Positions 1 through 64,000 of a stretch of DNA of 64,000 bases are shown here, in pieces. This DNA is from a virus. Made by a program: the position numbers and the translations under genes. The stretch lies in IMG/VR virus record IMGVR_UViG_3300025949_000016. One strand, 5' to 3'. Positions within the stretch are counted from its first letter, which is position 1; each line of letters begins with the position of its first letter. Under the pieces are notes generated by a model. That model saw nothing but the letters and a program-made list of their open reading frames with translations. It had not been told where the DNA came from and did not search any database.

Positions 1-1336
1 TTATGCCTTTGGTAACTTGATTATTTAATCTTGTTATACCACCATTAATTTGTGCAGCTTGTGTATAATAAACACTAAGTTGAATATTAGGATTAATTGT
101 TGCTACACTTGGACTATATATCGTTAATTCTCCCACTATGGAGGCGGCGGAGTTATTAGAAATACCTGTAATGATAACTCCTTTAGTATCTCCTGAACTA
201 TTAACGGTACCAGCAGATGTTGTATTATGATAACCTAGCATATACGCATAATTACTTGCACCATTGTCGTATGTAGTTCCATCTGCTGATACTAGTAACC
301 AAAGATCTGTAGCTGTAGTAACCGGTCTTAAATTATAAAAATATATCTTTATTACATTGAATAGGTTATAATACGAAGACATATTAATATCTATAGTAGA
401 AACAGAAGTACTTGTACCGGATGTTACTGTTGCTGGAAGAGTACCAGTAATAGGAGGTAATGTAGTAGTTGTAGTGGCTGTTGCAGTTAAAGTAGTAGAA
501 AAAGCTCCAGAAGTTATTAAGCTTGATCCATCTGCTATAGTAAGCGTAGAACTTGTTGTGGGAGCAGTTATTGTTACCTTATTAATAGTAGTAGCTGTAG
601 CTACTCCTAGTATTGGAGTAACTAGGGTTGGTGAAGTAGCAAAAACCAAAGCACCAGAACCGGTCTCATTGGTTATGGCGGCTGCCAAATTGGCACTCGT
701 TGGTGTAGCTAAAAAAGTAGCAACGCCTGTCCCAAGCCCAGATACGCCTGTGGATATTGGAAGACCAGTACAACTTGTAAGTGTTCCAGAACTCGGTGTA
801 CCAAGAATCGGAGTTACTAAAGTGGGTGATGTGGCAAATACTAATGCTCCAGAACCAGTTTCATCTGTAATTGCAGATGCTAAATTAGCACTAGAAGGAG
901 TTACTAAAAAAGTTCCTACTCCTGTTCCTAAACCACTTACTCCAGTAGAAATGGGTAAACCTGTACAGTTAGTAAGAGTACCTGAGCCTGGAGTTCCAAG
1001 TGTTGGAGTTGTTAATATAGGAGAGGTTAAAGTTTTATTAGTCAGCGTTTGTATTCCAGTAAGAGTAGTTGCATCCGTAATTCCATATCCTGATACTGTG
1101 GTAGGAGTACTTGCTATTTGAGCAAAAGTATAATCTCCCGTTTGAGCAACAACGTCACCTGTTCTAGTAAATACAGAACTAACTGCCCCACCACCTCCAC
1201 CTCCTTGAGAAGCTGGTAACTTACCATTAGCATCTAATGTAGCAATTCCATTAGGTTTACCTTGTATGAAATACAAGTTACCTACCATTCTTCTTAGCTT
1301 TTCTAGAAGCTGATCTGTTACTAATTTATATATCAT
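1..1336 (-). CDS. Tail-fibre-like protein, partial (runs off left edge; missing from ORF track)
   Basis: ATG at 1336 overlaps the previous TAA. Reads [60 protein letters not shown], then two ~60-aa repeats ([22 protein letters not shown]..[34 protein letters not shown]). Frame appears open to position 2. Confidence 0.8.
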
Positions 1337-4020
1337 TATATTCGAATGAATTTACGCTTATGACCTGTTTTTATTCGTATACCATTAAGAACTGGTGGAG
1401 CAGGTAAAGCAGGTAATTGAACTGCTCCTATGTCTATATTACTATTACTTCCAAAGGATGCTCTACCAAGAGTAGGTATAGGTGTTCCATATTTATCTTT
1501 GGTTATATAAGATGGTACATTTGTTCCACCATTATATAATACACTATTTAATTTAGGTATAAATAATATACTATCACTTAACCCGGTTGTTGCAAAAGTA
1601 GGTGCAGAAATATTATTTGATGTGTCTATCTTAAGTACTTGACCTGAAGGTTGAGTAAGGATTACTCCACCTGTTCCTAAACTACCAAAAAATGGCCAGG
1701 AGGCGACTGTGTCTGTATAAGGACCATACATTAGTGTATTTTTAATTTCTATTGTATCTACTCCTACACCATAAGCATCTATATAAGATGCACTATAATA
1801 ACTATTACCAGCTCCAACGCCAGGTCTAGAAAGTGTATTATTATATGCTCTAAGTGATCTTCTTGGTAAATAATAGGAAATTGTCCCATCTCCAAAGTTA
1901 GGTCTTACTTCAACAACAGGATATTTTCTCTTCAATCTACTAATATTATTGTGCCATCTAGATACTCCATCAAATAATGAATCTTCTCGTAAAAATAGCC
2001 AATTTAATGCTGGAACTTGACCAAGTCCAAAACTTCTTGCTTCATTACCAAAGATCGAAGGACCAAAGTAATTATTATAAACATCTACATAGCAATATTT
2101 AAATTGAAACATTCCACAATGACCTATGGGATTAGTAAGAACACCTATGTTCCAACAAGAATCATCATGAATTTTTACTCCATATACATTGGTTAGATTA
2201 AGATAACAAGCTGGATTAGGAGCACCAGAAGTGTAATCTCCTATCTTACAATGATCCACTTCTAGAAATGCCCACATTTCATTAGCAGCGGTATTGCCTG
2301 CTGTAAAAAATGTTAATCCTGCTTGAGTAGAGCTACTATCTGCAAAGATTTTAGTAAGTCTCCACTTATAAAACATATGGACAGTATCTGTCGATGATCC
2401 ATCATAGTTGGGTAATGTACTAGAACTAGGAAGACTAGATGAATTAAATCCAGGCATCTTTATAAGTACAAGAGAATCAAAAGTTATAAAATGAGAATGG
2501 GCTGTATTTGCATATGTGAATAAAAATGGATCAGCGTGATTACTCATGTTAATTCCATATACACGAACGTGGTTACAATTATCCATTGTATTAGCAAACA
2601 AATTCACTGAACTAGGAGTAATAAACACGTTACCTTGAGCTATTATTTGAATATCTAATGTATCATTTATTGTTCCTATTCCAGACATAGAGAAACTACG
2701 ATAACCTCCAGATTTCGGTGGTATATAAACAGTGTCTCCTCCTTTTAAAGTAAATCCTACATTTGCATTAGTAATATTAATATTACCATTTGTTACTGGC
2801 CAAGTATATTTTCTATATGTAACTGTAGCCGGATTCACTACTACTTGCATTGTAGCATTATTACTGTTATTTTGATTATCTGTTGTTGTTAACTTAAATA
2901 CGTATGTACCTTGAATAAGTCCAGTTACACTTGTGCTAAGTGTATTAGGACTAGTAATGGTTGCACTATTAGGTCCTGACAGCTCACTCCATACATTAGA
3001 AGATATTGTATTACCACATAATGCACTAGAAGATCCTGTCAAATTGACAGTATTTATCGGTAATGTTATAGATTGATTAGATCCTGCACTTACTGTAGGA
3101 TTACAGTTTACTCCCCCTACCAGTGTTGTGTCACCTTGAGCAATCATCCATGTAAATAGGTTTTGACCTACTCTATACGTACCCATTGTATTTTTACCTA
3201 CCTGACTAGGAGCATTATTAGGTCCTAATGGAGTCACACAACTCCAATTAGTAGCGCTTGGATCATACATGCTGTTCCAACAGCAATGCGCTCCTCCTCC
3301 TAAATTTTCATAAGAAAAGTAACCAGATCCAGGTACTGAATCATTCATTGCAAGGGAGTAATGCCAACCATCCCTAAAGTTATCAGAACCTGAACCTTCT
3401 AAGTAAAAATATCGTCCACCATACTTTGCTGCCCATACTTTATAAGCCACAGTATCACGATCCCATGTGCTATAAGGAGAGGGTAAAGGATCAGGAGTAC
3501 CTTCTAGTAAACAAGCACTTTTAATGAGTTTCATTCCAGTTTCAGCACCAGCAGTTTGCTCAAATTTAATCATTGCTCCCCAACTAAATGCACCTTGGCT
3601 AAGTCCTGTTAGATGTACACTGCTCCTCTTAATAGGATAATGTGTAACAATATAATTCAGCACTTCATATACGCAAGGAGGATAAGGGGTAACAGTAGTT
3701 GTTGCTGAAACACTTATTATAATGGGATAGTGTTTTCCATTACCTAAAGTTACACCACCGTCCCAACCATGTTGTAACCAATAAAAAGGACCATTTCTAG
3801 TTATAATAGTTGTATCTGTAGTACCTTGCTCTCCTTGTCCTGGCATAAATATAATAGCAGGTCGCTGAGCTGTATCACTACTTATAGGTCTATGGATAAT
3901 CAACTTAAATGGACCACAAGCACTATTATAAATAGTATCATAATGTTGAAATGCACTTGATTCTGATTGTCCGAAAGCTATTATAGGAAGTATAAATAAT
4001 ATGAATAGTAATTTCTTCAC
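1336..4020 (-). CDS. Secreted-type multidomain protein: signal peptide + alpha/beta-hydrolase (esterase) + PKD-like domain + right-handed beta-helix
   Basis: [17 protein letters not shown]|Q signal; [11 protein letters not shown], nucleophile elbow [12 protein letters not shown]; PKD-like [24 protein letters not shown]; Asn-rich beta-helix-like C-terminal half. Confidence 0.75.
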
Positions 4021-4415
4021 TATTTCTCTTTAGTGCTTAAAAACTTAATAATAAAGTTATTAGGATAATTTCTAACTACTTTTTTTTGTTTAGAATAATA
4101 AATCACATCTCCTAATCCAAGAGTATGATATACATAGCAATCTTTATCATATCTATCATCATCTTCCGAAGTTTCTATTAATCCATATTTTAATATAACT
4201 GTATCTGCTTGAATAAATGTAATGGTCTTTTTAATTGGATCGCAAGTAATTATCACTCCAAGTTGCTTATTTTTATAATCCTCTTGAATTTTACTTTGTG
4301 ACCAGAAAGATTTATATTTTGCTACTATGGACCATTTACCAGGGTCTTTTGTTTGAGCGTTTACTCTTACTATTGCAAATAAAAGTATAATTGAATAAAT
4401 TAACTTACGTACCAT
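4020..4415 (-). CDS. Small secreted hypothetical protein
   Basis: 131 aa, signal peptide ending VNA|Q; overlaps both neighbours. Confidence 0.65.
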   Translation of the reverse strand: MVRKLIYSIILLFAIVRVNAQTKDPGKWSIVAKYKSFWSQSKIQEDYKNKQLGVIITCDPIKKTITFIQADTVILKYGLIETSEDDDRYDKDCYVYHTLGLGDVIYYSKQKKVVRNYPNNFIIKFLSTKEK

Positions 4416-5730
4416 GTTTCTTGATTTTTATATAACTTATTAAGGCACATTGTTCACTAGTATTTAATCTACCTAAGTAGAAGGTAAAATTACCAGATGC
4501 ATCTGGAGCTATACCAGTGTGACTAGCACCATCAAATATTAACTGTATATTTGTATTACCTTGCCCATTAAAATTCTGATTTGGTTGAAGAGCAGCACCT
4601 TGTACAGTGTAATTACCTACTGCTGCTACTGTAAATTGTGTAGTACCTGATAAATAAATATCATAAAGAGTACCATCTGTCTTCCATCCTCCAGTTATAA
4701 ATTGAGCATTAGTTGTATTAAAAGTGGTTGAATTTAAAAATGCTTCTCTCATGACACCAGAATTGGTAGCATCAGGTATAGTAGCATTAGTTACACCATT
4801 ATTAGCAGAAGCAGATGCTCCACCTAATTGTCCCCAGTTAGCTGTAGAAACAGTACTATAAGTAATTGTTGTGCCAGATATTGTTCCAGAATTTACTGAG
4901 ACACTGGGATCATTAGGTATTCTTTGCCATCCTGTTACTCCATTACCAGAAGTAATTGCAAACTGAAATCTAGCAGAATCAGGTGTTATACTTGTTCCAC
5001 TAACCGTACCTGTTACATTAATATTCTGTGGAGAAACTCCTGATGCTGAAACTACTATTGTGCCACTTACAGGACCTGCTGGAGCTGATGCAGACTCTCT
5101 TACATAGACCGTCTTAGGAGAGCCTGTAGAGAAAGAAATAGAAGAGGAGAAATTTACACCATCTTGACTTACTTCAACAGGAGAAAAGTTATTTACTGTT
5201 ACACTACCAGCTATATTTGAAAAGGTGACTACAAATGTTTGAGCAGGTCCTGCTGTACCAGTTGTAGAATTTAGATTTGTAATAGTATTGGTAGATACTC
5301 CCATATTAGGAGAACTTGTAACAGTGGCACTAAACGGTATATTTAAACTGGCAGTTGTACTTACACCTGTTATGTTACCAGAATAAGAACCGGTTGTTGC
5401 AGTAGATTTTATTCTAGCATATAATAGCCCAGAAAAACTACCACTTGTAGGAGTATAAGATACAGATCCAGACCATGATATACCATCTTTACTCAATTCC
5501 ATCTCTGTAGTACCAGTAAATACTGCATTAGCAGTAAGATTTATACCTGAAACAGTTACTGATTGAGAGCTAGAGGCAGTGCCAGGAACTGTTGAAAAAT
5601 TAAAATAAGTTCCACTGAAACTAAGAAAAGGTCCAGTAGTTTGCAATTGCATACTATATGCTCTTACTATTTGAGCGTTAGCACCAATTCCAATTAAGCT
5701 AAGTAAAAATATTAATATTTTTTTCATCAT
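4405..5730 (-). CDS. Secreted-type Ser/Thr-rich protein with tandem Ig-like domains and a C-terminal beta-sandwich
   Basis: Signal MMKKILIFLLSLIGIGANA|Q; two similar ~100-aa units (ELSKDG..YARI..G.YSGNI / EVSQDG..YVR..G.VSGTI). Confidence 0.7.
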   Translation of the reverse strand: MMKKILIFLLSLIGIGANAQIVRAYSMQLQTTGPFLSFSGTYFNFSTVPGTASSSQSVTVSGINLTANAVFTGTTEMELSKDGISWSGSVSYTPTSGSFSGLLYARIKSTATTGSYSGNITGVSTTASLNIPFSATVTSSPNMGVSTNTITNLNSTTGTAGPAQTFVVTFSNIAGSVTVNNFSPVEVSQDGVNFSSSISFSTGSPKTVYVRESASAPAGPVSGTIVVSASGVSPQNINVTGTVSGTSITPDSARFQFAITSGNGVTGWQRIPNDPSVSVNSGTISGTTITYSTVSTANWGQLGGASASANNGVTNATIPDATNSGVMREAFLNSTTFNTTNAQFITGGWKTDGTLYDIYLSGTTQFTVAAVGNYTVQGAALQPNQNFNGQGNTNIQLIFDGASHTGIAPDASGNFTFYLGRLNTSEQCALISYIKIKKHGT

Positions 5731-5738
5731 AATTTATT

Positions 5739-8700
5739 TTATTCCGCATACCAAAATCTATTGGATGCAATTAATGTTCTAGTTACTCCCGGAGCTATTG
5801 TAATAGATGTAGTAGAGGAAGTATCATAGATTGCATCACTACCTGTTACTCCTATCGTTAAACTAACAGAACCTGCATTCTTTATAACAAATCTTTTATT
5901 TTTATTAGTAGCTAAGTCAGGTAATGTAAATGTAACAGTTGACGAGCCATAAAATATATAATCTGAATATTGATTGTTCATTGTAACAGGTCCAGTTGTT
6001 TCTAAAACTCCTGCACCATAATCCAGTAAATCTCTTTTGTTACCTAAAATATCTACAAAGAAAAGATTTCCCGACGAATTAAGATACATTCCGCCAAAAT
6101 CACCTGCACTAGATGAAACATCAGCACCTGCATCAAACCATAAAGCATATTTTAATGATGTTGATGCACCTAAAGCTACACCATGTCTACTATTCGAAAA
6201 AGCACCATTTAAGATAGTATTTCCATCCGTCTTAAGTGAAAAATTGGTAGGTGAAACACCAAAGTGACTAAAGCCTGCTGCTACATCCAAAGCATAAGTA
6301 AATCCACTAGATGAACTATTTGTACCCATTATTGGCGCATTTTCTATTCTAAATGTTGCTGGACTAGCATATACTACTCCAGTATTAGTACTAGTAATAG
6401 TAGGTGCTTGAAAGTAATAAGAAGAATAATTAGAAACTGTTCCACTAGCAGCAGTTATTGGATTATTAACAGTAGATGCTACTCCTAATAACTGAGATCC
6501 TTGACCATTATTATACTGTCCCCCTGTTATATTTACTCCAGTTGTAGAATAAGTAGATAATCCAGATAAAGGACTACCACTAGTACCTAATGCTAAGGAG
6601 AAATTACCACCAGATACAGTTCTATTTGCAAGTAAAGTACCATCTACATTATATAAACTATTGTCTGTACCCCATGCACCTTGTCCACCGGTTCCAGTTG
6701 CTTTCCATACTTGACCTATGGTAGAGCTAGTAGTTAATATAGGAGCATTAATAAGTGTTTTAGTACCATAAATACTTTGAGTACCTGCATTAATTACACC
6801 TCTTGTTGCATTACCTGCATCAGGTAAATTAAAAGTGTGTGTACTACCGACAGAACTAATATTAAAATCAGTTCCAGAGCCTCCTGTTGCGAAAGTTTGA
6901 CTAGATGCTGAAAGACCGTTTAAATTAGTAATTCCACCACTGGCTAAAAGATCATAACTAGTAGTTCCATCTCTATACCATAGATGCCCACTAGTTGTCC
7001 ATATATCTCCTTGATTTGGAGAAGTGACGGCCACACCCAATGGAATATTGGCAGTAGGATTAGAAGAAGTAGAAGCTGCAAGTGTTGTTTTATTATTTAT
7101 TGTTGCAGTACCTGTAACAGTAAGATTTCCACTAACTGTTTCATTTCCAGTAAATGTACTTGTAGTAGAATTTACAGTAAAGTTATCTAATGGACCGCCA
7201 CCAACAACAGAAAAATTAATACCTTTTGCTCCAGCAGTATTAGGACGTAAAATATTTGCATTAGCTTGATCAGTTCTACTTAAAGTAAGATCTCCAGTAG
7301 TTAAAGTCTGTGAACCAAAAATTGTATTAGCTGCGGTGTTTATGTTTTGCGGTAATGAAATTACAGGTGTTCCAGTTGAACTAGATACATTAACTTGATT
7401 TGCTGTACCACTTATACTATTAACAATATTTGTCCAAGCATAATCATAATTTGTTCCAGTATTTTTAACCAATGCTTGAGCAGTTATTCCACCAGAAGGT
7501 ACTCCACCATTAGCAGGAGGTAACTGACCAGATACATCTGTAGTAAGAACTACAGAACCAAAGCTTAAATTACCGGCAGGATTACCTTTTAATACTGTTG
7601 TTGTGGTACCTTGATTAGAAAATAAAGAACTAGTTAAACTAGGATGTACATAAGTAGGTGCTGCACTTGATCCCGTAGCATTAGCAAGTAAACTATTTGC
7701 AGCAGCTGCAGTAACTGTAAACGTTAAATTAGGAGTTGTAGTAGGGTTAGAAACACTCGTTGTAAACAAAGGGGATGCACTACCGGCACTAAAGTTAGTA
7801 AGAGTACCTCCGCTACCAGGAGTCTGAAATTGAGCAGTACCTGTAGAAGAGTTCCATGTTAATACCATTCCATTACCTTTTCCTGTAGTGTCTATTGGTA
7901 TATAAGGGGTTCTATAAACAGTACCTGTAGTGGTATCCTGTATTAGGTAATCTAACTTACCATTAGATGCTTGATATGTTGTACCTGAAAGAATAAGTGT
8001 TGACCCCACTGTTGCATTACCAAATGTTTGTAATCCAGTCCAAGTGTTAGCATGAGCTAGATTTATAGTAGCATCATAAGATAATCCTTTCTGAGTATGA
8101 TTTTTAGTCCATGTTAATGAATTAGTGCTTGAAGTCATATTAATGCCCTTAAACCAAACAGTATCTCCAGTTATATTTAAATAAGCAATAGAATCACCAA
8201 CATTTGTATTAGCTAAATTAATAGTACTATCTATTCTTTTCTTATCACCAGGACTCATTAATCCTGCATTACTATAATTAACAAGAACAACTGTACCAGC
8301 AGTACCTGTAGAAGAATTAATAGTAGCTGTAGTGGAATTTTGCGTAACACTTATATTAGTATTACCTGCTCCACTAGCAGTTGTCCAACTTGTATTAGTA
8401 CCATCTGTAGTTAATACTTTACCATTATTTCCAGCTTGATTAGGTAAAATGGTATTCAAAGCGGAGTTCTTATTACCAACATCTGATAGATTATTAGAAG
8501 CTATCATATTACCAACAGTAATAGAACTATCTGAATTTTGAACTCCGTTTATTAACCTTTTAGCAAAAACCGTATCATTTCTACCATATATAGCAACAGG
8601 ATATGTTCCAAGGCTTGGTGATGGTACTATAAGAACAGTATCTAATTTGGTTAGATCGTATTTAGTAGCCAATTTACTAACAGTATCAATAGGTCCAAAA

Positions 8701-9977
8701 GGTATATAAGTAAGTGTATTAGTAATGTCAGTAGCAGTAGCAGCAACAGCCGATGTAATTAAACCTTTTGCATTAACTGTATGTTTAAGTAAAGTATTAG
8801 AAGCAAATACATTACTATTTACTGTAGCAAGCGTAAGAGGAAGATTAGATCCCACAGCTGTACCACTTGCATCTCCTGTAGCTGTGCTTACACCTCCAGA
8901 TCCACTAGCTTGGGCAACCCATGTTCCATTATCAGAAAGAACTTTACCACTCACTGTACCGGGAGCAGGTACTGCACCAGAAAGAGTGGTAGTAAACGTA
9001 TTTATATCCGCTGTAAGCTGAGTATTTGTTTGATAGTTAGAAGTATTACCAGATTGTTTAATATATCCAGTTCCAGATAATTGATTTTGTTTTAATGATA
9101 CATCGTATATACTAGCTAGTGTAGATATAGTATCAAGAGATAGATTATTACCAACAAGCGTTATACCTGTACCAGTAGTAACTGTTAAAAGAGTTTTACT
9201 CACTGGTATAGATCCTGGTAAATCCGCTACAGTAATAGTAGAATAAGCAGGAGGACCTGTGGAACTAGTAGTATTACCTAAAAAAGTATGAGCAGCAGCA
9301 TTACTTAGCGTAAAACTAATAGAGGGATGAGTAGATGCATTAGAAACACTTGCTCCAAATATAGGAGAAAGATTGCCGGCAGCTACGTCCAAAACAGTGC
9401 CAGAACCACCAGTACTACCAACAGAATCTTTTATAGCAAAGCTTCTAAATGTATTATCATTATTTCTTACTCTTATTCTAATGGAATCTAAATCCTTCCA
9501 AATAGAATCTATCATTCTAGGTTTATTAAGTATAGAGGTAAATCCAGAAGCAGCATTCCAATCACTAGAGACTTGACCGGGAGGTATAGTAGGTTTATTT
9601 GTTAAATCTAAATAGGAGCCACTTGTAGCTACAGTTGCAAGTACTGGTTTATTTAAGATTTGAGCCACACCAGACGTAGCGTTCCAGTCAGCATTTACCT
9701 GACCAGGTATAGTGGTAGTATCACCTCTTAATCTATACCACCGAGTGCCGTCCCACCAATAAGGTTGTCCCAAGAAAGATACCATTCTACCAGGTCTAGC
9801 TACGTGTTTACTTGTATCTGTTATAGCAAATTCATGTGCACTATCTTCTCTAGCTACTCCACGAGTAACCATTGTATTTTTTGGCGTACCAATGTATTGA
9901 ATTTGAGCAGTGCAAGCAGAAGGTATTCCAAATCCTGCGCAAATAAGTAGTAATATAATACCTAAATACTTTTTCAT
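5739..9977 (-). CDS. Long tail-fibre-like protein with N-terminal signal peptide
   Basis: 1412 aa, G/S/T/N-rich; QVNADWNA..ILNKP repeats, LATVATSGSYxDLxNKP and GKVLTTDGT fibre motifs; C-terminal TFTLP..IKNAG knob-like module. Confidence 0.75.
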   Translation of the reverse strand: MKKYLGIILLLICAGFGIPSACTAQIQYIGTPKNTMVTRGVAREDSAHEFAITDTSKHVARPGRMVSFLGQPYWWDGTRWYRLRGDTTTIPGQVNADWNATSGVAQILNKPVLATVATSGSYLDLTNKPTIPPGQVSSDWNAASGFTSILNKPRMIDSIWKDLDSIRIRVRNNDNTFRSFAIKDSVGSTGGSGTVLDVAAGNLSPIFGASVSNASTHPSISFTLSNAAAHTFLGNTTSSTGPPAYSTITVADLPGSIPVSKTLLTVTTGTGITLVGNNLSLDTISTLASIYDVSLKQNQLSGTGYIKQSGNTSNYQTNTQLTADINTFTTTLSGAVPAPGTVSGKVLSDNGTWVAQASGSGGVSTATGDASGTAVGSNLPLTLATVNSNVFASNTLLKHTVNAKGLITSAVAATATDITNTLTYIPFGPIDTVSKLATKYDLTKLDTVLIVPSPSLGTYPVAIYGRNDTVFAKRLINGVQNSDSSITVGNMIASNNLSDVGNKNSALNTILPNQAGNNGKVLTTDGTNTSWTTASGAGNTNISVTQNSTTATINSSTGTAGTVVLVNYSNAGLMSPGDKKRIDSTINLANTNVGDSIAYLNITGDTVWFKGINMTSSTNSLTWTKNHTQKGLSYDATINLAHANTWTGLQTFGNATVGSTLILSGTTYQASNGKLDYLIQDTTTGTVYRTPYIPIDTTGKGNGMVLTWNSSTGTAQFQTPGSGGTLTNFSAGSASPLFTTSVSNPTTTPNLTFTVTAAAANSLLANATGSSAAPTYVHPSLTSSLFSNQGTTTTVLKGNPAGNLSFGSVVLTTDVSGQLPPANGGVPSGGITAQALVKNTGTNYDYAWTNIVNSISGTANQVNVSSSTGTPVISLPQNINTAANTIFGSQTLTTGDLTLSRTDQANANILRPNTAGAKGINFSVVGGGPLDNFTVNSTTSTFTGNETVSGNLTVTGTATINNKTTLAASTSSNPTANIPLGVAVTSPNQGDIWTTSGHLWYRDGTTSYDLLASGGITNLNGLSASSQTFATGGSGTDFNISSVGSTHTFNLPDAGNATRGVINAGTQSIYGTKTLINAPILTTSSTIGQVWKATGTGGQGAWGTDNSLYNVDGTLLANRTVSGGNFSLALGTSGSPLSGLSTYSTTGVNITGGQYNNGQGSQLLGVASTVNNPITAASGTVSNYSSYYFQAPTITSTNTGVVYASPATFRIENAPIMGTNSSSSGFTYALDVAAGFSHFGVSPTNFSLKTDGNTILNGAFSNSRHGVALGASTSLKYALWFDAGADVSSSAGDFGGMYLNSSGNLFFVDILGNKRDLLDYGAGVLETTGPVTMNNQYSDYIFYGSSTVTFTLPDLATNKNKRFVIKNAGSVSLTIGVTGSDAIYDTSSTTSITIAPGVTRTLIASNRFWYAE

Positions 9978-11338
9978 TATTTATACATTATTGAGTAATA
10001 TGTGTCTGCAGTAAAGACATCATTTGTTAACGTTAATAAACCAGAAGATGGTGTAAAAGTATAGTAAAGTGCTCCATTTGTTCTAGCAACGCCTGCTATT
10101 TTAACACCTTCTACCCATACTCCTAGAATTGTTTTACCAATTAAAGGATTACCAGTAGGATTAAATTGAGAAGATCCAGCTGTTGGTGTTAACGCTCCAC
10201 CATCTCCTACAATAAAATCTATAGTAAAAACACTAGAAGAGGTAGATCCACCACTTCCAGATGAATTTATTATTAGATCACCACCACTTTGCGTAATTGT
10301 TACATTCGTACCAGCTCTAATTCCATTAAAATTAAGTTGTGTGCCATTTTGACTTTGATAAATTGGAAAAGCATTGGTACTTCCTAAATTATTACCAGAT
10401 TGAATTCTAGTATTAAAAGAATTCCAATCTGTTTGAGACAGGTAACCACTTGAACTAGCACTTGCGAGACTTATTCCAATAACACCTGTTACATTATTAT
10501 AAATTATGGGAGCAGTTCCACTAATAGCTGCTCTAGCTTGTACATCTGAATAACTATTAGTACTTGCTTGAGGAACATATAATCCATCAGCATTAGCTAT
10601 AAGTGCGTTTCCTAATAAAGAAGATACTTTTACATTGCCAGTAAGAGTCATTCCATAAGATCCAGAACTATTAAAGTGAATACTGGAGCTATCATTTACA
10701 GATAAAGGAGTTTGAGTAAATCCTCCTGCACTAATTATATAAGGATTAGCTGCTGAACCATTACCACTACCAAAACTTATGTTATTTCCTGGTAGTATAT
10801 AAGTGGTCATGTCTGGAACAAATAATCCGTTAGTTACTTGCAGCTTATTGGCAACACTATTGGAAATCTTAACTGATGCAGTTATATTGTGATTAAATGG
10901 TCCCGTGGCTGTAAAATCTACAGTAGATGAATCTGTAAAATTAAGGGAGGTTTCTGAAAATATAGGAGACCATATACCATCTGCATTTACCTGAATACTA
11001 TTACCAGTTTGGCCAGATATTTTAATATCTGCGGATAAGTTAGCATTATTATAAGTAAGGTCAATACTAGAAGTATCGTTAACTGTAAAGCTACCTCCTA
11101 CAATAAGTCCAGATAAATCTACCTGCTTGTTTTGTATAACCCCATTACTATCCGTATAAGTAATTACTAGAATATAACCATCTAGTCTAAAATCTACAAC
11201 AGGTGTCTTTATACCAAGGCTCTTTATTAAAGTACCTAAGTATACCTGATTACCTCCAGATATAGATAAATACCCAGTATTATTATTTATACTGAGTTTC
11301 TGCGGAGTACAGCAATTATTCGTCAGACCTGTTGCCAT
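9977..11338 (-). CDS. Fibre/structural protein with D[ST]xx[IV]x[LF] repeats; paralogue of 13733-15214
   Basis: 453 aa; DTSSIDLT, DSSTVDFT, DSSSIHF repeats; GYLSQTDWNSFN fibre motif; N-terminus aligns with the 493-aa protein. Confidence 0.7.
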   Translation of the reverse strand: MATGLTNNCCTPQKLSINNNTGYLSISGGNQVYLGTLIKSLGIKTPVVDFRLDGYILVITYTDSNGVIQNKQVDLSGLIVGGSFTVNDTSSIDLTYNNANLSADIKISGQTGNSIQVNADGIWSPIFSETSLNFTDSSTVDFTATGPFNHNITASVKISNSVANKLQVTNGLFVPDMTTYILPGNNISFGSGNGSAANPYIISAGGFTQTPLSVNDSSSIHFNSSGSYGMTLTGNVKVSSLLGNALIANADGLYVPQASTNSYSDVQARAAISGTAPIIYNNVTGVIGISLASASSSGYLSQTDWNSFNTRIQSGNNLGSTNAFPIYQSQNGTQLNFNGIRAGTNVTITQSGGDLIINSSGSGGSTSSSVFTIDFIVGDGGALTPTAGSSQFNPTGNPLIGKTILGVWVEGVKIAGVARTNGALYYTFTPSSGLLTLTNDVFTADTYYSIMYK

Positions 11339-11510
11339 CTTTATTTTTACCTTCTTTTATTCTAAAATAAGTATTAACCACGTTCCATGCTATAGTAGTT
11401 ATACCTGCAAGTATACCTATTACAATAGCAATTGTATTAAGTGTTATCAAGCCAAATATTGTTACTAGTCCATTTGTTACCCAAAGTAATATGCTACGAT
11501 GATCTATCAT
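11316..11510 (-). CDS. Holin-like small membrane protein
   Basis: 64 aa, two hydrophobic segments and a charged C-terminal tail, located in the late module. Confidence 0.5.
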   Translation of the reverse strand: MIDHRSILLWVTNGLVTIFGLITLNTIAIVIGILAGITTIAWNVVNTYFRIKEGKNKDGNRSDE

Positions 11511-11513
11511 TTC

Positions 11514-13733
11514 TTAGTTGCCCCCTGTTCTTACATTAAAGATATAAGTTCCTGCGGCAGATATGGCTCCAGTCATTACTGCAGCAGTTGTACTTGTCCC
11601 GTTAATTGCTACATAACCTCCTGAGGTATTAGCTATTGCGCTACCAGTAGTAGAATTAGCAGAGCTAATTATAACTATAGGAGTATTTGGCCAAGCGCTA
11701 GCAAAATTTATAGTTCCTATTGTACCAGAAACAGCTCCTGAAGTAACTAAAGTAAGTTTCATATTTGCATCTGTTCCTGAAATAGTAAGACTGGTAACAT
11801 TAGTTCCTAATCCACTGGAAGTAGGAGAGCTGCCAAATCCTAATGGATGGTTTACAGCTGATCCAACTGTAATGCTATCCCAGCCAGAACCTTTATATAC
11901 CCAATAAGCAGCTGTACCTGGTGTTGGATTATTATTATAGATAATTTCTCCAGTAAAGAAATTTGTACTATTAGGTATCGTATCTGAATATATTGGGTTT
12001 TTACTTACACTTATAAGTCTCCATGTATTAAGTAAATCACTTCTTTGAAAAAGTGCAGATTGACCATTTCTTAATACAAGACTATTTGAATCGAGTCCAC
12101 TGGGTAATTGGATATTACCACTTTGCCCTCTAAATTGTACAAAACTATATGGATTATTTCCCTCACTACACGTTATTAAAATTTGTTCTAATGGATTTAA
12201 ATTACTATTAATTGTATTAATAAAAGAACTTTTAGAATATGTTCCATTGGTTACAATATCTCTAAAATAACCAGTATTAAGCGTATTACTTGCTACATTA
12301 ATATTTTGACCTACAAAAACAGTAGTATAAGAAAGGTTATCTTGACCATAATTACCGAATATACGACCTCCACCTGGGCTACCTGCTGGAGAAGTATAAA
12401 ATCTACCATTCAATGTACCATATAAACCATTATTAATAGCATCTAAAATAGACCCATCATTTCCAAATATATAAGAACCTAACCCTGTACCAACATTAGC
12501 AATGTGTGTATTTTGTACAGTTACTCTAGATTTATTGGTAGCATGAAATCCTAAAGAATCATTTTCTAACCAACAATCTTGGAAATTTATTCCTTGTGCA
12601 AAATAAGTATAAACCGCTTTTTTAACTGCTTGAATTGTTACTCTCTTAAAAGTAATTGCTCCAAATATCTGATCATTGGAAGTAAGTAAAGAACGAAGAT
12701 CAACACCGACTGTTCCAGCATTGGTTGATCCTTGACCATCAAATTCTGAATCTTCAACAGTTAGTTGGCCCATTTGACCTTCCACATATAAGCCTTTAGA
12801 AGATGAGTCTGATGTACTACTAACTTTTACATGATCAAGTGTTAAAAATTGATTAGCCATATCTCCCAATCCATCAGAACAATAGAAATGAAAGCCATGT
12901 CCTTTAAATCCAGAAATATCTAAGTTTTGAAATTTACTATCCCACAATCCTCCTGTATAAGAAGGAGATGTTTGAGGTATAGCTGTTATATTGAAACAAT
13001 GTTGGTTAGTATTAGATGCATTTCCAACAAGTTTTAGATTAGCAATTGTAATTTTTTGTGCAGGTGTATCTACGAGAACAAATAATCCACTAGCAGAACT
13101 TACCCTAGCTTGAATAGTTGTTCTACCATTATCACCTATAATAGAACAATTTCTTATTTTAATTGAGTCTACAAGAAAAGTTCCTTGTGGTATTCTTACA
13201 ATTTTACTAAGTGTATTACCTGTTGTTGCAAAATCTATAGCCGCATTAATTGCTGCTGTAGAATTAGTAGTACCGTCTCCTATGGCTCCAAACCATTGGA
13301 CATCAATGAAATTACTTATAATCCTTTTATATCTATGTCCACCAGCATCTACTATGATAGTACCAGTATTATCTACACTTGTATTATCAGTTGCATCGTA
13401 ATAAAAGAACCCTTCTTTACCTTTATCTGAGCAATAATAAGATGGAATAGGTGTAGATAGATTAGACCCTCGTAAGTTTGCCAAGCTAATAGATGAGCCT
13501 GAATTTGAACTAAACCATCCACTGGATGTTTTAAAATATACTATATTATTCTTAATAGCCATTGCTCCAACAGGAGAAGTAGATAAAGTATCAAAAGGTG
13601 GTATAAGTCCACTATCTGGCTTTAATATACCTCTCACTCTAATAGTGGTATTTTTACCTCCTAAATACTGCTCAAGTTGAGCATTACTTATGAAAGTAGT
13701 AAACAACAATATTATTGTAAGTAGCCTTTTCAT
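11514..13733 (-). CDS. Tailspike/depolymerase-like beta-helix protein (pectate-lyase-3-like) with signal peptide
   Basis: IDVQWFGAIGDGTTNSTAAINAAID..VRIPQGTF beta-helix start; DNTGTIIVDAGGHRYKR pre-helix module; signal MKRLLTIILLFTTFISNA|Q. Confidence 0.8.
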   Translation of the reverse strand: MKRLLTIILLFTTFISNAQLEQYLGGKNTTIRVRGILKPDSGLIPPFDTLSTSPVGAMAIKNNIVYFKTSSGWFSSNSGSSISLANLRGSNLSTPIPSYYCSDKGKEGFFYYDATDNTSVDNTGTIIVDAGGHRYKRIISNFIDVQWFGAIGDGTTNSTAAINAAIDFATTGNTLSKIVRIPQGTFLVDSIKIRNCSIIGDNGRTTIQARVSSASGLFVLVDTPAQKITIANLKLVGNASNTNQHCFNITAIPQTSPSYTGGLWDSKFQNLDISGFKGHGFHFYCSDGLGDMANQFLTLDHVKVSSTSDSSSKGLYVEGQMGQLTVEDSEFDGQGSTNAGTVGVDLRSLLTSNDQIFGAITFKRVTIQAVKKAVYTYFAQGINFQDCWLENDSLGFHATNKSRVTVQNTHIANVGTGLGSYIFGNDGSILDAINNGLYGTLNGRFYTSPAGSPGGGRIFGNYGQDNLSYTTVFVGQNINVASNTLNTGYFRDIVTNGTYSKSSFINTINSNLNPLEQILITCSEGNNPYSFVQFRGQSGNIQLPSGLDSNSLVLRNGQSALFQRSDLLNTWRLISVSKNPIYSDTIPNSTNFFTGEIIYNNNPTPGTAAYWVYKGSGWDSITVGSAVNHPLGFGSSPTSSGLGTNVTSLTISGTDANMKLTLVTSGAVSGTIGTINFASAWPNTPIVIISSANSTTGSAIANTSGGYVAINGTSTTAAVMTGAISAAGTYIFNVRTGGN

Positions 13734-15214
13734 TAAGATGGTAGTATAATTACCTGAATTAATTCACCTGCTGTTAAAGCTGAACTAAAGGTTATAAAAT
13801 TATCTAATAAGTTCTTAGTAAAGAAGCTATCTCCATTACCAGGATCACTATCAGGTTCCATTAGTTTATTTCTATATACCAATACTGGAAATCCAACAAG
13901 GGCATTATTAACATAAGTAGTACCAGACGTAAAAGGACTTCCAACCGCATCTACTACACCATTTATTTTTAAAGTAGAAATAACAGGAGGTGTGGGAGTT
14001 GTTCCAGATCCACTTCCAATTGCTAACCATATACTATTAACGGCATCATACCACATGAACTGCCTAAGTGTATTATCAAATACAAGTAGACTATCATATA
14101 GATCTCCATTGGGTATAGAAGTGCGCTGACTAGTAGTCATTACTGGTATCTTTATACCATATTGACTAATAAAAACAGGAGCATATCCAGCACTACTATT
14201 ATTTAAGGTACCAAATACTTTAGTAATAGGATTTTGAACCGTTGCTAATGTACTTTGAATACCTGCTATAGTAGCAGCATTAGCATTAGCAACAAGTCCA
14301 TTAGAATGACTTGTAATAAGAATATTACCAGGTGCAGTACCATCTATTTTTACATCTGCTTGTATACCATTAGACGTAGAGGTAAGCGTAATTGTATCAC
14401 TATTAACTAAGTTAACGTCAGCCTGAATTGTATGATTACTAATACCAGAAACTGTCAAATTGACAGTATTAGTATCTATAGCCGTGACAGGTGTTTCTGG
14501 ATTTGGAGTTGGTATTCTATATAATTTAGAATCTGATCCAACCAGCAAAGTACCACTAGGACCTGTGGTTACAAATCCATTAGTAGGTAAATTAGCCAAT
14601 TGTACGTCAGATGTCTGAGCATATAAAGCACCGTCTGTACCAAGTATTAAAGCATTACCTGTATCTGTAGATAATTTAACAGAACCACTTAAACCTAAAT
14701 TACTATCATAAAAATGTAAAGAAGGAGAATCTTGATACTTTAGATTGGCAGTAAGTACATGACCTCCATTACCACTAGGTATTAATTGAATTGTATTAGT
14801 TACGTTAGTAGTAATAGGAATTTCAGGACAACAATCAAACTTAACTCCGTTACTACTTGCACTTACGGGTGCAGTAGAAGACGGATCTATTTTGAGACTA
14901 CCTTTTAAGGTTACTCCATCAAATGTTAAATCAATGGAACTGGTGTCTTGAACAGAAATAGAAGCTCCACCACTTACTAAAGGAGATAAATCTACATTAA
15001 CTGCTTGAGGTAAACGATCTTCTGGTAAATAGACAAGTTGTAGTATTGACCCAGTTAAAGTAAAAGATTGTATTTGTGTATCTGTTTCTAAAAGTTTGAC
15101 AGTATCACCCAAATTAACGGTGTTACCATCACTAATAGATAGATCTCCAACAGTTGAATCTAAAATTAACGTTTGAGCCGTACAAGTCTGTATGGTACTT
15201 TGATTACAGGACAT
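13733..15214 (-). CDS. Fibre/structural protein with DTxx[IV]xL repeats
   Basis: 493 aa; DTSSIDLT, DTNTVNLT; IPVMTTSQR..LLVFDNT..FMWYD..W module typical of Bacteroidota phage fibres. Confidence 0.7.
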   Translation of the reverse strand: MSCNQSTIQTCTAQTLILDSTVGDLSISDGNTVNLGDTVKLLETDTQIQSFTLTGSILQLVYLPEDRLPQAVNVDLSPLVSGGASISVQDTSSIDLTFDGVTLKGSLKIDPSSTAPVSASSNGVKFDCCPEIPITTNVTNTIQLIPSGNGGHVLTANLKYQDSPSLHFYDSNLGLSGSVKLSTDTGNALILGTDGALYAQTSDVQLANLPTNGFVTTGPSGTLLVGSDSKLYRIPTPNPETPVTAIDTNTVNLTVSGISNHTIQADVNLVNSDTITLTSTSNGIQADVKIDGTAPGNILITSHSNGLVANANAATIAGIQSTLATVQNPITKVFGTLNNSSAGYAPVFISQYGIKIPVMTTSQRTSIPNGDLYDSLLVFDNTLRQFMWYDAVNSIWLAIGSGSGTTPTPPVISTLKINGVVDAVGSPFTSGTTYVNNALVGFPVLVYRNKLMEPDSDPGNGDSFFTKNLLDNFITFSSALTAGELIQVIILPS

Positions 15215-15231
15215 CCACTAGTTTTAAAGGA

Positions 15232-15480
15232 TTAGAGACTAGGTACGGTTTTCCATACATTGTCCACGTCAAGATACTCTAAATGAGCACTTATTTTATT
15301 ATACCTTACTGGACGAACGGTAGAATCTTGATCGCAGCATTTATCAGAAAATGCTACATTCCAGCGACTTAGGAGTTTTTTAAATAACTTATCGAGGGAG
15401 AAAAGACCAGCATAGTCTTTATCATTTGTATTTTGCTTCTTTACAATTAATCCCTCCTGAATAAAATAACGAACGACCAT
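15232..15480 (-). CDS. Hypothetical protein (late module)
   Basis: 82-aa ORF, ATG start, co-oriented with the structural genes. Confidence 0.6.
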   Translation of the reverse strand: MVVRYFIQEGLIVKKQNTNDKDYAGLFSLDKLFKKLLSRWNVAFSDKCCDQDSTVRPVRYNKISAHLEYLDVDNVWKTVPSL

Positions 15481-15555
15481 AATATTGTAAGGATGTTTCC
15501 ACGCATCCAGTACGTGTTTTAATTAAAAACGAATCATTTCCTATTCGTAGTTTAT

Positions 15556-15648
15556 TTATTTAATTTTAATTGGCTTTTTATCAACTGGAAGAGTATCATA
15601 AGGAGTACTACATCCACCGCTACCACAACTTGCTTTAATTATTTGCAT
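15556..15648 (-). CDS. 30-aa leader/small peptide MQIIKASCGSGGCSTPYDTLPVDKKPIKIK (not in track)
   Basis: ATG with A/T-rich leader ~40 nt downstream of the leftward promoter; TAA stop. Confidence 0.5.
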   Translation of the reverse strand: MQIIKASCGSGGCSTPYDTLPVDKKPIKIK

Positions 15649-15690
15649 AATTATTTAAATTTTTATCAAGCAATTTCAATATCGCTTAAG

Positions 15691-15722
15691 TTAATATACA
15701 AAATATTATTTAAACTACCAAA
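15691..15722 (-). promoter_or_regulatory. Leftward promoter for the structural/secreted module (variant -7 box)
   Basis: AATTTGG then 20-nt spacer then TATATTAA; same -33 context and spacing as the other promoters. Confidence 0.5.
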
Positions 15723-15742
15723 TTAATTTTTAAAATTAATCT

Positions 15743-15967
15743 ATGACTTTAGTAAAAAAATGTGGAGATTGTCCATTTTGGGGACGCTATAAAGAAATGG
15801 AATGTACTCATTCTAATAATCAAGGCGTTTATAAAAACCTTATAAATTGGGATAACGTAGAGAAAAAACCTCCAAAATGGTGCCCACTAAGAAAAGAAGA
15901 TTACAACGAAGTAAAAATAGTAAATGGTAAGAAAGTTTCAGAAAAACACATAAAACTAATAAAATGA
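15743..15967 (+). CDS. Small Cys-motif hypothetical protein
   Basis: CGDCPFW..C..PKWCPL pattern common in small phage proteins. Confidence 0.65.
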   Translation: MTLVKKCGDCPFWGRYKEMECTHSNNQGVYKNLINWDNVEKKPPKWCPLRKEDYNEVKIVNGKKVSEKHIKLIK

Positions 15968-16284
15968 AATTTAACAAAAACCCATATTATGACCCAGAAG
16001 AATGTGGTCTTGAAATATTCGATGATATAGATACAGCGGGTTCATATGAATTTGATATGTTTGTAATTTGGAGAAAGTTAGACGATAATACTCTTTGGTG
16101 GGGTACAGATTCTGGCTGTAGTTGTCCTACTCCTTTTGAAGGTTTTGAAACTTTAAATGATATGAATCAAATTACTAAAGAAACATTTTATAATTTTGAT
16201 CAAGCTTTAGAAAACCATACCGATATTAGTAAATCAGACTATAATAATATAAAAAACAAAGTAAAACAATATTTAAATATATGA
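15964..16284 (+). CDS. Conserved phage hypothetical protein (DSGCSCP motif)
   Basis: GSYEFD..WGTDSGCSCPTPFE; ATGA overlaps. Confidence 0.7.
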   Translation: MKFNKNPYYDPEECGLEIFDDIDTAGSYEFDMFVIWRKLDDNTLWWGTDSGCSCPTPFEGFETLNDMNQITKETFYNFDQALENHTDISKSDYNNIKNKVKQYLNI

Positions 16285-16502
16285 AACCAAATTTTAATTT
16301 TGATATTTCAGTTGGTAAACTTGAACAAGGATCTTTAGTAATAATTAAGAATGCAGAAGGTAATCCTTGCTCTTCTAATGTTGGAATTATTACTGTTATA
16401 AATAGTACTCATGTACAAATTACAACATTAATGGGTGTTACTAGGTCTTTTATAGAACGTGAACTTACATTATTTAAGGGATCAATAACTATATCACAAT
16501 GA
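16281..16502 (+). CDS. Small beta-barrel-like protein, paralogue family A
   Basis: Ends LTLFKGSITISQ. Confidence 0.65.
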   Translation: MKPNFNFDISVGKLEQGSLVIIKNAEGNPCSSNVGIITVINSTHVQITTLMGVTRSFIERELTLFKGSITISQ

Positions 16503-16714
16503 AGCCAATAATAACAGTAGAAAATGTAGATTATCAAGGAGATCAGATAGAAATAGGTACTTTAGTAGTCTATAAAGCCAGAATTGGTATGGTTAGAAGC
16601 TTACATGATAATAATACTAATGCATCAGTATTTGAATTTAAAGCTCATGAAATTACACTTTGGCCTTTTAATGAATGTAAAATATTTAAAGGTAAATTAA
16701 TAATGGAACAATAA
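16499..16714 (+). CDS. Small beta-barrel-like protein, paralogue family A
   Basis: Ends CKIFKGKLIMEQ. Confidence 0.65.
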   Translation: MKPIITVENVDYQGDQIEIGTLVVYKARIGMVRSLHDNNTNASVFEFKAHEITLWPFNECKIFKGKLIMEQ

Positions 16715-16723
16715 AATAACAAT

Positions 16724-17029
16724 ATGTCAATAGCAGATAAAATCCGCCGATTACCACAAACAGTTAATTTTCAAGGAGTCGAGTTCGACTTTGCTATAAT
16801 AATAGAAAGTCCAGATGAACTAAAGTTATCGTATGATGTAGCCGAAGCTGATATATTTAGTCCTCATTATGGAGATGTAAAAAGTTATGGATCATGGCAC
16901 AATCCATTTGAAAGCGATAGTTTTCAAGGATTTCTATGGTTAAGAGAAGGTATAGAAAATGATGACGATCTAGAAGAAGCTTTATGTGATGTATATAATT
17001 TTCTAAAAAAGAATGATTTTATAAAATGA
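16724..17029 (+). CDS. Acidic hypothetical protein
   Basis: 101-aa ORF in operon. Confidence 0.6.
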   Translation: MSIADKIRRLPQTVNFQGVEFDFAIIIESPDELKLSYDVAEADIFSPHYGDVKSYGSWHNPFESDSFQGFLWLREGIENDDDLEEALCDVYNFLKKNDFIK

Positions 17030-17289
17030 TTAAATTAAATAAAATAGAACCGCAGACAGTTGAAGTATTTGATCCTCAGAATAATAGTTTAGGATTCTTA
17101 AATGAATATGAATTTCTAGATTTAAGAGCCCAAATAGCAGAACAAAGAGTTGAAGGTTATTATTATATGTTCAATGAAGATCAAATATTTATTGATAAAG
17201 ATGGTAGAAGTTGGCAACCAAATAAGTTATTTAACTCAATTGAAAATAGTTTAGTAAGAATAATGACCGCAAATTTTTCTAAGAAGTAG
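17026..17289 (+). CDS. Hypothetical phage protein
   Basis: 87 aa; LGFLNEYEFLDLRAQI..GYY..IDKDG. Confidence 0.65.
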   Translation: MIKLNKIEPQTVEVFDPQNNSLGFLNEYEFLDLRAQIAEQRVEGYYYMFNEDQIFIDKDGRSWQPNKLFNSIENSLVRIMTANFSKK

Positions 17290-17677
17290 ATAACTTATCT
17301 GCCACTTTATTATATCTTCTCGGTATCCATTCAAATTCTATATGATTAAATAGTGGTAATAGTTGTTTTTCAATATAAGAATAATAAGCAGTTAGTTTAT
17401 TATCTCTTACTTTATAAGTGCCATTTATAATATTAATAATAAGTTGAGAGTCCCCATTAACTTTTATTGACTTTTCTTGAAGATTATTTTCTAAAAGTAA
17501 TTTTAATAGACAATAAAGAGCTTCGAATTCAGCAACATTATTACTATTAGTAAGCCGCGGTTTAATCTTTTTAGAAAAGGTTATTTCATTTACGTTATTA
17601 TAGATGACACATCCAATACCCATTGTACCTCCTGGATTATCGGAGCAAGATCCGTCAAAGTATGCATTTATTTGCAT
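17279..17677 (-). CDS. rnhA: Ribonuclease HI
   Basis: YFDGS..NPG, SNNVAEFEAL, GDSQL, WIPRRYNKVADKLS: all four acidic catalytic residues present. Confidence 0.92.
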   Translation of the reverse strand: MQINAYFDGSCSDNPGGTMGIGCVIYNNVNEITFSKKIKPRLTNSNNVAEFEALYCLLKLLLENNLQEKSIKVNGDSQLIINIINGTYKVRDNKLTAYYSYIEKQLLPLFNHIEFEWIPRRYNKVADKLSTS

Positions 17678-18045
17678 ATTATATTATCTCTTATAAATTT
17701 ATTAATATTTAGATTTGGAACATCTTCATTTTTAACTCTAATAACTTGACAACCTTTAATTTCGGTTAACCATTTATCACGTAACTTATCCTTTTCTATT
17801 ATTTCAGGAGTATTATGGTATCCTCCATCAACCTCTATTATAACTTTATAAGGTTTTGGTATGTATATATCCGCAATTATAAAGGTTTTACCATATCCTA
17901 AAAACCCCTTCTGAAATTTTGCTTTTGGAAATTTAGATTTTATCTTTTGATACATTCTTATTTCCATTTCAGTAGCATTTTCACGCAATTTATTTTTATT
18001 CTTTGCGCACCAAGATTGTTGATTCGAGTAAAATTTAGTACACAC
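17668..18045 (-). CDS. DUF559/Vsr-like endonuclease
   Basis: LRENATEME..FQK..IADIY..IIEVDGGYH..DKLRDKWL..GCQVIRVKN. Confidence 0.85.
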   Translation of the reverse strand: MCTKFYSNQQSWCAKNKNKLRENATEMEIRMYQKIKSKFPKAKFQKGFLGYGKTFIIADIYIPKPYKVIIEVDGGYHNTPEIIEKDKLRDKWLTEIKGCQVIRVKNEDVPNLNINKFIRDNIICK

Positions 18046-18059
18046 AACTATTAATAATT

Positions 18060-18390
18060 TTTATTAAAAAAATCGCAGTAAATAAATTACCTATGGCAAT
18101 TTGAGAGGGTACTAAACGAAGTTATCAAGACAAAACCCCCTATAATCCCCCTACTTTATAGTAGAAAGATTAAAAAGAAATAACATCGTTTAAAATTACC
18201 TCCGTATAATTTTCGTGGGGCTCTAGGTTACGCAAGTTTAGAAGAATACCTAGATTTAAACATGATAATATTGTTTAGCACAACGCACTCAAGCTATAGT
18301 TCTACCTATGCACCACCCACTTGAGCAATCTGTCCATGGGATACAGCATTCTTATCACAACGGTATAAGATAAGTAATATATTACTGAAC
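18060..18390 (-). ncRNA. Candidate structured RNA / long leader (~340 nt), family unknown
   Basis: No listed ORF; about eight hairpins, several needing G-U pairs that form only on the minus strand (18143-18155 with 18160-18172); outer stem 18113-18125 with 18180-18192; starts just downstream of a consensus promoter. Confidence 0.65.
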
Positions 18391-18394
18391 AATA

Positions 18395-18426
18395 CAAAGG
18401 TACAACTAATTATTGAATTTTCCAAA
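18395..18426 (-). promoter_or_regulatory. Bacteroidota sigma-A-type promoter (-33/-7)
   Basis: TTTG-N20-TACCTTTG on the minus strand. Confidence 0.8.
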
Positions 18427-18454
18427 TTTATTTTTATAATCAAATGAATAATTT

Positions 18455-18895
18455 ATGGGGTGTCATACTTGGTTTTATAATTTATCCGAATTAGATAATT
18501 GGGATAAAATAAAAGAAAAAGCTTATGAATATCTTAAACAAATGAAAGATAGAACAGATGATTATCATAAGCAACATGATCAAATGATGAGATATTGCAT
18601 TGATAATAAATTAGATACAATTGTAGGAGAATTTGTTTCAGCTTTTGGAAATCTTAGTACTTATCACAATGAAAAAATATATACTAAAGTAGAAGGTTTA
18701 TATGATCTTTTTAGAATTGGTGGATATCCAGAAGATAAACTTTTATCTTATGATGAAACTTTAGAATATATGAAAAAATACTGTGAAAAATATAAAGTTC
18801 CATTTGAATCTCATTTTGGAAATATTGAAGAGATAAAAGATGAACTATTACAATTTTGGAATCAATATCCAAATGGATTAATTGAATTTGGCTAA
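18455..18895 (+). CDS. Hypothetical phage protein
   Basis: MGCHTWFY..DLFRIGGYPEDKLLSYDE..FWNQYPNGLIEFG. Confidence 0.7.
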   Translation: MGCHTWFYNLSELDNWDKIKEKAYEYLKQMKDRTDDYHKQHDQMMRYCIDNKLDTIVGEFVSAFGNLSTYHNEKIYTKVEGLYDLFRIGGYPEDKLLSYDETLEYMKKYCEKYKVPFESHFGNIEEIKDELLQFWNQYPNGLIEFG

Positions 18896-18906
18896 AACTT
18901 AAATTT

Positions 18907-19071
18907 ATGAAAAAATTTTTTGGATATTTAATAATTTTCCTTATATTTGCATCCATCTTTGTAGGTATGGTTATTATAGGAGGGTGGTTGGCAACAATTC
19001 TTACATGGGTTATTACTATTATTATTTGTGGTGGAATAGCTATTGGAGTATGGATGTCAACAGAAGATTAA
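18907..19071 (+). CDS. 54-aa two-TM membrane protein (not in track)
   Basis: MKKFFGYLIIFLIFASIFVGMVIIGGWLATILTWVITIIICGGIAIGVWMSTED. Confidence 0.65.
   Translation: MKKFFGYLIIFLIFASIFVGMVIIGGWLATILTWVITIIICGGIAIGVWMSTED
18919..18949 (+). promoter_or_regulatory. Possible sigma-A-type promoter inside the small ORF
   Basis: TTTG-N19-TATATTTG. Confidence 0.4.
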
Positions 19072-19090
19072 AAATTTAAATTTATACTAT

Positions 19091-19297
19091 ATGAAAAAAC
19101 TAGATGTACCCTTAGTAATGAATGAATATGGTCAAATTGGGATGGTTATTAACCACACCAAAGATAGAAACTATTTAGAAGTAATAGTAATAAAATCTGA
19201 CAAATTGTCAGGTCACACTGTTAACTGGAGGATAGAAGACATCAAACCTTGGAATGGTAATGTAATAATTTCTAATCATCAAAATCGCATTTTATGA
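19091..19297 (+). CDS. Small beta-barrel-like protein, paralogue family A
   Basis: ATG at 19091 preferred to the track's TTG; GQIGMV..W..IKPWNGNVIISN. Confidence 0.65.
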   Translation: MKKLDVPLVMNEYGQIGMVINHTKDRNYLEVIVIKSDKLSGHTVNWRIEDIKPWNGNVIISNHQNRIL

Positions 19298-19455
19298 CAG
19301 ATTTAATCATTATATTTATACTATTAATTATTGTTATGGTTATATCAGGATTTATTTATAGATGTAGTGATTGTGGTAAATTATTTAGTATAAGAAGAAT
19401 AAACCACCAAGGATGTAGAAGAGTAGTTTGTAAACATTGTGGAAAAGAAAAATAA
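19294..19455 (+). CDS. 53-aa membrane-anchored zinc-ribbon protein (not in track)
   Basis: TM helix followed by CSDCG..CKHCG. Confidence 0.65.
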   Translation: MTDLIIIFILLIIVMVISGFIYRCSDCGKLFSIRRINHQGCRRVVCKHCGKEK

Positions 19456-19460
19456 AATAT

Positions 19461-19697
19461 ATGTCAGAGATATTAATTAGTAGAAAAGATCCTAATAAAG
19501 GTTTTAAAAATGGAGATTTGGTAGAAAAAGATGGTGAGGTTGGTTATATATATGGTCGCAATCATAAAAATGACTTTGCAGTTAATGTCTGTGTATTAAC
19601 TAGAATGAATGATAAAGATGATAGTCTTAAATGGCAAAATTGGAATATAAATCAAATAGAACTTTTTCATGGAACTATTACAATAAAAAGTGAATGA
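19461..19697 (+). CDS. Small beta-barrel-like protein, paralogue family A
   Basis: ATG 19461; FKNGDLV..GEVGYI..W..IELFHGTITIKSE. Confidence 0.65.
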   Translation: MSEILISRKDPNKGFKNGDLVEKDGEVGYIYGRNHKNDFAVNVCVLTRMNDKDDSLKWQNWNINQIELFHGTITIKSE

Positions 19698-20728
19698 AAA
19701 TTTTAACGCTTGTAACCTCTACTAATGCGTGTGATTACCATCGTGTTGTTAATCCTTTTAGATTCTTACCATTAGAAGATAGAGAATCTTTAAAGATTAT
19801 AGAACACGATCAACAAGTGTCTGCAATGGCATTTAAAAACGCTGATTTAGTAGTATTTAATAGATATCCGCCGTTTGACTTAGATCATATACTTTCTTTA
19901 CGTGATAGATTTAAATTCAAAATATGGGTAGATATAGATGATTATTGGAAACTTTATCCTGGACATTATCTAGAAGCTCATTGGAAAAGAGATAAGACAG
20001 AACAAAAAATAATTAAAGCATTAAGTATTGCAGATATTGTTACTGTTACTAATAGAAGATTGTTAAGAGCTGTTTTACCTATTAACGAAAAAGCTAGAAT
20101 AATACCTAATGCTATCCCAATAGGTTTTGATCAGTTTTTATCTCAAAAACAAGAATCTACTACCGTTCGTTTCATGTATGCAGGAGGTCCAAGTCATGGG
20201 AAAGATTTAAAAAGTATAGAGAAATTTTTTACTTTAATGGGTAAAAATGCATGTACTTATAAAAATGTAGAGTTTATTCTAGCTGGATATAGTGATCGTT
20301 ATAAAGAACCTGCACTTCACGAGATGAATGATATAATGTCAAGAGCTCCTAATTATTCTACCTTATTGGGACTACCAGTTAATAAGTACATGAATCATTA
20401 TAATTTTGCAGATGTGTGTTTATCTCCTTTGATCAAAAACGAGTTTAATGAAATGAAATCAAATTTAAAGATAATAGAGGCAGGTTGTATGCGCTGTCCT
20501 ATTATATGCACAAATATGTTTCCATTTCTAGAAGATGAAAAAATGAGAGCTAAAGGAGTCTTTTATTGCAATAATGCAGCAGATTGGAATGATGTTTGTA
20601 CTTATTTAATTAAAAACCCAAATCTTATTGTAGAGTACGGTAACCAACTCTATGATTACGTAAAAGAACATTATGATCTTTTAGAAATAAATAAAATAAG
20701 GAGAGAGATTATTAACTCATTTAAATAA
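19694..20728 (+). CDS. GT-B fold glycosyltransferase
   Basis: YHRV..P, VDIDDYW, ADIVTVT, IIPNAI, YAGGPSH..DL, DVCLSPL..FNEMKSNLKIIEAG. Confidence 0.85.
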   Translation: MKILTLVTSTNACDYHRVVNPFRFLPLEDRESLKIIEHDQQVSAMAFKNADLVVFNRYPPFDLDHILSLRDRFKFKIWVDIDDYWKLYPGHYLEAHWKRDKTEQKIIKALSIADIVTVTNRRLLRAVLPINEKARIIPNAIPIGFDQFLSQKQESTTVRFMYAGGPSHGKDLKSIEKFFTLMGKNACTYKNVEFILAGYSDRYKEPALHEMNDIMSRAPNYSTLLGLPVNKYMNHYNFADVCLSPLIKNEFNEMKSNLKIIEAGCMRCPIICTNMFPFLEDEKMRAKGVFYCNNAADWNDVCTYLIKNPNLIVEYGNQLYDYVKEHYDLLEINKIRREIINSFK

Positions 20729-20734
20729 TTAAAT

Positions 20735-21217
20735 ATGGCAACTTGTAACTATTTTTGTAAATTTGAAAAAAAAGTAAGATCAAGTTTAAAAAAAAGTAAA
20801 AAAGAATATTCAACTAGTATAAACTTTGGTTCATTCATTATTGAATCTGAAGATAACTATGAAGATGGAGATTCAATAGAGCTGGATGTAGAGTATTCTG
20901 AAACTGCTCATTGTTGTGGAGTAGTAGAATTAGGAGATATTGATGTTCAAGATGAAAATAAAGGCTTAATAAAAGAAGAGTGGAAAATTGAGTACATAAA
21001 ATTGCTTCTTCTACATTTATTTAAAAATGAAACTTCAGGAAAATCTTGTAAATTATTTCAATTTACTATACCTATTAGATCTTATAGAGGAAAAATAATA
21101 GAAGACTATCTACTTTTTGAAAAAGGAGCTATAGCCGCAGGGTTTGAATGTGTAGCAGAATTTAAGAATTCTAATTCTGGGAATTTATTACGACATTATA
21201 TAAAATATAAATTATGA
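20735..21217 (+). CDS. GNAT-fold-like protein, paralogue family B (CCG motif)
   Basis: HCCGVVEL..AAGFECVAEFKNSNSGN; resembles 37851 and 39187 products. Confidence 0.5.
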   Translation: MATCNYFCKFEKKVRSSLKKSKKEYSTSINFGSFIIESEDNYEDGDSIELDVEYSETAHCCGVVELGDIDVQDENKGLIKEEWKIEYIKLLLLHLFKNETSGKSCKLFQFTIPIRSYRGKIIEDYLLFEKGAIAAGFECVAEFKNSNSGNLLRHYIKYKL

Positions 21218-21396
21218 CTCAAAACTTAATATTGATTTATTTTATTATTGGTATTACATATACTATTATAAACGGAGCGTTTAGAAAGCTAGATACAGAT
21301 GGTGATTATTTATTGCCACTATCGTGGATACTTATCTGGCCTTTGTTTATACTAGCCTTAATTATTGACAGAACTATTAAACTCTTTAAAAAATGA
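21214..21396 (+). CDS. Small membrane protein
   Basis: Two hydrophobic helices, WILIWP motif. Confidence 0.65.
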   Translation: MTQNLILIYFIIGITYTIINGAFRKLDTDGDYLLPLSWILIWPLFILALIIDRTIKLFKK

Positions 21397-21575
21397 CATT
21401 TTTAAAAGCCGAACTTTTATTAATACTAATATTAATAATTTTATTTTTATTAGATAGCTCTGAAGAGGATCAATTTGATGAATTTAGTAATAGAATAGGA
21501 AATATAGCCGCAGTTTGTACGTTTCTATTATTAATAAACACTATTATTTGTATATTTTATTATATAAAGATATGA
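21393..21575 (+). CDS. Small membrane protein
   Basis: Two hydrophobic helices with an acidic loop. Confidence 0.6.
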   Translation: MTFLKAELLLILILIILFLLDSSEEDQFDEFSNRIGNIAAVCTFLLLINTIICIFYYIKI

Positions 21576-21916
21576 GACCTTTATCATTATCTAGAGAGCA
21601 ATCAACCAAAATAATTGAAATGGCTAAAGAGTTATTTCCAGAATATATCAATATTCGATTTGGAAAAAATTCTGAATATAATTTCATTTGGATGGACTCT
21701 ATGCCAAGCACCAATCCTGATCCAGTAGACTTTCATTGGTTTGAGTTATGTACAACTAAGATTGCTATAAGATTAGAGCAATTAATCAAGGAAAACCCTG
21801 AGCATAGAGAAATAATGGATTTTATACCTTTTATAGTAGTAGATGAAATGATGATGAAAGGTAATCATCCAGTAGATATATTATATGAGCAATATAAAAA
21901 ATTAAAAAATGAATAA
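21572..21916 (+). CDS. Hypothetical protein, paralogue family C
   Basis: ATG 21572 (ATGA overlap); LSREQSTKIIEMAKELFPEY..HWFEL..HPVDILYEQY. Confidence 0.65.
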   Translation: MRPLSLSREQSTKIIEMAKELFPEYINIRFGKNSEYNFIWMDSMPSTNPDPVDFHWFELCTTKIAIRLEQLIKENPEHREIMDFIPFIVVDEMMMKGNHPVDILYEQYKKLKNE

Positions 21917-22403
21917 GCTTGATAGAGATAAACAACATGAAGAATCTGATAAAGATTATAAAAAGCGGCTAACGGAATTTTATAAATCAGAGCGAGCTGA
22001 GTTAAAAGAACATCCTCATATAAGATTTCATGCCTCTAATAAAGTAGAAGATTTAGCGGATATTATTCATAAATTACATATCTTAAGTAAACCTACTTAT
22101 TACTTAGATGGATCACCTCATTGTGATTCAAGCAAAGATAGATCTGAAAATGATCTTTATTTATTAGTAAGATATTACATAAATCCTAAAATAACATTTA
22201 AATTTTGTAGTGAATTATTATGGGAGATGTATAATTTTGGATATAATGCAAATATAGGATGTGGAAAATTTTTTCATATGCATTTCTGTCATACGATCAA
22301 TAGGCATTGTTATACTGCAGTTAGACTAGCAATGAAAGTTGATGAAATAAGAGACTATCTAAAAGAAAAAAATTTAAACTTAAAAGTAAGAAAAGACTTA
22401 TGA
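21909..22403 (+). CDS. Hypothetical protein
   Basis: 164-aa ORF with HC..RS..D and FC..I.R motifs. Confidence 0.6.
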   Translation: MNKLDRDKQHEESDKDYKKRLTEFYKSERAELKEHPHIRFHASNKVEDLADIIHKLHILSKPTYYLDGSPHCDSSKDRSENDLYLLVRYYINPKITFKFCSELLWEMYNFGYNANIGCGKFFHMHFCHTINRHCYTAVRLAMKVDEIRDYLKEKNLNLKVRKDL

Positions 22404-23038
22404 ATCATTTAAAATTTAATCCAGATGAATCAAGTAAGATATGGATAACATCAGACTTCCATTTTAGTCATAAAAATATTATAAAATCAACCTCTAGTTG
22501 GCAATATAAAGATATATGTAGAGAGTTTGATAGCGTAGATCATCATGATCAGTATTTAGTTTATTTAATAAATAAGTACGTAAAATACAATCATACATTA
22601 ATCTTTGCAGGTGATTGGTCTTTTGCAGGATTTGAAAACATTGAAAAATTCTACTGGCAACTAGAATGTCATAATATCCATTTTGTATTAGGTAATCACG
22701 ATCATCATGTTGAAAAGAATAAAGAGAATATTCAAAAATTATTTCTATCTGTTCAAGATCGATTACATATAGAAATTGGAGATAGAAATTTTATCGTTCA
22801 ACACATTCCTTTAGAAACTTGGGAAGGAATATTTAAAGGTTGGTTTCATCTATTTGGCCACCAACATTCTAATAGAATAGGACCTGGAAGAAAAATGGAT
22901 ATTGGAATAGATAAAGCCGGTAATTTATATAAACCTTATAATATAGATGAAATCTTAGAAATATTAGAACCTATTGAAATTCAAGGAGGAATAGGCGATT
23001 CTAATATAGAAGTAGAAACAAAATTAAAAAGAAAATAA
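22400..23038 (+). CDS. Calcineurin-like metallophosphoesterase
   Basis: SDFHFSH, GDW, GNHD, QH, GHQH motifs. Confidence 0.9.
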   Translation: MNHLKFNPDESSKIWITSDFHFSHKNIIKSTSSWQYKDICREFDSVDHHDQYLVYLINKYVKYNHTLIFAGDWSFAGFENIEKFYWQLECHNIHFVLGNHDHHVEKNKENIQKLFLSVQDRLHIEIGDRNFIVQHIPLETWEGIFKGWFHLFGHQHSNRIGPGRKMDIGIDKAGNLYKPYNIDEILEILEPIEIQGGIGDSNIEVETKLKRK

Positions 23039-23039
23039 T

Positions 23040-23408
23040 ATGAAATTAGATCCCAGCTTTAAATTTGTACTAACGAAAGATCAGCAAGAAAAATTACTTG
23101 AAATGGCTAAGTGGACGTTTGAAGATTTAGAAGTAACAAGTAACCATTATGAGACATTTACTGTTAAATTGAAAAAAGATAATTCTTCAACATGGGAGTT
23201 TATAAATCATCTCACTTTATTACTTTTTCATATACCAATGAAACTTGGAATGGATGTTGTTATATGCGATCCTCAAAATCCTAATGTATTATTTGATCAA
23301 ATTTATGAAAAATATTGCATATATAATGATATACCAGAAAAAGCAGTTAGAAAAAGTAAATATAAAAATAGTATAGAATATGATGATGAGTGCTTATATA
23401 TGATATGA
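23040..23408 (+). CDS. Hypothetical protein, paralogue family C
   Basis: LTKDQQEKLLEMAKWTF..FDQIYEKY. Confidence 0.6.
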   Translation: MKLDPSFKFVLTKDQQEKLLEMAKWTFEDLEVTSNHYETFTVKLKKDNSSTWEFINHLTLLLFHIPMKLGMDVVICDPQNPNVLFDQIYEKYCIYNDIPEKAVRKSKYKNSIEYDDECLYMI

Positions 23409-24130
23409 GAAGTTTAGTAGTAGGAGATTTACATGGAAATAATTATGCTTTTGAAAGAGCAATACAAGAATTTGAAAGAGAAAAGCAGGATGAAATAATA
23501 TTTATAGGTGATTACGTAGATGCCTATCATTATACAGATGTAGAAATACTCCATTTATTAAATCAAGTTATAAACTATAAGAAAGAAAACCCAGAAAAAG
23601 TTCAATTATTATTAGGCAATCACTGTGTCCAATATTATTACCTTGGAAATGACTGGTTTAAATGCTCTGGATTTAGAAAAACTTATGCACTTGAAGTTCA
23701 TAAGCTCTTTATGGATAATAAAGATCTCTTTAAGATAGGATATCAACAAGGAGAATATTTATTTACTCATGCTGGAATAACTAGTAAATGGTATGAAAGA
23801 TATTATGATCGCCTTATCTATCACTGTCCAGGAGATTTAAAGTATAATTTTGCAGATACATTAAATATTATGAAGGATACTTTTGATAATTGGATTCTGG
23901 GCTCAATAGGACGAATTAGAGGAGGTTTTGGAATAGGAGGACCCTTATGGGCAGATAAGTCTGAAATGGGTAAATATGAATCTTATAGAGGTTTTAAGCA
24001 AGTAGTTGGACACAGTCGTGTAAATGACATAATAGAAGAACCGTGGGATGTTACTTTTATAGATTGTCTTCATAGGAGAATAAAGTTTTTAACTATTGAT
24101 CATGAAAAGAAACAAGAAATATGTAATTGA
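23405..24130 (+). CDS. Metallophosphoesterase (Ser/Thr phosphatase-like)
   Basis: GDLHG, GDYVD, GNH, THAG, GPLWAD, VGHS; ATG 23405. Confidence 0.9.
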   Translation: MRSLVVGDLHGNNYAFERAIQEFEREKQDEIIFIGDYVDAYHYTDVEILHLLNQVINYKKENPEKVQLLLGNHCVQYYYLGNDWFKCSGFRKTYALEVHKLFMDNKDLFKIGYQQGEYLFTHAGITSKWYERYYDRLIYHCPGDLKYNFADTLNIMKDTFDNWILGSIGRIRGGFGIGGPLWADKSEMGKYESYRGFKQVVGHSRVNDIIEEPWDVTFIDCLHRRIKFLTIDHEKKQEICN

Positions 24131-24305
24131 ATATAGAAGAAAATTAAGAAACCTACAACATCCTCCAGAAAAGATACTTAGAAAAGTAGACCAACAGGAA
24201 GATGAAATAAAAAACTGGGAAAAAAGATACGGCTTTCATGAACTTCAACTGCCATTTTGGCAGCCAGTAACAGATGATTTACCTTTTCCTACACCACCCT
24301 ATTAA
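24096..24305 (+). CDS. Hypothetical protein
   Basis: ~67-69 aa, DDLPF near the C-terminus. Confidence 0.5.
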   Translation: MIMKRNKKYVIEYRRKLRNLQHPPEKILRKVDQQEDEIKNWEKRYGFHELQLPFWQPVTDDLPFPTPPY

Positions 24306-24313
24306 AAAATAAA

Positions 24314-24345
24314 TTTGGTAATTTCGTTTATTTGTTCTAACTTTG
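24314..24345 (+). promoter_or_regulatory. Sigma-A-type promoter for the replication operon (probably leaderless mRNA)
   Basis: TTTG-N20-TAACTTTG; ATG 4 nt downstream. Confidence 0.8.
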
Positions 24346-24349
24346 CATC

Positions 24350-24892
24350 ATGAGGTTAGAAAACTTAGACGACGTACTAAAAGTATGTGCCAAAAATAAT
24401 ATCAGTCCCAATGAATACCTTTTGCTTTATTGTTTGTTGAAAAACAAACCATTACCTCCTCGTTTAAATGATGTTCATTATAAGATAACATTATTTGTAA
24501 CAGGATATTTAAATAATAAATATGAGCTTTTACCAAAAGCATTAAATCTCTTTTACGAAGAGATTGATACAGAAAAAGTAGAACAATATAGGTTATTGTG
24601 GCCGAGTTTAATATTACCTAGTGGTAAAAATGCACGTTGTTCATTAAAAGAATTGCAACCTAAATTCAAATGGTTCTTTGATAATTATGAATATGATTGG
24701 AATACAATAATGAAAGCTACTCAAGAATATATAAAATATTATAGTGAACGTGGTTATAACTTTATGAGAACCTCTTCTTATTTTATATATAAGGAAAGTG
24801 TTCCTAAATTTAGAACCTCAACACTAGCTGAATGGTGCGATAAAGTATTAAATGGAAATGCCCTACATGAGAGTTTTGATATAGATATATAA
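24350..24892 (+). CDS. Putative replication initiator / helicase-loader-type protein
   Basis: N-terminal wHTH-like segment; YRLLWP..SGKNAR..ATQEY..FMRTSSYFIYK; directly upstream of the helicase. Confidence 0.5.
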   Translation: MRLENLDDVLKVCAKNNISPNEYLLLYCLLKNKPLPPRLNDVHYKITLFVTGYLNNKYELLPKALNLFYEEIDTEKVEQYRLLWPSLILPSGKNARCSLKELQPKFKWFFDNYEYDWNTIMKATQEYIKYYSERGYNFMRTSSYFIYKESVPKFRTSTLAEWCDKVLNGNALHESFDIDI

Positions 24893-25926
24893 TGTCTTTA
24901 TTTAAGCGAGCGCTGGAGAGGATTGAAGAAAATAAATTAAAGAAATTTAATTGTATTCCATTTGATGAAAAATTACCAAGAACATCTGAATACTTAAGTG
25001 GACCTCAGCAAGGTAGATATTATATAGTTTCAGGAGCATCTGGTGCCGGTAAGTCACAATTAACAGATGAATTATTCGTATTTACTCCATTTGAATTTAC
25101 ATTAAATAATAAAGAAATAGATATAGATATTCTTTATTGGTCATTAGAGTTAGATGGAGAAACCAAAATGCATCAGTGGATTGCCAAAAGACTATATGAA
25201 AACTATGGCATAAGAACAAATGTAGATATAATTAGATCAGTTGGTAAAGTAAGAATCAATGATAATATTCATATGGCAGTTAAAGAAACCAATGAATATT
25301 TTAGTAAATTAGAATCAAAGTTAAAGTTTTATGAAGGTTCTTATAGCCCTTCTAATATAATAGAGGAGATTGAAAATTATTCAATTCAAAATGGAAAACT
25401 AGATAATAATGGAGTGTATATTCCAAATAATCCTAATAGATATGTAATAATAATAGTTGACCATGCTTCTTTATTATCGTTAGAACCTAATATGAATATT
25501 AAACTTTGTATAGAAAAGTTATCCAAATACTTTGTCAAATGTAAAAATAACTATAAATACATACCTGTTCTTATTCAGCAACAGAGTGCTGAGAAAGAAA
25601 ACGTAGATCATTATAAAGCATCTAAAATGGAGCCATCTAAAGATGGACTGGCAGAATCTAAGTTAACATATAATGATTGTGATGTAGCACTAGGTATATT
25701 TCAACCACAAAAACACGAAATAAGAAATTATAGAGGATATGATATGACACTCACAGGAGACGCTTATAGAAATTTCTCTATATTCAAAAACAGATTTGGT
25801 ATCTCAAATATAAATGTAGGTTTATATTTCGATGGTGCAACCAATTTCTGGAAAGAAATGCCCAAGAAGGAAAACATTAACACTACTCATTATGATATGA
25901 TTAGGAAAAGAAATCCTAATTGGTAA
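24892..25926 (+). CDS. DnaB-like replicative helicase (C-terminal ATPase domain only)
   Basis: Walker A GASGAGKS, SLE, IIVDH, IQQ, KNRFG. Confidence 0.85.
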   Translation: MSLFKRALERIEENKLKKFNCIPFDEKLPRTSEYLSGPQQGRYYIVSGASGAGKSQLTDELFVFTPFEFTLNNKEIDIDILYWSLELDGETKMHQWIAKRLYENYGIRTNVDIIRSVGKVRINDNIHMAVKETNEYFSKLESKLKFYEGSYSPSNIIEEIENYSIQNGKLDNNGVYIPNNPNRYVIIIVDHASLLSLEPNMNIKLCIEKLSKYFVKCKNNYKYIPVLIQQQSAEKENVDHYKASKMEPSKDGLAESKLTYNDCDVALGIFQPQKHEIRNYRGYDMTLTGDAYRNFSIFKNRFGISNINVGLYFDGATNFWKEMPKKENINTTHYDMIRKRNPNW

Positions 25927-26244
25927 ATGTATAAAGGCAAGCTAAGAAGAGATTTGAAAAACCAATTTTTAAGAATTAAAATCCAAAGAATGACTAAGAA
26001 AATCAATCAGAATCAATTAATCGGACAGTTTATCAGTAAAAATAAAAAAAGAAAATTAACCACTTATGAAATTACCACCATGGTAAATAAGGGACTTCCT
26101 AGAGGTGTAAAGAAGCTTACCCCTATACAGGTTAGTAAGTGCTTAAGTAGGTTTAGTATAAAAGGTGTAGTAAAAATTGCAGATTCTAATGGTGTTCATC
26201 CCAAAACTGGCCTAAAAGCCAATAGATGGACATATAGTGCGTAA
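25927..26244 (+). CDS. Basic winged-HTH-like protein
   Basis: LTTYEI..QVSKCLSRF..GVV..W pattern; Lys/Arg-rich. Confidence 0.5.
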   Translation: MYKGKLRRDLKNQFLRIKIQRMTKKINQNQLIGQFISKNKKRKLTTYEITTMVNKGLPRGVKKLTPIQVSKCLSRFSIKGVVKIADSNGVHPKTGLKANRWTYSA

Positions 26245-26282
26245 GTAGTGATTCTTAGTTTGCCTTTATTTAAAAAGTAAAT

Positions 26283-26786
26283 ATGAAAAATATAATATGT
26301 ATAGGTCCAATATGCTCTGGAAAAACTACGTGGTCTTTAGATTTTGTTAGAAATAACGATGATTATATAAGATTTAGTCTAGATGAGTTTAGAATGATGA
26401 CAAATGGCTCTATATCATCCGATAAAATTGATGATAGATTTATGGCCATTATGTACAACTTTATAATAAATATAAACTTTCATAAAAAAGGATTAATAAT
26501 AGATAATCTTCCACTCAATATTGATTGGTTTAATGTAGTACTAAACGGCAGCTCTAAAGACGTGCAGATAAAACTCTTCGATGTAGAATTAAGAGAATCT
26601 ATACTTAGAAATCATAAAAGAAAAAGAGAAGGTGGTCATTTTTTACTTCCAACAGTTATTTCAGAATATATGGAAAAATACAGAAATTTCTTAGACTCAA
26701 ATGAATTTAAGAAATTTACAATAAATAAAAGAGTAGAAGTAATAATAGATGATTTTGTAAATATAAATAAACAATTTATTGCGTAA
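26283..26786 (+). CDS. P-loop kinase (AAA_33 / polynucleotide-kinase-like)
   Basis: GPICSGKTTW, DEFR, IIDN, RNHKR lid. Confidence 0.8.
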   Translation: MKNIICIGPICSGKTTWSLDFVRNNDDYIRFSLDEFRMMTNGSISSDKIDDRFMAIMYNFIININFHKKGLIIDNLPLNIDWFNVVLNGSSKDVQIKLFDVELRESILRNHKRKREGGHFLLPTVISEYMEKYRNFLDSNEFKKFTINKRVEVIIDDFVNINKQFIA

Positions 26787-26812
26787 AATGAAAATGAAAA
26801 CTATGAAAACGA

Positions 26813-27496
26813 ATGGCTAATTCTGCACTAATTTTTGGTGAATCTAAAACAGGTAAGTCAACTTCTATTGAAAAGTTAGATCCTGCTACAACTTTTATTA
26901 TCAATGTGGCAGATAAACCTCTACCTTTTAGAGGTTGGAGGTCTAAATATGTACCATTTAATTCTAAAGAAAAGACAGGAAATATTATTTCTATAAGAAG
27001 AGTTGATCATATATTAAAAGTATTAGATATAATAGATAAAGAAATGCCACACGTTAAAACAATTGTGTTGGAAGATTTTCAATATATGTCTGCATTTGAA
27101 TTTATGCTAAGAATAAAAGAGAATGGATACAATAAGTTTAATGATATAGCTAGTAATATTTTAACAGTTGCTAGTATTAAGCCTCAAGAAATGAGGAAAG
27201 ATCTTATTATCTTTTATTTAAATCATGAAGAAGATGAAGTTGATGATAAAGGAGTAGTTAAAATAAGAGCAAAAACCTGCGGAAAGTTAATTAATAAGCT
27301 TATAACTTTTGAAGGATTATTTACTACTGTTTTAAGATCTAATAATAGAAGTGGTGAGAAAGGTATTGAATATTTCTTTGAAACCCAAAGTAATGGAACA
27401 ACTACCGCAGGTACTCCAAAAGGAATGTTTGAAGAAGTAGAAATACCTAACGACCTTGAACTAGTCAGGAAAGCCATTATAGATTACGAACAATAA
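26813..27496 (+). CDS. AAA_24 / Sak4-like ATPase (recombination)
   Basis: GESKTGKSTS, KPLPF, EDFQY, EGLFTTVL, IPNDL. Confidence 0.8.
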   Translation: MANSALIFGESKTGKSTSIEKLDPATTFIINVADKPLPFRGWRSKYVPFNSKEKTGNIISIRRVDHILKVLDIIDKEMPHVKTIVLEDFQYMSAFEFMLRIKENGYNKFNDIASNILTVASIKPQEMRKDLIIFYLNHEEDEVDDKGVVKIRAKTCGKLINKLITFEGLFTTVLRSNNRSGEKGIEYFFETQSNGTTTAGTPKGMFEEVEIPNDLELVRKAIIDYEQ

Positions 27497-27518
27497 TAAA
27501 AATTAAATTCCGTATAAT

Positions 27519-28160
27519 ATGAATTATGATTTGTCAAAACTAGACGCGAGTCAAAAGCAAGCCAATTTATCCCCTTATCTTACCTATGGATCTAATCAAG
27601 TATTGAAGATTAATGACATTGAGTTAAAGTATTCTAAGAATACTGGATCTCCAAAGGCCATTCTTCATATGGAAACTCCTCCTATAACAACGGATGGATT
27701 TACTCCACTAGAAGGATTTAAAGGTAAAGTTGGTAAAGTTGCTTGTGGTGTATATATGAAAGATGAATCTTCTAAACAATTATTTCTTAGAAAGATGCTT
27801 ACAATTGCTATTGCAATGGGTATTGATGATGAAATAAGAGGATTTAAGGGAGATTCTTTTCAAACTATTGTAGGTAAAATAGCCGACGTTTTTAATAAGA
27901 ACGGTAAGTTTGCTAGGTTTACTGTATTTGGAGAAGAATATCCTAAGATGGGCGGTAAATATGGAGTAACACTTTCCTTACCTAGAACAAACTTTGTAGA
28001 AGCAGAAAATGCCGATCCTTCTATGCTTGTTCAATTTGATAAGAATGATCCTTGGCATTATAAAAAGCTTCCTGAAGGAACATCTATAGAAGGTTTTCAT
28101 GATAATGGTACAGGTAGTGGAGGTAGTTTAGATAGTGATGTTCAAGATCTCCCTTTTTAA
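27519..28160 (+). CDS. Putative single-stranded DNA-binding protein
   Basis: Follows the Sak4-like gene; Gly-rich linker and acidic DLPF C-terminus. Confidence 0.6.
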   Translation: MNYDLSKLDASQKQANLSPYLTYGSNQVLKINDIELKYSKNTGSPKAILHMETPPITTDGFTPLEGFKGKVGKVACGVYMKDESSKQLFLRKMLTIAIAMGIDDEIRGFKGDSFQTIVGKIADVFNKNGKFARFTVFGEEYPKMGGKYGVTLSLPRTNFVEAENADPSMLVQFDKNDPWHYKKLPEGTSIEGFHDNGTGSGGSLDSDVQDLPF

Positions 28161-28190
28161 GCTGTTGTTAAAATCCATATATTAAAATTG

Positions 28191-28216
28191 AAGCCTCTCC
28201 CTTGCGAGAGGCTTTT
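28191..28216 (+). terminator. Intrinsic terminator
   Basis: AAGCCTCTC-ccttgc-GAGAGGCTT then TT. Confidence 0.75.
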
Positions 28217-28228
28217 AAATTGAATGAA

Positions 28229-29227
28229 ATGTATAAATATGACTTAAACAATATTATTGAAACAATAAACGATGTACCGGAGGAGTGGATTTACAAGTAT
28301 TATTATGAACAGAGATTCTTAGGTGATCCCAATCCTTTAAGAGGGAAAATCTATCAACCGTTTGATGGTAGAATAATAAGAGTGAGATCTGCTGTTTCTA
28401 GAGATACAAATCCATCACTGGTATTTTATTATAAAAATGGACACTACTTATGGAATGATTTTTCTAGTGGTATGAAAGGAGATGCCGTAGCTTTTGTATC
28501 TTATATTCTAAATAAAAATAGAAGTCAAGCAGAAATTAACATTTTATATAGTTATGAAGAATTCTTATCCAATGGAGGAGAAATTAAACCTATTATTATA
28601 AGGGAAAGAGAAAAAGCAATCTTTGAACCAATAACAAAATCATTTTCTCAATATTCTATAGAAGACTTTGCAAGTTATAAAATATCTCTTTCTACATTAA
28701 ATTTCTATAAAGTTAAACAATTAGATGAATACAAAATAAAAAAAGGTTCTACTATTACTACTCATACAGGATATACTTTCGGATTTTTTTGCAATAAAGG
28801 ATTATATCAAATATATAGTCCTGGAATGGAGAAAAATAAATATATCCATGTTGATACGTCTTATCTTATAGGTAGTGAACAATTAGAATTTAAAAGTGAT
28901 AATTGTCTAATCATATCTGGCCTTAAAGATATAATGGCACTTAGAGACCTTCAGTTAGACGTTGAATGTGTTGCAGGTTTATCAGAAACTTCTTTATTAT
29001 CATATGATCAAATAGACTTTTTACGCAGTCATTATAAATTTATATTAACTATGTTTGATAATGATAGAGCAGGATTAGAAGGTATGAGAAGATATAAAAA
29101 AGTGTATGATATAGACTTTGTGCATGTTCAAATGGAAAAAGATTTAGCTGAAAATAACCGGTCATACAGTCCAGAGTTTCTAAGAGCTGGTTATACTATA
29201 CTTATAAATAAAAAAATTAATATGTGA
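28229..29227 (+). CDS. DnaG-like TOPRIM primase
   Basis: D.NPS..WNDFSSG..GD; LIISGLKD; FDNDRAG; KDLAE; ATG 28229 preferred over the TTG inside the terminator. Confidence 0.8.
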   Translation: MYKYDLNNIIETINDVPEEWIYKYYYEQRFLGDPNPLRGKIYQPFDGRIIRVRSAVSRDTNPSLVFYYKNGHYLWNDFSSGMKGDAVAFVSYILNKNRSQAEINILYSYEEFLSNGGEIKPIIIREREKAIFEPITKSFSQYSIEDFASYKISLSTLNFYKVKQLDEYKIKKGSTITTHTGYTFGFFCNKGLYQIYSPGMEKNKYIHVDTSYLIGSEQLEFKSDNCLIISGLKDIMALRDLQLDVECVAGLSETSLLSYDQIDFLRSHYKFILTMFDNDRAGLEGMRRYKKVYDIDFVHVQMEKDLAENNRSYSPEFLRAGYTILINKKINM

Positions 29228-29547
29228 AAAATAACCTTAAAATATTATTATCAGCTTATGATGCAAAAGAAAGGCTAATATCTCATTTTGGAATAATTGA
29301 AGTAGGTTTAAAAAGTGGTCAGCATTTAAGAAATGAAATGAAATTTGAGTTTGATAAATTTACTAAATATAATGGGTTTAAACCTAGTTATATGTCTTGC
29401 AGGTTTATATTTATAGATCCAGATAAAGAAGATATTGAATATAGAAAATGTCAACGTTGGCCAGGTTATGAAATTATAAGTAATAAATTTCAAACTACTT
29501 TATTTTACTATAAACCAGATATTGGTGTACAATATAAAACTATTTAG
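29224..29547 (+). CDS. Hypothetical protein
   Basis: 107-aa ORF, GTGA overlap. Confidence 0.55.
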   Translation: MKNNLKILLSAYDAKERLISHFGIIEVGLKSGQHLRNEMKFEFDKFTKYNGFKPSYMSCRFIFIDPDKEDIEYRKCQRWPGYEIISNKFQTTLFYYKPDIGVQYKTI

Positions 29548-29549
29548 TT

Positions 29550-29954
29550 ATGAATAAGTGTTGTTTTTATGGATCACTTAGAAAGGCTATGTATAATTAT
29601 ACTAAAATAATTAATAAGCATGGAGTAAATTCAATGAAATATATAAAGACTATAAAACTTCCTGGATTTACTTTATACGATACTAATTTAGGATACCCGA
29701 CCGCTATTAGATCTTTCGGTGATAATATAATAGTAGTAGATCTATTTGAATTAGATGATCATGCATTTGAATCCATAGAGTATATGGAAGTTAATGCAGG
29801 TTATGAAGAAGATTTTGTGAGTATTGACGACCAAACATATAGTATATTCTTATTTAGCTCCAATCAAATAGAAGAAAACTTTAAATTAATCACAAGTGGT
29901 GATTGGATAATGTACGTTAATAAATCAATCTTTATAAAACAATTAAATAATTAA
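29550..29954 (+). CDS. Gamma-glutamylcyclotransferase (AIG2/GGACT-like)
   Basis: FYGSLR, LY..GYP, E..GY, ITSGDW. Confidence 0.85.
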   Translation: MNKCCFYGSLRKAMYNYTKIINKHGVNSMKYIKTIKLPGFTLYDTNLGYPTAIRSFGDNIIVVDLFELDDHAFESIEYMEVNAGYEEDFVSIDDQTYSIFLFSSNQIEENFKLITSGDWIMYVNKSIFIKQLNN

Positions 29955-29957
29955 GAT

Positions 29958-30362
29958 ATGTTAATGCAATCTAAGAAAAAAGTTAAGAAAGTTAATTCTC
30001 AATTAAAACCTAAACCAACTCATTTTTATCTTAGAATATTTTCAAGGCATCCTAGTACAGAAAAGATTAGACATAAAATACTTGTTCCAAAAGTTAAAGC
30101 TGTTTATAGACATGGATCTACCACTGTATCTAATTTTGAATATGAAGTTAATAGTATTGACTGTATAAAGAATAGTGCTGATAAACTATTAATGAAAAAA
30201 TGCTTTGATAAAGCAGAAGTTCATCATGCTCCTTGGTTTCATATGAGTGAGATTGAATCTAAGAAGAAAGAGTTTGAAGAATTTCTAAAAAAGATTGATT
30301 TTGAAAAAGATAAAGAGTCTTTCTTAATTATTAAGAATCGTTGGGGATCTAGAGGAGTTGGT
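29958..30362 (+). CDS. ATP-grasp ligase, exon 1 (135 aa)
   Basis: SRHPS, RHGSTT, NSADKLLMK, IIKNRWGSRGVG glycine loop; ends at U30362. Confidence 0.85.
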
Positions 30363-31260
30363 GAAATATCTTTTGGTTAATTGAAAGATTTTTCGTATAT
30401 TGTTATATGGAAGAAAAAATAACAATATATGCATTGATTGATCCAATATCACTAAAAATTAGATATATTGGTAGAACAAAATGCTCCCTTAAAAAAAGAT
30501 TAAGAGAACATATAAGTAAAGCTAAAAATAATTATAACAATACTCATAAATCAAATTGGATTAAAAGTCTTTTAAGGATTAATCTAAAACCTTTTATAAG
30601 AAAACTAACTATTATAGATGGGTGGACAGAATCTCATAAATTTGAAAGATATTTAATTAATAAATATAAGCATAGGCTTTTGAATCACGATGATAGAGGT
30701 GAAGGTGAGATGTTTAGAGAAATTTCACTTGAGCAAAGAAAAAAAATTTCAAATACTTTAAAAGAATACTTTGAAATAAATAAAAATAATCTATCTTGGT
30801 GTAAGAAAGTATATGCATATTCTTATGATGGAGTGTTTATAAGTGAGCATCCATCAATAAGACAAGCAAGTAAGGATTTAAGAGTAAAGGAAAGAACTAT
30901 AAGAAATAGTTGTTATAATAAAACAAAATATCCAAAAATTGGTCATAAACAATTTAGCTTTATAAAAGTAGAATCAATGAAAAATTGGACAATAAAAACA
31001 GAGAGTTAATTGCCGTGTTATGTGGTAACACATAATATTATTATTGAGTAAAATCGGTGAATTCTGAGAAGAAAATACCGAGCTAATTTCTGAAAATAAA
31101 GAGTCAGAAACAGTGTAACGCATAGGAACTGAAACTAGAAATAGAATATAATGTTCCCAAGAGTGCTCGACATCCTAATGGGATGAAAATATATGCTGAG
31201 CTTACAAGAATTTGAATTGTAAGAACTAAAGGATAAAAAGCCTTTAGGATAACAAAACTG
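30363..31260 (+). mobile_element. Group I intron (898 nt) in the ATP-grasp gene
   Basis: 5' exon ends in U and intron ends in G; P1 AGTTGGT/GTTAATT with U-G at the splice site; core AAATCGGTGAA..AATACCGAG; P3 GAGTA/TGCTC; P7 GCATA/TATGC; P8 CATCC/GGATG; P9 hairpins; splicing restores the frame GSRGVG|NYLIK. Confidence 0.9.
30407..31009 (+). CDS. Intron-encoded GIY-YIG homing endonuclease with NUMOD-type C-terminal modules
   Basis: IYALIDP..RYIGRT..RLREH..E..LLN; SLEQRKKISNTLK; VYAYSYDG..SIRQASKDL. Confidence 0.88.
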   Translation: MEEKITIYALIDPISLKIRYIGRTKCSLKKRLREHISKAKNNYNNTHKSNWIKSLLRINLKPFIRKLTIIDGWTESHKFERYLINKYKHRLLNHDDRGEGEMFREISLEQRKKISNTLKEYFEINKNNLSWCKKVYAYSYDGVFISEHPSIRQASKDLRVKERTIRNSCYNKTKYPKIGHKQFSFIKVESMKNWTIKTES

Positions 31261-31734
31261 AACTATTTAATAAAAACAAAAGTAGATCTTGATAAATTCA
31301 TTAAAGATAAATCAAAGAGTCTTGAAAATTATATTATTGAAGAATATAAAAACTATAGCGTAGAATATAGGTTACATGTAAGTAGAGAAGGATGTTTCTA
31401 TGCTTGTAGAAAGGTTCTTAAAAAAGATACTCCTAAGGAAAATAGGTTTCAAAGACATGATGATAATTGCTCTTGGTTAGTAGAAACCAATCCAGGATTT
31501 AATAAGCCAGAAAACTGGAATGAAATAGTAGAAGACTGCAAGAAAGCAGTAGTTGCAATGGATGCTGATGTGTTAGCTTTTGATGTTAAGTGTACTTCTA
31601 TTAAGGATAAGAAGGATAAAAAGTGTAGATTTATTCTTATAGAAAGTTGCAGTGCAGCATCTTTTGGAGATAAAACTGCGGAAAAATACATTCAAGAGTT
31701 ACCTAAAATATTAAAATTAAAGTACGGACTATGA
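31261..31734 (+). CDS. ATP-grasp ligase, exon 2 (157 aa; not in track); spliced product 292 aa
   Basis: NYLIK..YIIEEY..EYRLHV..RK..FDVK..FILIESCSAASFG; TGA overlaps the next ATG. Confidence 0.85.
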   Translation, partial: NYLIKTKVDLDKFIKDKSKSLENYIIEEYKNYSVEYRLHVSREGCFYACRKVLKKDTPKENRFQRHDDNCSWLVETNPGFNKPENWNEIVEDCKKAVVAMDADVLAFDVKCTSIKDKKDKKCRFILIESCSAASFGDKTAEKYIQELPKILKLKYGL

Positions 31735-32420
31735 AAATTATAGATGAAGTAAGTTCAAAATATAACCTATTTGAGATAGGACATGGGCAAAGAGAGGTTC
31801 AATTTGCATTTATAGATGGAAAAACTGGTAAAACGATAACTCCATTCTGTAGATGCAAGGATTATTTTAATGATATGTTCTTTTCAAATAAGATAGGTAA
31901 GGAACTAAGTATTTATGGATTTCATTGGAAGCCTAATCAAGACGAAGGTATTTTAGATAGAAATACAATGACAGTGGCTGTTAGATTAAGGGATCAACAT
32001 ACTAAGAATATCTATGATCTTAAAGAAGAAGAGATACAATCGGTAAGAAAATTAATGCAACAAGTTTCTAATAAAGCAGGTCTTGGTAGAATAATTGTTA
32101 GAGTATGTGAAGAAAATAAGAATATTATCGTATACTTTAATAGAAAATGGGCAGATACTCCTTATCTAAATAGTGCATTTTTCTTCTTTATTAGACTTGG
32201 ATTTACGTATAAAAATGGAGAAGATATATTATCTTGGTATAATAAAGGAGAAAAATTCATATCTCCCAATGATCAATTCTATTTCAAACAAGGTTCTTCT
32301 AGAATAAAGGATATATTAGAAGGTAAACTTGACTTAAATCAGAAATATGAAATGTATACTAATGCTAATATTCATGGAGCATCTGGGTTAATTGGTTATA
32401 AAGATTATAAGGTAGCTTAA
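31731..32420 (+). CDS. Hypothetical protein in the ligase cluster
   Basis: 229 aa; QFAF..FCRCKDYFND..IYGF..W..PYL.S..IRLG..IH..SG. Confidence 0.65.
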   Translation: MKIIDEVSSKYNLFEIGHGQREVQFAFIDGKTGKTITPFCRCKDYFNDMFFSNKIGKELSIYGFHWKPNQDEGILDRNTMTVAVRLRDQHTKNIYDLKEEEIQSVRKLMQQVSNKAGLGRIIVRVCEENKNIIVYFNRKWADTPYLNSAFFFFIRLGFTYKNGEDILSWYNKGEKFISPNDQFYFKQGSSRIKDILEGKLDLNQKYEMYTNANIHGASGLIGYKDYKVA

Positions 32421-32442
32421 AAGAAATAAAAAAAATATAAAT

Positions 32443-34896
32443 ATGGAAGTAATATATTTAAAAGTTTTACTATATGTAGTTGGATTTCATAGTTTACTCT
32501 GGTGTTATTTAAAGCGAAGGGGACATAAATTCAGTTCATTAGGATGCGGAATAAGTGGATTTGTAGGCTCTAAGCCAGCTGATCCAAACCTTATTAGGAT
32601 CATTATGATGTTTAATGAAAGTAGAGGAGAAGATGGAACTGGATGGGCAGTCAACAATATCGTAGAAAAGGATACAGAGAAAGTAACTAAGTTCATTCAA
32701 TCTCATAGTCTAGATATAAGTCCAGAGGATGAAAATTTTACCATAGTCGCTCACGCTAGAAAATCAAGTTCCGGTACTAAAAATAATAAAGAATTGGTTC
32801 ATCCTTTCTCTATTTATGCTGATGGAGTAGAAAAAGATAAACCAGATCTCATATTAGCTATGAATGGAACTTTAACAAATACTCAATTAATGGCTACTAC
32901 ATTTGAAGTACCTTATAAAGAATTTACAAATTCTGATACTCAAATGTTAGCTAGAGCAATGGCTAAATTGGGAGAAAAAGATTATGTTAAGGCTATAGAA
33001 GGGTATGAAGGTACTGCCACTTTAGTGTTTTTTACTCCTAAACATCCTAATACATTACTGGTATATAGAGATCCGCAGCGGGCAATATACTATTGGCAGA
33101 AATCCGAAGATGAAATGTATATATCATCTATGGAAGAGCCTTTAGTAGCAGTTGGCGCTAATAAAAATGAAGTAATTGTATTTGAGAGTGAACATTTATA
33201 TAAAATTGTTAAAGGTAAAATAAAGGAAAAAAAGAAAATAGATAGAAATCCTCTTAAGTATAAATCTTTATATCAAACTAATAAGCAGCATCGTCATGCA
33301 AGAGATGGAATGTATTATGAAAATGAGTATGGCTATAGTGATTATGAAAATTGCCAGGTTCCTTTAATTGATATGAGGACTAGAGCAAAAAATATAAAAA
33401 GTCTTCATGCAGGAAAAGGAAATCTTGTTTATTGTTTACAAGATAAATACTATAGAAATGGTCATTTATGTAGCGGAATGCTTAAAATAAATGATAAAGG
33501 AGAAGTAAATGAAAGGTTAGAATCTAACGAATTTAAAAAATACTTCTTTATTAATGGTTATATGTGTAAAGATGAGCAAGCTTATGATAAATTAACGGAT
33601 AAGTGCTCAGATAAAAATGGAAGGTTTGATATTAAAAAGTTTAAAAGTTTTTATCTTTCCGAACTAGTTGAGTTTTTTAAATATCCAATAACAACTATTG
33701 TAAATGAAAAAGAAAGATGGATACTTAACTCAGAGTATTCTACAAAATGCCAAACAATAGGAGATAAAATGGATATTGATATATTTTTATCACCTAATAT
33801 TATTACGGTTAGATACGATGGAGAATTTACTGCCACTACTCTAAAAGATGTGGCTAATGTTGTATTAATTAAAGAAAGAGAACTTACAGTAAACCAAAGT
33901 TGTAAAAATTTAACAAATAAAACGGTTGATAAAATAAATAGTGAAGTTAATGAAACAATACAGCACACTGAATTAGTTAGAATAATAAAAACAGATACAA
34001 GAAAAACATTTAGATCTAATTACTTCTATACTTTATATAGAATAGACATAGCCAAATGTAACCCAAGTCCTGAAGTAAAAGTTCATTTCTTTTCGATTCT
34101 ATTAAAAGAATTAAGACATTTTAATGTAATAACAGAAGGGAGATATAATCAGTTACTTAATGAAGGTAGTAAAAATAAATTTGAAAGTCATGAATTAATA
34201 AAAGAGATAGATAAGTATATTGAACCTTTTTATAATAAATTAAATTATAAAAACGAAGATAAAATATCTAATATTCTATCTACAATAGATAAATTAAATT
34301 TATTAGATAATAGTGAAAGTAAAATTACAGAAGAAGATGTTATTAAAAGTATTCGTGATAATAATGAATTATTCAACAATAATAACTTTAATAATGATTT
34401 GTTAGATTATAGTGAGGAAACTTTCAGTAAATTTACTACAAATTGGGTTCCAATTGATACTATGGATCATATGTATCCTTTTGCGGAGGCAATATGTTTA
34501 TGTTTACATAAAATTGGATTTATTAATTTTAGTGAATTAGAAGACATTTTAAATAATAGTTATATAACTTTATTAAAAAGGACCGAGGCTTTATGGAATA
34601 ACTGGAGAGAACAATACAAAGAGACAAGTGATAAAGTATTAAAAAATGCAAAAAAAATAATTAGTGAAGAAATTATTGAAGAAGTATTTTCATCGGAAGA
34701 TCTTGAGAAAGAATGTAAAGATGAAATAAGCAATATTGTTGATTCTATAAAATCTTATATTCAACAAGTTGAGGTTCAAGATATTGAACTAAGAACTCCT
34801 TGGATTGAAGATTCATTGAATCATATGGAATCGACAATAGGTTATATAAAGAGATATTTATTAAAGGAAGAAAAACAAGAAAATGAAAAAGAATAA
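32443..34896 (+). CDS. Class II (Ntn) glutamine amidotransferase with hydrophobic N-terminal extension and long C-terminal region
   Basis: CGISG at residue 35, SRGEDGTG, HARKSS, HPF, MNGTLTN, NSDTQ. Confidence 0.85.
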   Translation: MEVIYLKVLLYVVGFHSLLWCYLKRRGHKFSSLGCGISGFVGSKPADPNLIRIIMMFNESRGEDGTGWAVNNIVEKDTEKVTKFIQSHSLDISPEDENFTIVAHARKSSSGTKNNKELVHPFSIYADGVEKDKPDLILAMNGTLTNTQLMATTFEVPYKEFTNSDTQMLARAMAKLGEKDYVKAIEGYEGTATLVFFTPKHPNTLLVYRDPQRAIYYWQKSEDEMYISSMEEPLVAVGANKNEVIVFESEHLYKIVKGKIKEKKKIDRNPLKYKSLYQTNKQHRHARDGMYYENEYGYSDYENCQVPLIDMRTRAKNIKSLHAGKGNLVYCLQDKYYRNGHLCSGMLKINDKGEVNERLESNEFKKYFFINGYMCKDEQAYDKLTDKCSDKNGRFDIKKFKSFYLSELVEFFKYPITTIVNEKERWILNSEYSTKCQTIGDKMDIDIFLSPNIITVRYDGEFTATTLKDVANVVLIKERELTVNQSCKNLTNKTVDKINSEVNETIQHTELVRIIKTDTRKTFRSNYFYTLYRIDIAKCNPSPEVKVHFFSILLKELRHFNVITEGRYNQLLNEGSKNKFESHELIKEIDKYIEPFYNKLNYKNEDKISNILSTIDKLNLLDNSESKITEEDVIKSIRDNNELFNNNNFNNDLLDYSEETFSKFTTNWVPIDTMDHMYPFAEAICLCLHKIGFINFSELEDILNNSYITLLKRTEALWNNWREQYKETSDKVLKNAKKIISEEIIEEVFSSEDLEKECKDEISNIVDSIKSYIQQVEVQDIELRTPWIEDSLNHMESTIGYIKRYLLKEEKQENEKE

Positions 34897-36466
34897 TAAA
34901 CTTGTAAAAGATTATAAAGGTAATCTTATTCCTAAAGCAAGTGCTAGAAAAATAGGAGAAAAGTATTATGAAGAAGGAAAGTCTTGTTTTTTAATGGAAG
35001 ATGGTCAGTGGTATAGAATAACATCTACAGAAAAGATAATATATGATCATTATAAAAAAGGTTATGTATTAGTTAATTCAACTAAACTATTAGATGGCAT
35101 TATTAATGAAAAAGGTGAATTAGGTAAGTTTAGTGAAAATGACTTCTATGTAACAGGTAGAAAAAAAGAAGGTAGGAAAACTGGAGTATATAATCTAATA
35201 CTTAATGAAAAAATAGCAGAAAAACTAGGATACATAGAATCTATCGGAGATGGATTCTTCTATCCTAAGGATGAAATTACAGAAGAAGATAAAAAAGGAT
35301 GGTTTAATAAAAAAACAATTCCTGCCACAGAAAGATCTAAGAGTTATAATCTAGAATCTGATCCTGAAAGAAAAAGACAATTGCAAGAATGCTATGATAA
35401 GTTAGATATTAAAATATCTCCTATAAGTAGGAAAATTGCAGGATGGATTGGGGATTATACATGGGGTATGGAAGCCGAGGTTATCAATGGTCATATACCA
35501 AGAAGAATAAGAACTATTTATGGAATTAAGGCTTTAAAGGATGGAAGCTTGAGACATGACGGAGGAGAAGGAATTGAATACGTTTCCATGCCAATGTCTG
35601 GACCTAAAGGAGTTGAAGTAATAAGAAAATTCTGTCAAGAATTATCCAGGAGATGTGAAGTTAATAATTTATGCTCTGTTCATTTTCATTTTGGAAATGT
35701 ACGTAAAGATAAGTTATATGTCATTGCTCTTTATAGAATAATTACTTTAATTCAAAACGAGCTTGTAAAGTATTTTCCATATTCTAGATTTAATTCTATA
35801 AGACCTGACGGTAAAGTTTATTGTAAACTATTAAATGATCTAGAAATAAATTATATAAGAATTCTTAAATGTGAGTCTGAAGAAAACTTTCATAAATTAG
35901 TTGTAGAGGAATTTAATAAGATTTACAAATGGTTAAATAATGGTAAAGGATTATCGGAATTAGTAGAAGAGCCTAAAGTAATAAGAGAAACAACTATTAT
36001 AAACGGAAAGAAAATGTTCTGTGATAAATGGTTAAAGAAGGTGTTTACTACTAAATCTGTTAATCATGCTATTAATGGTCAGAAATGGGACCGCGCCGAA
36101 AGATATTTCTTAGTTAATTTCCTTAATTTATTCTTTAGTAATATAGGAACTATAGAGTTTAGGCAAATGGAGGGAAGTACAAATTCTACTAAGGTTTTAA
36201 TTTGGTTTGTAACGTGTGCCTCTGTACTAAAATATGCTGAAGACATAAAAAGAGGGTTAAGTATTAAGAAACTAACATTAAAGGATATTCTTATAGATAA
36301 TATTGACGAAGAGTATGCCGATTATATAATGGAATATTTTAAGTTAAGAAATAAGCAATTCTTTAACGGAGATTCTTATAAAGGAAATTATAAATCAATC
36401 GAAAATGAATGGTTTAAAAATGATTCAGAGTTTAACTTTAAATTAGGTAATATAGAAATAAAATAA
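34883..36466 (+). CDS. Putative amidoligase (Amidoligase_2-type COOH-NH2 ligase)
   Basis: GMEAE, DGSL, EYVS, CSVHFHFG, RY..VN, TIEFRQ. Confidence 0.85.
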   Translation: MKKNNKLVKDYKGNLIPKASARKIGEKYYEEGKSCFLMEDGQWYRITSTEKIIYDHYKKGYVLVNSTKLLDGIINEKGELGKFSENDFYVTGRKKEGRKTGVYNLILNEKIAEKLGYIESIGDGFFYPKDEITEEDKKGWFNKKTIPATERSKSYNLESDPERKRQLQECYDKLDIKISPISRKIAGWIGDYTWGMEAEVINGHIPRRIRTIYGIKALKDGSLRHDGGEGIEYVSMPMSGPKGVEVIRKFCQELSRRCEVNNLCSVHFHFGNVRKDKLYVIALYRIITLIQNELVKYFPYSRFNSIRPDGKVYCKLLNDLEINYIRILKCESEENFHKLVVEEFNKIYKWLNNGKGLSELVEEPKVIRETTIINGKKMFCDKWLKKVFTTKSVNHAINGQKWDRAERYFLVNFLNLFFSNIGTIEFRQMEGSTNSTKVLIWFVTCASVLKYAEDIKRGLSIKKLTLKDILIDNIDEEYADYIMEYFKLRNKQFFNGDSYKGNYKSIENEWFKNDSEFNFKLGNIEIK

Positions 36467-36467
36467 A

Positions 36468-37124
36468 ATGAAAGATTATAAGTATTATGCATCTGCATGT
36501 AGTAGTAGTCATGGTAATTTTTTAGAGCCTCTTGGTTTTTCTTCAACAAATAATATTGAAGAAGCTGACGTAATTATATTTGGAGGTGGTGCAGATGTTG
36601 ATCCGAAGAATTATGGAGAAGAGAAAGGATCTAGAACATATGCTAATCCAAAAAGAGATAAAGAGGAAATAAGAGATTTCAAATTTGCTCAAAAAGTTGG
36701 AATTCCTTCTCTGGGAATCTGTAGAGGTCATCAATTCCTTTGTGCAATGGTAGGAGGTAAGCTAATTCAAGATGTAAGTAATCATGCTGGATCTGATCAT
36801 CAAATTTCTACATTTGATGGACTAACACTTACTACAAATAGTCTTCACCATCAAATGATAAACCCATATATCTTAAAGCCTAAGGAATATAAGATATTAG
36901 CATGGACTCCTAAAAGACTTTCTAATAGGTATTTTGGAGCAAAGGATAAATCAGTTTATCTTCCTTATGAATTTAAGGAAATTGAAGCAATATATTTCCC
37001 TACTATTAGAGCATTTAGTGTACAGTTTCACCCAGAAATGATGTTTAATCGTAGTGGAAAAAATGAAGCAGTTGTTACTTGGACGCAAAAAACATTTTTG
37101 CAATTTTTTGAAAATAAACTTTAA
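36468..37124 (+). CDS. Class I GATase / peptidase C26 (PuuD-like)
   Basis: GGGADVDP..YGE, GICRGHQ, NSLHHQ, QFHPE triad. Confidence 0.9.
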   Translation: MKDYKYYASACSSSHGNFLEPLGFSSTNNIEEADVIIFGGGADVDPKNYGEEKGSRTYANPKRDKEEIRDFKFAQKVGIPSLGICRGHQFLCAMVGGKLIQDVSNHAGSDHQISTFDGLTLTTNSLHHQMINPYILKPKEYKILAWTPKRLSNRYFGAKDKSVYLPYEFKEIEAIYFPTIRAFSVQFHPEMMFNRSGKNEAVVTWTQKTFLQFFENKL

Positions 37125-37135
37125 ATATAATTAAT

Positions 37136-37882
37136 ATGTACAGACCTAAGATAGGAATCGTTGGATGGTCAACAGGACCTAATTCGTTTGGTGCTACAAA
37201 ACCTTATTTACATCATTTATCTTTATTTGGAGACGTGATTATACTTCCTCCAACTAAAACTACATATGACTTTTTAGACTTAGTAGTCTTACCAGGCGGA
37301 GCAGATACATTACCAACTAGATATGGAATGGTTCCTGGATATTATAATAGTGATCCTGATCAATACAAAGAAGCTTTTATTGATCTTAACCTCCAAAACT
37401 ATATTAATGCAGGTATTCCAATTTGGGGTACTTGTTTGGGATTTCAACAATTAATAGTTTATTTCGGTGGGAAAATGATTCAAAATATAGTAGGTCATAG
37501 TCATAGTGACGTGGAAAAATATGGTAGAGGCCATGAAGTAAATGAGTTAACATTTGTTCCTAAGTACGAGCCATTTAGGGATAAAATGTTAAAGATAAGG
37601 CCAAGAGCACCCAAGAAAATAAAAGTATGTTCATTACATCATCAAGGCATTGAGTTTGATGAAGATAAGCCAAACTATGGTTTACCAGAGTGTTTAGATG
37701 TAATTGCATATAGTGAAGAACTAGTAGAGTTTTTTAGACATAAAGAACTTCCTATTGCAGGGGGTCAAAGTCACGTTGAAGAGGATTTTAACATGGTAGG
37801 AAACACATTAATCAAAGAACTATTATCCAGATCACCAAATAGAAAGAAATATGAATCAACTGTGGAAATCATTAAGAACTGA
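37136..37882 (+). CDS. Second class I GATase / peptidase C26
   Basis: PGGAD, GTCLGFQ, SLHHQ, QSHVE. Confidence 0.85.
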   Translation: MYRPKIGIVGWSTGPNSFGATKPYLHHLSLFGDVIILPPTKTTYDFLDLVVLPGGADTLPTRYGMVPGYYNSDPDQYKEAFIDLNLQNYINAGIPIWGTCLGFQQLIVYFGGKMIQNIVGHSHSDVEKYGRGHEVNELTFVPKYEPFRDKMLKIRPRAPKKIKVCSLHHQGIEFDEDKPNYGLPECLDVIAYSEELVEFFRHKELPIAGGQSHVEEDFNMVGNTLIKELLSRSPNRKKYESTVEIIKN

Positions 37883-38336
37883 TTTAAGTACTCTTCTTAA
37901 TGTAAAAGAAGATTCGTTCCTTATAAAAATTTATGAAAATTCTTCCAATGTATTTTTTACGCTGGAAGAATTTTTTAATCAATATAATCCTGAAGAATTA
38001 CAGAAAGGACAATGTAATTTAATGTTTAGAATAGATGCTGGAGGAAAATCAATAGCTACTTTTCAATTAAAAGACATGTATAATTGTAATGGCATAATTG
38101 TGGGTAGTGATTTATTAGTGATAAGAGCATTTAGAAATAAAGGATTAGGTACCTTACTTACTAAGTTTATGATGGAATTTAGTAAATATTACGGATATGG
38201 TGTTATTCAAGCGGCAGATTTAACCAGTAATGAATATCAAGTAAAGATATTTACTAAGCTTGGATGGGAAAAGAGTATTAATTTTAATAATCCAAAAACT
38301 GGTAATAATTTAACAATTTGGTTTAATAAATTTTAA
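37851..38336 (+). CDS. GNAT acetyltransferase, paralogue family B
   Basis: V..AFRNKGLGTLL acetyl-CoA motif; KLGW..FNNPKTGN. Confidence 0.8.
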   Translation: MNQLWKSLRTDLSTLLNVKEDSFLIKIYENSSNVFFTLEEFFNQYNPEELQKGQCNLMFRIDAGGKSIATFQLKDMYNCNGIIVGSDLLVIRAFRNKGLGTLLTKFMMEFSKYYGYGVIQAADLTSNEYQVKIFTKLGWEKSINFNNPKTGNNLTIWFNKF

Positions 38337-38341
38337 GTAAT

Positions 38342-39184
38342 ATGAAAACTATTGATAAAAGTAAAGTATTAGTTGGATCTGATTTTGAAATGTTCTTACA
38401 GAATAGTGAAGGAAAAATAATTTCAGCCATCCCATTTAATAGTGGTACTAAAGAAAACCCTGAGAAAATAGAAGGATATCCTGGATGCTGTATTCAACGT
38501 GATGGAATACTTCAGGAATGTAACGTACCTCCAGTAAGATTAGATGAATCTGATAACTTTATTGAGAATATAAAACTTGTAAAAGAATATATTTATAATA
38601 AGTTTGCACACAAATATGATCTAAAATTAGTTTGTTGCCCAACTGCTTGCTTGGAAGAAGATCAATTGCAACATGATGAGGCTCGACAAATTGGTTGTAG
38701 CGCAGATTATAATGCTTGGAAAGATGGAGAAGTAAATGAGAAACCTTCTTATGATGATAGCGGACTTAGATGCTGCGGTATGCATTTTCACCTTAGTTAT
38801 CCAGACGCCGATGTTGATACTTCTATAGATTTAATGAAACTCTTTGATCTTTTCTTAACCGTTCCATTTGTACTCTTAGACAAAGATAAAGATAGAAGAA
38901 AGCTATACGGTAAAGCAGGATCTTTTAGACTCTGTAACTGGGGAGAAGTGGGAGGATTTGAAGCTAGAACTTTATCTAATTACGTATTATCAGATTATGA
39001 ACTCATTGAATACGTTTTTAATCAATTAAATGAAATGTTTAATTATTATAATACTCATTCAATGGATGAAGTAAATGAAGTAGCTGATGATATTATTAAA
39101 GCTATTAATGAATCCAATGAAGAGCTAGCAGGAATAATTTGTGAGAAATTTGAAATACTTTTACTTTTACCTGAATTATATTAA
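38342..39184 (+). CDS. phiEco32-like COOH-NH2 ligase type 2
   Basis: VGSDFEMFL, GTKENP, DG..ECN, GCSADYNAW, RCCGMHFHLSY, RRKLYGKAGSFR, EARTLSN. Confidence 0.9.
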   Translation: MKTIDKSKVLVGSDFEMFLQNSEGKIISAIPFNSGTKENPEKIEGYPGCCIQRDGILQECNVPPVRLDESDNFIENIKLVKEYIYNKFAHKYDLKLVCCPTACLEEDQLQHDEARQIGCSADYNAWKDGEVNEKPSYDDSGLRCCGMHFHLSYPDADVDTSIDLMKLFDLFLTVPFVLLDKDKDRRKLYGKAGSFRLCNWGEVGGFEARTLSNYVLSDYELIEYVFNQLNEMFNYYNTHSMDEVNEVADDIIKAINESNEELAGIICEKFEILLLLPELY

Positions 39185-39186
39185 AT

Positions 39187-39726
39187 ATGACATTAGTAGA
39201 TTTAAAATCCACCCTACAAAAACTATTAGATGATGACACTATAGATATTAGATTGAATGATATAAGTGTAAGTGACAGTGAGATATTAAATACTAAGCTT
39301 CTAAATGGAAAAAGATTAGTTTATCCTTATCCAACAGATGTATTTTTTCGAATTAACATTAGTGATATAAATCAAGATTTTATATCATTTAATTTAAAAG
39401 AATTTAATACTTGTTGTGGTAAATTAATCTTACATGGCATTCGTTATACGGATGCATACAATGATTATAAAGATAAAATGAAAGGTAAAGAGTTAAGTAA
39501 AGAACTCTTCAAAGAAGCAATTAATCTAATATTTAGTAGTTTAGTGGAAATAATGGAAGGATTGGATTATAGCTCTTTATCTTTTATTGTATCTGAAATG
39601 GAGCAAAAAAAATTATTTGAAATTTTAACTCATTTAGGTTATAAACCTGTTAATAGTTTTAGTAACAAAAGAATGCCTTTGAAAAATAAATGTCATGAAT
39701 ATATAATAAATTTGGAAAATTCATAA
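39187..39726 (+). CDS. GNAT-fold-like protein, paralogue family B
   Basis: FNLKEFNTCCGKL..Q..LGYKPVNSFSNKR. Confidence 0.55.
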   Translation: MTLVDLKSTLQKLLDDDTIDIRLNDISVSDSEILNTKLLNGKRLVYPYPTDVFFRINISDINQDFISFNLKEFNTCCGKLILHGIRYTDAYNDYKDKMKGKELSKELFKEAINLIFSSLVEIMEGLDYSSLSFIVSEMEQKKLFEILTHLGYKPVNSFSNKRMPLKNKCHEYIINLENS

Positions 39727-39742
39727 ATATTCCGTACATTTG
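39711..39742 (+). promoter_or_regulatory. Sigma-A-type promoter (probably leaderless mRNA)
   Basis: TTTG-N20-TACATTTG; ATG 4 nt downstream. Confidence 0.8.
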
Positions 39743-39746
39743 CCTT

Positions 39747-40115
39747 ATGGTAAATGTAAAACGTAAAGGTGGAAATGCGGAGAGAAAGTTTATTTCTGAG
39801 ATAAATGGACTTGATTTAGGATATCTTGTAGGTAGTTCTAGATTGCATAGTAGATATATGGATAATATGGATGTAGATATAGTAGATCATCCATTAGCCA
39901 CGGCTAAATTTCCCTATCATATTCAGTCTAAAAGTATTACAGGATATCCTAAATATCATGATATTTTTTCAGAATTTAAACTTACTGATAAACCACTTAT
40001 TGTATTTCATGAATTAACTGAAAAAAGAGGATCAAGATTCTTTAAACTTTCAGATTATGTAATAATGAAAAAAGAAGATTTCTATGAAATATTAAAAAGA
40101 TTAAAAAATGTCTAG
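39747..40115 (+). CDS. Holliday junction resolvase-like PD-(D/E)xK nuclease
   Basis: KRKG..AER..D..DVDI..IQSK..PLIVFH..YVIM..EDF. Confidence 0.75.
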   Translation: MVNVKRKGGNAERKFISEINGLDLGYLVGSSRLHSRYMDNMDVDIVDHPLATAKFPYHIQSKSITGYPKYHDIFSEFKLTDKPLIVFHELTEKRGSRFFKLSDYVIMKKEDFYEILKRLKNV

Positions 40116-41430
40116 AGAAACTAGAAAGCCTGAGTATATAAAAAGTAATTCTTATATTGAAGATTCAGATAAGATTGAAAGTTATTTTTATAACGTTACA
40201 TATAATCCTACAGTAAATGTAGTTAATGAACCTGTAGATCCAGGTCCACCAGAACCACTTGAATTACCTTTATTACCTGAAAATGAAGAATATAAGCTTA
40301 TATTACAAAACGGAGAGGTTTTTGCTGTAAACGTTGCAGACTATCCTACTTTTAGAATGGATAATTCATTATTAATAAGTAATGCAATAATGTATGATAT
40401 TGGTAATAGTCAGCGATTTAAATTTGATAATACTGGATCTGTATGTGTAGAGCATGTAGATGTTGAAGAGAATGAACATGAACAATATCAATATACTTCT
40501 AACTTCGATTTTTATGGTAAATATAAAGTAATAAATTCTGAGAAAAAAGTAATAAGTAAAAGCTCATTATCATTTAATGATATTGCTTCCATCCTATATA
40601 CTCCAGTTTTATACTTCAATAATATAAAAAAAGAAAGTAATCAAATTAACAAACTTCTTTCTTGCTTTCTTCAAGAAAGTGGTCAATTCGATGAGCGTTT
40701 TATCATCAAGCCAAAATCTCCAGATTCTCCTTTACTTGATAAATACTTAACAACACTTGCAGAATTAATTAATTCTGAAATTGATGAGAAAGAAGAGATT
40801 GAAAATATTGAAGATCTAGAAAAAAAAGCTTATGAAAAAGTAGGCTACAATAAACCAATTGAATCAGTAATAAACGAAGCAAAGGATTTTGAAGAATATT
40901 TTAGATTTTTACTTGTAAAAAAAGACAAACAAGTAATAGATGAAAAGGACTATAATTATGTAAATCAATTAAGTAGTTTAATAAAAAATAGATATAGTTT
41001 TAAATCTGGAAAAGCTAAAGTAAATAAAGAATTTTCTTTTGAAGATGAAAAATATTCTAAGCAATTTTCATTTTCTGAAGTAGTAGATCGTATTGAAGAA
41101 TCTGACAGTAATCTTATGATAACTCTATTTTTATATGTTCCAAATATTCTTAGGTTAACTAATTATTTGGAGGATAATAAAACAGATATTAAAATAGGTA
41201 TGATTTATGAAATTTTAAATAATAATTATAATAAGAAATCTAAGACTATAAAATGTACATTATTTGTTTGCGATTCTAATTATAATTGTAAGTTTATTGA
41301 TATAAAATCAACTACTTTATTAAAGTATAAAAATAGATTTATTGAAGTAATAAGTAATTTCGATAAATCACATAATGATAGTAGATTAGCTAATATACCC
41401 AGAGAATTAAGAGCATTAAATAGTATATAA
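40108..41430 (+). CDS. Hypothetical protein; C-terminal two-thirds resemble a degenerate PD-(D/E)xK exonuclease
   Basis: LSF..I..L..P..Y, A..KVGY, VVDRIE; catalytic D/ExK not evident. Confidence 0.4.
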   Translation: MSRETRKPEYIKSNSYIEDSDKIESYFYNVTYNPTVNVVNEPVDPGPPEPLELPLLPENEEYKLILQNGEVFAVNVADYPTFRMDNSLLISNAIMYDIGNSQRFKFDNTGSVCVEHVDVEENEHEQYQYTSNFDFYGKYKVINSEKKVISKSSLSFNDIASILYTPVLYFNNIKKESNQINKLLSCFLQESGQFDERFIIKPKSPDSPLLDKYLTTLAELINSEIDEKEEIENIEDLEKKAYEKVGYNKPIESVINEAKDFEEYFRFLLVKKDKQVIDEKDYNYVNQLSSLIKNRYSFKSGKAKVNKEFSFEDEKYSKQFSFSEVVDRIEESDSNLMITLFLYVPNILRLTNYLEDNKTDIKIGMIYEILNNNYNKKSKTIKCTLFVCDSNYNCKFIDIKSTTLLKYKNRFIEVISNFDKSHNDSRLANIPRELRALNSI

Positions 41431-41453
41431 ATAAAATCCTATATTAATAGAGA

Positions 41454-42122
41454 ATGAGTTCAGGAAAATCTTATCTTTTACAAGAGACATACGTTCAAAA
41501 ATCGAGGATATTTCTATTTCCTCTAGTTGGAATACCTAATAGCAAGCATTTTAGACCCACTAACACATACATAGCAAGTGAAAATTTGATATGTGATGCT
41601 TATCCAGAAGGATTATCTTATGATGATAAAACTTTAATTGTATTATATTCTAAGTCATACAAGAAAAAGGATGATGATTTATATGAGAAAATTAAAGATA
41701 ATCTAATTAAGAAAATGTCTAGTGACGATGATATACCGAGTGGCTGGGATACATTTGAAACCAAAGTCTTATTATCTAATAGAAACTTTATAGCTTTTCA
41801 CGAAAGTGATGAAGAATATATTTATACTTTTGATTTATCCGATTATGAAGATGATTGGAATAATTTTCTAAAAGGTAAATATTCTTTATTTAAAGAAAAT
41901 ACTAAAGATAAGATACTAAGGTTTAGAAAAGATGTATTATCAGACCAAGCAAAACATAGGTTATATTGTTATTTGTATCCAACAACGAAAGAATGTATAA
42001 TGGCTTTTGCAAAAGAATTGGAGATGGATGTAAAAGATTTAATGGAGGTTAAAGAGTTATGTAGTAAACCCGATCTTTTACAAGAAACTTATAAACATTT
42101 ATTGTATGAAGTTAAAGATTAA
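41454..42122 (+). CDS. Conserved hypothetical phage protein
   Basis: QKSRIFLFP..YTFDL..DW..FLKGKYS..ELCSKPD..ET. Confidence 0.65.
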   Translation: MSSGKSYLLQETYVQKSRIFLFPLVGIPNSKHFRPTNTYIASENLICDAYPEGLSYDDKTLIVLYSKSYKKKDDDLYEKIKDNLIKKMSSDDDIPSGWDTFETKVLLSNRNFIAFHESDEEYIYTFDLSDYEDDWNNFLKGKYSLFKENTKDKILRFRKDVLSDQAKHRLYCYLYPTTKECIMAFAKELEMDVKDLMEVKELCSKPDLLQETYKHLLYEVKD

Positions 42123-42534
42123 AAAACTATCTGAGAATGCTGTAATTCCTACAAAAGCACATTCAACTGATGCAGGATATGATCTAACAGCAATAGGAGT
42201 GGAGATTGTAGACCAAGGAAAGTTTGGTTATATAGAGTATAGTTTTGGTTTGGCTTTTGAAATTCAAGAAGGGTATGCTGGATTTATATTTCCAAGATCC
42301 TCTATATCGAAGACAGGATTACTTCTTGCCAATGCAGTTGGAGTAATTGACTCTTCATATCGAGGACCTGTTACAGCAAGGTTTAAGCATATACCTGGAA
42401 CCAAACGTTATGAAATAGGAGATAGAGTAGCTCAGTTAGTTATTTTAAAATTAGAAGATGTAGAAATAGAAATAACCGACACTTTGTCAGATTCTGACCG
42501 TGGAACTGGTGGTTATGGTTCTAGTGGTTCATAA
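42106..42534 (+). CDS. dut: dUTPase (trimeric)
   Basis: AGYDL, PRSS, GVIDSSYRG, RVAQL, RGTGGYGSSG. Confidence 0.95.
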   Translation: MKLKIKKLSENAVIPTKAHSTDAGYDLTAIGVEIVDQGKFGYIEYSFGLAFEIQEGYAGFIFPRSSISKTGLLLANAVGVIDSSYRGPVTARFKHIPGTKRYEIGDRVAQLVILKLEDVEIEITDTLSDSDRGTGGYGSSGS

Positions 42535-42560
42535 AGTCCCGTTTTTAATCCAAAAATAAA

Positions 42561-42592
42561 TTTGGTGATTTCAAGAATTTGTTTTACCTTTG
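42561..42592 (+). promoter_or_regulatory. Sigma-A-type promoter
   Basis: TTTG-N20-TACCTTTG. Confidence 0.8.
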
Positions 42593-42613
42593 TATAAATA
42601 AATTAATTTAATT

Positions 42614-42985
42614 ATGACAAAACCATTGGTTTACGTTAAAACACAAGTAAAGGTAGACACAAATCCTGAACCTATCGATTCTTGGGAGCTCCTAGCTTTT
42701 GGAGGTTGTCCCATTATGCATGCGGCCTATAATCCTGTAACACAAGGACTTGTATGTCAGTTTAGTTCTGTAAAAGAAAATTACATTGACGTTCCTAAGG
42801 CTAATGCTAAAGGACAGGTAAAATTTCAAACACAGAAGGCTGAACAGTATTATCGAGTAGTAGTTACAGATAAGGATGCAATTGAACATATTCTGAGTAC
42901 CTATGTAAGTAATTATGCAGGACAAAATTGGAATGTAGTCTATGAAAAACCTGAAGTTGAAGAATTAGTAAAAGCAGAAGTGTAA
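42614..42985 (+). CDS. Hypothetical protein in its own transcription unit
   Basis: 123 aa between a promoter and a terminator. Confidence 0.7.
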   Translation: MTKPLVYVKTQVKVDTNPEPIDSWELLAFGGCPIMHAAYNPVTQGLVCQFSSVKENYIDVPKANAKGQVKFQTQKAEQYYRVVVTDKDAIEHILSTYVSNYAGQNWNVVYEKPEVEELVKAEV

Positions 42986-42988
42986 AGT

Positions 42989-43015
42989 AAAGCCCTCAGA
43001 AATGGGGGCTTTTTT
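42989..43015 (+). terminator. Intrinsic terminator
   Basis: AAAGCCCTCA-gaaa-TGGGGGCTTT then T-run. Confidence 0.85.
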
Positions 43016-43026
43016 AATTTTAATAT

Positions 43027-43623
43027 ATGATAGATAATTTTGATCAGATTACAAATCTAATAAGAAATAAAAGTAAAGATCCAAAAGAATTTTGGTTCTT
43101 ACAAATAATAAAGAGACGTAAAGATAATCCTGGCCTTTCTAGAGATATGAAATTGATTGATAATTATTTTATCAAAGGAGCTTTACATTTACTTGAGAAA
43201 AAAGAAGATATTATTGAAAAATGTAAATTAAATAACGCTCGGGCTTACTTTAGACTGAATTTAAGAAATTGGAATAAAATATCCTTACAATTAATAAGAA
43301 CTATTGCAGAAAATATTGTTACAGGTAATTCTGAAAGTAATAAAAATGCTATATTAAGTGTTTGTGGAAAATATCATTCTGATCTAGAAAAGAAATGGAT
43401 AATTGATTTAGATGGAGAGCAAACACACTCAGTCCATCCAATCATAAGCTTTACAGATGAATTAAAACCTATTGGTAATAAATTAATTGATATTATCCCT
43501 ACAGTAAATGGAAAGCATTTAATAATGAAACCGTTTGATTTAGAAGCATTTAAAAACAATTATCCTAATATTTCAATACACAAAGATAACCCAACACTTT
43601 TATACTATAACAATGAAACGTAA
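43027..43623 (+). CDS. Conserved phage protein with AEP-like motifs
   Basis: RRKDNP, ARAY, WIIDLD (hhhDhD), PTVNGKH. Confidence 0.5.
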   Translation: MIDNFDQITNLIRNKSKDPKEFWFLQIIKRRKDNPGLSRDMKLIDNYFIKGALHLLEKKEDIIEKCKLNNARAYFRLNLRNWNKISLQLIRTIAENIVTGNSESNKNAILSVCGKYHSDLEKKWIIDLDGEQTHSVHPIISFTDELKPIGNKLIDIIPTVNGKHLIMKPFDLEAFKNNYPNISIHKDNPTLLYYNNET

Positions 43624-43960
43624 AGATATAATAAAGATAAAGGAGATAACTAATATAAATGAAGCTTTTAATTTATGTGACTACATAGCTAAACGAAATA
43701 AAAGAAAATTTAACTTTTCTAAGTTAGCAGAAGAGTTAAATGAACTTTCAGATGTTTGTTTGAAGTTTATAAATAAAAAAGGAGAATTTAGACCAAATAA
43801 AGAAAAATTCATCGAAGAATTAGGTGATGTTATTACTAGAATTGAAATGCTAATCGAGGCCGAAAATATAATAAAAAAAGATGTAGATCAAAGAATTATA
43901 TTCAAAGCTAATAAATACTTACAATATATTAAAGAAGGTAAATATGATAAAGGAATATGA
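43613..43960 (+). CDS. MazG-like NTP pyrophosphohydrolase
   Basis: KLAEELNEL..IEELGDV. Confidence 0.75.
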   Translation: MKRKDIIKIKEITNINEAFNLCDYIAKRNKRKFNFSKLAEELNELSDVCLKFINKKGEFRPNKEKFIEELGDVITRIEMLIEAENIIKKDVDQRIIFKANKYLQYIKEGKYDKGI

Positions 43961-44217
43961 TGAATTTTCACGAAGACTATATAGAAGAGTGGATGCCTCA
44001 TCCGCCTGAAAAAATCATACATAAAAATCTTTACTATCTAGATAAAATAAAAGAGATTGAATTACAAATTAAATGGTTAACTTGCCAAAAATTTCATCAT
44101 GATCCTGATATTGATGATCAACTAAGAGCGGATAAAGAAGCTGAGTTAGAAGATAGTTTAAGCTGGCATAAAGCCAAATTAAAGCAAATAAATAATAGAA
44201 ATAAAAAATTTTGTTAA
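43957..44217 (+). CDS. Hypothetical coiled-coil protein
   Basis: 86-aa ORF. Confidence 0.5.
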   Translation: MMNFHEDYIEEWMPHPPEKIIHKNLYYLDKIKEIELQIKWLTCQKFHHDPDIDDQLRADKEAELEDSLSWHKAKLKQINNRNKKFC

Positions 44218-44240
44218 TTCAATTATTTATCATATCTTTG
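44210..44240 (+). promoter_or_regulatory. Sigma-A-type promoter for the DNA polymerase gene
   Basis: TTTG-N19-TATCTTTG. Confidence 0.75.
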
Positions 44241-44255
44241 TAGAAATACAAAAAT

Positions 44256-46211
44256 ATGATAGTTGTCTATGATCTAGAAACTTTAAAAGATTTTTTTCTT
44301 TATATTGATGTATCCTTAAGCGAGGATAAATTTAATGTTTTTGAAATCTCAAAGATTAAAAATGATATAATTCCTTTATTAAATCATATAAGATCAACTA
44401 AATTAGCTGGACAAATAGGATTTAATAACCTAAATTTTGATGCCCAAGTTCAACAATATATAATTAATAAAGGAAACTATTGGTTTAATCTTACAGGGGA
44501 AGAAATAGCAAATGAGATTCATAGTTATGTCCAATACATAATTGACAAATCTAATAGAAATGAATGGTTAGATTATTCAGAGAAAGATTTTTCTATAAGA
44601 CAGGTTGATCTATATAAGATATGGCATTTTGACAATAAAGCTAAAATGACATCTCTTAAGTGGTTGCAATATATGACAGATTGGCATAACATTGAAGATA
44701 TGCCAATTGATCATCTTATCTCTATTGATAGAAGAGAAATTGCTGATCAAATAATCAGTTATTGTAAAAATGACTGTTTATCTACTAAGCATTTCTATAA
44801 TATTACTAGAGGTAAAACCGAACATCCACTTTATAAAGATATAGATAAACTACAACTTCGTAAAGATATAAAGGAAGAGTTTGGATTTACTTGTACTAAT
44901 TTTAACGACGTAAAAATTGGCGATGAAATTAATAAGGTAAATTACTTAAAAGCCACTGGTATAAGTAAGTATGATCTTAAAGAGAAGAAAGCGGTTATAA
45001 CACCATTTACTTTTGAAGATTGTTTTCCTACTTGTACTAAGTTTTTAAGTAGGGAATTAAATGATTTTATAAATTCTATACGAAAAGTAAAAGTAAGTCT
45101 TGAGAATAAACAAGAATTTCATTTTAAATTTGGATCAACTAAATATGTTCTAGCTAAAGGTGGTTTACATAGTGAAGACAAACCGCGCCTAATTATACCT
45201 AAAAATTATGAGATATTAAGAGATGCGGATATTGGATCTATGTATCCTAATACTATTAGAAAGCGTAAGATTTACCCAAGAGGACTAGGAGAAAAATGGT
45301 TAGAAGGATATACTGGTGTAATAGAAAAAAGGCTAGAAGCCAAGAAAAAGTTTAAAGAAACCAAGGATAAGAAATACCAGTCCATACAAGAAGCCTTTAA
45401 ATTGGCTTTAAACGGAGGGTCATTTGGTAAATTACAAGATAAATCTAATTGGCAATACGATCCATTTGCTTGTTTTCAAGTAACAATTGGAGGTCAAATA
45501 GATTTATTAATGTTAATTGAGAGATTAGAACTTTCAGGTATTAGAGTCATGAGCGCTAATACCGATGGTATAGTTTCTCTATTTGATAAAAATCAAGAAG
45601 AAACCTATAATAAAGTCTGTAAAGAATGGGAAATATTAGTAGGTAATAATGATTTGGGACAATTAGAATACGCGGATTATAAATTATTAGCACAAAGGTC
45701 AGTTAATCATTATATTGCTATTAAAATGAATGGTGAAGTAAAACATAAAGGAGAATTTAGTATACACCATGAAATGCATCGTAATAAGAGCTATAGAGTA
45801 ATACCACTAGCTTTGGATGCCTTTTATTCTAAAGGGTTAAACCCACGTACCTTTATTACCAATCATATCAATATATTTGACTTCTGTGCTGGCATGAGAA
45901 CAAAAGGTGAGTGGAGACTAGAAGCAGTAAGTCTCGATAGAGACAGAATGAAACGAGAAAGGCTTCAAAAAACCAACCGTTATTTTATTTCTAATAAAGG
46001 CGTGAAATTAGTTAAATGTCATCCAGATGGTAGAGAAATTCAAGAAGATGCTGGAAGGTGGATGGCTACAATATATAATAAACATGTTGAAAAAGACATT
46101 AAAGAATATGACATAAATTACGATTTTTATATAAGAAAAACCTATGAAATCATTGGTGAAATCCAACCAGAAATAACCGATGATGGATCAGAACAGCTTT
46201 CATTGTTTTAA
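44256..46211 (+). CDS. Family B DNA polymerase with 3'-5' exonuclease
   Basis: YDLET, GFNNLNFD, YCKND; DIGSMYP, KLALNGGSFG, NTDG; C-terminal QLSLF clamp-binding-like motif. Confidence 0.92.
   Translation: MIVVYDLETLKDFFLYIDVSLSEDKFNVFEISKIKNDIIPLLNHIRSTKLAGQIGFNNLNFDAQVQQYIINKGNYWFNLTGEEIANEIHSYVQYIIDKSNRNEWLDYSEKDFSIRQVDLYKIWHFDNKAKMTSLKWLQYMTDWHNIEDMPIDHLISIDRREIADQIISYCKNDCLSTKHFYNITRGKTEHPLYKDIDKLQLRKDIKEEFGFTCTNFNDVKIGDEINKVNYLKATGISKYDLKEKKAVITPFTFEDCFPTCTKFLSRELNDFINSIRKVKVSLENKQEFHFKFGSTKYVLAKGGLHSEDKPRLIIPKNYEILRDADIGSMYPNTIRKRKIYPRGLGEKWLEGYTGVIEKRLEAKKKFKETKDKKYQSIQEAFKLALNGGSFGKLQDKSNWQYDPFACFQVTIGGQIDLLMLIERLELSGIRVMSANTDGIVSLFDKNQEETYNKVCKEWEILVGNNDLGQLEYADYKLLAQRSVNHYIAIKMNGEVKHKGEFSIHHEMHRNKSYRVIPLALDAFYSKGLNPRTFITNHINIFDFCAGMRTKGEWRLEAVSLDRDRMKRERLQKTNRYFISNKGVKLVKCHPDGREIQEDAGRWMATIYNKHVEKDIKEYDINYDFYIRKTYEIIGEIQPEITDDGSEQLSLF
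45826..45854. repeat. 29-bp exact direct repeat, copy 1
   Basis: ATTCTAAAGGGTTAAACCCACGTACCTTT, identical to 47012-47040. Confidence 0.95.
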
Positions 46212-46217
46212 AGTGTG

Positions 46218-46334
46218 AAAGAGTGGTGTATGTCGATCTTATCGCTTATAGAGCTTGATGAAGCAAGTCATCATGTCAAAGTACCCTTTAGCTGGTAAAC
46301 TGCTGAGTTATAAGAAACGCCCCTGCCACTTTTT
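46218..46334 (+). ncRNA. Candidate structured small RNA (~117 nt)
   Basis: GC-richer intergenic; closing stem AAAGAGTGGTG/TGCCACTTTTT, inner stem CTTATAG/TTATAAG, hairpins TGATGA/TCATCA and TACC/GGTA. Confidence 0.5.
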
Positions 46335-46345
46335 AAATTTAATAA

Positions 46346-46627
46346 ATGGAAAAAATAACTTTCGAAGATTTTTATAATAGATATTCTGTCAAAAGAAATC
46401 CAATAAATAGTACTTCTAATTATGAGAATACAATGCTAGATATGGATGATGATGAAGAATTAGAAGAAGTAGAAAATTCCAAACCTACAAAGGTTTGGAC
46501 GTTAACAGAAGATAAGTCGGAACGTTTTATATTGAAGCCTGGGCTTATTTATAATACTGATGTAATAGGTTATTTTATATGCAATAATGAATGGAAAGAT
46601 AAAAAAGAAAACTTTATATTAATATGA
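46346..46627 (+). CDS. Hypothetical phage protein
   Basis: F..F..Y....N..VWT..PG...IGYFIC..W. Confidence 0.7.
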   Translation: MEKITFEDFYNRYSVKRNPINSTSNYENTMLDMDDDEELEEVENSKPTKVWTLTEDKSERFILKPGLIYNTDVIGYFICNNEWKDKKENFILI

Positions 46628-47103
46628 AATGGGTGATTACTTTCAATCATGATTCAGGAGATTATCATTATTATACTACAGATAATGTAGATGGTTTTAA
46701 ACAAGCTTGGCCATTAAGAGAAGTTGTATTTGAAACCTCACATATAGATGACCTCTCTGCTGAGTGGAAACTATATAATAAAATGAATACAGATATATAT
46801 AATAAAAAATATAAGAAAAATAAAAGAAGCGTTCCGGGAACAACACTACCTTCAGGAATATTTAAAAAGAAAGAACCATCAGATGATATTTATTCAAATA
46901 ATCCTTGTAATATAGAAGATGATTATAATGAAGAATATGAAGAATTTATGGATGGAATTAGAAGAATGAAATCTTTAGATAAAGCTGAAGAGAAGATTAT
47001 TAAATCATCTAATTCTAAAGGGTTAAACCCACGTACCTTTTCTAAGAATTATGAAGATCATTTAGCGTGGGTTAATGAGCATGAATATATAGAAAAAAGA
47101 TAG
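46624..47103 (+). CDS. Hypothetical protein
   Basis: 159 aa; contains repeat copy 2. Confidence 0.55.
   Translation: MKWVITFNHDSGDYHYYTTDNVDGFKQAWPLREVVFETSHIDDLSAEWKLYNKMNTDIYNKKYKKNKRSVPGTTLPSGIFKKKEPSDDIYSNNPCNIEDDYNEEYEEFMDGIRRMKSLDKAEEKIIKSSNSKGLNPRTFSKNYEDHLAWVNEHEYIEKR
47012..47040. repeat. 29-bp exact direct repeat, copy 2
   Basis: Identical to 45826-45854. Confidence 0.95.
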
Positions 47104-47114
47104 AATTTTAAAAG

Positions 47115-47140
47115 AAAAGAGAGGTAATACCTCTCTTTTT
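47115..47140. terminator. Bidirectional terminator at the convergent strand switch
   Basis: AAAAGAGAGGT-aat-ACCTCTCTTTT with A-run and T-run flanks. Confidence 0.85.
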
Positions 47141-50100
47141 ATTTTATTCTTGACATGGCATCTAAGTTCTTGACTGCTTGATCTGGATACATGTATTGCA
47201 TTAAGCGTTGTGGTAAAGCTACTAGTTTTTCCACGTCTGCCATTACTTTAAATTCTCCGGGTTCATGCCATCCTACTTTCTTAGAATAAATAACATCACT
47301 TTTATCTACTCCTGGAAGTCCTAATTCATAATAAAGGCTTTGAGATCCGTGGTTAACTAGATTAACCAAGTTTTTTATCTTACCAAGTATAGGAAAAGGA
47401 TTTTGAATCTTTCTAAGTAAATCATCAAATCCTACACCCGGTATAGGTTGAAAAGCTTCATTTTGTTGTTGAATACCTTTTAGTGCGTAAATAAGATTAT
47501 TAGCTAGTAAAGAGTTATCCTTCAACTTCTTATTATCATCTCCCCCTAAAGCTCTTAACATTAAGAAGAATACTATTGTAAACCCAAATTCAGTACTTGC
47601 TTTTATAACGGCTGCTTTTTCTTCTTTTGTATAATATTTCCATCCGCTTACTATAGGAGGTAAATACCATTCAGATTTAATATCTCTTAATAATAATTTA
47701 CCCAATAATCTCCAATAACCTTCATCTCTTATACCATCTTGAATATCAAGCCTTCTAGCTCCATATCTTTTAACAGTAAAAGGTATAACATATCTATTCA
47801 TGAATAAAGCGAGTTTAGTTAAGATAAACTTATCAGCTAATATTCTATCTCCATACTCACCATTGATTCTACGAGAAGAGCTGTTTAATCGAGAGATCAT
47901 TTCTTTTCTATCTTCTTCTGTTACTACAACTTCAGGTTTTAATTCAAGTTTTCTATTCTTTAAAGTAAAGGCATCAAATATAGGTATATAAGTTTCTTTA
48001 CCATCTATCATAGCTTTGACTCTATAATTTAAAGAAATAGCTATACCCATATGATAATTAAGCATATGTTCAGTAATCGTATTAGGTACAGATAAACTAG
48101 AAACTAATTCTCTTACTTTTCCTGCGGCTAGAGTTTTATTGTTCTTACTGTATAACTTAAAATTAATCCCACCAAAATAATCAAAGAACTGGTTAATATA
48201 AGATTTATTACCATATTTACCCATGTCACTCATTAATTCATGTATATTAGCATAATAAATTTTTTGAGCTTGAAAGAAATTCTTCATAGTAAAACTACCT
48301 GACTTTTTACTTTCTGTCTCCATAATTGACTGAGTAAAGGCATTTACATAGTTTTGGATAGAGGAGTTTAAATTAAATCCAAGCATTAATTTAGCTCCGG
48401 CTCCTAATATGTTATTAATAGCCTTAACGCCTGGAATATCTTTCATAGATTCTCCATAAATCTCAGATTTAATCATTTCATTAATCTGTAAAGCAGTATT
48501 ACTCATGGAAGAACGAATAGCAAGACCTGTACCTTTAGGTACGTACTTTCTTCTCATTGTTTGTACAACACCATTCTTAGTCTTTACGGGTTTATAGTCA
48601 GGATTATTAACCACGTCTTTAACCGCATTAACTAGTGGTAAGGATTTAACTAATTGATCTCGCTTTAAAGATTCTTCAGCAAATGCTAAAATGGATCGAG
48701 CAAGGTCTATACTTTGATCCTCTGCACTAATGACTCCTAAAAACTTCATTGGAACAAGTCCTGTAAAATCATCATTATAACCATAAAGAACATCTTTATC
48801 CTGTTCATTCTTAGTTACCTTATCGTTCCAAGCTCTTAAAAATTGACCTAACCTACTAAAAGATTCTGGAACACCTTTTGTTATACTATTACTAAATAAT
48901 CTTTCTAACTCAGTTTTTCTAATAGAAGGTAATTCATAGCCTTTTCTTCTTGGAGTAGGGATTGATTCTTGAGCTTTTAAATAAATATTAGTTAAAAAGC
49001 TAAGATAATTTAATGTTGCTTTGTCTTTAGGATCACTAGAACTCACTAGTCTTTTATAATCTTGATTAACAAAACGATCATCTTTAGCTCCAAATAATTT
49101 AGGTTGTACATCTCCACTAATGGATTCTTTGTAATTCTTGTTTACGTATTCATCTTTAATAGTTCTTTTTTTATACTTAATAGAAGGTTGACCTTCATTA
49201 ATATATTTATTATCACGAGGTCTAGTCTGTTGCCAAATATAAATAGGTCTTTCTTCTTCTACCCATTCTCCTGAAAAACTACCAGGTTGAGCGGGGTTAT
49301 ATGTCTCATCAACTTTAAAGTTCTGAACAGTAATATGATTTTCTTTCCACCAATCAGATGACTTTAAAGCAATCTCAGCCTTACTAGTTCTATATAAGTT
49401 TTCTATAAATGACTTATCTTTACCGTCTACTTTACCTCCTTTTATTTCTATCCAATCGTTTCCATTCTTTTGATAGGTGGCTCCACTTAAGAAGAATTTT
49501 TCAGGCATCTGAGTAATATCAACCGCCCACTTTAATTGCTCTGTTCTTTCAGCTATTTCATCATGATAATATTTAGTGTCTTTTCTTTCATCTAGTTTAC
49601 CTAATTCTTTAAGTAACTTAATATATTCTTTCATTAATTCTCCACTAACATTCTTTTTATTAGATTCTATAATAGCTATTTCATCATTAATCTTTTGGAG
49701 ATCACCATCCAATTCTTCTGTGTCTCCCCATGTAAAGTTAATTTTCTCAATTATCTCAGAACGTTGGTTATAAAGATTACTAAGTCTTATTTTCTCATTT
49801 TTAGTTAATCCATTGGCCGATTCGATATTACTTTTAATTTCTTCAATTTCTTCTTCTATTCGTTTAACATCTCGCACTTCATCTTCACTAATATCTCTAC
49901 CATTTATTATACCATTATTATCTCTATAAGGTTTAGCAATTTCTTCCATTCCATCATAGAGTTTCTTCAAGTCTTCATTCTTATTATTAGTAAGACCCAT
50001 TGCTGTTTGAAGATTATGAAGACTATTTAATATTCTTTTCTTTTCTTCCCAGTAATCTTTTGTAAGTTCTGTAACAGTATTATCTTCGAACCATCTTTCA

Positions 50101-53100
50101 AGGCGTATATCACTAATTTCACCAGATTTATGTTTACGAAGAATTCTAGCTTTTTCTGCTTCAAACTTGATAGCTCCTTTTTCTGTTAACTGATATGTAC
50201 TATATTTACTTAAAAGTTCCCTTCTTTTCTTTAGATGTTCGGCTACTTTGTACTCATTACTATCAGGAGACTTTTCATACAGTGCAGACAGTCTTGCTAA
50301 TTGAAAATTAAGATCATCCAACTGATCATAAAGAGTACCTAATCTTTCATCGTCTTCTTCTTGATCTATAGCAGTCTCGACATCTTCAATATTACCAATA
50401 AGAGGTCCCATATAATCCCATATAGAAAATCCTCCTAGATCGTCATATAACATATCTAGAGCATCATGAACTTCAGGAGTATATCTCTGCTCCATATAAT
50501 CTTTAATAAACTGACGACGTCCTTCCTTTAGCTTATTAATCTTATCTATAATCTCTGCCAATTTGACAGGATCTAAATTAGGATCGTTTTCAATAACTCT
50601 TTTTTCTTCAAATAAATCTGATAAACCTTTTTTGAACTTTTGTAATTCAACTATATGATCGTTATTATAAGCATGCAATAAACTCAATACATTCTTATAT
50701 GTATAATTACCATTTTCATCTTTACCTTTTTCATAGTCTATCTCCTTATGTACTTGAATTAGCGGCGAGTTAAACTCCGTAATTTTACTAGTACTTCTTC
50801 CAGTTTCTTTTCCATACCTGTCAATTTGAGACTGGAAGTTGTTTTGCATATCAAGTAACTTAGGGGCAATCTCTCCTATATTATCTCGTATGTATTTTTG
50901 AAGTCCGGATACAATAGGATTAGGATTAGAAATTGCAGCAAGCATCCATGTAGAATAAGTATTAGAATCTCCCATCTCTCCTCTTAACCAGTTTTCTACT
51001 TGATCTGAGTTTAACGTAAATTGTTTAGTGATTGCGTCCTGTTCTTTTTTAATTCTTTTTTCAATCTCTTTAATTCTCCTTTTGTTATTAAATTTAGTGG
51101 CGAGCGCCAAACTTTCGTTTAATTTAGTTAAATTTTCGTTAGCAATATCAATAGCTTTCTTAGATGCTGGAGATACTATATCTACGAGTTTGGAAGTAAT
51201 CAAAGGAAAGATACCCATACTATAAACACCTTCTATCTCTTCTCTCTTAAGAATCATGTTGTTAATTTCACTCACGGGTTCTTTTATACCAGCTTGTTCC
51301 ATCTTAATCTTAACCGCCTGAATGTCTTTAATAATAGGGTCAAAGTTTCTTATGGAAGAGACAATATTTTCATACTCTTTTAGTTTATAATCCGGGTCCG
51401 CAATAGAAGTATCTTCATATAATCGTTTAATCTTATTAGACGCCATATTCATTAAGGCTGAAATCTCTGATGTAAAATCAAAGAAAAAGTCAACTTGATC
51501 TAAGTTATACTCGGGGTTTTCTAGTTTGTTAAGTTGTCTAAAGATAGTCTGAAATCCTTCTTGAGATTCTGGAAATCTTGAACGTATAGTTGATCCAAAG
51601 GACTTTATAGAGAGTAAGGATTTTTCAATAGTCTTTTTTACCTGGTCAGTTAATTCTTGTGTGAATCTACCTTTAGCTTTTTGACGTTCAGATTCATAAT
51701 CACCCTCGGCCGTTACTGCAAAGCTTAATCCATAATTTCTATTATCCTCATCTTTAAGGTTATTATAAAGCTCTATACGGTCCATATTCTTTAAATAGTC
51801 TGATAATGCATCAAACATATTTTCTTCGAATTTAGCCGGGTTTATTTTATCTATAATACTATTATTAGCATTAATACCAAAGAGCTTAAGAAATCCTCTT
51901 AATAGATCTTTCATAAACCTTATAAAAGGATTTTCTTCTGATTCATTTTCTGAGATAGACTTTAGGTGGTTTTTAAAACTATGATCCATTAAAGCCCCCA
52001 TTAGAAACTCTTCTGAATTAGAAAACGGATGAGAATCTCTAGCTGCACCTTTTAGAGACTTAAAGTAATTATAATAACCATCTACGACTTTTTTAAAGGT
52101 TTGTTCTTCTGATGTTAAAGGGATTTGATTTCTTTGTTTAAACCAAGGTTGAAAGGTGAGTCCATGTAGTAATTCATGAAGCGCCGTCATTGCTTCAAAT
52201 TCTATAGTATTTATGCCCATAGTATTTTTAGCAAATGTGATATTATTAAGACCTCTATTAAAATAAGCCTTAGCATCAGGTTGATCCATTTGATCTAACA
52301 CTCTAATAGAAAGAGAGGAGTTTTTATATAAATACTTGTAAATCAATCTACCCATATTTAATAAATCAGCACGCTCCATTACTAACGCTAATCTGGATGC
52401 ATTGTTTACTATCTCAGTAGTGGTAGGGTTATTTTTATGAGTATAAAGGTTCTGTAAAAAGAACTCTTTATATTTATTTTGATCTCCTTCAAAGAAAAGT
52501 CTATTAATTATATCTTGACGAGTACCTTCTAAAGATATAGTAGGATTGTTATTACTAGTACTAGTGAGTACTGGTTCTTTGTCTTCATTAGCTAACTGAG
52601 ATTGATTTGCTGCAAACTCTTTTTCTTGTTTATCTATAACGTTATAATTGGCAGGATCTAGTCTATAATTAGAGTCTTGCTTTTGAAGATAAATAGTTTT
52701 ATTTGCTAGTTCATTATTTAATTTAACCTTATACCATTCATTACCATATTCATCTTTAATCCTTGTAGGATTATATCCTTGCTTTTGTAGAATATTATGA
52801 ATAGTATTTTCATAGAAACTATTAATTGCTGCGAATTTATTTCTACCTTCAATAGCATCCTTTATTTCTTTCCTATATTGTTCTATTTCTCTTTTATATT
52901 GTGCTTGTGCATTATCATGATCTTTTCTTGCCTCTTTTATATCTCTCTCATAAGTTTCTTTTGAAATTTCAAACTCTTCATTGCCATAAAAAGAGTAATA
53001 TTTTTCTCCTCTTTTTTCAATACCTGTACCTTTTACAAAATATTGACCTGTTCTAACACTTTTCTCCCATTCTGCATCTCCACCTTGTAATAATTCTTCT

Positions 53101-54464
53101 ACTCTTTCTATATTTTCTTTCTTTTGCTTTATAAATTGCTCCAGAGTTTCTTGTCCTTCTATTTTATTAGCAGTATTTCCACTTGGAAACAATACTTCTT
53201 CGTATCCTTTCCTTGTACTATCCTGTATAATAGACTTTACAAAGAAGGTTACCCAGTTATTTTCCTTATTAAGAAGCTGTAGAAAATTGTTGGCTCTATT
53301 CTGTTCAGAGACTAATCTGTCATCTATTCTCCTACCCGCATCCTCGAATATTTCATTATATATGTCCTCATTGCTTTGTTCTCCCTTACCAACCAACATA
53401 GGGTTGTCCCTACCCTTCTGAAATAGATCAGACTGTACTTCTAGTATTCTTCTTGTTTTCTTCTCGGGGTATAAAAAATCCTCTGCTTCTTTCTTACTGC
53501 TAAATACTCTTACATCTACTCCTTGCTCAGAATCATAAATGGAGAATTCTCCGTTTCCAATATCTTGCATTCTTAGATTTTTGAATCCATTGGCTATACC
53601 TCTCTCAGCAATTTTGTCATCGGATCGAAACCATCCAATTCCTTGAGCCGTGGCAAATTGTGCATGACCTTTTATAGACGGAGTAATATTGGGAGTTCTT
53701 ATCTCATTCTCTCTATAGTTGGTACCTCCAGGAACTGTTAGACCGGAGTAGTACTGAGCATAGTTGTCCATATTAGTCTCAGTAGTATCTCCACTACTAG
53801 CTCTTAATGCAACTAGAGTCCTATTATAATCCTCTCTTGATTTATCTTTAGCTTCATCAATCTCCACAGTATAACTCAAATCAGCAAGGAGCCCTGTGAT
53901 CATGTCATCCAAACTTTTGGGATGGTTTTTATCTACCCATTGTTTTAGATAGTCTATTTGTTGTTTGGGAGAAAATGCACTCAATTCTTTATAAAACTTA
54001 TCTCTATCTGAGTTAAAGAATCTTTTATAGAAATTTGCTATTTTATCATTTCTTAAAGCATTTACTATTTTTAATGTGTAGTTTATAGGAAGGTTATAAT
54101 CAGACTGTTCTAAAGCTTGTTTATATATATCACTATCTTTAGTAGGATATAATTCTATTGCAATTTTAGAGAGATTAGGTCCTAATACTCTTCTAGCACC
54201 TTCTGCTTCAGATGGAGAAGAATGTAACTGCTCAGACATTTCTTTTAAAAATTGAGCAGGGTTCATATCAAAAGCTTTCTCATACATAGGAAATGAAAGC
54301 TCATTTCTATGTTCTTTAGCTGCTTCTAAAAGCTCATCTACACTTAATTCAACACTTGCTAAACTTCCATTATGTTGATGCCAATACTTATAAGCCTCTA
54401 GCTCACCTCTAGTTTTTACTAAATATTTCCAACGATAATCATTAAAATTTGGACATTGGTTCAT
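47139..54464 (-). CDS. Giant virion cargo/ejection protein (2441 aa) with zincin-like HExxH domain
   Basis: Adjacent to the vRNAP gene; GGTNYRE..EVQSD domain; ALHELLH; long helical C-terminal region. Confidence 0.7.
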   Translation of the reverse strand: MNQCPNFNDYRWKYLVKTRGELEAYKYWHQHNGSLASVELSVDELLEAAKEHRNELSFPMYEKAFDMNPAQFLKEMSEQLHSSPSEAEGARRVLGPNLSKIAIELYPTKDSDIYKQALEQSDYNLPINYTLKIVNALRNDKIANFYKRFFNSDRDKFYKELSAFSPKQQIDYLKQWVDKNHPKSLDDMITGLLADLSYTVEIDEAKDKSREDYNRTLVALRASSGDTTETNMDNYAQYYSGLTVPGGTNYRENEIRTPNITPSIKGHAQFATAQGIGWFRSDDKIAERGIANGFKNLRMQDIGNGEFSIYDSEQGVDVRVFSSKKEAEDFLYPEKKTRRILEVQSDLFQKGRDNPMLVGKGEQSNEDIYNEIFEDAGRRIDDRLVSEQNRANNFLQLLNKENNWVTFFVKSIIQDSTRKGYEEVLFPSGNTANKIEGQETLEQFIKQKKENIERVEELLQGGDAEWEKSVRTGQYFVKGTGIEKRGEKYYSFYGNEEFEISKETYERDIKEARKDHDNAQAQYKREIEQYRKEIKDAIEGRNKFAAINSFYENTIHNILQKQGYNPTRIKDEYGNEWYKVKLNNELANKTIYLQKQDSNYRLDPANYNVIDKQEKEFAANQSQLANEDKEPVLTSTSNNNPTISLEGTRQDIINRLFFEGDQNKYKEFFLQNLYTHKNNPTTTEIVNNASRLALVMERADLLNMGRLIYKYLYKNSSLSIRVLDQMDQPDAKAYFNRGLNNITFAKNTMGINTIEFEAMTALHELLHGLTFQPWFKQRNQIPLTSEEQTFKKVVDGYYNYFKSLKGAARDSHPFSNSEEFLMGALMDHSFKNHLKSISENESEENPFIRFMKDLLRGFLKLFGINANNSIIDKINPAKFEENMFDALSDYLKNMDRIELYNNLKDEDNRNYGLSFAVTAEGDYESERQKAKGRFTQELTDQVKKTIEKSLLSIKSFGSTIRSRFPESQEGFQTIFRQLNKLENPEYNLDQVDFFFDFTSEISALMNMASNKIKRLYEDTSIADPDYKLKEYENIVSSIRNFDPIIKDIQAVKIKMEQAGIKEPVSEINNMILKREEIEGVYSMGIFPLITSKLVDIVSPASKKAIDIANENLTKLNESLALATKFNNKRRIKEIEKRIKKEQDAITKQFTLNSDQVENWLRGEMGDSNTYSTWMLAAISNPNPIVSGLQKYIRDNIGEIAPKLLDMQNNFQSQIDRYGKETGRSTSKITEFNSPLIQVHKEIDYEKGKDENGNYTYKNVLSLLHAYNNDHIVELQKFKKGLSDLFEEKRVIENDPNLDPVKLAEIIDKINKLKEGRRQFIKDYMEQRYTPEVHDALDMLYDDLGGFSIWDYMGPLIGNIEDVETAIDQEEDDERLGTLYDQLDDLNFQLARLSALYEKSPDSNEYKVAEHLKKRRELLSKYSTYQLTEKGAIKFEAEKARILRKHKSGEISDIRLERWFEDNTVTELTKDYWEEKKRILNSLHNLQTAMGLTNNKNEDLKKLYDGMEEIAKPYRDNNGIINGRDISEDEVRDVKRIEEEIEEIKSNIESANGLTKNEKIRLSNLYNQRSEIIEKINFTWGDTEELDGDLQKINDEIAIIESNKKNVSGELMKEYIKLLKELGKLDERKDTKYYHDEIAERTEQLKWAVDITQMPEKFFLSGATYQKNGNDWIEIKGGKVDGKDKSFIENLYRTSKAEIALKSSDWWKENHITVQNFKVDETYNPAQPGSFSGEWVEEERPIYIWQQTRPRDNKYINEGQPSIKYKKRTIKDEYVNKNYKESISGDVQPKLFGAKDDRFVNQDYKRLVSSSDPKDKATLNYLSFLTNIYLKAQESIPTPRRKGYELPSIRKTELERLFSNSITKGVPESFSRLGQFLRAWNDKVTKNEQDKDVLYGYNDDFTGLVPMKFLGVISAEDQSIDLARSILAFAEESLKRDQLVKSLPLVNAVKDVVNNPDYKPVKTKNGVVQTMRRKYVPKGTGLAIRSSMSNTALQINEMIKSEIYGESMKDIPGVKAINNILGAGAKLMLGFNLNSSIQNYVNAFTQSIMETESKKSGSFTMKNFFQAQKIYYANIHELMSDMGKYGNKSYINQFFDYFGGINFKLYSKNNKTLAAGKVRELVSSLSVPNTITEHMLNYHMGIAISLNYRVKAMIDGKETYIPIFDAFTLKNRKLELKPEVVVTEEDRKEMISRLNSSSRRINGEYGDRILADKFILTKLALFMNRYVIPFTVKRYGARRLDIQDGIRDEGYWRLLGKLLLRDIKSEWYLPPIVSGWKYYTKEEKAAVIKASTEFGFTIVFFLMLRALGGDDNKKLKDNSLLANNLIYALKGIQQQNEAFQPIPGVGFDDLLRKIQNPFPILGKIKNLVNLVNHGSQSLYYELGLPGVDKSDVIYSKKVGWHEPGEFKVMADVEKLVALPQRLMQYMYPDQAVKNLDAMSRIK

Positions 54465-57400
54465 TACTTACAATTTTTTAACATTTGTTCATATTCTTCG
54501 TCTGTAAAGAGTTTTAATTGATTTGGATTAAATTCATCTATATTTTTATACCTTAATAATCCATATTCTGAAAGAACTCTTTCAACTTCTTCTAAGTTTT
54601 CTTCAGGTACTTCATCATTTTGATAAGCTTCTAATGCTTTAGTAATAGTTGGATATATTAAATCAAACTTATCATTAGTTATACTCTTTAAGTCTTTTAT
54701 TAAATCTTCCAGAGTTTCATATTCACTTAATAAACTATCTCCAAACTTTTGATATAATTTCCAGAAGTTTTCAAAGTTTTCTGGAGTTAGTCTTGTTGTT
54801 ACACTTTCTTCATGTAAATTATCAGGTTTAGTATCTAATGGAGCATCATAGAATTCTGGTTCATAATTAGATAATTGATCCATCATTAATTTAAACTCCG
54901 CTTTACCTAAAGCTTGTTTAAATTCTGATTCATTTTCTCCTACTTCTTCTCCTGGCCAATATTGCCTTTCTGTCTTAATAGGAGTTTCAAGTAACTGTTT
55001 CTGTTCTATCTGGGGGTTACTGGGAGCTACTGGACTTATATCATAAACTGCTAATTTTCCTTTACCATTAAACCAATCTTTAGTTTGTTGAAATTTAAAG
55101 TCATTTACAGAGTTAACACCTTCTGATTGTAAGATTGCTTTTTGCCCACCTGCTTCTGTAATATTAAGCATCCCACGATAATGAACATTAAAAGGAGTAT
55201 CTCCTAGTTTCATTATACCAGTCTCTCCTGGGTTTAATCCAATAGATCTAGCGGCAGCTTCATTTCTAGTCGTTGTAGTTTTCTTACCTTCCAATATCTT
55301 TTTAATATTATCAAGCTGAAAAGGTATAGAGACTTGTTTTGTTTCTTTGGTTTCTTTTCTTACTACATTTTCATAAGGAGCTGGCTCCGATTTAGTTTGA
55401 ATTTGATGCTTGATAATATTAATCTTTCCAGTCTTCTTGGCTATTTCTTCTGAAATTTTAGGAGATAAGTAATAATCACGACCTCTCCAAGATTGGATAT
55501 TAGTAGATCCATTTAAGTTATTGAATTGGGCTATAAATTCTTTAGAATAATCTTTCATTAATTCAGGATCATTACCTACGTATTTCATCAGGTTCTTAAT
55601 AGCAGTTTTAAATATGTCTGCTAAAACCTCATAAGGTACGAGTTCTTGATAGCTTATATTACTTTTAGAAAATCCAGACTGAACAAATCCTAGAATAGCC
55701 ATGTCAGTGAAGAACTTACGTATTTCGTCAGCCTCCATTGGAGTATATTTTCTAGAATTGTCTAAATTAATCAACTCTCTAAACTCAGCAATATATCTAT
55801 TTTGATCGTCTGTAGTATTTTCAAACAACCTATAAATTTCAATATTAGATTTTTTAACTTGCGCTTTATTAGAAAAATTAGGTCTAATTCTATTTACTAG
55901 TGAGTAATCAGTCTTAAGTCCAGGATATTTACTTATTAATTCATTAAATCTTCTAGCAACATTATTCTTTCCTTCTGTTAAATATTTACCATAACGTTGC
56001 AAAGCAGTATCTCCAATTTTTGCCATGCTTTTTACTGCATACTCAATCCATTGATTTTCGATATTTCCTATTGTCTTACGTTGGATAGTTCTATTCTTAA
56101 ATTGAACTTGACCATTGATAAATGGAATTATTTGTTGAGTAAATCTAGGATTAAATGCTACAGGCATAAGTTGAGCACCAATAGTGGCTATTAATTTTCT
56201 ATTTTCAAAAGGGGCTATTACACTCTTATCAAGCATTTTACCAAACTCTTCTATATTGAACATCCTATTTCTTCCTAGATTACTAATAGCGTCAAATGCT
56301 TGCCATACAGATATTGGACTACTTATTTTAGTTGTATCAAAGTTAAGTAAAGTTTGAAAATTTCTAAAAAGTTGTGCTTGCTCTTGAAGGGAAATAAAAT
56401 AAGCAAACACTATCGCATTATAACTTTTATTTCTTTGTTCACTTAGAAATTCATCAACCTTACTTTGCTTAACTGTAGTTCTTTTAAGTATATCTTTACT
56501 TAAATAAAATTTATCAATATCTTTACCATTTAGAACCCTATTAACCGCGTTATTAAATTCTTTATAATCTAGTTTTAAATGTCCTTGCTCATTTGTATAA
56601 TAAAAGTTTTGATCCGTTAATTGACCCAAAATTCTTGCTTGAATGTCCGTCTTAGATTCAAAAACTCCTTTCTTACGTAAATCTGAATAATAACGAAGTA
56701 ATGCAGGTTGATTTAAGAATCGCATTGCTCTATCAAATGGTACTCCTTGATTAATAAGATGACATAAAACATTTACATTTTCAAAGGATGCATTTACGTA
56801 TCCGAAGAAGTCATCTGAAGCAGCGTCAACTGTAGCGTTAATTAACTGATTAAGATAGTCTTGCTTAAGTGTGCCATCGACTGAATATTTATCACCTAAA
56901 TTAATTCTACCATTTTTCATTACTTTATCTCTTTCCTTGGGAGATAAAAGCATAAGTCTTACATTTCTAATAACAGGGGAGTTGGTTAATTGGTAATGAT
57001 TATTCATTGTAACTCCTGCTTGCTGCATAAGTGTAGTAAAGGTATTATTAACCGCAAATATAGCAAGAAGTTTCTTAGCAGAAAGTAATGTTTCAAATTT
57101 TCTAAGATTACTTTGGTAACGATAAATTTGTGTTCCACTGTAAGGCCGTGGATCATCAATATCTCCTTGTCTACGTTTACCAATATCAACTGCAATTTGA
57201 TTAACTTCTCCTTTAATTAAATCCGTATCATTGGGACGAATTAATTTTTCAAAGGTTTTAGGATCTGATAAGATCTCTGAAAATAAATCTATAATCTTAT
57301 TGGCATAACCTTCTTTACTATTATCAGTAATTAAGTTACCTTGATCATCTAGTGATGGTCTGAATATAGAGAGTTTGTCAATATCAAAGTCAGAACCTGC

Positions 57401-60400
57401 TTTAGCTACGATTTCTGCTGGTACAATAGCCACAGATCCTGCATGAGGAGGTAAAAATTCAGCCACTTCTAAGTTCTCAATAGAGTTATGTCCTTGAGTA
57501 GGTATACGATATCCTATTAAAGAAATTTTTTTAGCATTATTATTTCTCCATTTATCATTTTTTAATGCTTCATTAAGTCTTTCTAATGTTCCAATATTTT
57601 CACCGTCTGGATGCTGTTTAAACAAGAGTTTTTCAAATCCACCAATTAATGCCACTTTAACTTGAGCTTTACTAGTTCTAAGTGGCTTTCCATTCTCGTC
57701 ATATTCCATATGGTAAAATTTAAGACCATTTGTACCATACTTTTTAATTTCATCCTCAGTAGCATTACGATACTTAAAGTCATTGGATTGAAATCCAGAA
57801 CTAGATATTTGGATAAGTTGGTCACCACTCAACTTTTGAATCCTCAATTTTCTATCAATAACACCCATTATAAGATCTTGTATGGCTCTTCTATTAAGAG
57901 ATGCTTCGAGTGGAAACATCATCTTTTTAGTAGACTCATCATATTGGATATAATCTTTGATATTATCGTTAAGATCTCTTAAATCTGCTTGGGCTTGAAT
58001 AGTAGAAATAAACTTGGGCATGTTTTCTATAAAGAGTTTACCACCCTCTTCTTTTAAGGATAGTTCCTTGTATAGAGCATCTTTACCTAAATTAACTATA
58101 CCACGTATATAGCTTTTATAACGTTCATGTCTTTCTGTATCTTGTTCAGAAGCTTCTCCATTTGAGAAAATATTAGCTTCAATTAACTTACGTACTTGAG
58201 ATCCAAAGATAGACTCCTCTTTAATTTTAGGACTTGTATTAATTTGCTCTTTAAGATAGTCTAAAAAATGGGTGGACAGGTCTGCTTTACTGAGATCTAC
58301 TCCAGAAAATCCATCTTCGTTATAAAGACTATAGGCAGGGGCTTTATATTTCTTAGTACCAGATAGGAATTTAGCATATCCTACTCCATGCTTAATCATT
58401 TCGTTATGAACTTGTTCAAGAGGAGTATTTTGAATAATAGAAGGAATAAGAGGAGCCACAGAGAATTTATCCATCACCATTGCTGCAGTTCCAGTAGCTT
58501 GAATAGGACCGTTATATTGAATCTTAAGTGGTGGAAAATAAGAATAAGTATCTTTATTCTTTTGTAAGAATTCTCTATCTAGTTCTTTTTGTTCGTTGGA
58601 ATAATTAGAATTAAAATCAGCATGTGCTAACCGCCATTTAGCCAGTTCAACTTTATACATTCTTTCTTGATCATCACTCCAGTTATTAATAGACTTTAAG
58701 AATTGACGATAAAAATCTAATGTAATCCAACCCTGGCCATCACCTATATTTAATTTACCGTATTTATCTAAAAACTTATTAAGGTCGTTTTGACTTAAAG
58801 AAGGATTAACTGCTTTCAGATCTTTCTTATAAATTTCCAAATACTTAGAAGCACGTTCATCATCTGCAAAATTTACAGTGCGAGTTGTCTTATAGTTATT
58901 CTGAACTAAAGATCCCATGAAACCTGCAAATGTATTATTTTCACTTTTCTGCATATGACGAGCAAATAACTCATCTGTTATAGGAGTTTTACCAGTAGAG
59001 ATATCACCCTTGGAACGTTTAAAGTAATCTTTGTAGTCAACCTGATAAATAGTATCTCCATTAAAAAGTTTAGTATACTCAACATTTAAAATAAAGTCAT
59101 TAGCTAAAAAAGCTCTTATTTTCTGATCAAACGCTTTACCAGTTATGTTTGTACCTAAATCAGCATGTGTTATGTTTTCTTCTAAAAGAAGTTTTTTAAA
59201 CTTAGCAAGTTGATCAGTAAAATAAAATTCAATTGCTTTCTCTATATCATTTCTATTCCTTTGAATAACTTCTTTAGGAGAGAATTTTTCAAGATCAGAT
59301 TTTAAAGTATTCTTTAGTTTTTCTGTATCTTTAATATCTAATCTAAGTATATCTCTAAATAAATTAAATCCTTTAGCTTCTTTTAATAGTTGAGGATTTT
59401 TCTTATAAATATCTACATCGTCCGCAGTCTTCATCCTATTAAGCTCATCTGTAAGATAATTATCTATCATTATATGTCCAAATGTAGGGCTACCAAAACT
59501 TGCGGTAAATTCACTTATACCTACTGGCAAATAAGCTTTAGATGGATCTAACTTATCTTTTCCTTTGTATTTTTCAAGTTTAATAAAATAAGCACTCTTA
59601 GAACTCTCCGTTCTCATTACTTCAACTGCACCTCTTGATAGTAAAGAATTAAGATCAAATATAGCTTTCTGACGTACGTTTAAATTAGTAGTAGAGTAGC
59701 CAACTGTGTTTCCATTCTTATCTTCTCCTTTTAAACCGTTATAGTTACCTACTATAATATTATTATCACGTTTTTCTCCAGTTTTTGGATCAAATAAATA
59801 TTCTAAAAATATAGATCCTTTTACATAAGGGTTATTAGTGAAATCTAAATATTGTGTAGTAGGATCATTAATTATATCTCTATAGGATCTAGCTCGATTA
59901 ATTTTATTGCTTACAATAGATAAAGTATGATTCAAGCTAAGACCATAAATCATTTCTCCTTCAGAAGTCTGATAAGAGAGTGAAGGAGCTTCAGTAGAGA
60001 ACTTAGCTTCTAAGAATAGTAAACCATTGAAAGTTCCTTGTAGTCCGGGGGCTAAGAAAACTCCATTACCATACATATCACTTTTTAGATCAAAAATTGG
60101 ATTAAAAATTCTCTGACCATACTGATGTCTTATATTAATATTATCTTGAATGTTCTTTAGATATTGAGATAATTCGTTTCTATAAAATGGCTGTTTTTTA
60201 GTTTGTTCTGAAAAAGAAAATCCTACTAGTTTTAAAAAGGCATCCCTTCCCTGAGGAGTGGCCATATTATAAGTTAAAACTTTATTAGGATTTAAATAAT
60301 ATTTACCAGTTTCAGGATCAGCTAGAATATTCTCGTTAACTACATCAGGGTCCGTGGTTAATCTTCCAACAAAATTATTAGTCCAAAGTCTAGATACCTG

Positions 60401-63400
60401 GTCTCTATTTCTTTTAGTCTCTTCATTAAAGTAAAAGAGATTTGTACCATTCTCTTGAGGTACTATTTTACCTGAGTATATTCCAATATAAGCTCTATTA
60501 AAATCTGTTCTAAAAGCAATAATAGCATTAATATCAGATTCTGAATGCTCAATATTTGGGCTCGGTAAATGCTGTAGTAAAATAGTAGCTTCTGGAATTT
60601 TAGCTTGAACCTCAGGATCAGTTAAACTATTATACATCTCTTCATAGGAAGACATATTAGATAATTGAAGTGCGAGATTATTCCAAGTCTTTGCATAATC
60701 ACAAAGTTTTGGAAAGCCATTTCCATCTAGCGCTATAGTAAACTTACCGTCTTTAAATTCAACTTCTGGAAGCATTCTTATTAAACTTCTAGTTTCAATG
60801 GATGCCGCTTTTATAGAAGATTGCTCATTACCAGAACGATCATATATTTTATCGCTAAATATAGCCTCATATTCCTCAGGAGATTCATCATTCATCTCTT
60901 GATCGAATTCATTAATCTCATAATTTTCTTGACCTTCTTCAGTATTCTCAGTTAAATCCTCTTCATTCTTTGGAACATCAATAGCTATTTCTCCTGGTAG
61001 TCGAGTAAATAATTTAGATTCTTTTCTGTGATATTGTACAAAATCTTCCCAATTAGTGAGAATACGATAAAGATCGTCAGCTAATTCTTCATTGATTTCT
61101 TCTCCCTGCTCTCCCTTTTCAAATAAAGGATTATAATACTTCTCAGCTATTTCTTCATAAATATTTTTATAAACTATTTCCTGAAGTTTCTTATTAGTTC
61201 TGAATTCACCTATTGGTCTTTTAGCTATAATTAATTCATTACCTAAAAAGTAATCAACCACACCTCGATAATAAGCTGCTTTTTGATTATTTACAATTTC
61301 TTCTCCTTTTTGATTTAATGCTTTAGAATTAAGTTTTCCCCACATGGCATTATTAATAGAAGGAGTATAATGACTTAAATTACCTTTATAAAGATCGTCA
61401 TATAATTTGGCAACATTAATATCACCAAAGAAGAACTTTTTAATAAAATCTAAAATACGTCTGAATATATTATTACGATAAGGTCTATCAACTAATCTAG
61501 ATTTACCATCTGATTCAGAATAATCTCTAAAATCATCTGCTATAAATTCTTCTAACTGAAAATCAGAAGCTGTTTTAGTATTTAGCTTGTTACCATCCCT
61601 ATCTACAAAATTAATATCTTTTTTTCTTGCTTCATCATATAAAGACCTTTTTTCTTTTTCAGTAAGAAATAATTGAGAGAAATGATGCCATTGCTCATGG
61701 TAAGCATCTCCTTCTCTAGCATCTCTATATAAAGAAATTCCAGCAGTTGTCCAAGTAGCTCTAGCATCTGAATTAATTATATCATTAACTCTTTTAGCAA
61801 CTTCCTCGCCAAAGGTTTTATTAACCTTATCTATTTCAGATTGTTGTAAAGGGCCTCTATTTTCTCTAGTATCTATTTTAGCTTCAAGAGATTCATATCC
61901 TTTTCTACCCTCTTTACTGATTTTTTTAAGAGGTTCTTTAGTTAATGTTTTATTTTCCTGTTGAACTTCTTTTCTTATAAGTGATGTAAATCCAAAGTTA
62001 CCTGGAAGATTAAGATATCGTTCCACAAACCTTTCGTCTAATTCATCACTGTCTCCTTTAAATGCATTTTCACCATTTTCTTTATACGCATCCCAAACTC
62101 TTATTACTCTTGAGTGAGTAATAATAGCTGTATTTTCAATGTCAGGATTTTCAGAGAATTCTTTATAAGCTTTTAATGCCCTATTTAAAAATGCTCTAAA
62201 AGTTTCTCCTAGCTTAATACCGTATTTTTCTGTAGCATCTGGATGAGTAACAAAATATTCCTCATCAAAAGATGAATTAGGTTTACTAGTAAACTTTCCA
62301 ATATTCCAAGTTTCTAGTAATTTATTAGTGTTAAGTTCATTTTTAGTATATTCACTAGGTCCTTTAGCGATACCAAGAACGTCTGCTACAAGTCTTGCAG
62401 TTTGCCTTGCACGCTCAATAGGAGAACTTATAATTTTCTTGATGTTAAATTTCTTAAGTTTCTCTCCTAAAGTTTTGGCCTCCTGAATACCTTGCTCATC
62501 TAATGGTACATCATTTTTACCAGAGTTTAAGCTTTGCCTATCTTCAGAGTTCTTAGCATGTCTAAATACAGGTATTTCATTTTTATTAAACTGCATGATT
62601 CTCTCTCCAGGAGGCGTACCTTCTTTTCTAGAAAGGTTTCTCTTCATGGATTCTGTAGAATCTAAAAAATCAAATATAGCATAACTATTAAGTCCAATAT
62701 AACGATTACCCTCTGAAGTTATAATAGGTATATCTCTTGTAGTAGAATTTTCAAATATAAATTTTTTATAATCATCATCTGTAATATATCCTATTTTATT
62801 ATCTTTTGTTAAAGTAAGCCTATCAAAAGTATTGTTTTCTATATTAAGTCTTACTATATTTAATCGCTGATTATCAATAAAAGTCTGGGCAACTTCGGGC
62901 TCTAATATTAGATTATTTTGAATTATCCTTAATATGAATTTTCCATTATCTAACTCTCTAATTATAATGCCAGGACGTTTAGATGTACCTAAGAAAAGTA
63001 ATTGTTCTAAGTAATCTTTTACTACATTAGCATCATTTTCGTCATCGTACTGATTACTTAATAGTTTAATAACATCTTGATATATATCCGGGATATCTGT
63101 AATCCTATTAGGTATTAATCTAATATAAGAAGTGGCATTCTCATGATTATCTATTACTTGTGCATATAGGCCACCATTTAATAAAGCCTTATTACCTACT
63201 AGAACATATTTATTCTTAAGAGGGTTTTCAGGATCAAATCTTTCTAATGGCGAAGGAGGTATGAATAAGCGACTATTTAAATTACTAGGAATAACATCAC
63301 TGGTCTTAATAGGATCTTTTGATTTGTTAGATACACCTGGAGTAACTGCTTTAATATCAACGTATACCTCTTTACCTTGGTCCGTTAGCTGTCTAGCTAA

Positions 63401-64000
63401 ACTTTGCTGCTGTTGCTCTAGTTCATATTGTGCAATGAAATCATCATAAGATTTTCCAGTACGATTTTCTCCTATAATGGCACGTAAAGCCTCTCCTTCT
63501 TTCCATTTTATACTATTAAATGAATAGACAAGAGGTTTCCATCCTTCTTTGGGTTCTGCAGAAGATTCATATAAAGGACTAAAATAAAGCGTATTACGAT
63601 CCATATCCGTAATAACAAGAACTGATCCATAAGGATTTCCTGATTCTAAATAGGCTTTTGTTTCTTCAGAATGAGGTAAATCTGCGTTATCTTTAATAAT
63701 CTTAGCATGAATACCTTCATTTGGAATACCGTCTTGTGTTAAGCGTCTAAGATAACCTTGCTTGAATTGCTTATAAGGATCTTCATCTAGCTGCCGATTA
63801 TAGTGTCCATTCTCATCAGTTAATTCTTCCTGTGTAACTGTTTTATTAGAACTTTCATAAGCTATATAAGAAAATGATTCTCCATCCAAATTTTCATCTG
63901 GTATTTCGTTAGTCTCAGGATTAAAGTCTTTAGATACATCACCTACTTCAGGATTTTCATCAGGAGTTTTTTCAGTACTTTCTTCTATATCGTCCTCGCT
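54464..64000 (-). CDS. Virion-associated RNA polymerase polyprotein (>3178 aa, 5' end outside window)
   Basis: YRIPTQ and AGSDFDIDKL (57377-57391) as in crAss-like vRNAPs; frame open from 64000 (SEDDIEES..), so the TTG at 63889 is not the real start. Confidence 0.9.
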   Translation of the reverse strand, partial: SEDDIEESTEKTPDENPEVGDVSKDFNPETNEIPDENLDGESFSYIAYESSNKTVTQEELTDENGHYNRQLDEDPYKQFKQGYLRRLTQDGIPNEGIHAKIIKDNADLPHSEETKAYLESGNPYGSVLVITDMDRNTLYFSPLYESSAEPKEGWKPLVYSFNSIKWKEGEALRAIIGENRTGKSYDDFIAQYELEQQQQSLARQLTDQGKEVYVDIKAVTPGVSNKSKDPIKTSDVIPSNLNSRLFIPPSPLERFDPENPLKNKYVLVGNKALLNGGLYAQVIDNHENATSYIRLIPNRITDIPDIYQDVIKLLSNQYDDENDANVVKDYLEQLLFLGTSKRPGIIIRELDNGKFILRIIQNNLILEPEVAQTFIDNQRLNIVRLNIENNTFDRLTLTKDNKIGYITDDDYKKFIFENSTTRDIPIITSEGNRYIGLNSYAIFDFLDSTESMKRNLSRKEGTPPGERIMQFNKNEIPVFRHAKNSEDRQSLNSGKNDVPLDEQGIQEAKTLGEKLKKFNIKKIISSPIERARQTARLVADVLGIAKGPSEYTKNELNTNKLLETWNIGKFTSKPNSSFDEEYFVTHPDATEKYGIKLGETFRAFLNRALKAYKEFSENPDIENTAIITHSRVIRVWDAYKENGENAFKGDSDELDERFVERYLNLPGNFGFTSLIRKEVQQENKTLTKEPLKKISKEGRKGYESLEAKIDTRENRGPLQQSEIDKVNKTFGEEVAKRVNDIINSDARATWTTAGISLYRDAREGDAYHEQWHHFSQLFLTEKEKRSLYDEARKKDINFVDRDGNKLNTKTASDFQLEEFIADDFRDYSESDGKSRLVDRPYRNNIFRRILDFIKKFFFGDINVAKLYDDLYKGNLSHYTPSINNAMWGKLNSKALNQKGEEIVNNQKAAYYRGVVDYFLGNELIIAKRPIGEFRTNKKLQEIVYKNIYEEIAEKYYNPLFEKGEQGEEINEELADDLYRILTNWEDFVQYHRKESKLFTRLPGEIAIDVPKNEEDLTENTEEGQENYEINEFDQEMNDESPEEYEAIFSDKIYDRSGNEQSSIKAASIETRSLIRMLPEVEFKDGKFTIALDGNGFPKLCDYAKTWNNLALQLSNMSSYEEMYNSLTDPEVQAKIPEATILLQHLPSPNIEHSESDINAIIAFRTDFNRAYIGIYSGKIVPQENGTNLFYFNEETKRNRDQVSRLWTNNFVGRLTTDPDVVNENILADPETGKYYLNPNKVLTYNMATPQGRDAFLKLVGFSFSEQTKKQPFYRNELSQYLKNIQDNINIRHQYGQRIFNPIFDLKSDMYGNGVFLAPGLQGTFNGLLFLEAKFSTEAPSLSYQTSEGEMIYGLSLNHTLSIVSNKINRARSYRDIINDPTTQYLDFTNNPYVKGSIFLEYLFDPKTGEKRDNNIIVGNYNGLKGEDKNGNTVGYSTTNLNVRQKAIFDLNSLLSRGAVEVMRTESSKSAYFIKLEKYKGKDKLDPSKAYLPVGISEFTASFGSPTFGHIMIDNYLTDELNRMKTADDVDIYKKNPQLLKEAKGFNLFRDILRLDIKDTEKLKNTLKSDLEKFSPKEVIQRNRNDIEKAIEFYFTDQLAKFKKLLLEENITHADLGTNITGKAFDQKIRAFLANDFILNVEYTKLFNGDTIYQVDYKDYFKRSKGDISTGKTPITDELFARHMQKSENNTFAGFMGSLVQNNYKTTRTVNFADDERASKYLEIYKKDLKAVNPSLSQNDLNKFLDKYGKLNIGDGQGWITLDFYRQFLKSINNWSDDQERMYKVELAKWRLAHADFNSNYSNEQKELDREFLQKNKDTYSYFPPLKIQYNGPIQATGTAAMVMDKFSVAPLIPSIIQNTPLEQVHNEMIKHGVGYAKFLSGTKKYKAPAYSLYNEDGFSGVDLSKADLSTHFLDYLKEQINTSPKIKEESIFGSQVRKLIEANIFSNGEASEQDTERHERYKSYIRGIVNLGKDALYKELSLKEEGGKLFIENMPKFISTIQAQADLRDLNDNIKDYIQYDESTKKMMFPLEASLNRRAIQDLIMGVIDRKLRIQKLSGDQLIQISSSGFQSNDFKYRNATEDEIKKYGTNGLKFYHMEYDENGKPLRTSKAQVKVALIGGFEKLLFKQHPDGENIGTLERLNEALKNDKWRNNNAKKISLIGYRIPTQGHNSIENLEVAEFLPPHAGSVAIVPAEIVAKAGSDFDIDKLSIFRPSLDDQGNLITDNSKEGYANKIIDLFSEILSDPKTFEKLIRPNDTDLIKGEVNQIAVDIGKRRQGDIDDPRPYSGTQIYRYQSNLRKFETLLSAKKLLAIFAVNNTFTTLMQQAGVTMNNHYQLTNSPVIRNVRLMLLSPKERDKVMKNGRINLGDKYSVDGTLKQDYLNQLINATVDAASDDFFGYVNASFENVNVLCHLINQGVPFDRAMRFLNQPALLRYYSDLRKKGVFESKTDIQARILGQLTDQNFYYTNEQGHLKLDYKEFNNAVNRVLNGKDIDKFYLSKDILKRTTVKQSKVDEFLSEQRNKSYNAIVFAYFISLQEQAQLFRNFQTLLNFDTTKISSPISVWQAFDAISNLGRNRMFNIEEFGKMLDKSVIAPFENRKLIATIGAQLMPVAFNPRFTQQIIPFINGQVQFKNRTIQRKTIGNIENQWIEYAVKSMAKIGDTALQRYGKYLTEGKNNVARRFNELISKYPGLKTDYSLVNRIRPNFSNKAQVKKSNIEIYRLFENTTDDQNRYIAEFRELINLDNSRKYTPMEADEIRKFFTDMAILGFVQSGFSKSNISYQELVPYEVLADIFKTAIKNLMKYVGNDPELMKDYSKEFIAQFNNLNGSTNIQSWRGRDYYLSPKISEEIAKKTGKINIIKHQIQTKSEPAPYENVVRKETKETKQVSIPFQLDNIKKILEGKKTTTTRNEAAARSIGLNPGETGIMKLGDTPFNVHYRGMLNITEAGGQKAILQSEGVNSVNDFKFQQTKDWFNGKGKLAVYDISPVAPSNPQIEQKQLLETPIKTERQYWPGEEVGENESEFKQALGKAEFKLMMDQLSNYEPEFYDAPLDTKPDNLHEESVTTRLTPENFENFWKLYQKFGDSLLSEYETLEDLIKDLKSITNDKFDLIYPTITKALEAYQNDEVPEENLEEVERVLSEYGLLRYKNIDEFNPNQLKLFTDEEYEQMLKNCK

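Follow-up and report, generated by a model that had tools for sequence, protein, structure and literature searches.

Probable export signals on the spike, fibre-like and enzyme proteins of a late gene block in an uncultured crAss-like phage of soil Bacteroidota

Results

Organization of the late gene block

The window analyzed here, a stretch of 64,000 nucleotides from IMG/VR virus record IMGVR_UViG_3300025949_000016, comes from an uncultured phage of the crAss-like group whose host is a soil Bacteroidota, and carries on its minus strand a late fibre-export-lysis block. The first gene of the block (15232..15480) encodes an 82-aa protein that gave no family match in profile searches and shares 45% identity with a 68-aa protein at the edge of the related module in contig L002. 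It is followed by a 493-aa signal-less fibre-like protein (13733..15214), whose stop codon overlaps the start codon (TAATG) of a leader-bearing, tailspike-like depolymerase of 739 aa (11514..13733; leader aa 1–18, nt 13680–13733, then Gln19). A 64-aa holin-like membrane protein (11316..11510) lies within the fibre block, with matches to the HP1-type holin family PF16080 (E 4e-6; 27.1 bits, cut-off 28.8) and to the holin family phrog_20 (E 1.6e-8). The next gene encodes a second signal-less fibre-like protein of 453 aa (9977..11338), a paralogue of the 493-aa protein (BLASTP E 2e-15, best over the N-terminal 120 aa), and its stop codon likewise overlaps the start of the gene downstream.

That downstream gene encodes a fibre-like protein of 1412 aa (5739..9977; leader aa 1–24, nt 9906–9977, Gln25), the first of four cassette genes; the others encode a 441-aa Ig/lectin-like protein (4405..5730; leader aa 1–19, nt 5674–5730, Gln20), a small 131-aa protein (4020..4415; leader aa 1–20, nt 4356–4415, Gln21) and an 894-aa esterase-PKD-beta-rich enzyme with a GTG start (1336..4020; leader aa 1–17, nt 3970–4020, Gln18). 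The last gene (2..1336) encodes a signal-less tail fibre of 464 aa, of which 445 aa fall inside the window, assigned to the virion structural protein family phrog_6002. Just beyond the left edge, the same contig (L006) continues with genes for two small membrane proteins and for a peptidoglycan hydrolase of 175 aa having a tail-lysozyme domain (phrog_1259, E 1e-27).

The block has a G+C content of 0.32–0.37 as against 0.25–0.31 in the remaining window. Neither megablast of 20 kb nor tblastn with the 894-, 441- and 493-aa proteins as queries matched any cultured phage, and tblastn with the 453-aa protein returned only repeat regions in two unrelated phages.

Leader peptides followed by glutamine

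A preliminary description of this DNA had credited five fibre/spike-like late proteins with Sec leaders and Gln at +1, and re-reading of the sequence confirmed all five: the 894-aa (IIAFG|QSE), 131-aa (VRVNA|QTK), 441-aa (IGANA|QIV), 1412-aa (SACTA|QIQ) and 739-aa (FISNA|QLE) proteins. Each has two K/R residues in the n-region, a hydrophobic core of 12–14 residues and small residues at -1 and -3, thus agreeing in all five cases with the Sec/SPI pattern (basic n-region, hydrophobic core of 7–15 residues, small -3/-1), and the predicted cut falls directly before Gln in every one. A core of this length is too short to serve as a membrane anchor. The leader calls come from a rule-based scan of n-, h- and c-regions over every window ORF of at least 60 aa, and the gene starts are set by TAATG/TAGTG stop-start overlaps. 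Besides two antisense ORFs within the giant gene, the scan returned these five real genes and no others, so that leaders mark 5 of 13 genes in the module and none of 45 elsewhere in the window (Fisher p = 0.0003), or half of the ten minus-strand proteins of the fibre block. The 493-, 453- and leftmost 464-aa fibre proteins have no leader, as had been described.

The reported absence of a type IX secretion (T9SS) sorting domain also holds: searches of the window proteins for PF18962, TIGR04183 and PF13585 found none (Pfam, E<=0.01; NCBIfam, E<=1), on which ground a reading of the five as T9SS cargo was rejected, and no common C-terminal sorting motif was seen across them. A lipoprotein (SPII) reading of the 1412-aa protein, the only one of the five with a Cys in its leader, was rejected as well, the Cys being absent from the L005 and L008 orthologues and the Gln at +1 kept. 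In the survey of homologues that had been proposed, leader and Gln at +1 persisted at just 35–55% identity. The label "fibre/spike-like" proved too broad: it suits the beta-helix spike of 739 aa and the 1412-aa protein with its fibre repeats, whereas the 441-aa protein is Ig/lectin-like, the 131-aa protein small and beta-barrel-like, and the 894-aa protein an esterase-PKD-beta-rich enzyme.

The 739-aa spike and its homologues

The 739-aa protein has the beta-helix body of tailspike depolymerases of the P22 gp9 kind, with matches to the pectate-lyase-like beta-helix family PF12708 (E 5e-11), to PF27114, to tail-fibre and EPS-depolymerase PHROGs and to the solved tail fibre 5w5p (E 7e-8). A leader was found in 29 of 148 representative homologues, each time with Gln at +1. 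When these 29 scan-positive sequences and two more added by eye were aligned (n=31), M1 and the +1 Gln were the sole invariant columns; a T9SS domain is absent from all 31. A search of IMG/VR for close relatives of the 739-aa protein and of homologue P0161 found none.

Behind the leader stands a module of about 60 aa weakly common to the 1412-aa protein, P0154, P0161 and P0183, and homologue P0010 has a signal-less fibre N-domain in place of the leader. A strong common docking domain after the leader was considered and rejected, the similarity being weak (17/48 identical, E 9e-5) and lying partly within the leader itself. With a common module after the signal, exchangeable centres and mobile C-terminal domains, the 739- and 1412-aa proteins have the mosaic build of receptor-binding proteins.

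A movable cassette

The 1412-441-131-894 genes make up a movable cassette. At least six further phage contigs, representing several tail types, carry it, and in myovirus-type contigs it occupies the tail-fibre slot adjoining baseplate or sheath genes. Over residues 81–155 the 1412-aa protein matches proteins annotated as tail fibres in Synechococcus, Ralstonia and crAss phages, and its C-terminal 100 aa share 35% identity with the C-terminal end of spike homologue P0003. The 131-type gene always stands between the 441- and 894-type genes; its nearest clusters are viral hypothetical proteins and its nearest folds small Bacteroidota NlpE-like proteins (TM about 0.6).

The C-terminal ~80 aa of the 453-aa protein are found again in other phages, where they close the signal-less protein directly upstream of the cassette, namely a 1356-aa fibre in L016 (35% identity over the C-terminus, E 8e-15) and a 256-aa protein in L005 (32%, E 0.002). 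This C-terminal domain, on the signal-less protein upstream, thus moves with the cassette across three phage backbones.

Host ancestry of the 894- and 441-aa proteins

Judged by sequence, the 894- and 441-aa proteins descend from T9SS cargo of the host from which the sorting domain has been removed. Residues 3–329 of the 894-aa protein are 52% identical to a T9SS cargo protein of Puia (Chitinophagaceae), and residues 92–438 of the 441-aa protein are 52% identical to the segment of a Puia cargo protein directly before its sorting domain, the phage copy ending exactly where the bacterial sorting domain starts. The 894-aa copy has a beta-rich C-terminal half where the bacterial protein has the sorting domain, and PF18962 is absent from about 20 phage-type homologues and present in the bacterial ones. 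The Puia genes are adjacent to each other in a locus of 54% G+C.

Besides a PKD match (PF22352), the 894-aa protein has an N-terminal alpha/beta-hydrolase that resembles carboxyl/feruloyl esterases in its structure model (pLDDT 75.5) and a GLSQG motif at Ser141; Gln18, Ser141 and His245 are invariant in 16 homologues. Its mature N-terminus would be the predicted esterase itself, without a docking module. For the 441-aa protein, Ig/BACON-like neighbours offer a weak lead. The ancestry points to Chitinophagaceae as the likely host clade and shows one route by which phages take up host-secreted enzymes, the leader being kept, the T9SS tag dropped and release left to lysis.

Enrichment of an O-glycosylation motif

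Bacteroidota O-glycosylate proteins at a known motif, and do so in the periplasm (PMC8550257, PMC8729774). Among 21 signal-bearing proteins of four phages, the motif D-(S/T)-(A/I/L/V/M/T) was observed 114 times as against 45.6 expected (2.5-fold, Poisson 1e-17), and 74 times as against 37.9 with the 894 family left out. The excess is confined to signal-bearing proteins: signal-less fibres had 21 (23.5 expected), cytoplasmic proteins 12 (18.9 expected), and control motifs gave observed/expected ratios of 0.5–1.3. The 894- and 1412-aa proteins have 14 motifs each (2.5 and 7 expected, respectively). Of the 14 in the 894-aa protein, eight are conserved in no fewer than 12 of 15 homologues, and any substitutions there stay within the residues that the motif allows. 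The exported proteins are probably O-glycosylated at these sites.

Comparison with known systems

One of the nearest analogues is Cellulophaga phage phi18:3 (Pachyviridae, NC_021794), in which gp085, gp086 and gp087 are consecutive large late proteins with leader and Gln, flanked in the gene order by a holin-like gene on one side and the lysis cassette on the other. Its record, however, annotates the three as virion proteins from MS/MS; they show no excess of the glycosylation motif (one observed, about three expected, in each), and the phage is a podovirus with signal-less fibres absent nearby. No Cellulophaga phage matched the 739-, 1412-, 894- or 441-aa proteins in tblastn against 50,697 phage records.

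Phages of the same broad lineage, crAss001 (gp22-26) and phi14:2 (g080-g086), have beta-helix spike proteins as well, and crAss001 shares the layout of spikes followed by lysis genes. None of these proteins has a leader, however; they are assembled in the cytoplasm, and motif counts are as expected (in crAss001 gp22-26, 16 observed, 13.2 expected). The adjacent 1099- and 910-aa T9SS cargo proteins of a Puia sp. MAG resemble the 894-aa esterase domain and the 441-aa Ig/lectin protein at the 52% identity given above, in the former case across leader and Gln, and the cargo is motif-rich too; unlike the phage copies, both end in PF18962.

WceF of Pantoea stewartii, a trimeric beta-helix EPS depolymerase with an export signal and no particle-binding domain, works off the virion on the producer's own EPS, but it is chromosomal, within an EPS cluster, and has a Tat rather than a Sec signal in a proteobacterial host (PMC7949094). 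Phages of Porphyromonas gingivalis have five genes with Q-rule leaders of unknown function (Matrishin et al. 2023, PMC10367356), which, unlike those described here, are neither fibre- nor spike-like and do not lie in the receptor-binding slot. Our literature search found no paper on signal peptides of tail fibres or spikes of Bacteroidota phages.

Discussion

It is highly likely that the five proteins are true substrates of Sec and signal peptidase I in a Bacteroidota (Chitinophagaceae-like) host. Export is well supported since leader and Gln are conserved, the glycosylation motif is enriched and conserved, and two members come from T9SS cargo. The preliminary description had proposed periplasmic export followed either by joining of the virion at or after lysis or by action off the virion; its first part stands up well, and on the choice between the two fates the evidence points both ways. 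As five late proteins bear the host's own secretion signal, the sugar-binding and sugar-cutting set very probably matures in the periplasm, away from the cytoplasmic site where tailed-phage particles are built.

Late in infection, the proteins would be synthesized from a single tightly coupled operon, pass unfolded through the inner membrane and be trimmed of a leader of 17–24 residues, whereupon the new N-terminal Gln would be cyclised to pyroglutamate. Periplasmic folding and probable O-glycosylation at the motif sites would follow. Lacking a T9SS sorting domain, the set would remain periplasmic until the cell is lysed by the holin and wall hydrolase that the operon itself encodes; with a holin gene in the block and the hydrolase gene just past the left edge, lysis probably replaces T9SS as the exit. 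Once outside, the set would bind and cut host surface sugars, the 739-aa protein as a beta-helix depolymerase, the 894-aa protein as an esterase with a beta-rich domain, the 441-aa protein as a lectin-like and the 1412-aa protein as a fibre-like binder, and the 131-aa protein may be a small partner or chaperone.

The explanation that we tentatively prefer, while giving it less than even weight, is that after export and release by lysis the set acts mainly off the particle, where it would clear or mask capsule/EPS and receptors around the burst, and that the particle's own fibres are the signal-less 493-, 453- and 464-aa proteins. A free fate is favoured by the phage keeping three such fibres, by the mature 894-aa protein starting with the esterase, by host-enzyme ancestry together with the lack of any described post-export assembly, and by the precedent of WceF as a bacterial exported enzyme of tailspike fold (PMC7949094). 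Against it, a free 1412-aa fibre without an enzyme domain has no obvious job, and several observations speak rather for attachment to the particle.

These observations bear on assembly in two compartments, a possibility of real but lesser standing, by which at least the 739- and 1412-aa proteins would be virion receptor-binding proteins that mature in the periplasm and dock onto the tips of cytoplasm-mounted 493- and 453-aa proteins, either upon opening of the inner membrane by the holin or shortly after lysis. Both leader proteins have the receptor-binding-protein mosaic build and are translationally coupled to paralogous signal-less partners directly upstream. In L016 and L005, too, the protein encoded just ahead of the cassette ends in the C-terminal domain seen in the 453-aa protein, and the fibre slot that the cassette fills adjoins baseplate or sheath genes. 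By way of analogy, gp085-087 of phi18:3 are leader-plus-Gln proteins detected in virions by MS/MS, with a holin-like gene on one side and lysis genes on the other. Holin lesions, as reported by Dewey et al. in 2010, are large enough for the two compartments to mix. The literature searched holds no such route for any tailed phage, however, and the phi18:3 link is one of analogy without sequence homology; moreover, the module behind the leader is short and poorly conserved, the 894- and 441-aa proteins have host enzymes as their ancestors, and co-transfer of the upstream domain could mean common host specificity instead of contact. The fuller version, in which pyroglutamate-trimmed fibre, spike and partner proteins decorated with host O-glycans snap onto adaptor fibres and the cassette is mobile together with its docking domain, is somewhat doubtful. 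If it were true, capsid, tail and the short signal-less adaptors would be cytoplasmic, particles would bear host-type sugars, and the exported set would move among crAss-like, myovirus-type and other phages as one cassette.

It is rather improbable that the proteins form dual pools, one part folding before export, retaining its leader and joining particles in the cytoplasm, while the exported remainder acts as free enzyme. Large beta-helix trimers can fold fast and become unfit for export, and the scheme would reconcile the phi18:3 virion MS/MS with ordinary cytoplasmic assembly. A hydrophobic leader in the cytoplasm, however, tends to aggregate or go to the membrane, and the invariant +1 Gln and conserved glycosylation motifs show selection on the exported form.

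Slightly less probable again is action in the periplasm before lysis, where nascent capsule, EPS or receptors would be cut or masked from within; such action might, for instance, prevent superinfection or make lysis and release easier. Without a T9SS domain the proteins would indeed remain periplasmic, and WceF and periplasmic capsule depolymerases are precedents. The operon common to these genes and the lysis genes cuts both ways: it fits such a role, but late expression with the lysis genes leaves little time, and a fibre-like 1412-aa protein and a lectin would be odd tools.

That the leaders are vestigial, or the block bacterial DNA misassembled onto a phage, with the proteins being cytoplasmic fibres or not phage proteins at all, is very improbable and largely refuted: the deviating G+C of the block and its two host-derived members would fit, but the same contig occurs in several assemblies, phage fibre, holin and lysozyme genes lie inside the block, the cassette recurs in the other phage contigs, the G+C of the host locus is far from that of the block, and leaders with Gln are conserved at low identity.

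Conclusion

Tailed-phage assembly is held in textbooks to be wholly cytoplasmic, and receptor-binding proteins are assumed to have no export signals. Here, and in about one in five of the nearest spike homologues from public data, spikes and fibres of Bacteroidota-type phages bear a host secretion signal and a glycosylation motif. If the proteins act as free enzymes, phages of this phylum would routinely secrete periplasm-matured, probably glycosylated depolymerases, with a bearing on host-range prediction, enzyme discovery and protein expression, for which the cytoplasm of E. coli would be the wrong site. If they join the particle instead, they would represent a new assembly route, giving virions with host glycans.

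Results

Five late proteins of the window (739, 1412, 441, 131 and 894 aa) begin with a predicted Sec-type signal peptide followed by Gln at +1, and the 493-, 453- and 464-aa proteins lack one, as the preliminary description had stated. It was likewise right that no T9SS sorting domain, the C-terminal tag of Bacteroidota cargo (PF18962), is detectable in the window proteins with Pfam or NCBIfam. Among real genes, our rule-based scan of all ORFs flagged these five only (Fisher p 0.0003), and their hydrophobic cores of 12–14 residues fit cleavable leaders rather than membrane anchors.

A survey of homologues bore out signal conservation for the 739- and 894-aa proteins. Leader and Gln are retained in homologues of the 739-aa spike at 53–55% identity, the single apparent exception being a miscalled start. 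When 1.84 billion representatives were searched in full with HMMER, the spike gave 148 top hits, 29 of them with a leader and all 29 with Gln at +1; in an alignment of 31 leader-bearing hits (these 29 and two spotted by eye), spike-type domains are present, a T9SS domain is found in none (0/31), and Met1 and the +1 Gln are the only invariant columns. Across 16 homologues of the 894-aa protein (36–51% identity), the +1 Gln, Ser141 (GLSQG) and His245 are invariant. Export of the five signal-bearing proteins is predicted with high confidence.

The motif D-(S/T)-(A/I/L/V/M/T) is the O-glycosylation site of periplasm-exposed Bacteroidota proteins (PMC8550257, PMC8729774). It occurs 14 times in the 894-aa protein (2.5 expected) and 14 times in the 1412-aa protein (7 expected), and is absent from the signal-less 453-aa protein and the 445-aa in-window part of the 464-aa fibre. 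In a four-phage count, 21 signal-bearing proteins hold 114 motifs against 45.6 expected, an excess that persists (74 motifs, 37.9 expected, p 1e-7) when the 894 family is left out; signal-less fibre and baseplate proteins hold 21 (23.5 expected), cytoplasmic proteins 12 (18.9) and giant virion proteins 7 (13.3), and nine control motifs gave observed/expected ratios of 0.5–1.3. Of the 14 sites in the 894-aa protein, eight are conserved in 12 or more of 15 homologues, with substitutions there confined to allowed motif residues. The excess is an independent mark of the predicted periplasmic location of the signal-bearing proteins.

The window lies within a 148.6-kb metagenome contig; its 2441-aa protein matches an RNA-polymerase subunit of crAss-like phages, and megablast with 20 kb of the window found no close cultured phage. 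The minus-strand block starts at 15480, divergent from the early genes. With the window and the contig past its left edge (L006) combined, it encodes in order an 82-aa protein (15232–15480), the signal-less 493-aa protein, the signal-bearing 739-aa spike, a 64-aa holin-like protein (11316–11510; phrog_20, E 1.6e-8; PF16080 just below cut-off), the signal-less 453-aa protein, the signal-bearing 1412-, 441-, 131- and 894-aa proteins, the signal-less 464-aa fibre and, ending the block immediately left of the window (L006 14511–16034), membrane proteins of 52 and 92 aa and a stand-alone 175-aa peptidoglycan hydrolase (tail-lysozyme domain phrog_1259, E 1e-27), after which the strand switches. Stop–start overlaps (TAATG/TAGTG) occur within the block, which is a single tightly packed late operon of fibres, exported proteins and lysis genes. 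At the block end (L006 14511–16034), no gene was recognised as a candidate spanin.

The holin-like gene follows the 739-aa gene and shares 23 nt with the start of the 453-aa gene. G+C is 0.32–0.37 in window 1–16000 versus 0.25–0.31 in 16000–64000, and within the block it is alike for genes with and without a signal. The 82-aa protein and a 68-aa protein encoded at the far end of a related phage's module (L002 17663–17869) share 45% identity and the motif CC-D...PVRYN...LEY; they represent a conserved small protein of the module border. In the early plus-strand block, two adjoining 60-aa ORFs (21214–21575, +) have very hydrophobic N-termini.

The order big protein, ~450 aa, ~135–146 aa and ~900 aa recurs in other contigs, with leader and Gln on all four proteins of the recurring copies. 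It is present in a 98-kb contig encoding a 4345-aa giant protein (L004), directly after gp25-, J- and I-like baseplate genes in a myovirus-type contig (L005), before a holin-like gene in a 26-kb contig (L008), and immediately upstream of sheath and tube genes in L016 and L017, with a 1211-aa spike in place of the fibre as first member. Judged from these sequence contexts, the four-gene set is a movable cassette. A related 156-kb phage has six consecutive signal-bearing proteins flanked by signal-less fibres and a lysozyme cassette. The L004 giant protein (1–990), with helicase domains AAA_30 and UvrD_C_2, lies just upstream of fibre genes.

Two adjacent Puia sp. genes encode counterparts of two cassette proteins: a 1099-aa protein matches residues 3–329 of the 894-aa protein, a stretch that takes in the leader, at 52% identity, and a 910-aa protein matches residues 92–438 of the 441-aa protein, likewise at 52%; both Puia proteins end in a T9SS sorting domain. 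Their locus (54% G+C, flanked by two-component and transporter genes) is chromosomal. The 441-aa protein ends exactly at the onset of the bacterial sorting domain, and PF18962 is absent from ~20 phage-type 894 homologues of ~900 aa and present in bacterial ones, mostly of Chitinophagaceae. Modelled at pLDDT 75.5, the 894-aa chain starts with a fold like that of carboxyl/feruloyl esterases and also contains a PKD domain; its C-terminal half is rich in beta structure. The Puia matches and the Chitinophagaceae homologues point to a host that is probably Chitinophagaceae-like. By these alignments, the phage took host-secreted modules with the leader retained and the T9SS tag lost. In the 1099-aa Puia cargo (L007 5250–11308) the esterase is followed by several 441-type module repeats, thus one chain in the host and two genes in the phage.

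Discussion

That the exported proteins act free, off the particle, is a reading we hold tentatively. Three signal-less fibres are still encoded by the phage, modules of a host enzyme and a host lectin make up the 894- and 441-aa proteins, and the 894-aa protein is devoid of an N-terminal docking part. Bacteria have exported tailspike-fold enzymes such as WceF, a precedent for a free role, and the spikes of the cultured crAss-like phages crAss001 and phi14:2 are leaderless, unlike the 739-aa spike. No description of post-export assembly was found in the literature searched, which also speaks against docking.

Docking on the virion is possible and only somewhat less likely. The 739- and 1412-aa proteins are built as mosaics like receptor-binding proteins, with a common short post-signal module that also occurs in P0154, P0161 and P0183 (homologues found with the spike), and with mobile C-terminal domains. 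The last ~100 aa of the 1412-aa protein (5739–6038, minus strand) align at 35% identity with the C-terminal ends of the spike homologues P0003 and P0004, and the last ~125 aa of the 739-aa protein (11514–11900, minus strand) recur on many otherwise unlike leader-bearing proteins (P0154, P0161, P0162, P0183, P0193 and others); both regions look like mobile tip domains. A signal-less paralogue precedes each of the two proteins, its stop codon overlapping the start codon of the downstream gene, and in two other backbones the protein encoded directly before the cassette also carries the C-terminal domain seen in the 453-aa protein. In the cultured Cellulophaga phage phi18:3, gp085–087 have leader and Gln like the five window proteins; their genes lie within the lysis region, and the annotation lists them as virion proteins on MS/MS evidence. 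The remaining readings are unlikely even when combined, and dual pools of the signal-bearing proteins are more improbable still. With free action as the reading narrowly preferred, the exported proteins would exert their role apart from the particle.

The spikes of crAss001 have no motif excess, and its periplasm-facing, lysis-regulatory gp27 (L011 25093–25695), with an N-terminal anchor or leader, has 4 motifs against 0.3 expected. The anchor or leader of gp27 together with its motif excess points to possible glycosylation of periplasm-facing lysis proteins in Bacteroidota phages.

Follow-up and report, generated by a model that had tools for sequence, protein, structure and literature searches.

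A candidate structured RNA gene with a conserved promoter, followed in some loci by nuclease genes, in soil crAss-like phages

Organization of the locus

The locus described here belongs to a soil crAss-like phage and lies within a 64,000-nucleotide stretch of DNA, hereafter the window. A minus-strand cassette (17279-18426) contains a promoter, a non-coding region of about 330 nt and two overlapping genes, which encode a DUF559 nuclease and a type-1 RNase H (Table 1). According to the ORF map of the window, no other credible minus-strand unit lies between 15743 and 47103. A preliminary description of the DNA, made from the sequence alone, had singled out the cassette as a lone inverted unit in a block of plus-strand genes and had assigned to it a consensus promoter, a non-coding stretch, a Vsr-like nuclease and an intact, overlapping RNase HI; all these assignments are borne out by the present analysis.

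The promoter is of the host type (Bacteroidota sigma-A), fits the consensus TTTG-N19-TAnnTTTG and is conserved in every relative compared. Six related loci can be aligned over the promoter together with AAATTTGG upstream and the spacer block GTTGTA, and a looser form is recognizable in the remaining ones. The promoter and the RNA occupy the same genomic position in the relatives and are oriented antisense to the early genes. Four further matches to the consensus occur in the window, each just upstream of a plus-strand gene. Between 18046 and approximately 18390, there is no credible ORF, and the GC content reaches 37-40%, compared to about 25% in the surroundings. A DNA search of INPHARED with the window locus yielded no match.

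Table 1. Features of the minus-strand cassette and of the adjoining early gene (coordinates in the window)
Feature	Coordinates	Strand	Remarks
Early gene, 87 aa, convergent; far edge of the two-gene insertion	17026..17289	+	Homologue in L016
Type-1 RNase H, 132 aa, intact	17279..17677	-	PF13456 / PF00075
DUF559 / Vsr-like PD-(D/E)xK nuclease, 125 aa, GTG start	17668..18045	-	PF04480
Non-coding structured RNA, class A; also 5' leader of the nuclease mRNA	18064..18390	-	Predicted ends
3' hairpin AAAUUGCC/GGUAAUUU (18084-18102), then U7 run (18066-18076)	18066..18102	-	Weak terminator at best
Pyrimidine arm pairing with the first of two G5 tracts	18136..18171	-	MFE and centroid folds
Hairpin UCUAGGU/ACCUAGA with loop island AUUCUUCUAAACUUGCGU (18230-18247)	18222..18254	-	6/7 pairs kept in L016
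Hairpin CUUAUC/GAUAAG with conserved ACCGUU in the loop	18351..18374	-	6/6 pairs kept in L016
Promoter, Bacteroidota type (-33 TTTG, -7 TAnnTTTG), drives the RNA	18395..18426	-	Exact consensus match

The RNA locus in related phages

We compared 13 loci, the window included, from soil crAss-like phages of about 145 kb, the hosts of which are probably Chitinophagaceae. The promoter followed by a non-coding stretch of 175 to 495 nt is present in all 13. No gene follows the RNA in nine of these loci; the slot behind it is occupied in the other four, by DUF559 and RNase H (window), DUF559 (L009), RNase H (L103) or an HNH endonuclease (L100). The preliminary description had considered either an R-loop-primed origin or an undescribed RNA-nuclease module and had proposed to look for covarying structure upstream of homologous DUF559-RNase H pairs. 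The outcome is not what an RNA-nuclease module predicts: among the 13 loci, the pair is found in the window only, and single homologues of the two genes follow other classes of RNA.

The closest homologue of the window RNA, with 63% identity, is the stand-alone RNA of L016, a phage that lacks both nuclease genes; these two sequences constitute class A. The L016 homologue of the 87-aa early gene (82 aa, 6603-6851) directly abuts the 3' end of the RNA, so that the window differs from L016 by a clean indel of about 780 bp comprising DUF559 and RNase H, a presence/absence polymorphism between syntenic genomes of the kind expected for a free-standing homing endonuclease gene. The RNA of L009 (class B) shares with the window RNA three short islands and no more, among them an almost exact copy of the loop island of the hairpin at 18222-18254. 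The order of the islands is swapped between classes A and B; circular permutation was rejected as the explanation because the two orders are mirror images rather than rotations. The RNase H of L103 sits behind an RNA of a class different from those of both the window and L009. Neither nhmmer nor a covariance model of the 3' domain of class C/D detected homology across classes, and the provisional grouping of the classes into a single family is based on the common promoter, position and size along with a few short islands.

In the relatives, the RNA locus adjoins genes for an RNA ligase, NAMPT and a GNAT-like protein in a hypervariable early island, and homing-type genes (GIY-YIG, HNH-NUMOD4) are scattered close to it. 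Scans of IMG/VR with DUF559, a 146-aa neighbour, the glycosyltransferase and two RNA motifs retrieved only distant DUF559 genes and one contig that was already in the set. None of 83 loci with more remote homologues of the glycosyltransferase (30-40% identity) showed a convincing copy of the RNA.

The nuclease genes

Assignment to the DUF559/Vsr-like family was based on a Pfam score above the gathering cutoff combined with the core motif D...E-V-D-G-x-x-H. The window protein contains this core and matches PF04480 with 45.8 bits (cutoff 20.6, E = 6e-12); in the alignment with relatives, I-E-V-D-G-G plus H as well as K-D..R-D.W-L-T are invariant. The family profile also matches the PDB entries 3hrl (1e-14) and 3r3p, annotated as 'Mobile intron protein' (0.005). 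The 125-aa protein has no obvious separate DNA-binding domain such as most homing endonucleases possess, and most likely would function as a Vsr-like site-specific or homing-type endonuclease.

The RNase H scores 65 bits against PF13456, 42.7 bits against PF00075 and 103.7 bits against the NCBIfam ribonuclease HI model. It aligns over its full length with the RNase HI of Sulfolobus tokodaii and keeps the D, E, D and D positions, the carboxylates of which we take to be the catalytic residues of RNase HI. The alignment to PDB 3aly and 2ehg preserves the motifs YFDG, NNVAE, GDSQL and AD-LS. This protein is most likely an accessory of replication or R-loop clearing. The RNase H and DUF559 reading frames overlap by 10 nt, start on stop, which would couple the translation of the two genes.

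The second DUF559, in L009, is 56% identical to that of the window, and the second RNase H, in L103, 51% identical. The start of the latter gene lies about 35 nt past the last conserved RNA motif, leaving no room for a separate promoter. With two sequences available per nuclease gene, the divergence of DUF559 (56%) and RNase H (51%) equals that of the backbone glycosyltransferase (55% and 50%), which would fit vertical descent. Given this backbone-like divergence and the retention of the catalytic residues, the nucleases look like long-term residents under selection rather than recent selfish arrivals. All four slot occupants are nucleic-acid-cleaving enzymes, so a functional tie to the RNA could exist. 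The possibility that the 219-aa protein of L100 combines HNH with a DUF559-like domain was considered and dropped, the hhalign comparison being not significant.

Structure of the window RNA

Seven inverted repeats had been reported for the non-coding stretch. All are present at the reported positions, although only three of the seven hairpins are kept in L016. Two of the six pairs that L016 keeps in the hairpin at 18351-18374 are maintained via double changes, and one double change in the hairpin at 18222-18254 is a C-G to G-C swap; the third hairpin, at 18257-18277, keeps five of six pairs. The hairpins at 18287-18326 and 18192-18213 are largely broken, the G-tract arm is preserved in kind only, and the 3' hairpin could not be aligned. 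The covariation in class A, which comes from two sequences, is modest.

The folding energy of the transcribed strand corresponds to z = -1.48, with 9 of 100 shuffled sequences folding equally well, and that of the opposite strand to z = -2.83. Thermodynamic significance of the window RNA was therefore dropped as an argument, the energy of the transcribed strand being not unusual compared to the shuffles. A terminator scan of the window did not call the 3' hairpin with its U7 run, which makes read-through into DUF559 plausible.

The whole window was searched against Rfam 15 at gathering thresholds, as the preliminary description had suggested, with no match; at E <= 10, window positions 17000-19000 and the RNAs of L098 and L097 gave only noise (E > 0.5). 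ARAGORN found neither tRNA nor tmRNA in the window or in the RNA regions of the 12 related loci. A tRNA gene split by an intron was rejected given the lack of D-arm and T-arm halves and of ARAGORN matches.

Covariation in class C/D

Class C/D consists of seven sequences, the last of which to be added, that of L103, fits the same helices. Across 48 pairs, 98.3% of the cells in the alignment are paired, and 32 pairs are changed on both sides. On four of five measures, the observed value was reached by none of 500 shuffles and on the fifth by 1 of 500, and slid controls were 37-46% paired. RNAalifold missed the long-range helices in this alignment and was therefore replaced by an exhaustive search for helices, with column shuffles as the null model; this search identified seven perfect helices compared to none in 30 column shuffles. 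Three of the seven are lost on the reverse strand. The preliminary description had argued from G-U pairs that the transcribed strand is the one under selection; this argument holds in the well-sampled class C/D.

The resulting fold includes at least nine covarying helices, among them a long-range pseudoknot, and, probably, a loop-loop contact. G tracts are absent from this class, and the RNAs of L013, L015 and L098 (class C) end in hairpin-plus-U terminators. With the promoter and the non-coding stretch found in 13 of 13 loci and strong covariation in one class, the proposal that a promoter-driven RNA is maintained under structural selection gains support.

A probable free-standing RNA gene with optional nuclease passengers

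The most probable explanation of these observations, to which we assign a probability of roughly 55%, is that the element conserved among these phages is a free-standing gene encoding a so far undescribed type of structured non-coding RNA, and that the nucleases are optional passengers. That the RNA does not need DUF559 or RNase H follows from the nine nuclease-less loci, the lack of a second such gene pair and the presence of homologous nucleases behind different RNA classes. Host RNA polymerase would produce the RNA as a discrete transcript, and the folded molecule would act in trans. In the window, poor termination at the 3' hairpin would result in read-through and hence in a single mRNA for DUF559 and RNase H. 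Several observations count against this explanation: the RNA classes fail to detect each other, class A has modest covariation in two sequences and the window RNA an unexceptional folding energy, the nucleases look like long-term residents, every occupant of the slot cleaves nucleic acids, and DUF559 shows no separate DNA-binding domain.

As for what the RNA does, we tentatively favour a protein-binding role in host takeover or counter-defence. This choice is motivated by the location in a hypervariable early island, the discrete classes that cannot be aligned with each other, and the attraction of homing-type nucleases as in the tRNA region of phage T4.

Large pseudoknotted RNAs with many covarying helices are rare, and they have repeatedly proved to act as ribozymes, to scaffold RNPs or to form self-assembling structures. 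The RNA described here keeps its position and promoter throughout an entire group of soil crAss-like phages, and keyword searches of the literature found no description of an RNA of this kind. The locus also illustrates the colonization of an RNA gene by nuclease genes that make use of its promoter, a matter of relevance to the inheritance of phage RNA loci in mixed infections. Because the RNA does not have the nucleases as obligate partners, the locus is best approached as an RNA gene in the first place.

Alternative interpretations

An unlikely alternative is an R-loop-primed origin of replication, in which G tracts and downstream AT-rich DNA would keep the transcript hybridized to its template, and an RNase H of the phage or the host would trim it into a leading-strand primer. 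The window RNA carries a twin G tract (G5-AUUAUA-G5, 18136-18151, minus strand), which is found with the same type of spacer in 3 of the 13 RNAs (window, L016 and L102) and as a looser purine-rich version in most of the others. Two phages whose RNAs belong to different classes have RNase H behind the RNA, and in the window and L009, the RNA is followed by an AT-rich spacer. Since ColE1 relies on the RNase H of its host, the fact that most relatives encode no RNase H of their own is no argument against such an origin. The cumulative GC skew has its minimum within about 3 kb of the locus, but this minimum falls on the point, at about 15.5 kb, from which transcription diverges, and gene orientation confounds it. 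Further against an origin, the RNAs of class C carry ordinary intrinsic terminators at their ends, class C/D has no G tracts, a pseudoknot with at least nine covarying helices far exceeds the known needs of primer formation, and a search for iterons or direct repeats near the locus found none.

Also unlikely, to our minds, is that the RNA serves as a platform for interchangeable slot nucleases (Vsr-like, HNH, RNase H), with a host enzyme taking over where the slot is empty. The folded RNA could, for example, direct or license cleavage of nucleic acids, or RNase H could turn its 3' end into a replication primer. If correct, this would amount to a new RNA-dependent nuclease or priming system in crAss-like phages.

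Membership in a known but highly diverged class, namely group-I-like RNAs (among them a capping ribozyme of the GIR1 type that precedes an endonuclease gene), RNase P-like or tmRNA-like RNAs, appears quite improbable. The helix order in class C/D is attractive: the 5' strand of a long helix, hairpins, the 5' strand of a second helix, an insert, the 3' strand of the first, a hairpin and the 3' strand of the second, such that two crossing covarying helices mimic the group I succession P3 / P4-P6 / P7 / P3' / P8 / P7'. Endonuclease genes behind the RNA in some loci would fit as well. However, there are no flanking exons, with the promoter directly 5' and a terminator or convergent gene 3' of the RNA, and no halves of minus-strand ORFs or tRNAs around it; furthermore, in class C/D, what would be P6 and the 5' strand of P7 lie within an extra covarying helix, and what would be J8/7, single-stranded in the group I core, contains a hairpin. 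We dropped the group I reading for the missing exons and these two non-fitting helices. Against the known classes in general, Rfam gave no match even at E <= 10, and ARAGORN found no tRNA-like ends.

Very improbable, in our view, is an RNA-nuclease module, loosely similar to IscB, in which the RNA guides, activates or scaffolds the slot nuclease, be it Vsr-like, HNH or RNase H. The slot genes found so far all encode nucleases, the RNA and the nuclease are predicted to be co-transcribed, and the HNH protein of L100 weakly matches the HNH region of the IscB model (20.7 bits, cutoff 175). Yet the RNA stands alone in 9 of 13 phages, non-homologous RNA classes precede homologous nucleases, and neither RuvC, PLMP or other IscB/TnpB parts nor an Rfam HEARO match were found. 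The variable guide-like segment within a fixed scaffold that the preliminary description had proposed to look for was not seen; instead, the variation consists of compensatory changes spread over the helices. An RNA-guided nuclease is unlikely.

Least credible is a purely cis-acting leader or insulator, whose sole role would be to control the nuclease genes behind it or to block antisense and read-through transcription in the early operon: in four loci, the sequence forms the 5' UTR of the nuclease mRNAs, but the nine loci without a downstream gene keep the promoter, and class C/D has, in addition, a complex covarying fold and its own terminator.

Comparison with known systems

The juxtaposition of a structured RNA and a small nuclease gene resembles IscB with its HEARO/omega RNA. 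Unlike in that system, the encoded proteins are of 125 and 132 aa and lack the IscB/TnpB architecture (RuvC with or without HNH, about 400 aa or more), the RNA usually stands alone, and the slot nucleases are interchangeable and mutually unrelated.

Like the primer RNAs ColE1 RNA II and mitochondrial CSB II, the RNA of the window is a structured transcript that is driven by a promoter and contains G tracts. Both of these systems involve RNase H, which in the window is encoded close by; other R-loop-primed origins include oriF and oriG of T4. The differences are the lack of an antisense RNA I, the terminators in a sister class and a far more complex fold.

GOLLD and ROOL, two large orphan structured RNAs of phages and prophages, and the pRNA of phi29 are, similarly, long, elaborately folded phage RNAs recognized by covariation, and pRNA retains its structure even though its sequences have become almost impossible to align. 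The RNAs analyzed here differ from these in having no Rfam match and in their sizes, folds and host phyla.

The DUF559 protein can be compared with the Vsr-like (EDxHD) homing endonucleases, a family described in PMC2677866, such as I-Bth0305I (PDB 3r3p). It shares with this mobile phage nuclease the Vsr-type PD-(D/E)xK catalytic core, and the DUF559 profile reaches 3r3p weakly; unlike I-Bth0305I, it has no recognizable DNA-binding extension and is encoded outside any intron or split-intein locus.

In the tRNA region of T4, the free-standing homing endonuclease SegB can drive the inheritance of flanking RNA alleles (PMC2330249; PMC13096335). The window differs in that its RNA is not a tRNA, and its putative homing nuclease is Vsr-like rather than GIY-YIG and is accompanied by RNase H. 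What the two have in common is a non-coding RNA locus combined with a small free-standing nuclease gene that is present in some relatives and absent from others.

A minus-strand cassette with its own promoter

The flagged cassette is the sole credible minus-strand unit within the plus-strand gene block of the window (15743-47103), in agreement with the preliminary description. Its promoter matches the Bacteroidota consensus and is followed by a non-coding stretch with a GC content of up to 37-40%, compared with ~25% in the surroundings, and by two nuclease genes (see the table). The predicted overlap of a Vsr-like nuclease gene with an intact RNase HI gene was confirmed: the RNase H ORF shares 10 nt with the end of the DUF559 ORF, and its product can be aligned over the full length to Sulfolobus tokodaii RNase HI, all four carboxylate positions being retained. 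The DUF559 family profile matched PDB 3hrl (1e-14) and, weakly (0.005), 3r3p, annotated as 'Mobile intron protein', which we take to be the Vsr-like homing endonuclease I-Bth0305I.

Four further exact consensus matches on the plus strand, including that of the DNA polymerase gene, end 5-22 nt before a start codon, so that, judging from sequence, the leaders of their mRNAs would be very short, against ~330 nt for the cassette. One more match, at 18919, falls within the 18907-19071 ORF. Elsewhere in the plus-strand block there is a 720-nt gap devoid of ORFs; an Rfam search of 30300-31800 at E <= 10 gave no Intron_gpI or other credible match.

Coordinates of features in the window and in related loci
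Feature	Sequence	Coordinates	Strand	Remark
Promoter	window	18426-18395	-	match to TTTG-N19-TAnnTTTG
Non-coding stretch, ~330 nt	window	between promoter and DUF559 gene	-	without credible ORF
Hairpin	window	18351-18374		L016: 6/6 pairs retained, two via double changes
Hairpin	window	18287-18326		L016: mostly broken
Hairpin	window	18257-18277		L016: 5/6 retained
Hairpin	window	18222-18254		L016: 6/7 retained, one C-G to G-C swap
Hairpin	window	18192-18213		L016: mostly broken
Pyrimidine arm/G-tract	window	18144-18171		L016: present in another register
3' hairpin	window	18084-18102		L016: unalignable
DUF559/Vsr-like nuclease, 125 aa, GTG start	window	17668-18045	-	PF04480, 45.8 bits
Type 1 RNase H, 132 aa	window	17279-17677	-	PF13456, 65 bits
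Further consensus promoters	window	24314-24345, 39711-39742, 42561-42592, 44210-44240	+
Divergent non-coding region, 262 nt	window	15481-15742		leftward structural versus rightward early genes
146-aa neighbour	window	18455-18895		weak RNA-ligase match, E = 0.06
Glycosyltransferase (GT)	window	19694-20728
Gap without ORF	window	31010-31730
GIY-YIG/HNH-NUMOD4 homing-type genes	L015	6366-7004	-
	L097	5316-5849	-
	L100	4218-5012	-
	L102	6044-6502	-
NAMPT/NAPRTase-type gene	L014	6263-7816	+
RNA ligase (PF09414)	L099	7465-8004	+	9e-13
RNA ligase (PF09414)	L097	6101-6643	+
tRNA-Arg(UCU)	L009	6549-6621	-	just downstream of GT gene
tRNA-Arg(UCU)	L097	9043-9116	+	just downstream of GT gene

The promoter and RNA locus are conserved across a phage group

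For the phage DNA polymerase, the nearest matches are in crAss-like phages (~30% identity). The promoter type, together with distant GT homologues (30-35% identity) on contigs of Chitinophaga sp., a Taibaiella MAG and an Edaphocola MAG (L104, L105, L106), points to a Bacteroidota host, and these contigs suggest Chitinophagaceae as hosts of the wider group. No close relative of the cassette was found in INPHARED or IMG/VR. A large protein collection yielded one DUF559 homologue (56% identity), on the 87-kb contig L009, where, as in the window, the gene opposes a conserved GT block; upstream of it lie the same promoter and ~290 nt of non-coding DNA, and there is no RNase H. In a second metagenome, a 959-nt contig (L012, JGI 3300020070) carries a 99% identical DUF559 gene and an RNase H gene, so the same phage and cassette occur in at least two samples.

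The GT, with many homologues (44-61% identity; contigs of up to 148 kb), served to find other members of the phage group: eleven further loci were retrieved, for a total of 13 distinct loci including the window and L009. All 13 have a promoter of the same type on the strand opposite the early genes, often nearly identical in sequence (AAATTTGG ... GTTGTA ... TTTG), followed by 175-495 nt without an ORF. At GT loci of 30-40% identity, no equivalent RNA was seen. An RNA-type promoter also lies upstream of an 82-87-aa leftward gene at the divergent region of the relatives.

Covariation supports a fold of the class C/D RNAs

In nhmmer searches, the RNAs separate into groups with no cross-detection: class A (window, L016), class B (L009, L014, L100) and class C/D (L013, L015, L017, L097, L098, L099, L103). 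Class C/D can be aligned by sequence alone (MAFFT), and an exhaustive search of this alignment for stacked, fully paired columns returned seven perfect helices, five of which have at least two positions changed on both sides; 30 column-shuffled alignments contained none. Nine curated helices (48 pairs) together have 98.3% paired cells and both-side changes in 32 pairs, compared with just 37-46% paired cells when the partner was slid by 1-3 columns. In 500 shuffles, the observed value was reached 0 times on four of five measures and once on the fifth; as the curated helices were picked from the same alignment, the 30 column shuffles are the fairer control. L103, added afterwards, agrees with the same helices.

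Two long-range helices cross and thus form a pseudoknot (helix one: GUUUAU/AUAAAC, GAUUAA/UUAAUC, AUUAUU/GAUAAU and so on; helix two: CCUCAGA/UCUGAGG, CCUGAGA/UCUCAGG, CGUGAGA/UCUCACG, CCUCAAG/CUUGAGG). A loop-loop contact covaries (AGUUU/AAAUU to AACUC/GAGUU), as do, judged by eye, three additional helices. Class B behaves similarly, several hairpins in its three sequences retaining the stem while the sequence changes (CUAGUU/AGCUAG, UCAGUU/AGCUGA, CCUGUU/AACAGG).

The earlier argument that G-U pairs identify the transcribed strand holds for class C/D: the reverse strand loses 3 of the 7 perfect helices through such pairs, indicating that the promoter strand is the one transcribed. The RNAs of L013, L015 and L098 have a GC-rich hairpin and then a U run at their 3' end; such a terminator, added to the promoter and the fold, implies an independent RNA gene. 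The helix order resembles a group I core, and a group I-like ribozyme, including a GIR1-like element before an endonuclease gene, was considered. Against it, exons are absent, the strands that would form P6 and P7 are enclosed by an extra covarying helix, a hairpin lies where J8/7 should be, and Rfam gives no match.

The RNA of the window

Taken as a single sequence, the window RNA makes no convincing case. Its minimum free energy does not stand out on the transcribed strand (z = -1.48), with a better score on the opposite one (z = -2.83). Rfam gave no match across the window at gathering thresholds, and a search of the locus at E <= 10 returned just noise; ARAGORN found no tRNA or tmRNA anywhere in the 64 kb. 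All seven inverted repeats initially described exist, but such repeats are by themselves weak evidence in a 27% GC genome, and only three are well retained, with two mostly broken, in L016, the only relative (63% identity over 282 aligned positions).

A G5-AUUAUA-G5 tract is shared with L016 and with L102, which carries a short form of the RNA, and 10 of the 13 RNAs carry a looser version towards the 3' end (G-rich, then AU-N-UA, then purine-rich). Classes A and B have three short islands in common, the longest (16/18 positions) falling in the 18222-18254 hairpin loop; by a rough estimate, a chance match is unlikely. The window RNA was not detected by a covariance model built on the C/D 3' domain. 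We therefore regard it as the equivalent, in position and promoter and with some covariation of its own, of a demonstrably structured RNA; sameness of fold cannot be claimed. Overall, the preliminary description appears largely right and the RNA real. What stands out is that one fixed locus carries an undescribed family, or several families, of phage RNA with an elaborate fold.

Proposed working of the locus

Host RNA polymerase would start at the conserved promoter and produce a compactly folded RNA of 320-450 nt that, given its promoter, fold and terminator, may act in trans. In the window, the 3' hairpin and U7 run are weak and not called by a terminator scan, so transcription would read through to serve DUF559 and RNase H as coupled genes; in L103, the RNase H start comes just ~35 nt after the RNA. 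We lean towards a protein-binding host-takeover or counter-defence role, because the RNA sits in a variable early island, evolves as discrete classes and has among its neighbours in relatives RNA ligase, NAMPT and weak GNAT-like matches (under the Pfam cutoff); NAMPT/NAPRTase and RNA ligase are typical of host takeover or counter-defence. An R-loop replication origin, as suggested earlier, is a minority possibility: the locus has no iterons, and the cumulative GC-skew minimum of the window lies at the divergent transcription point, in the 262-nt region 15481-15742, where it is inseparable from gene orientation.

A nuclease slot beside the RNA

The preliminary description proposed testing for covarying structure upstream of adjacent DUF559 and RNase H genes. 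Covariation is strong in the class C/D RNAs and present to some extent in class A; most of the RNAs (9/13) have no nuclease gene behind them. The slot behind the RNA is empty in L013-L017, L097-L099 and L102, and holds DUF559 in L009, an RNase H 51% identical to that of the window in L103, a 219-aa HNH endonuclease in L100, and both genes in the window only. The proposed RNA-nuclease module thus gives way to a tie that appears facultative. An RNA-guided nuclease is disfavoured, there being no IscB/TnpB-type protein at the locus and the weak IscB match of the L100 protein covering the HNH domain only.

In L016, whose RNA is closest to that of the window, the RNA 3' end adjoins a homologue of the convergent 87-aa gene of the window, so that the two differ by a clean two-gene indel of ~780 bp. 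The DUF559 and RNase H genes are intact and have diverged as much as the backbone; they are probably old residents under selection, not recent invaders, a point against the homing-type reading given below. Three unrelated nuclease types have filled the slot across the loci. Homing-type GIY-YIG/HNH-NUMOD4 endonuclease genes are dispersed over the same few kilobases in four relatives, and the entire early/late boundary seems to be a hot spot for genes of this kind. The arrangement resembles that expected where homing-type genes stand free next to a conserved RNA locus; the known example is segB in the tRNA cluster of phage T4 (PMC2330249, PMC13096335).
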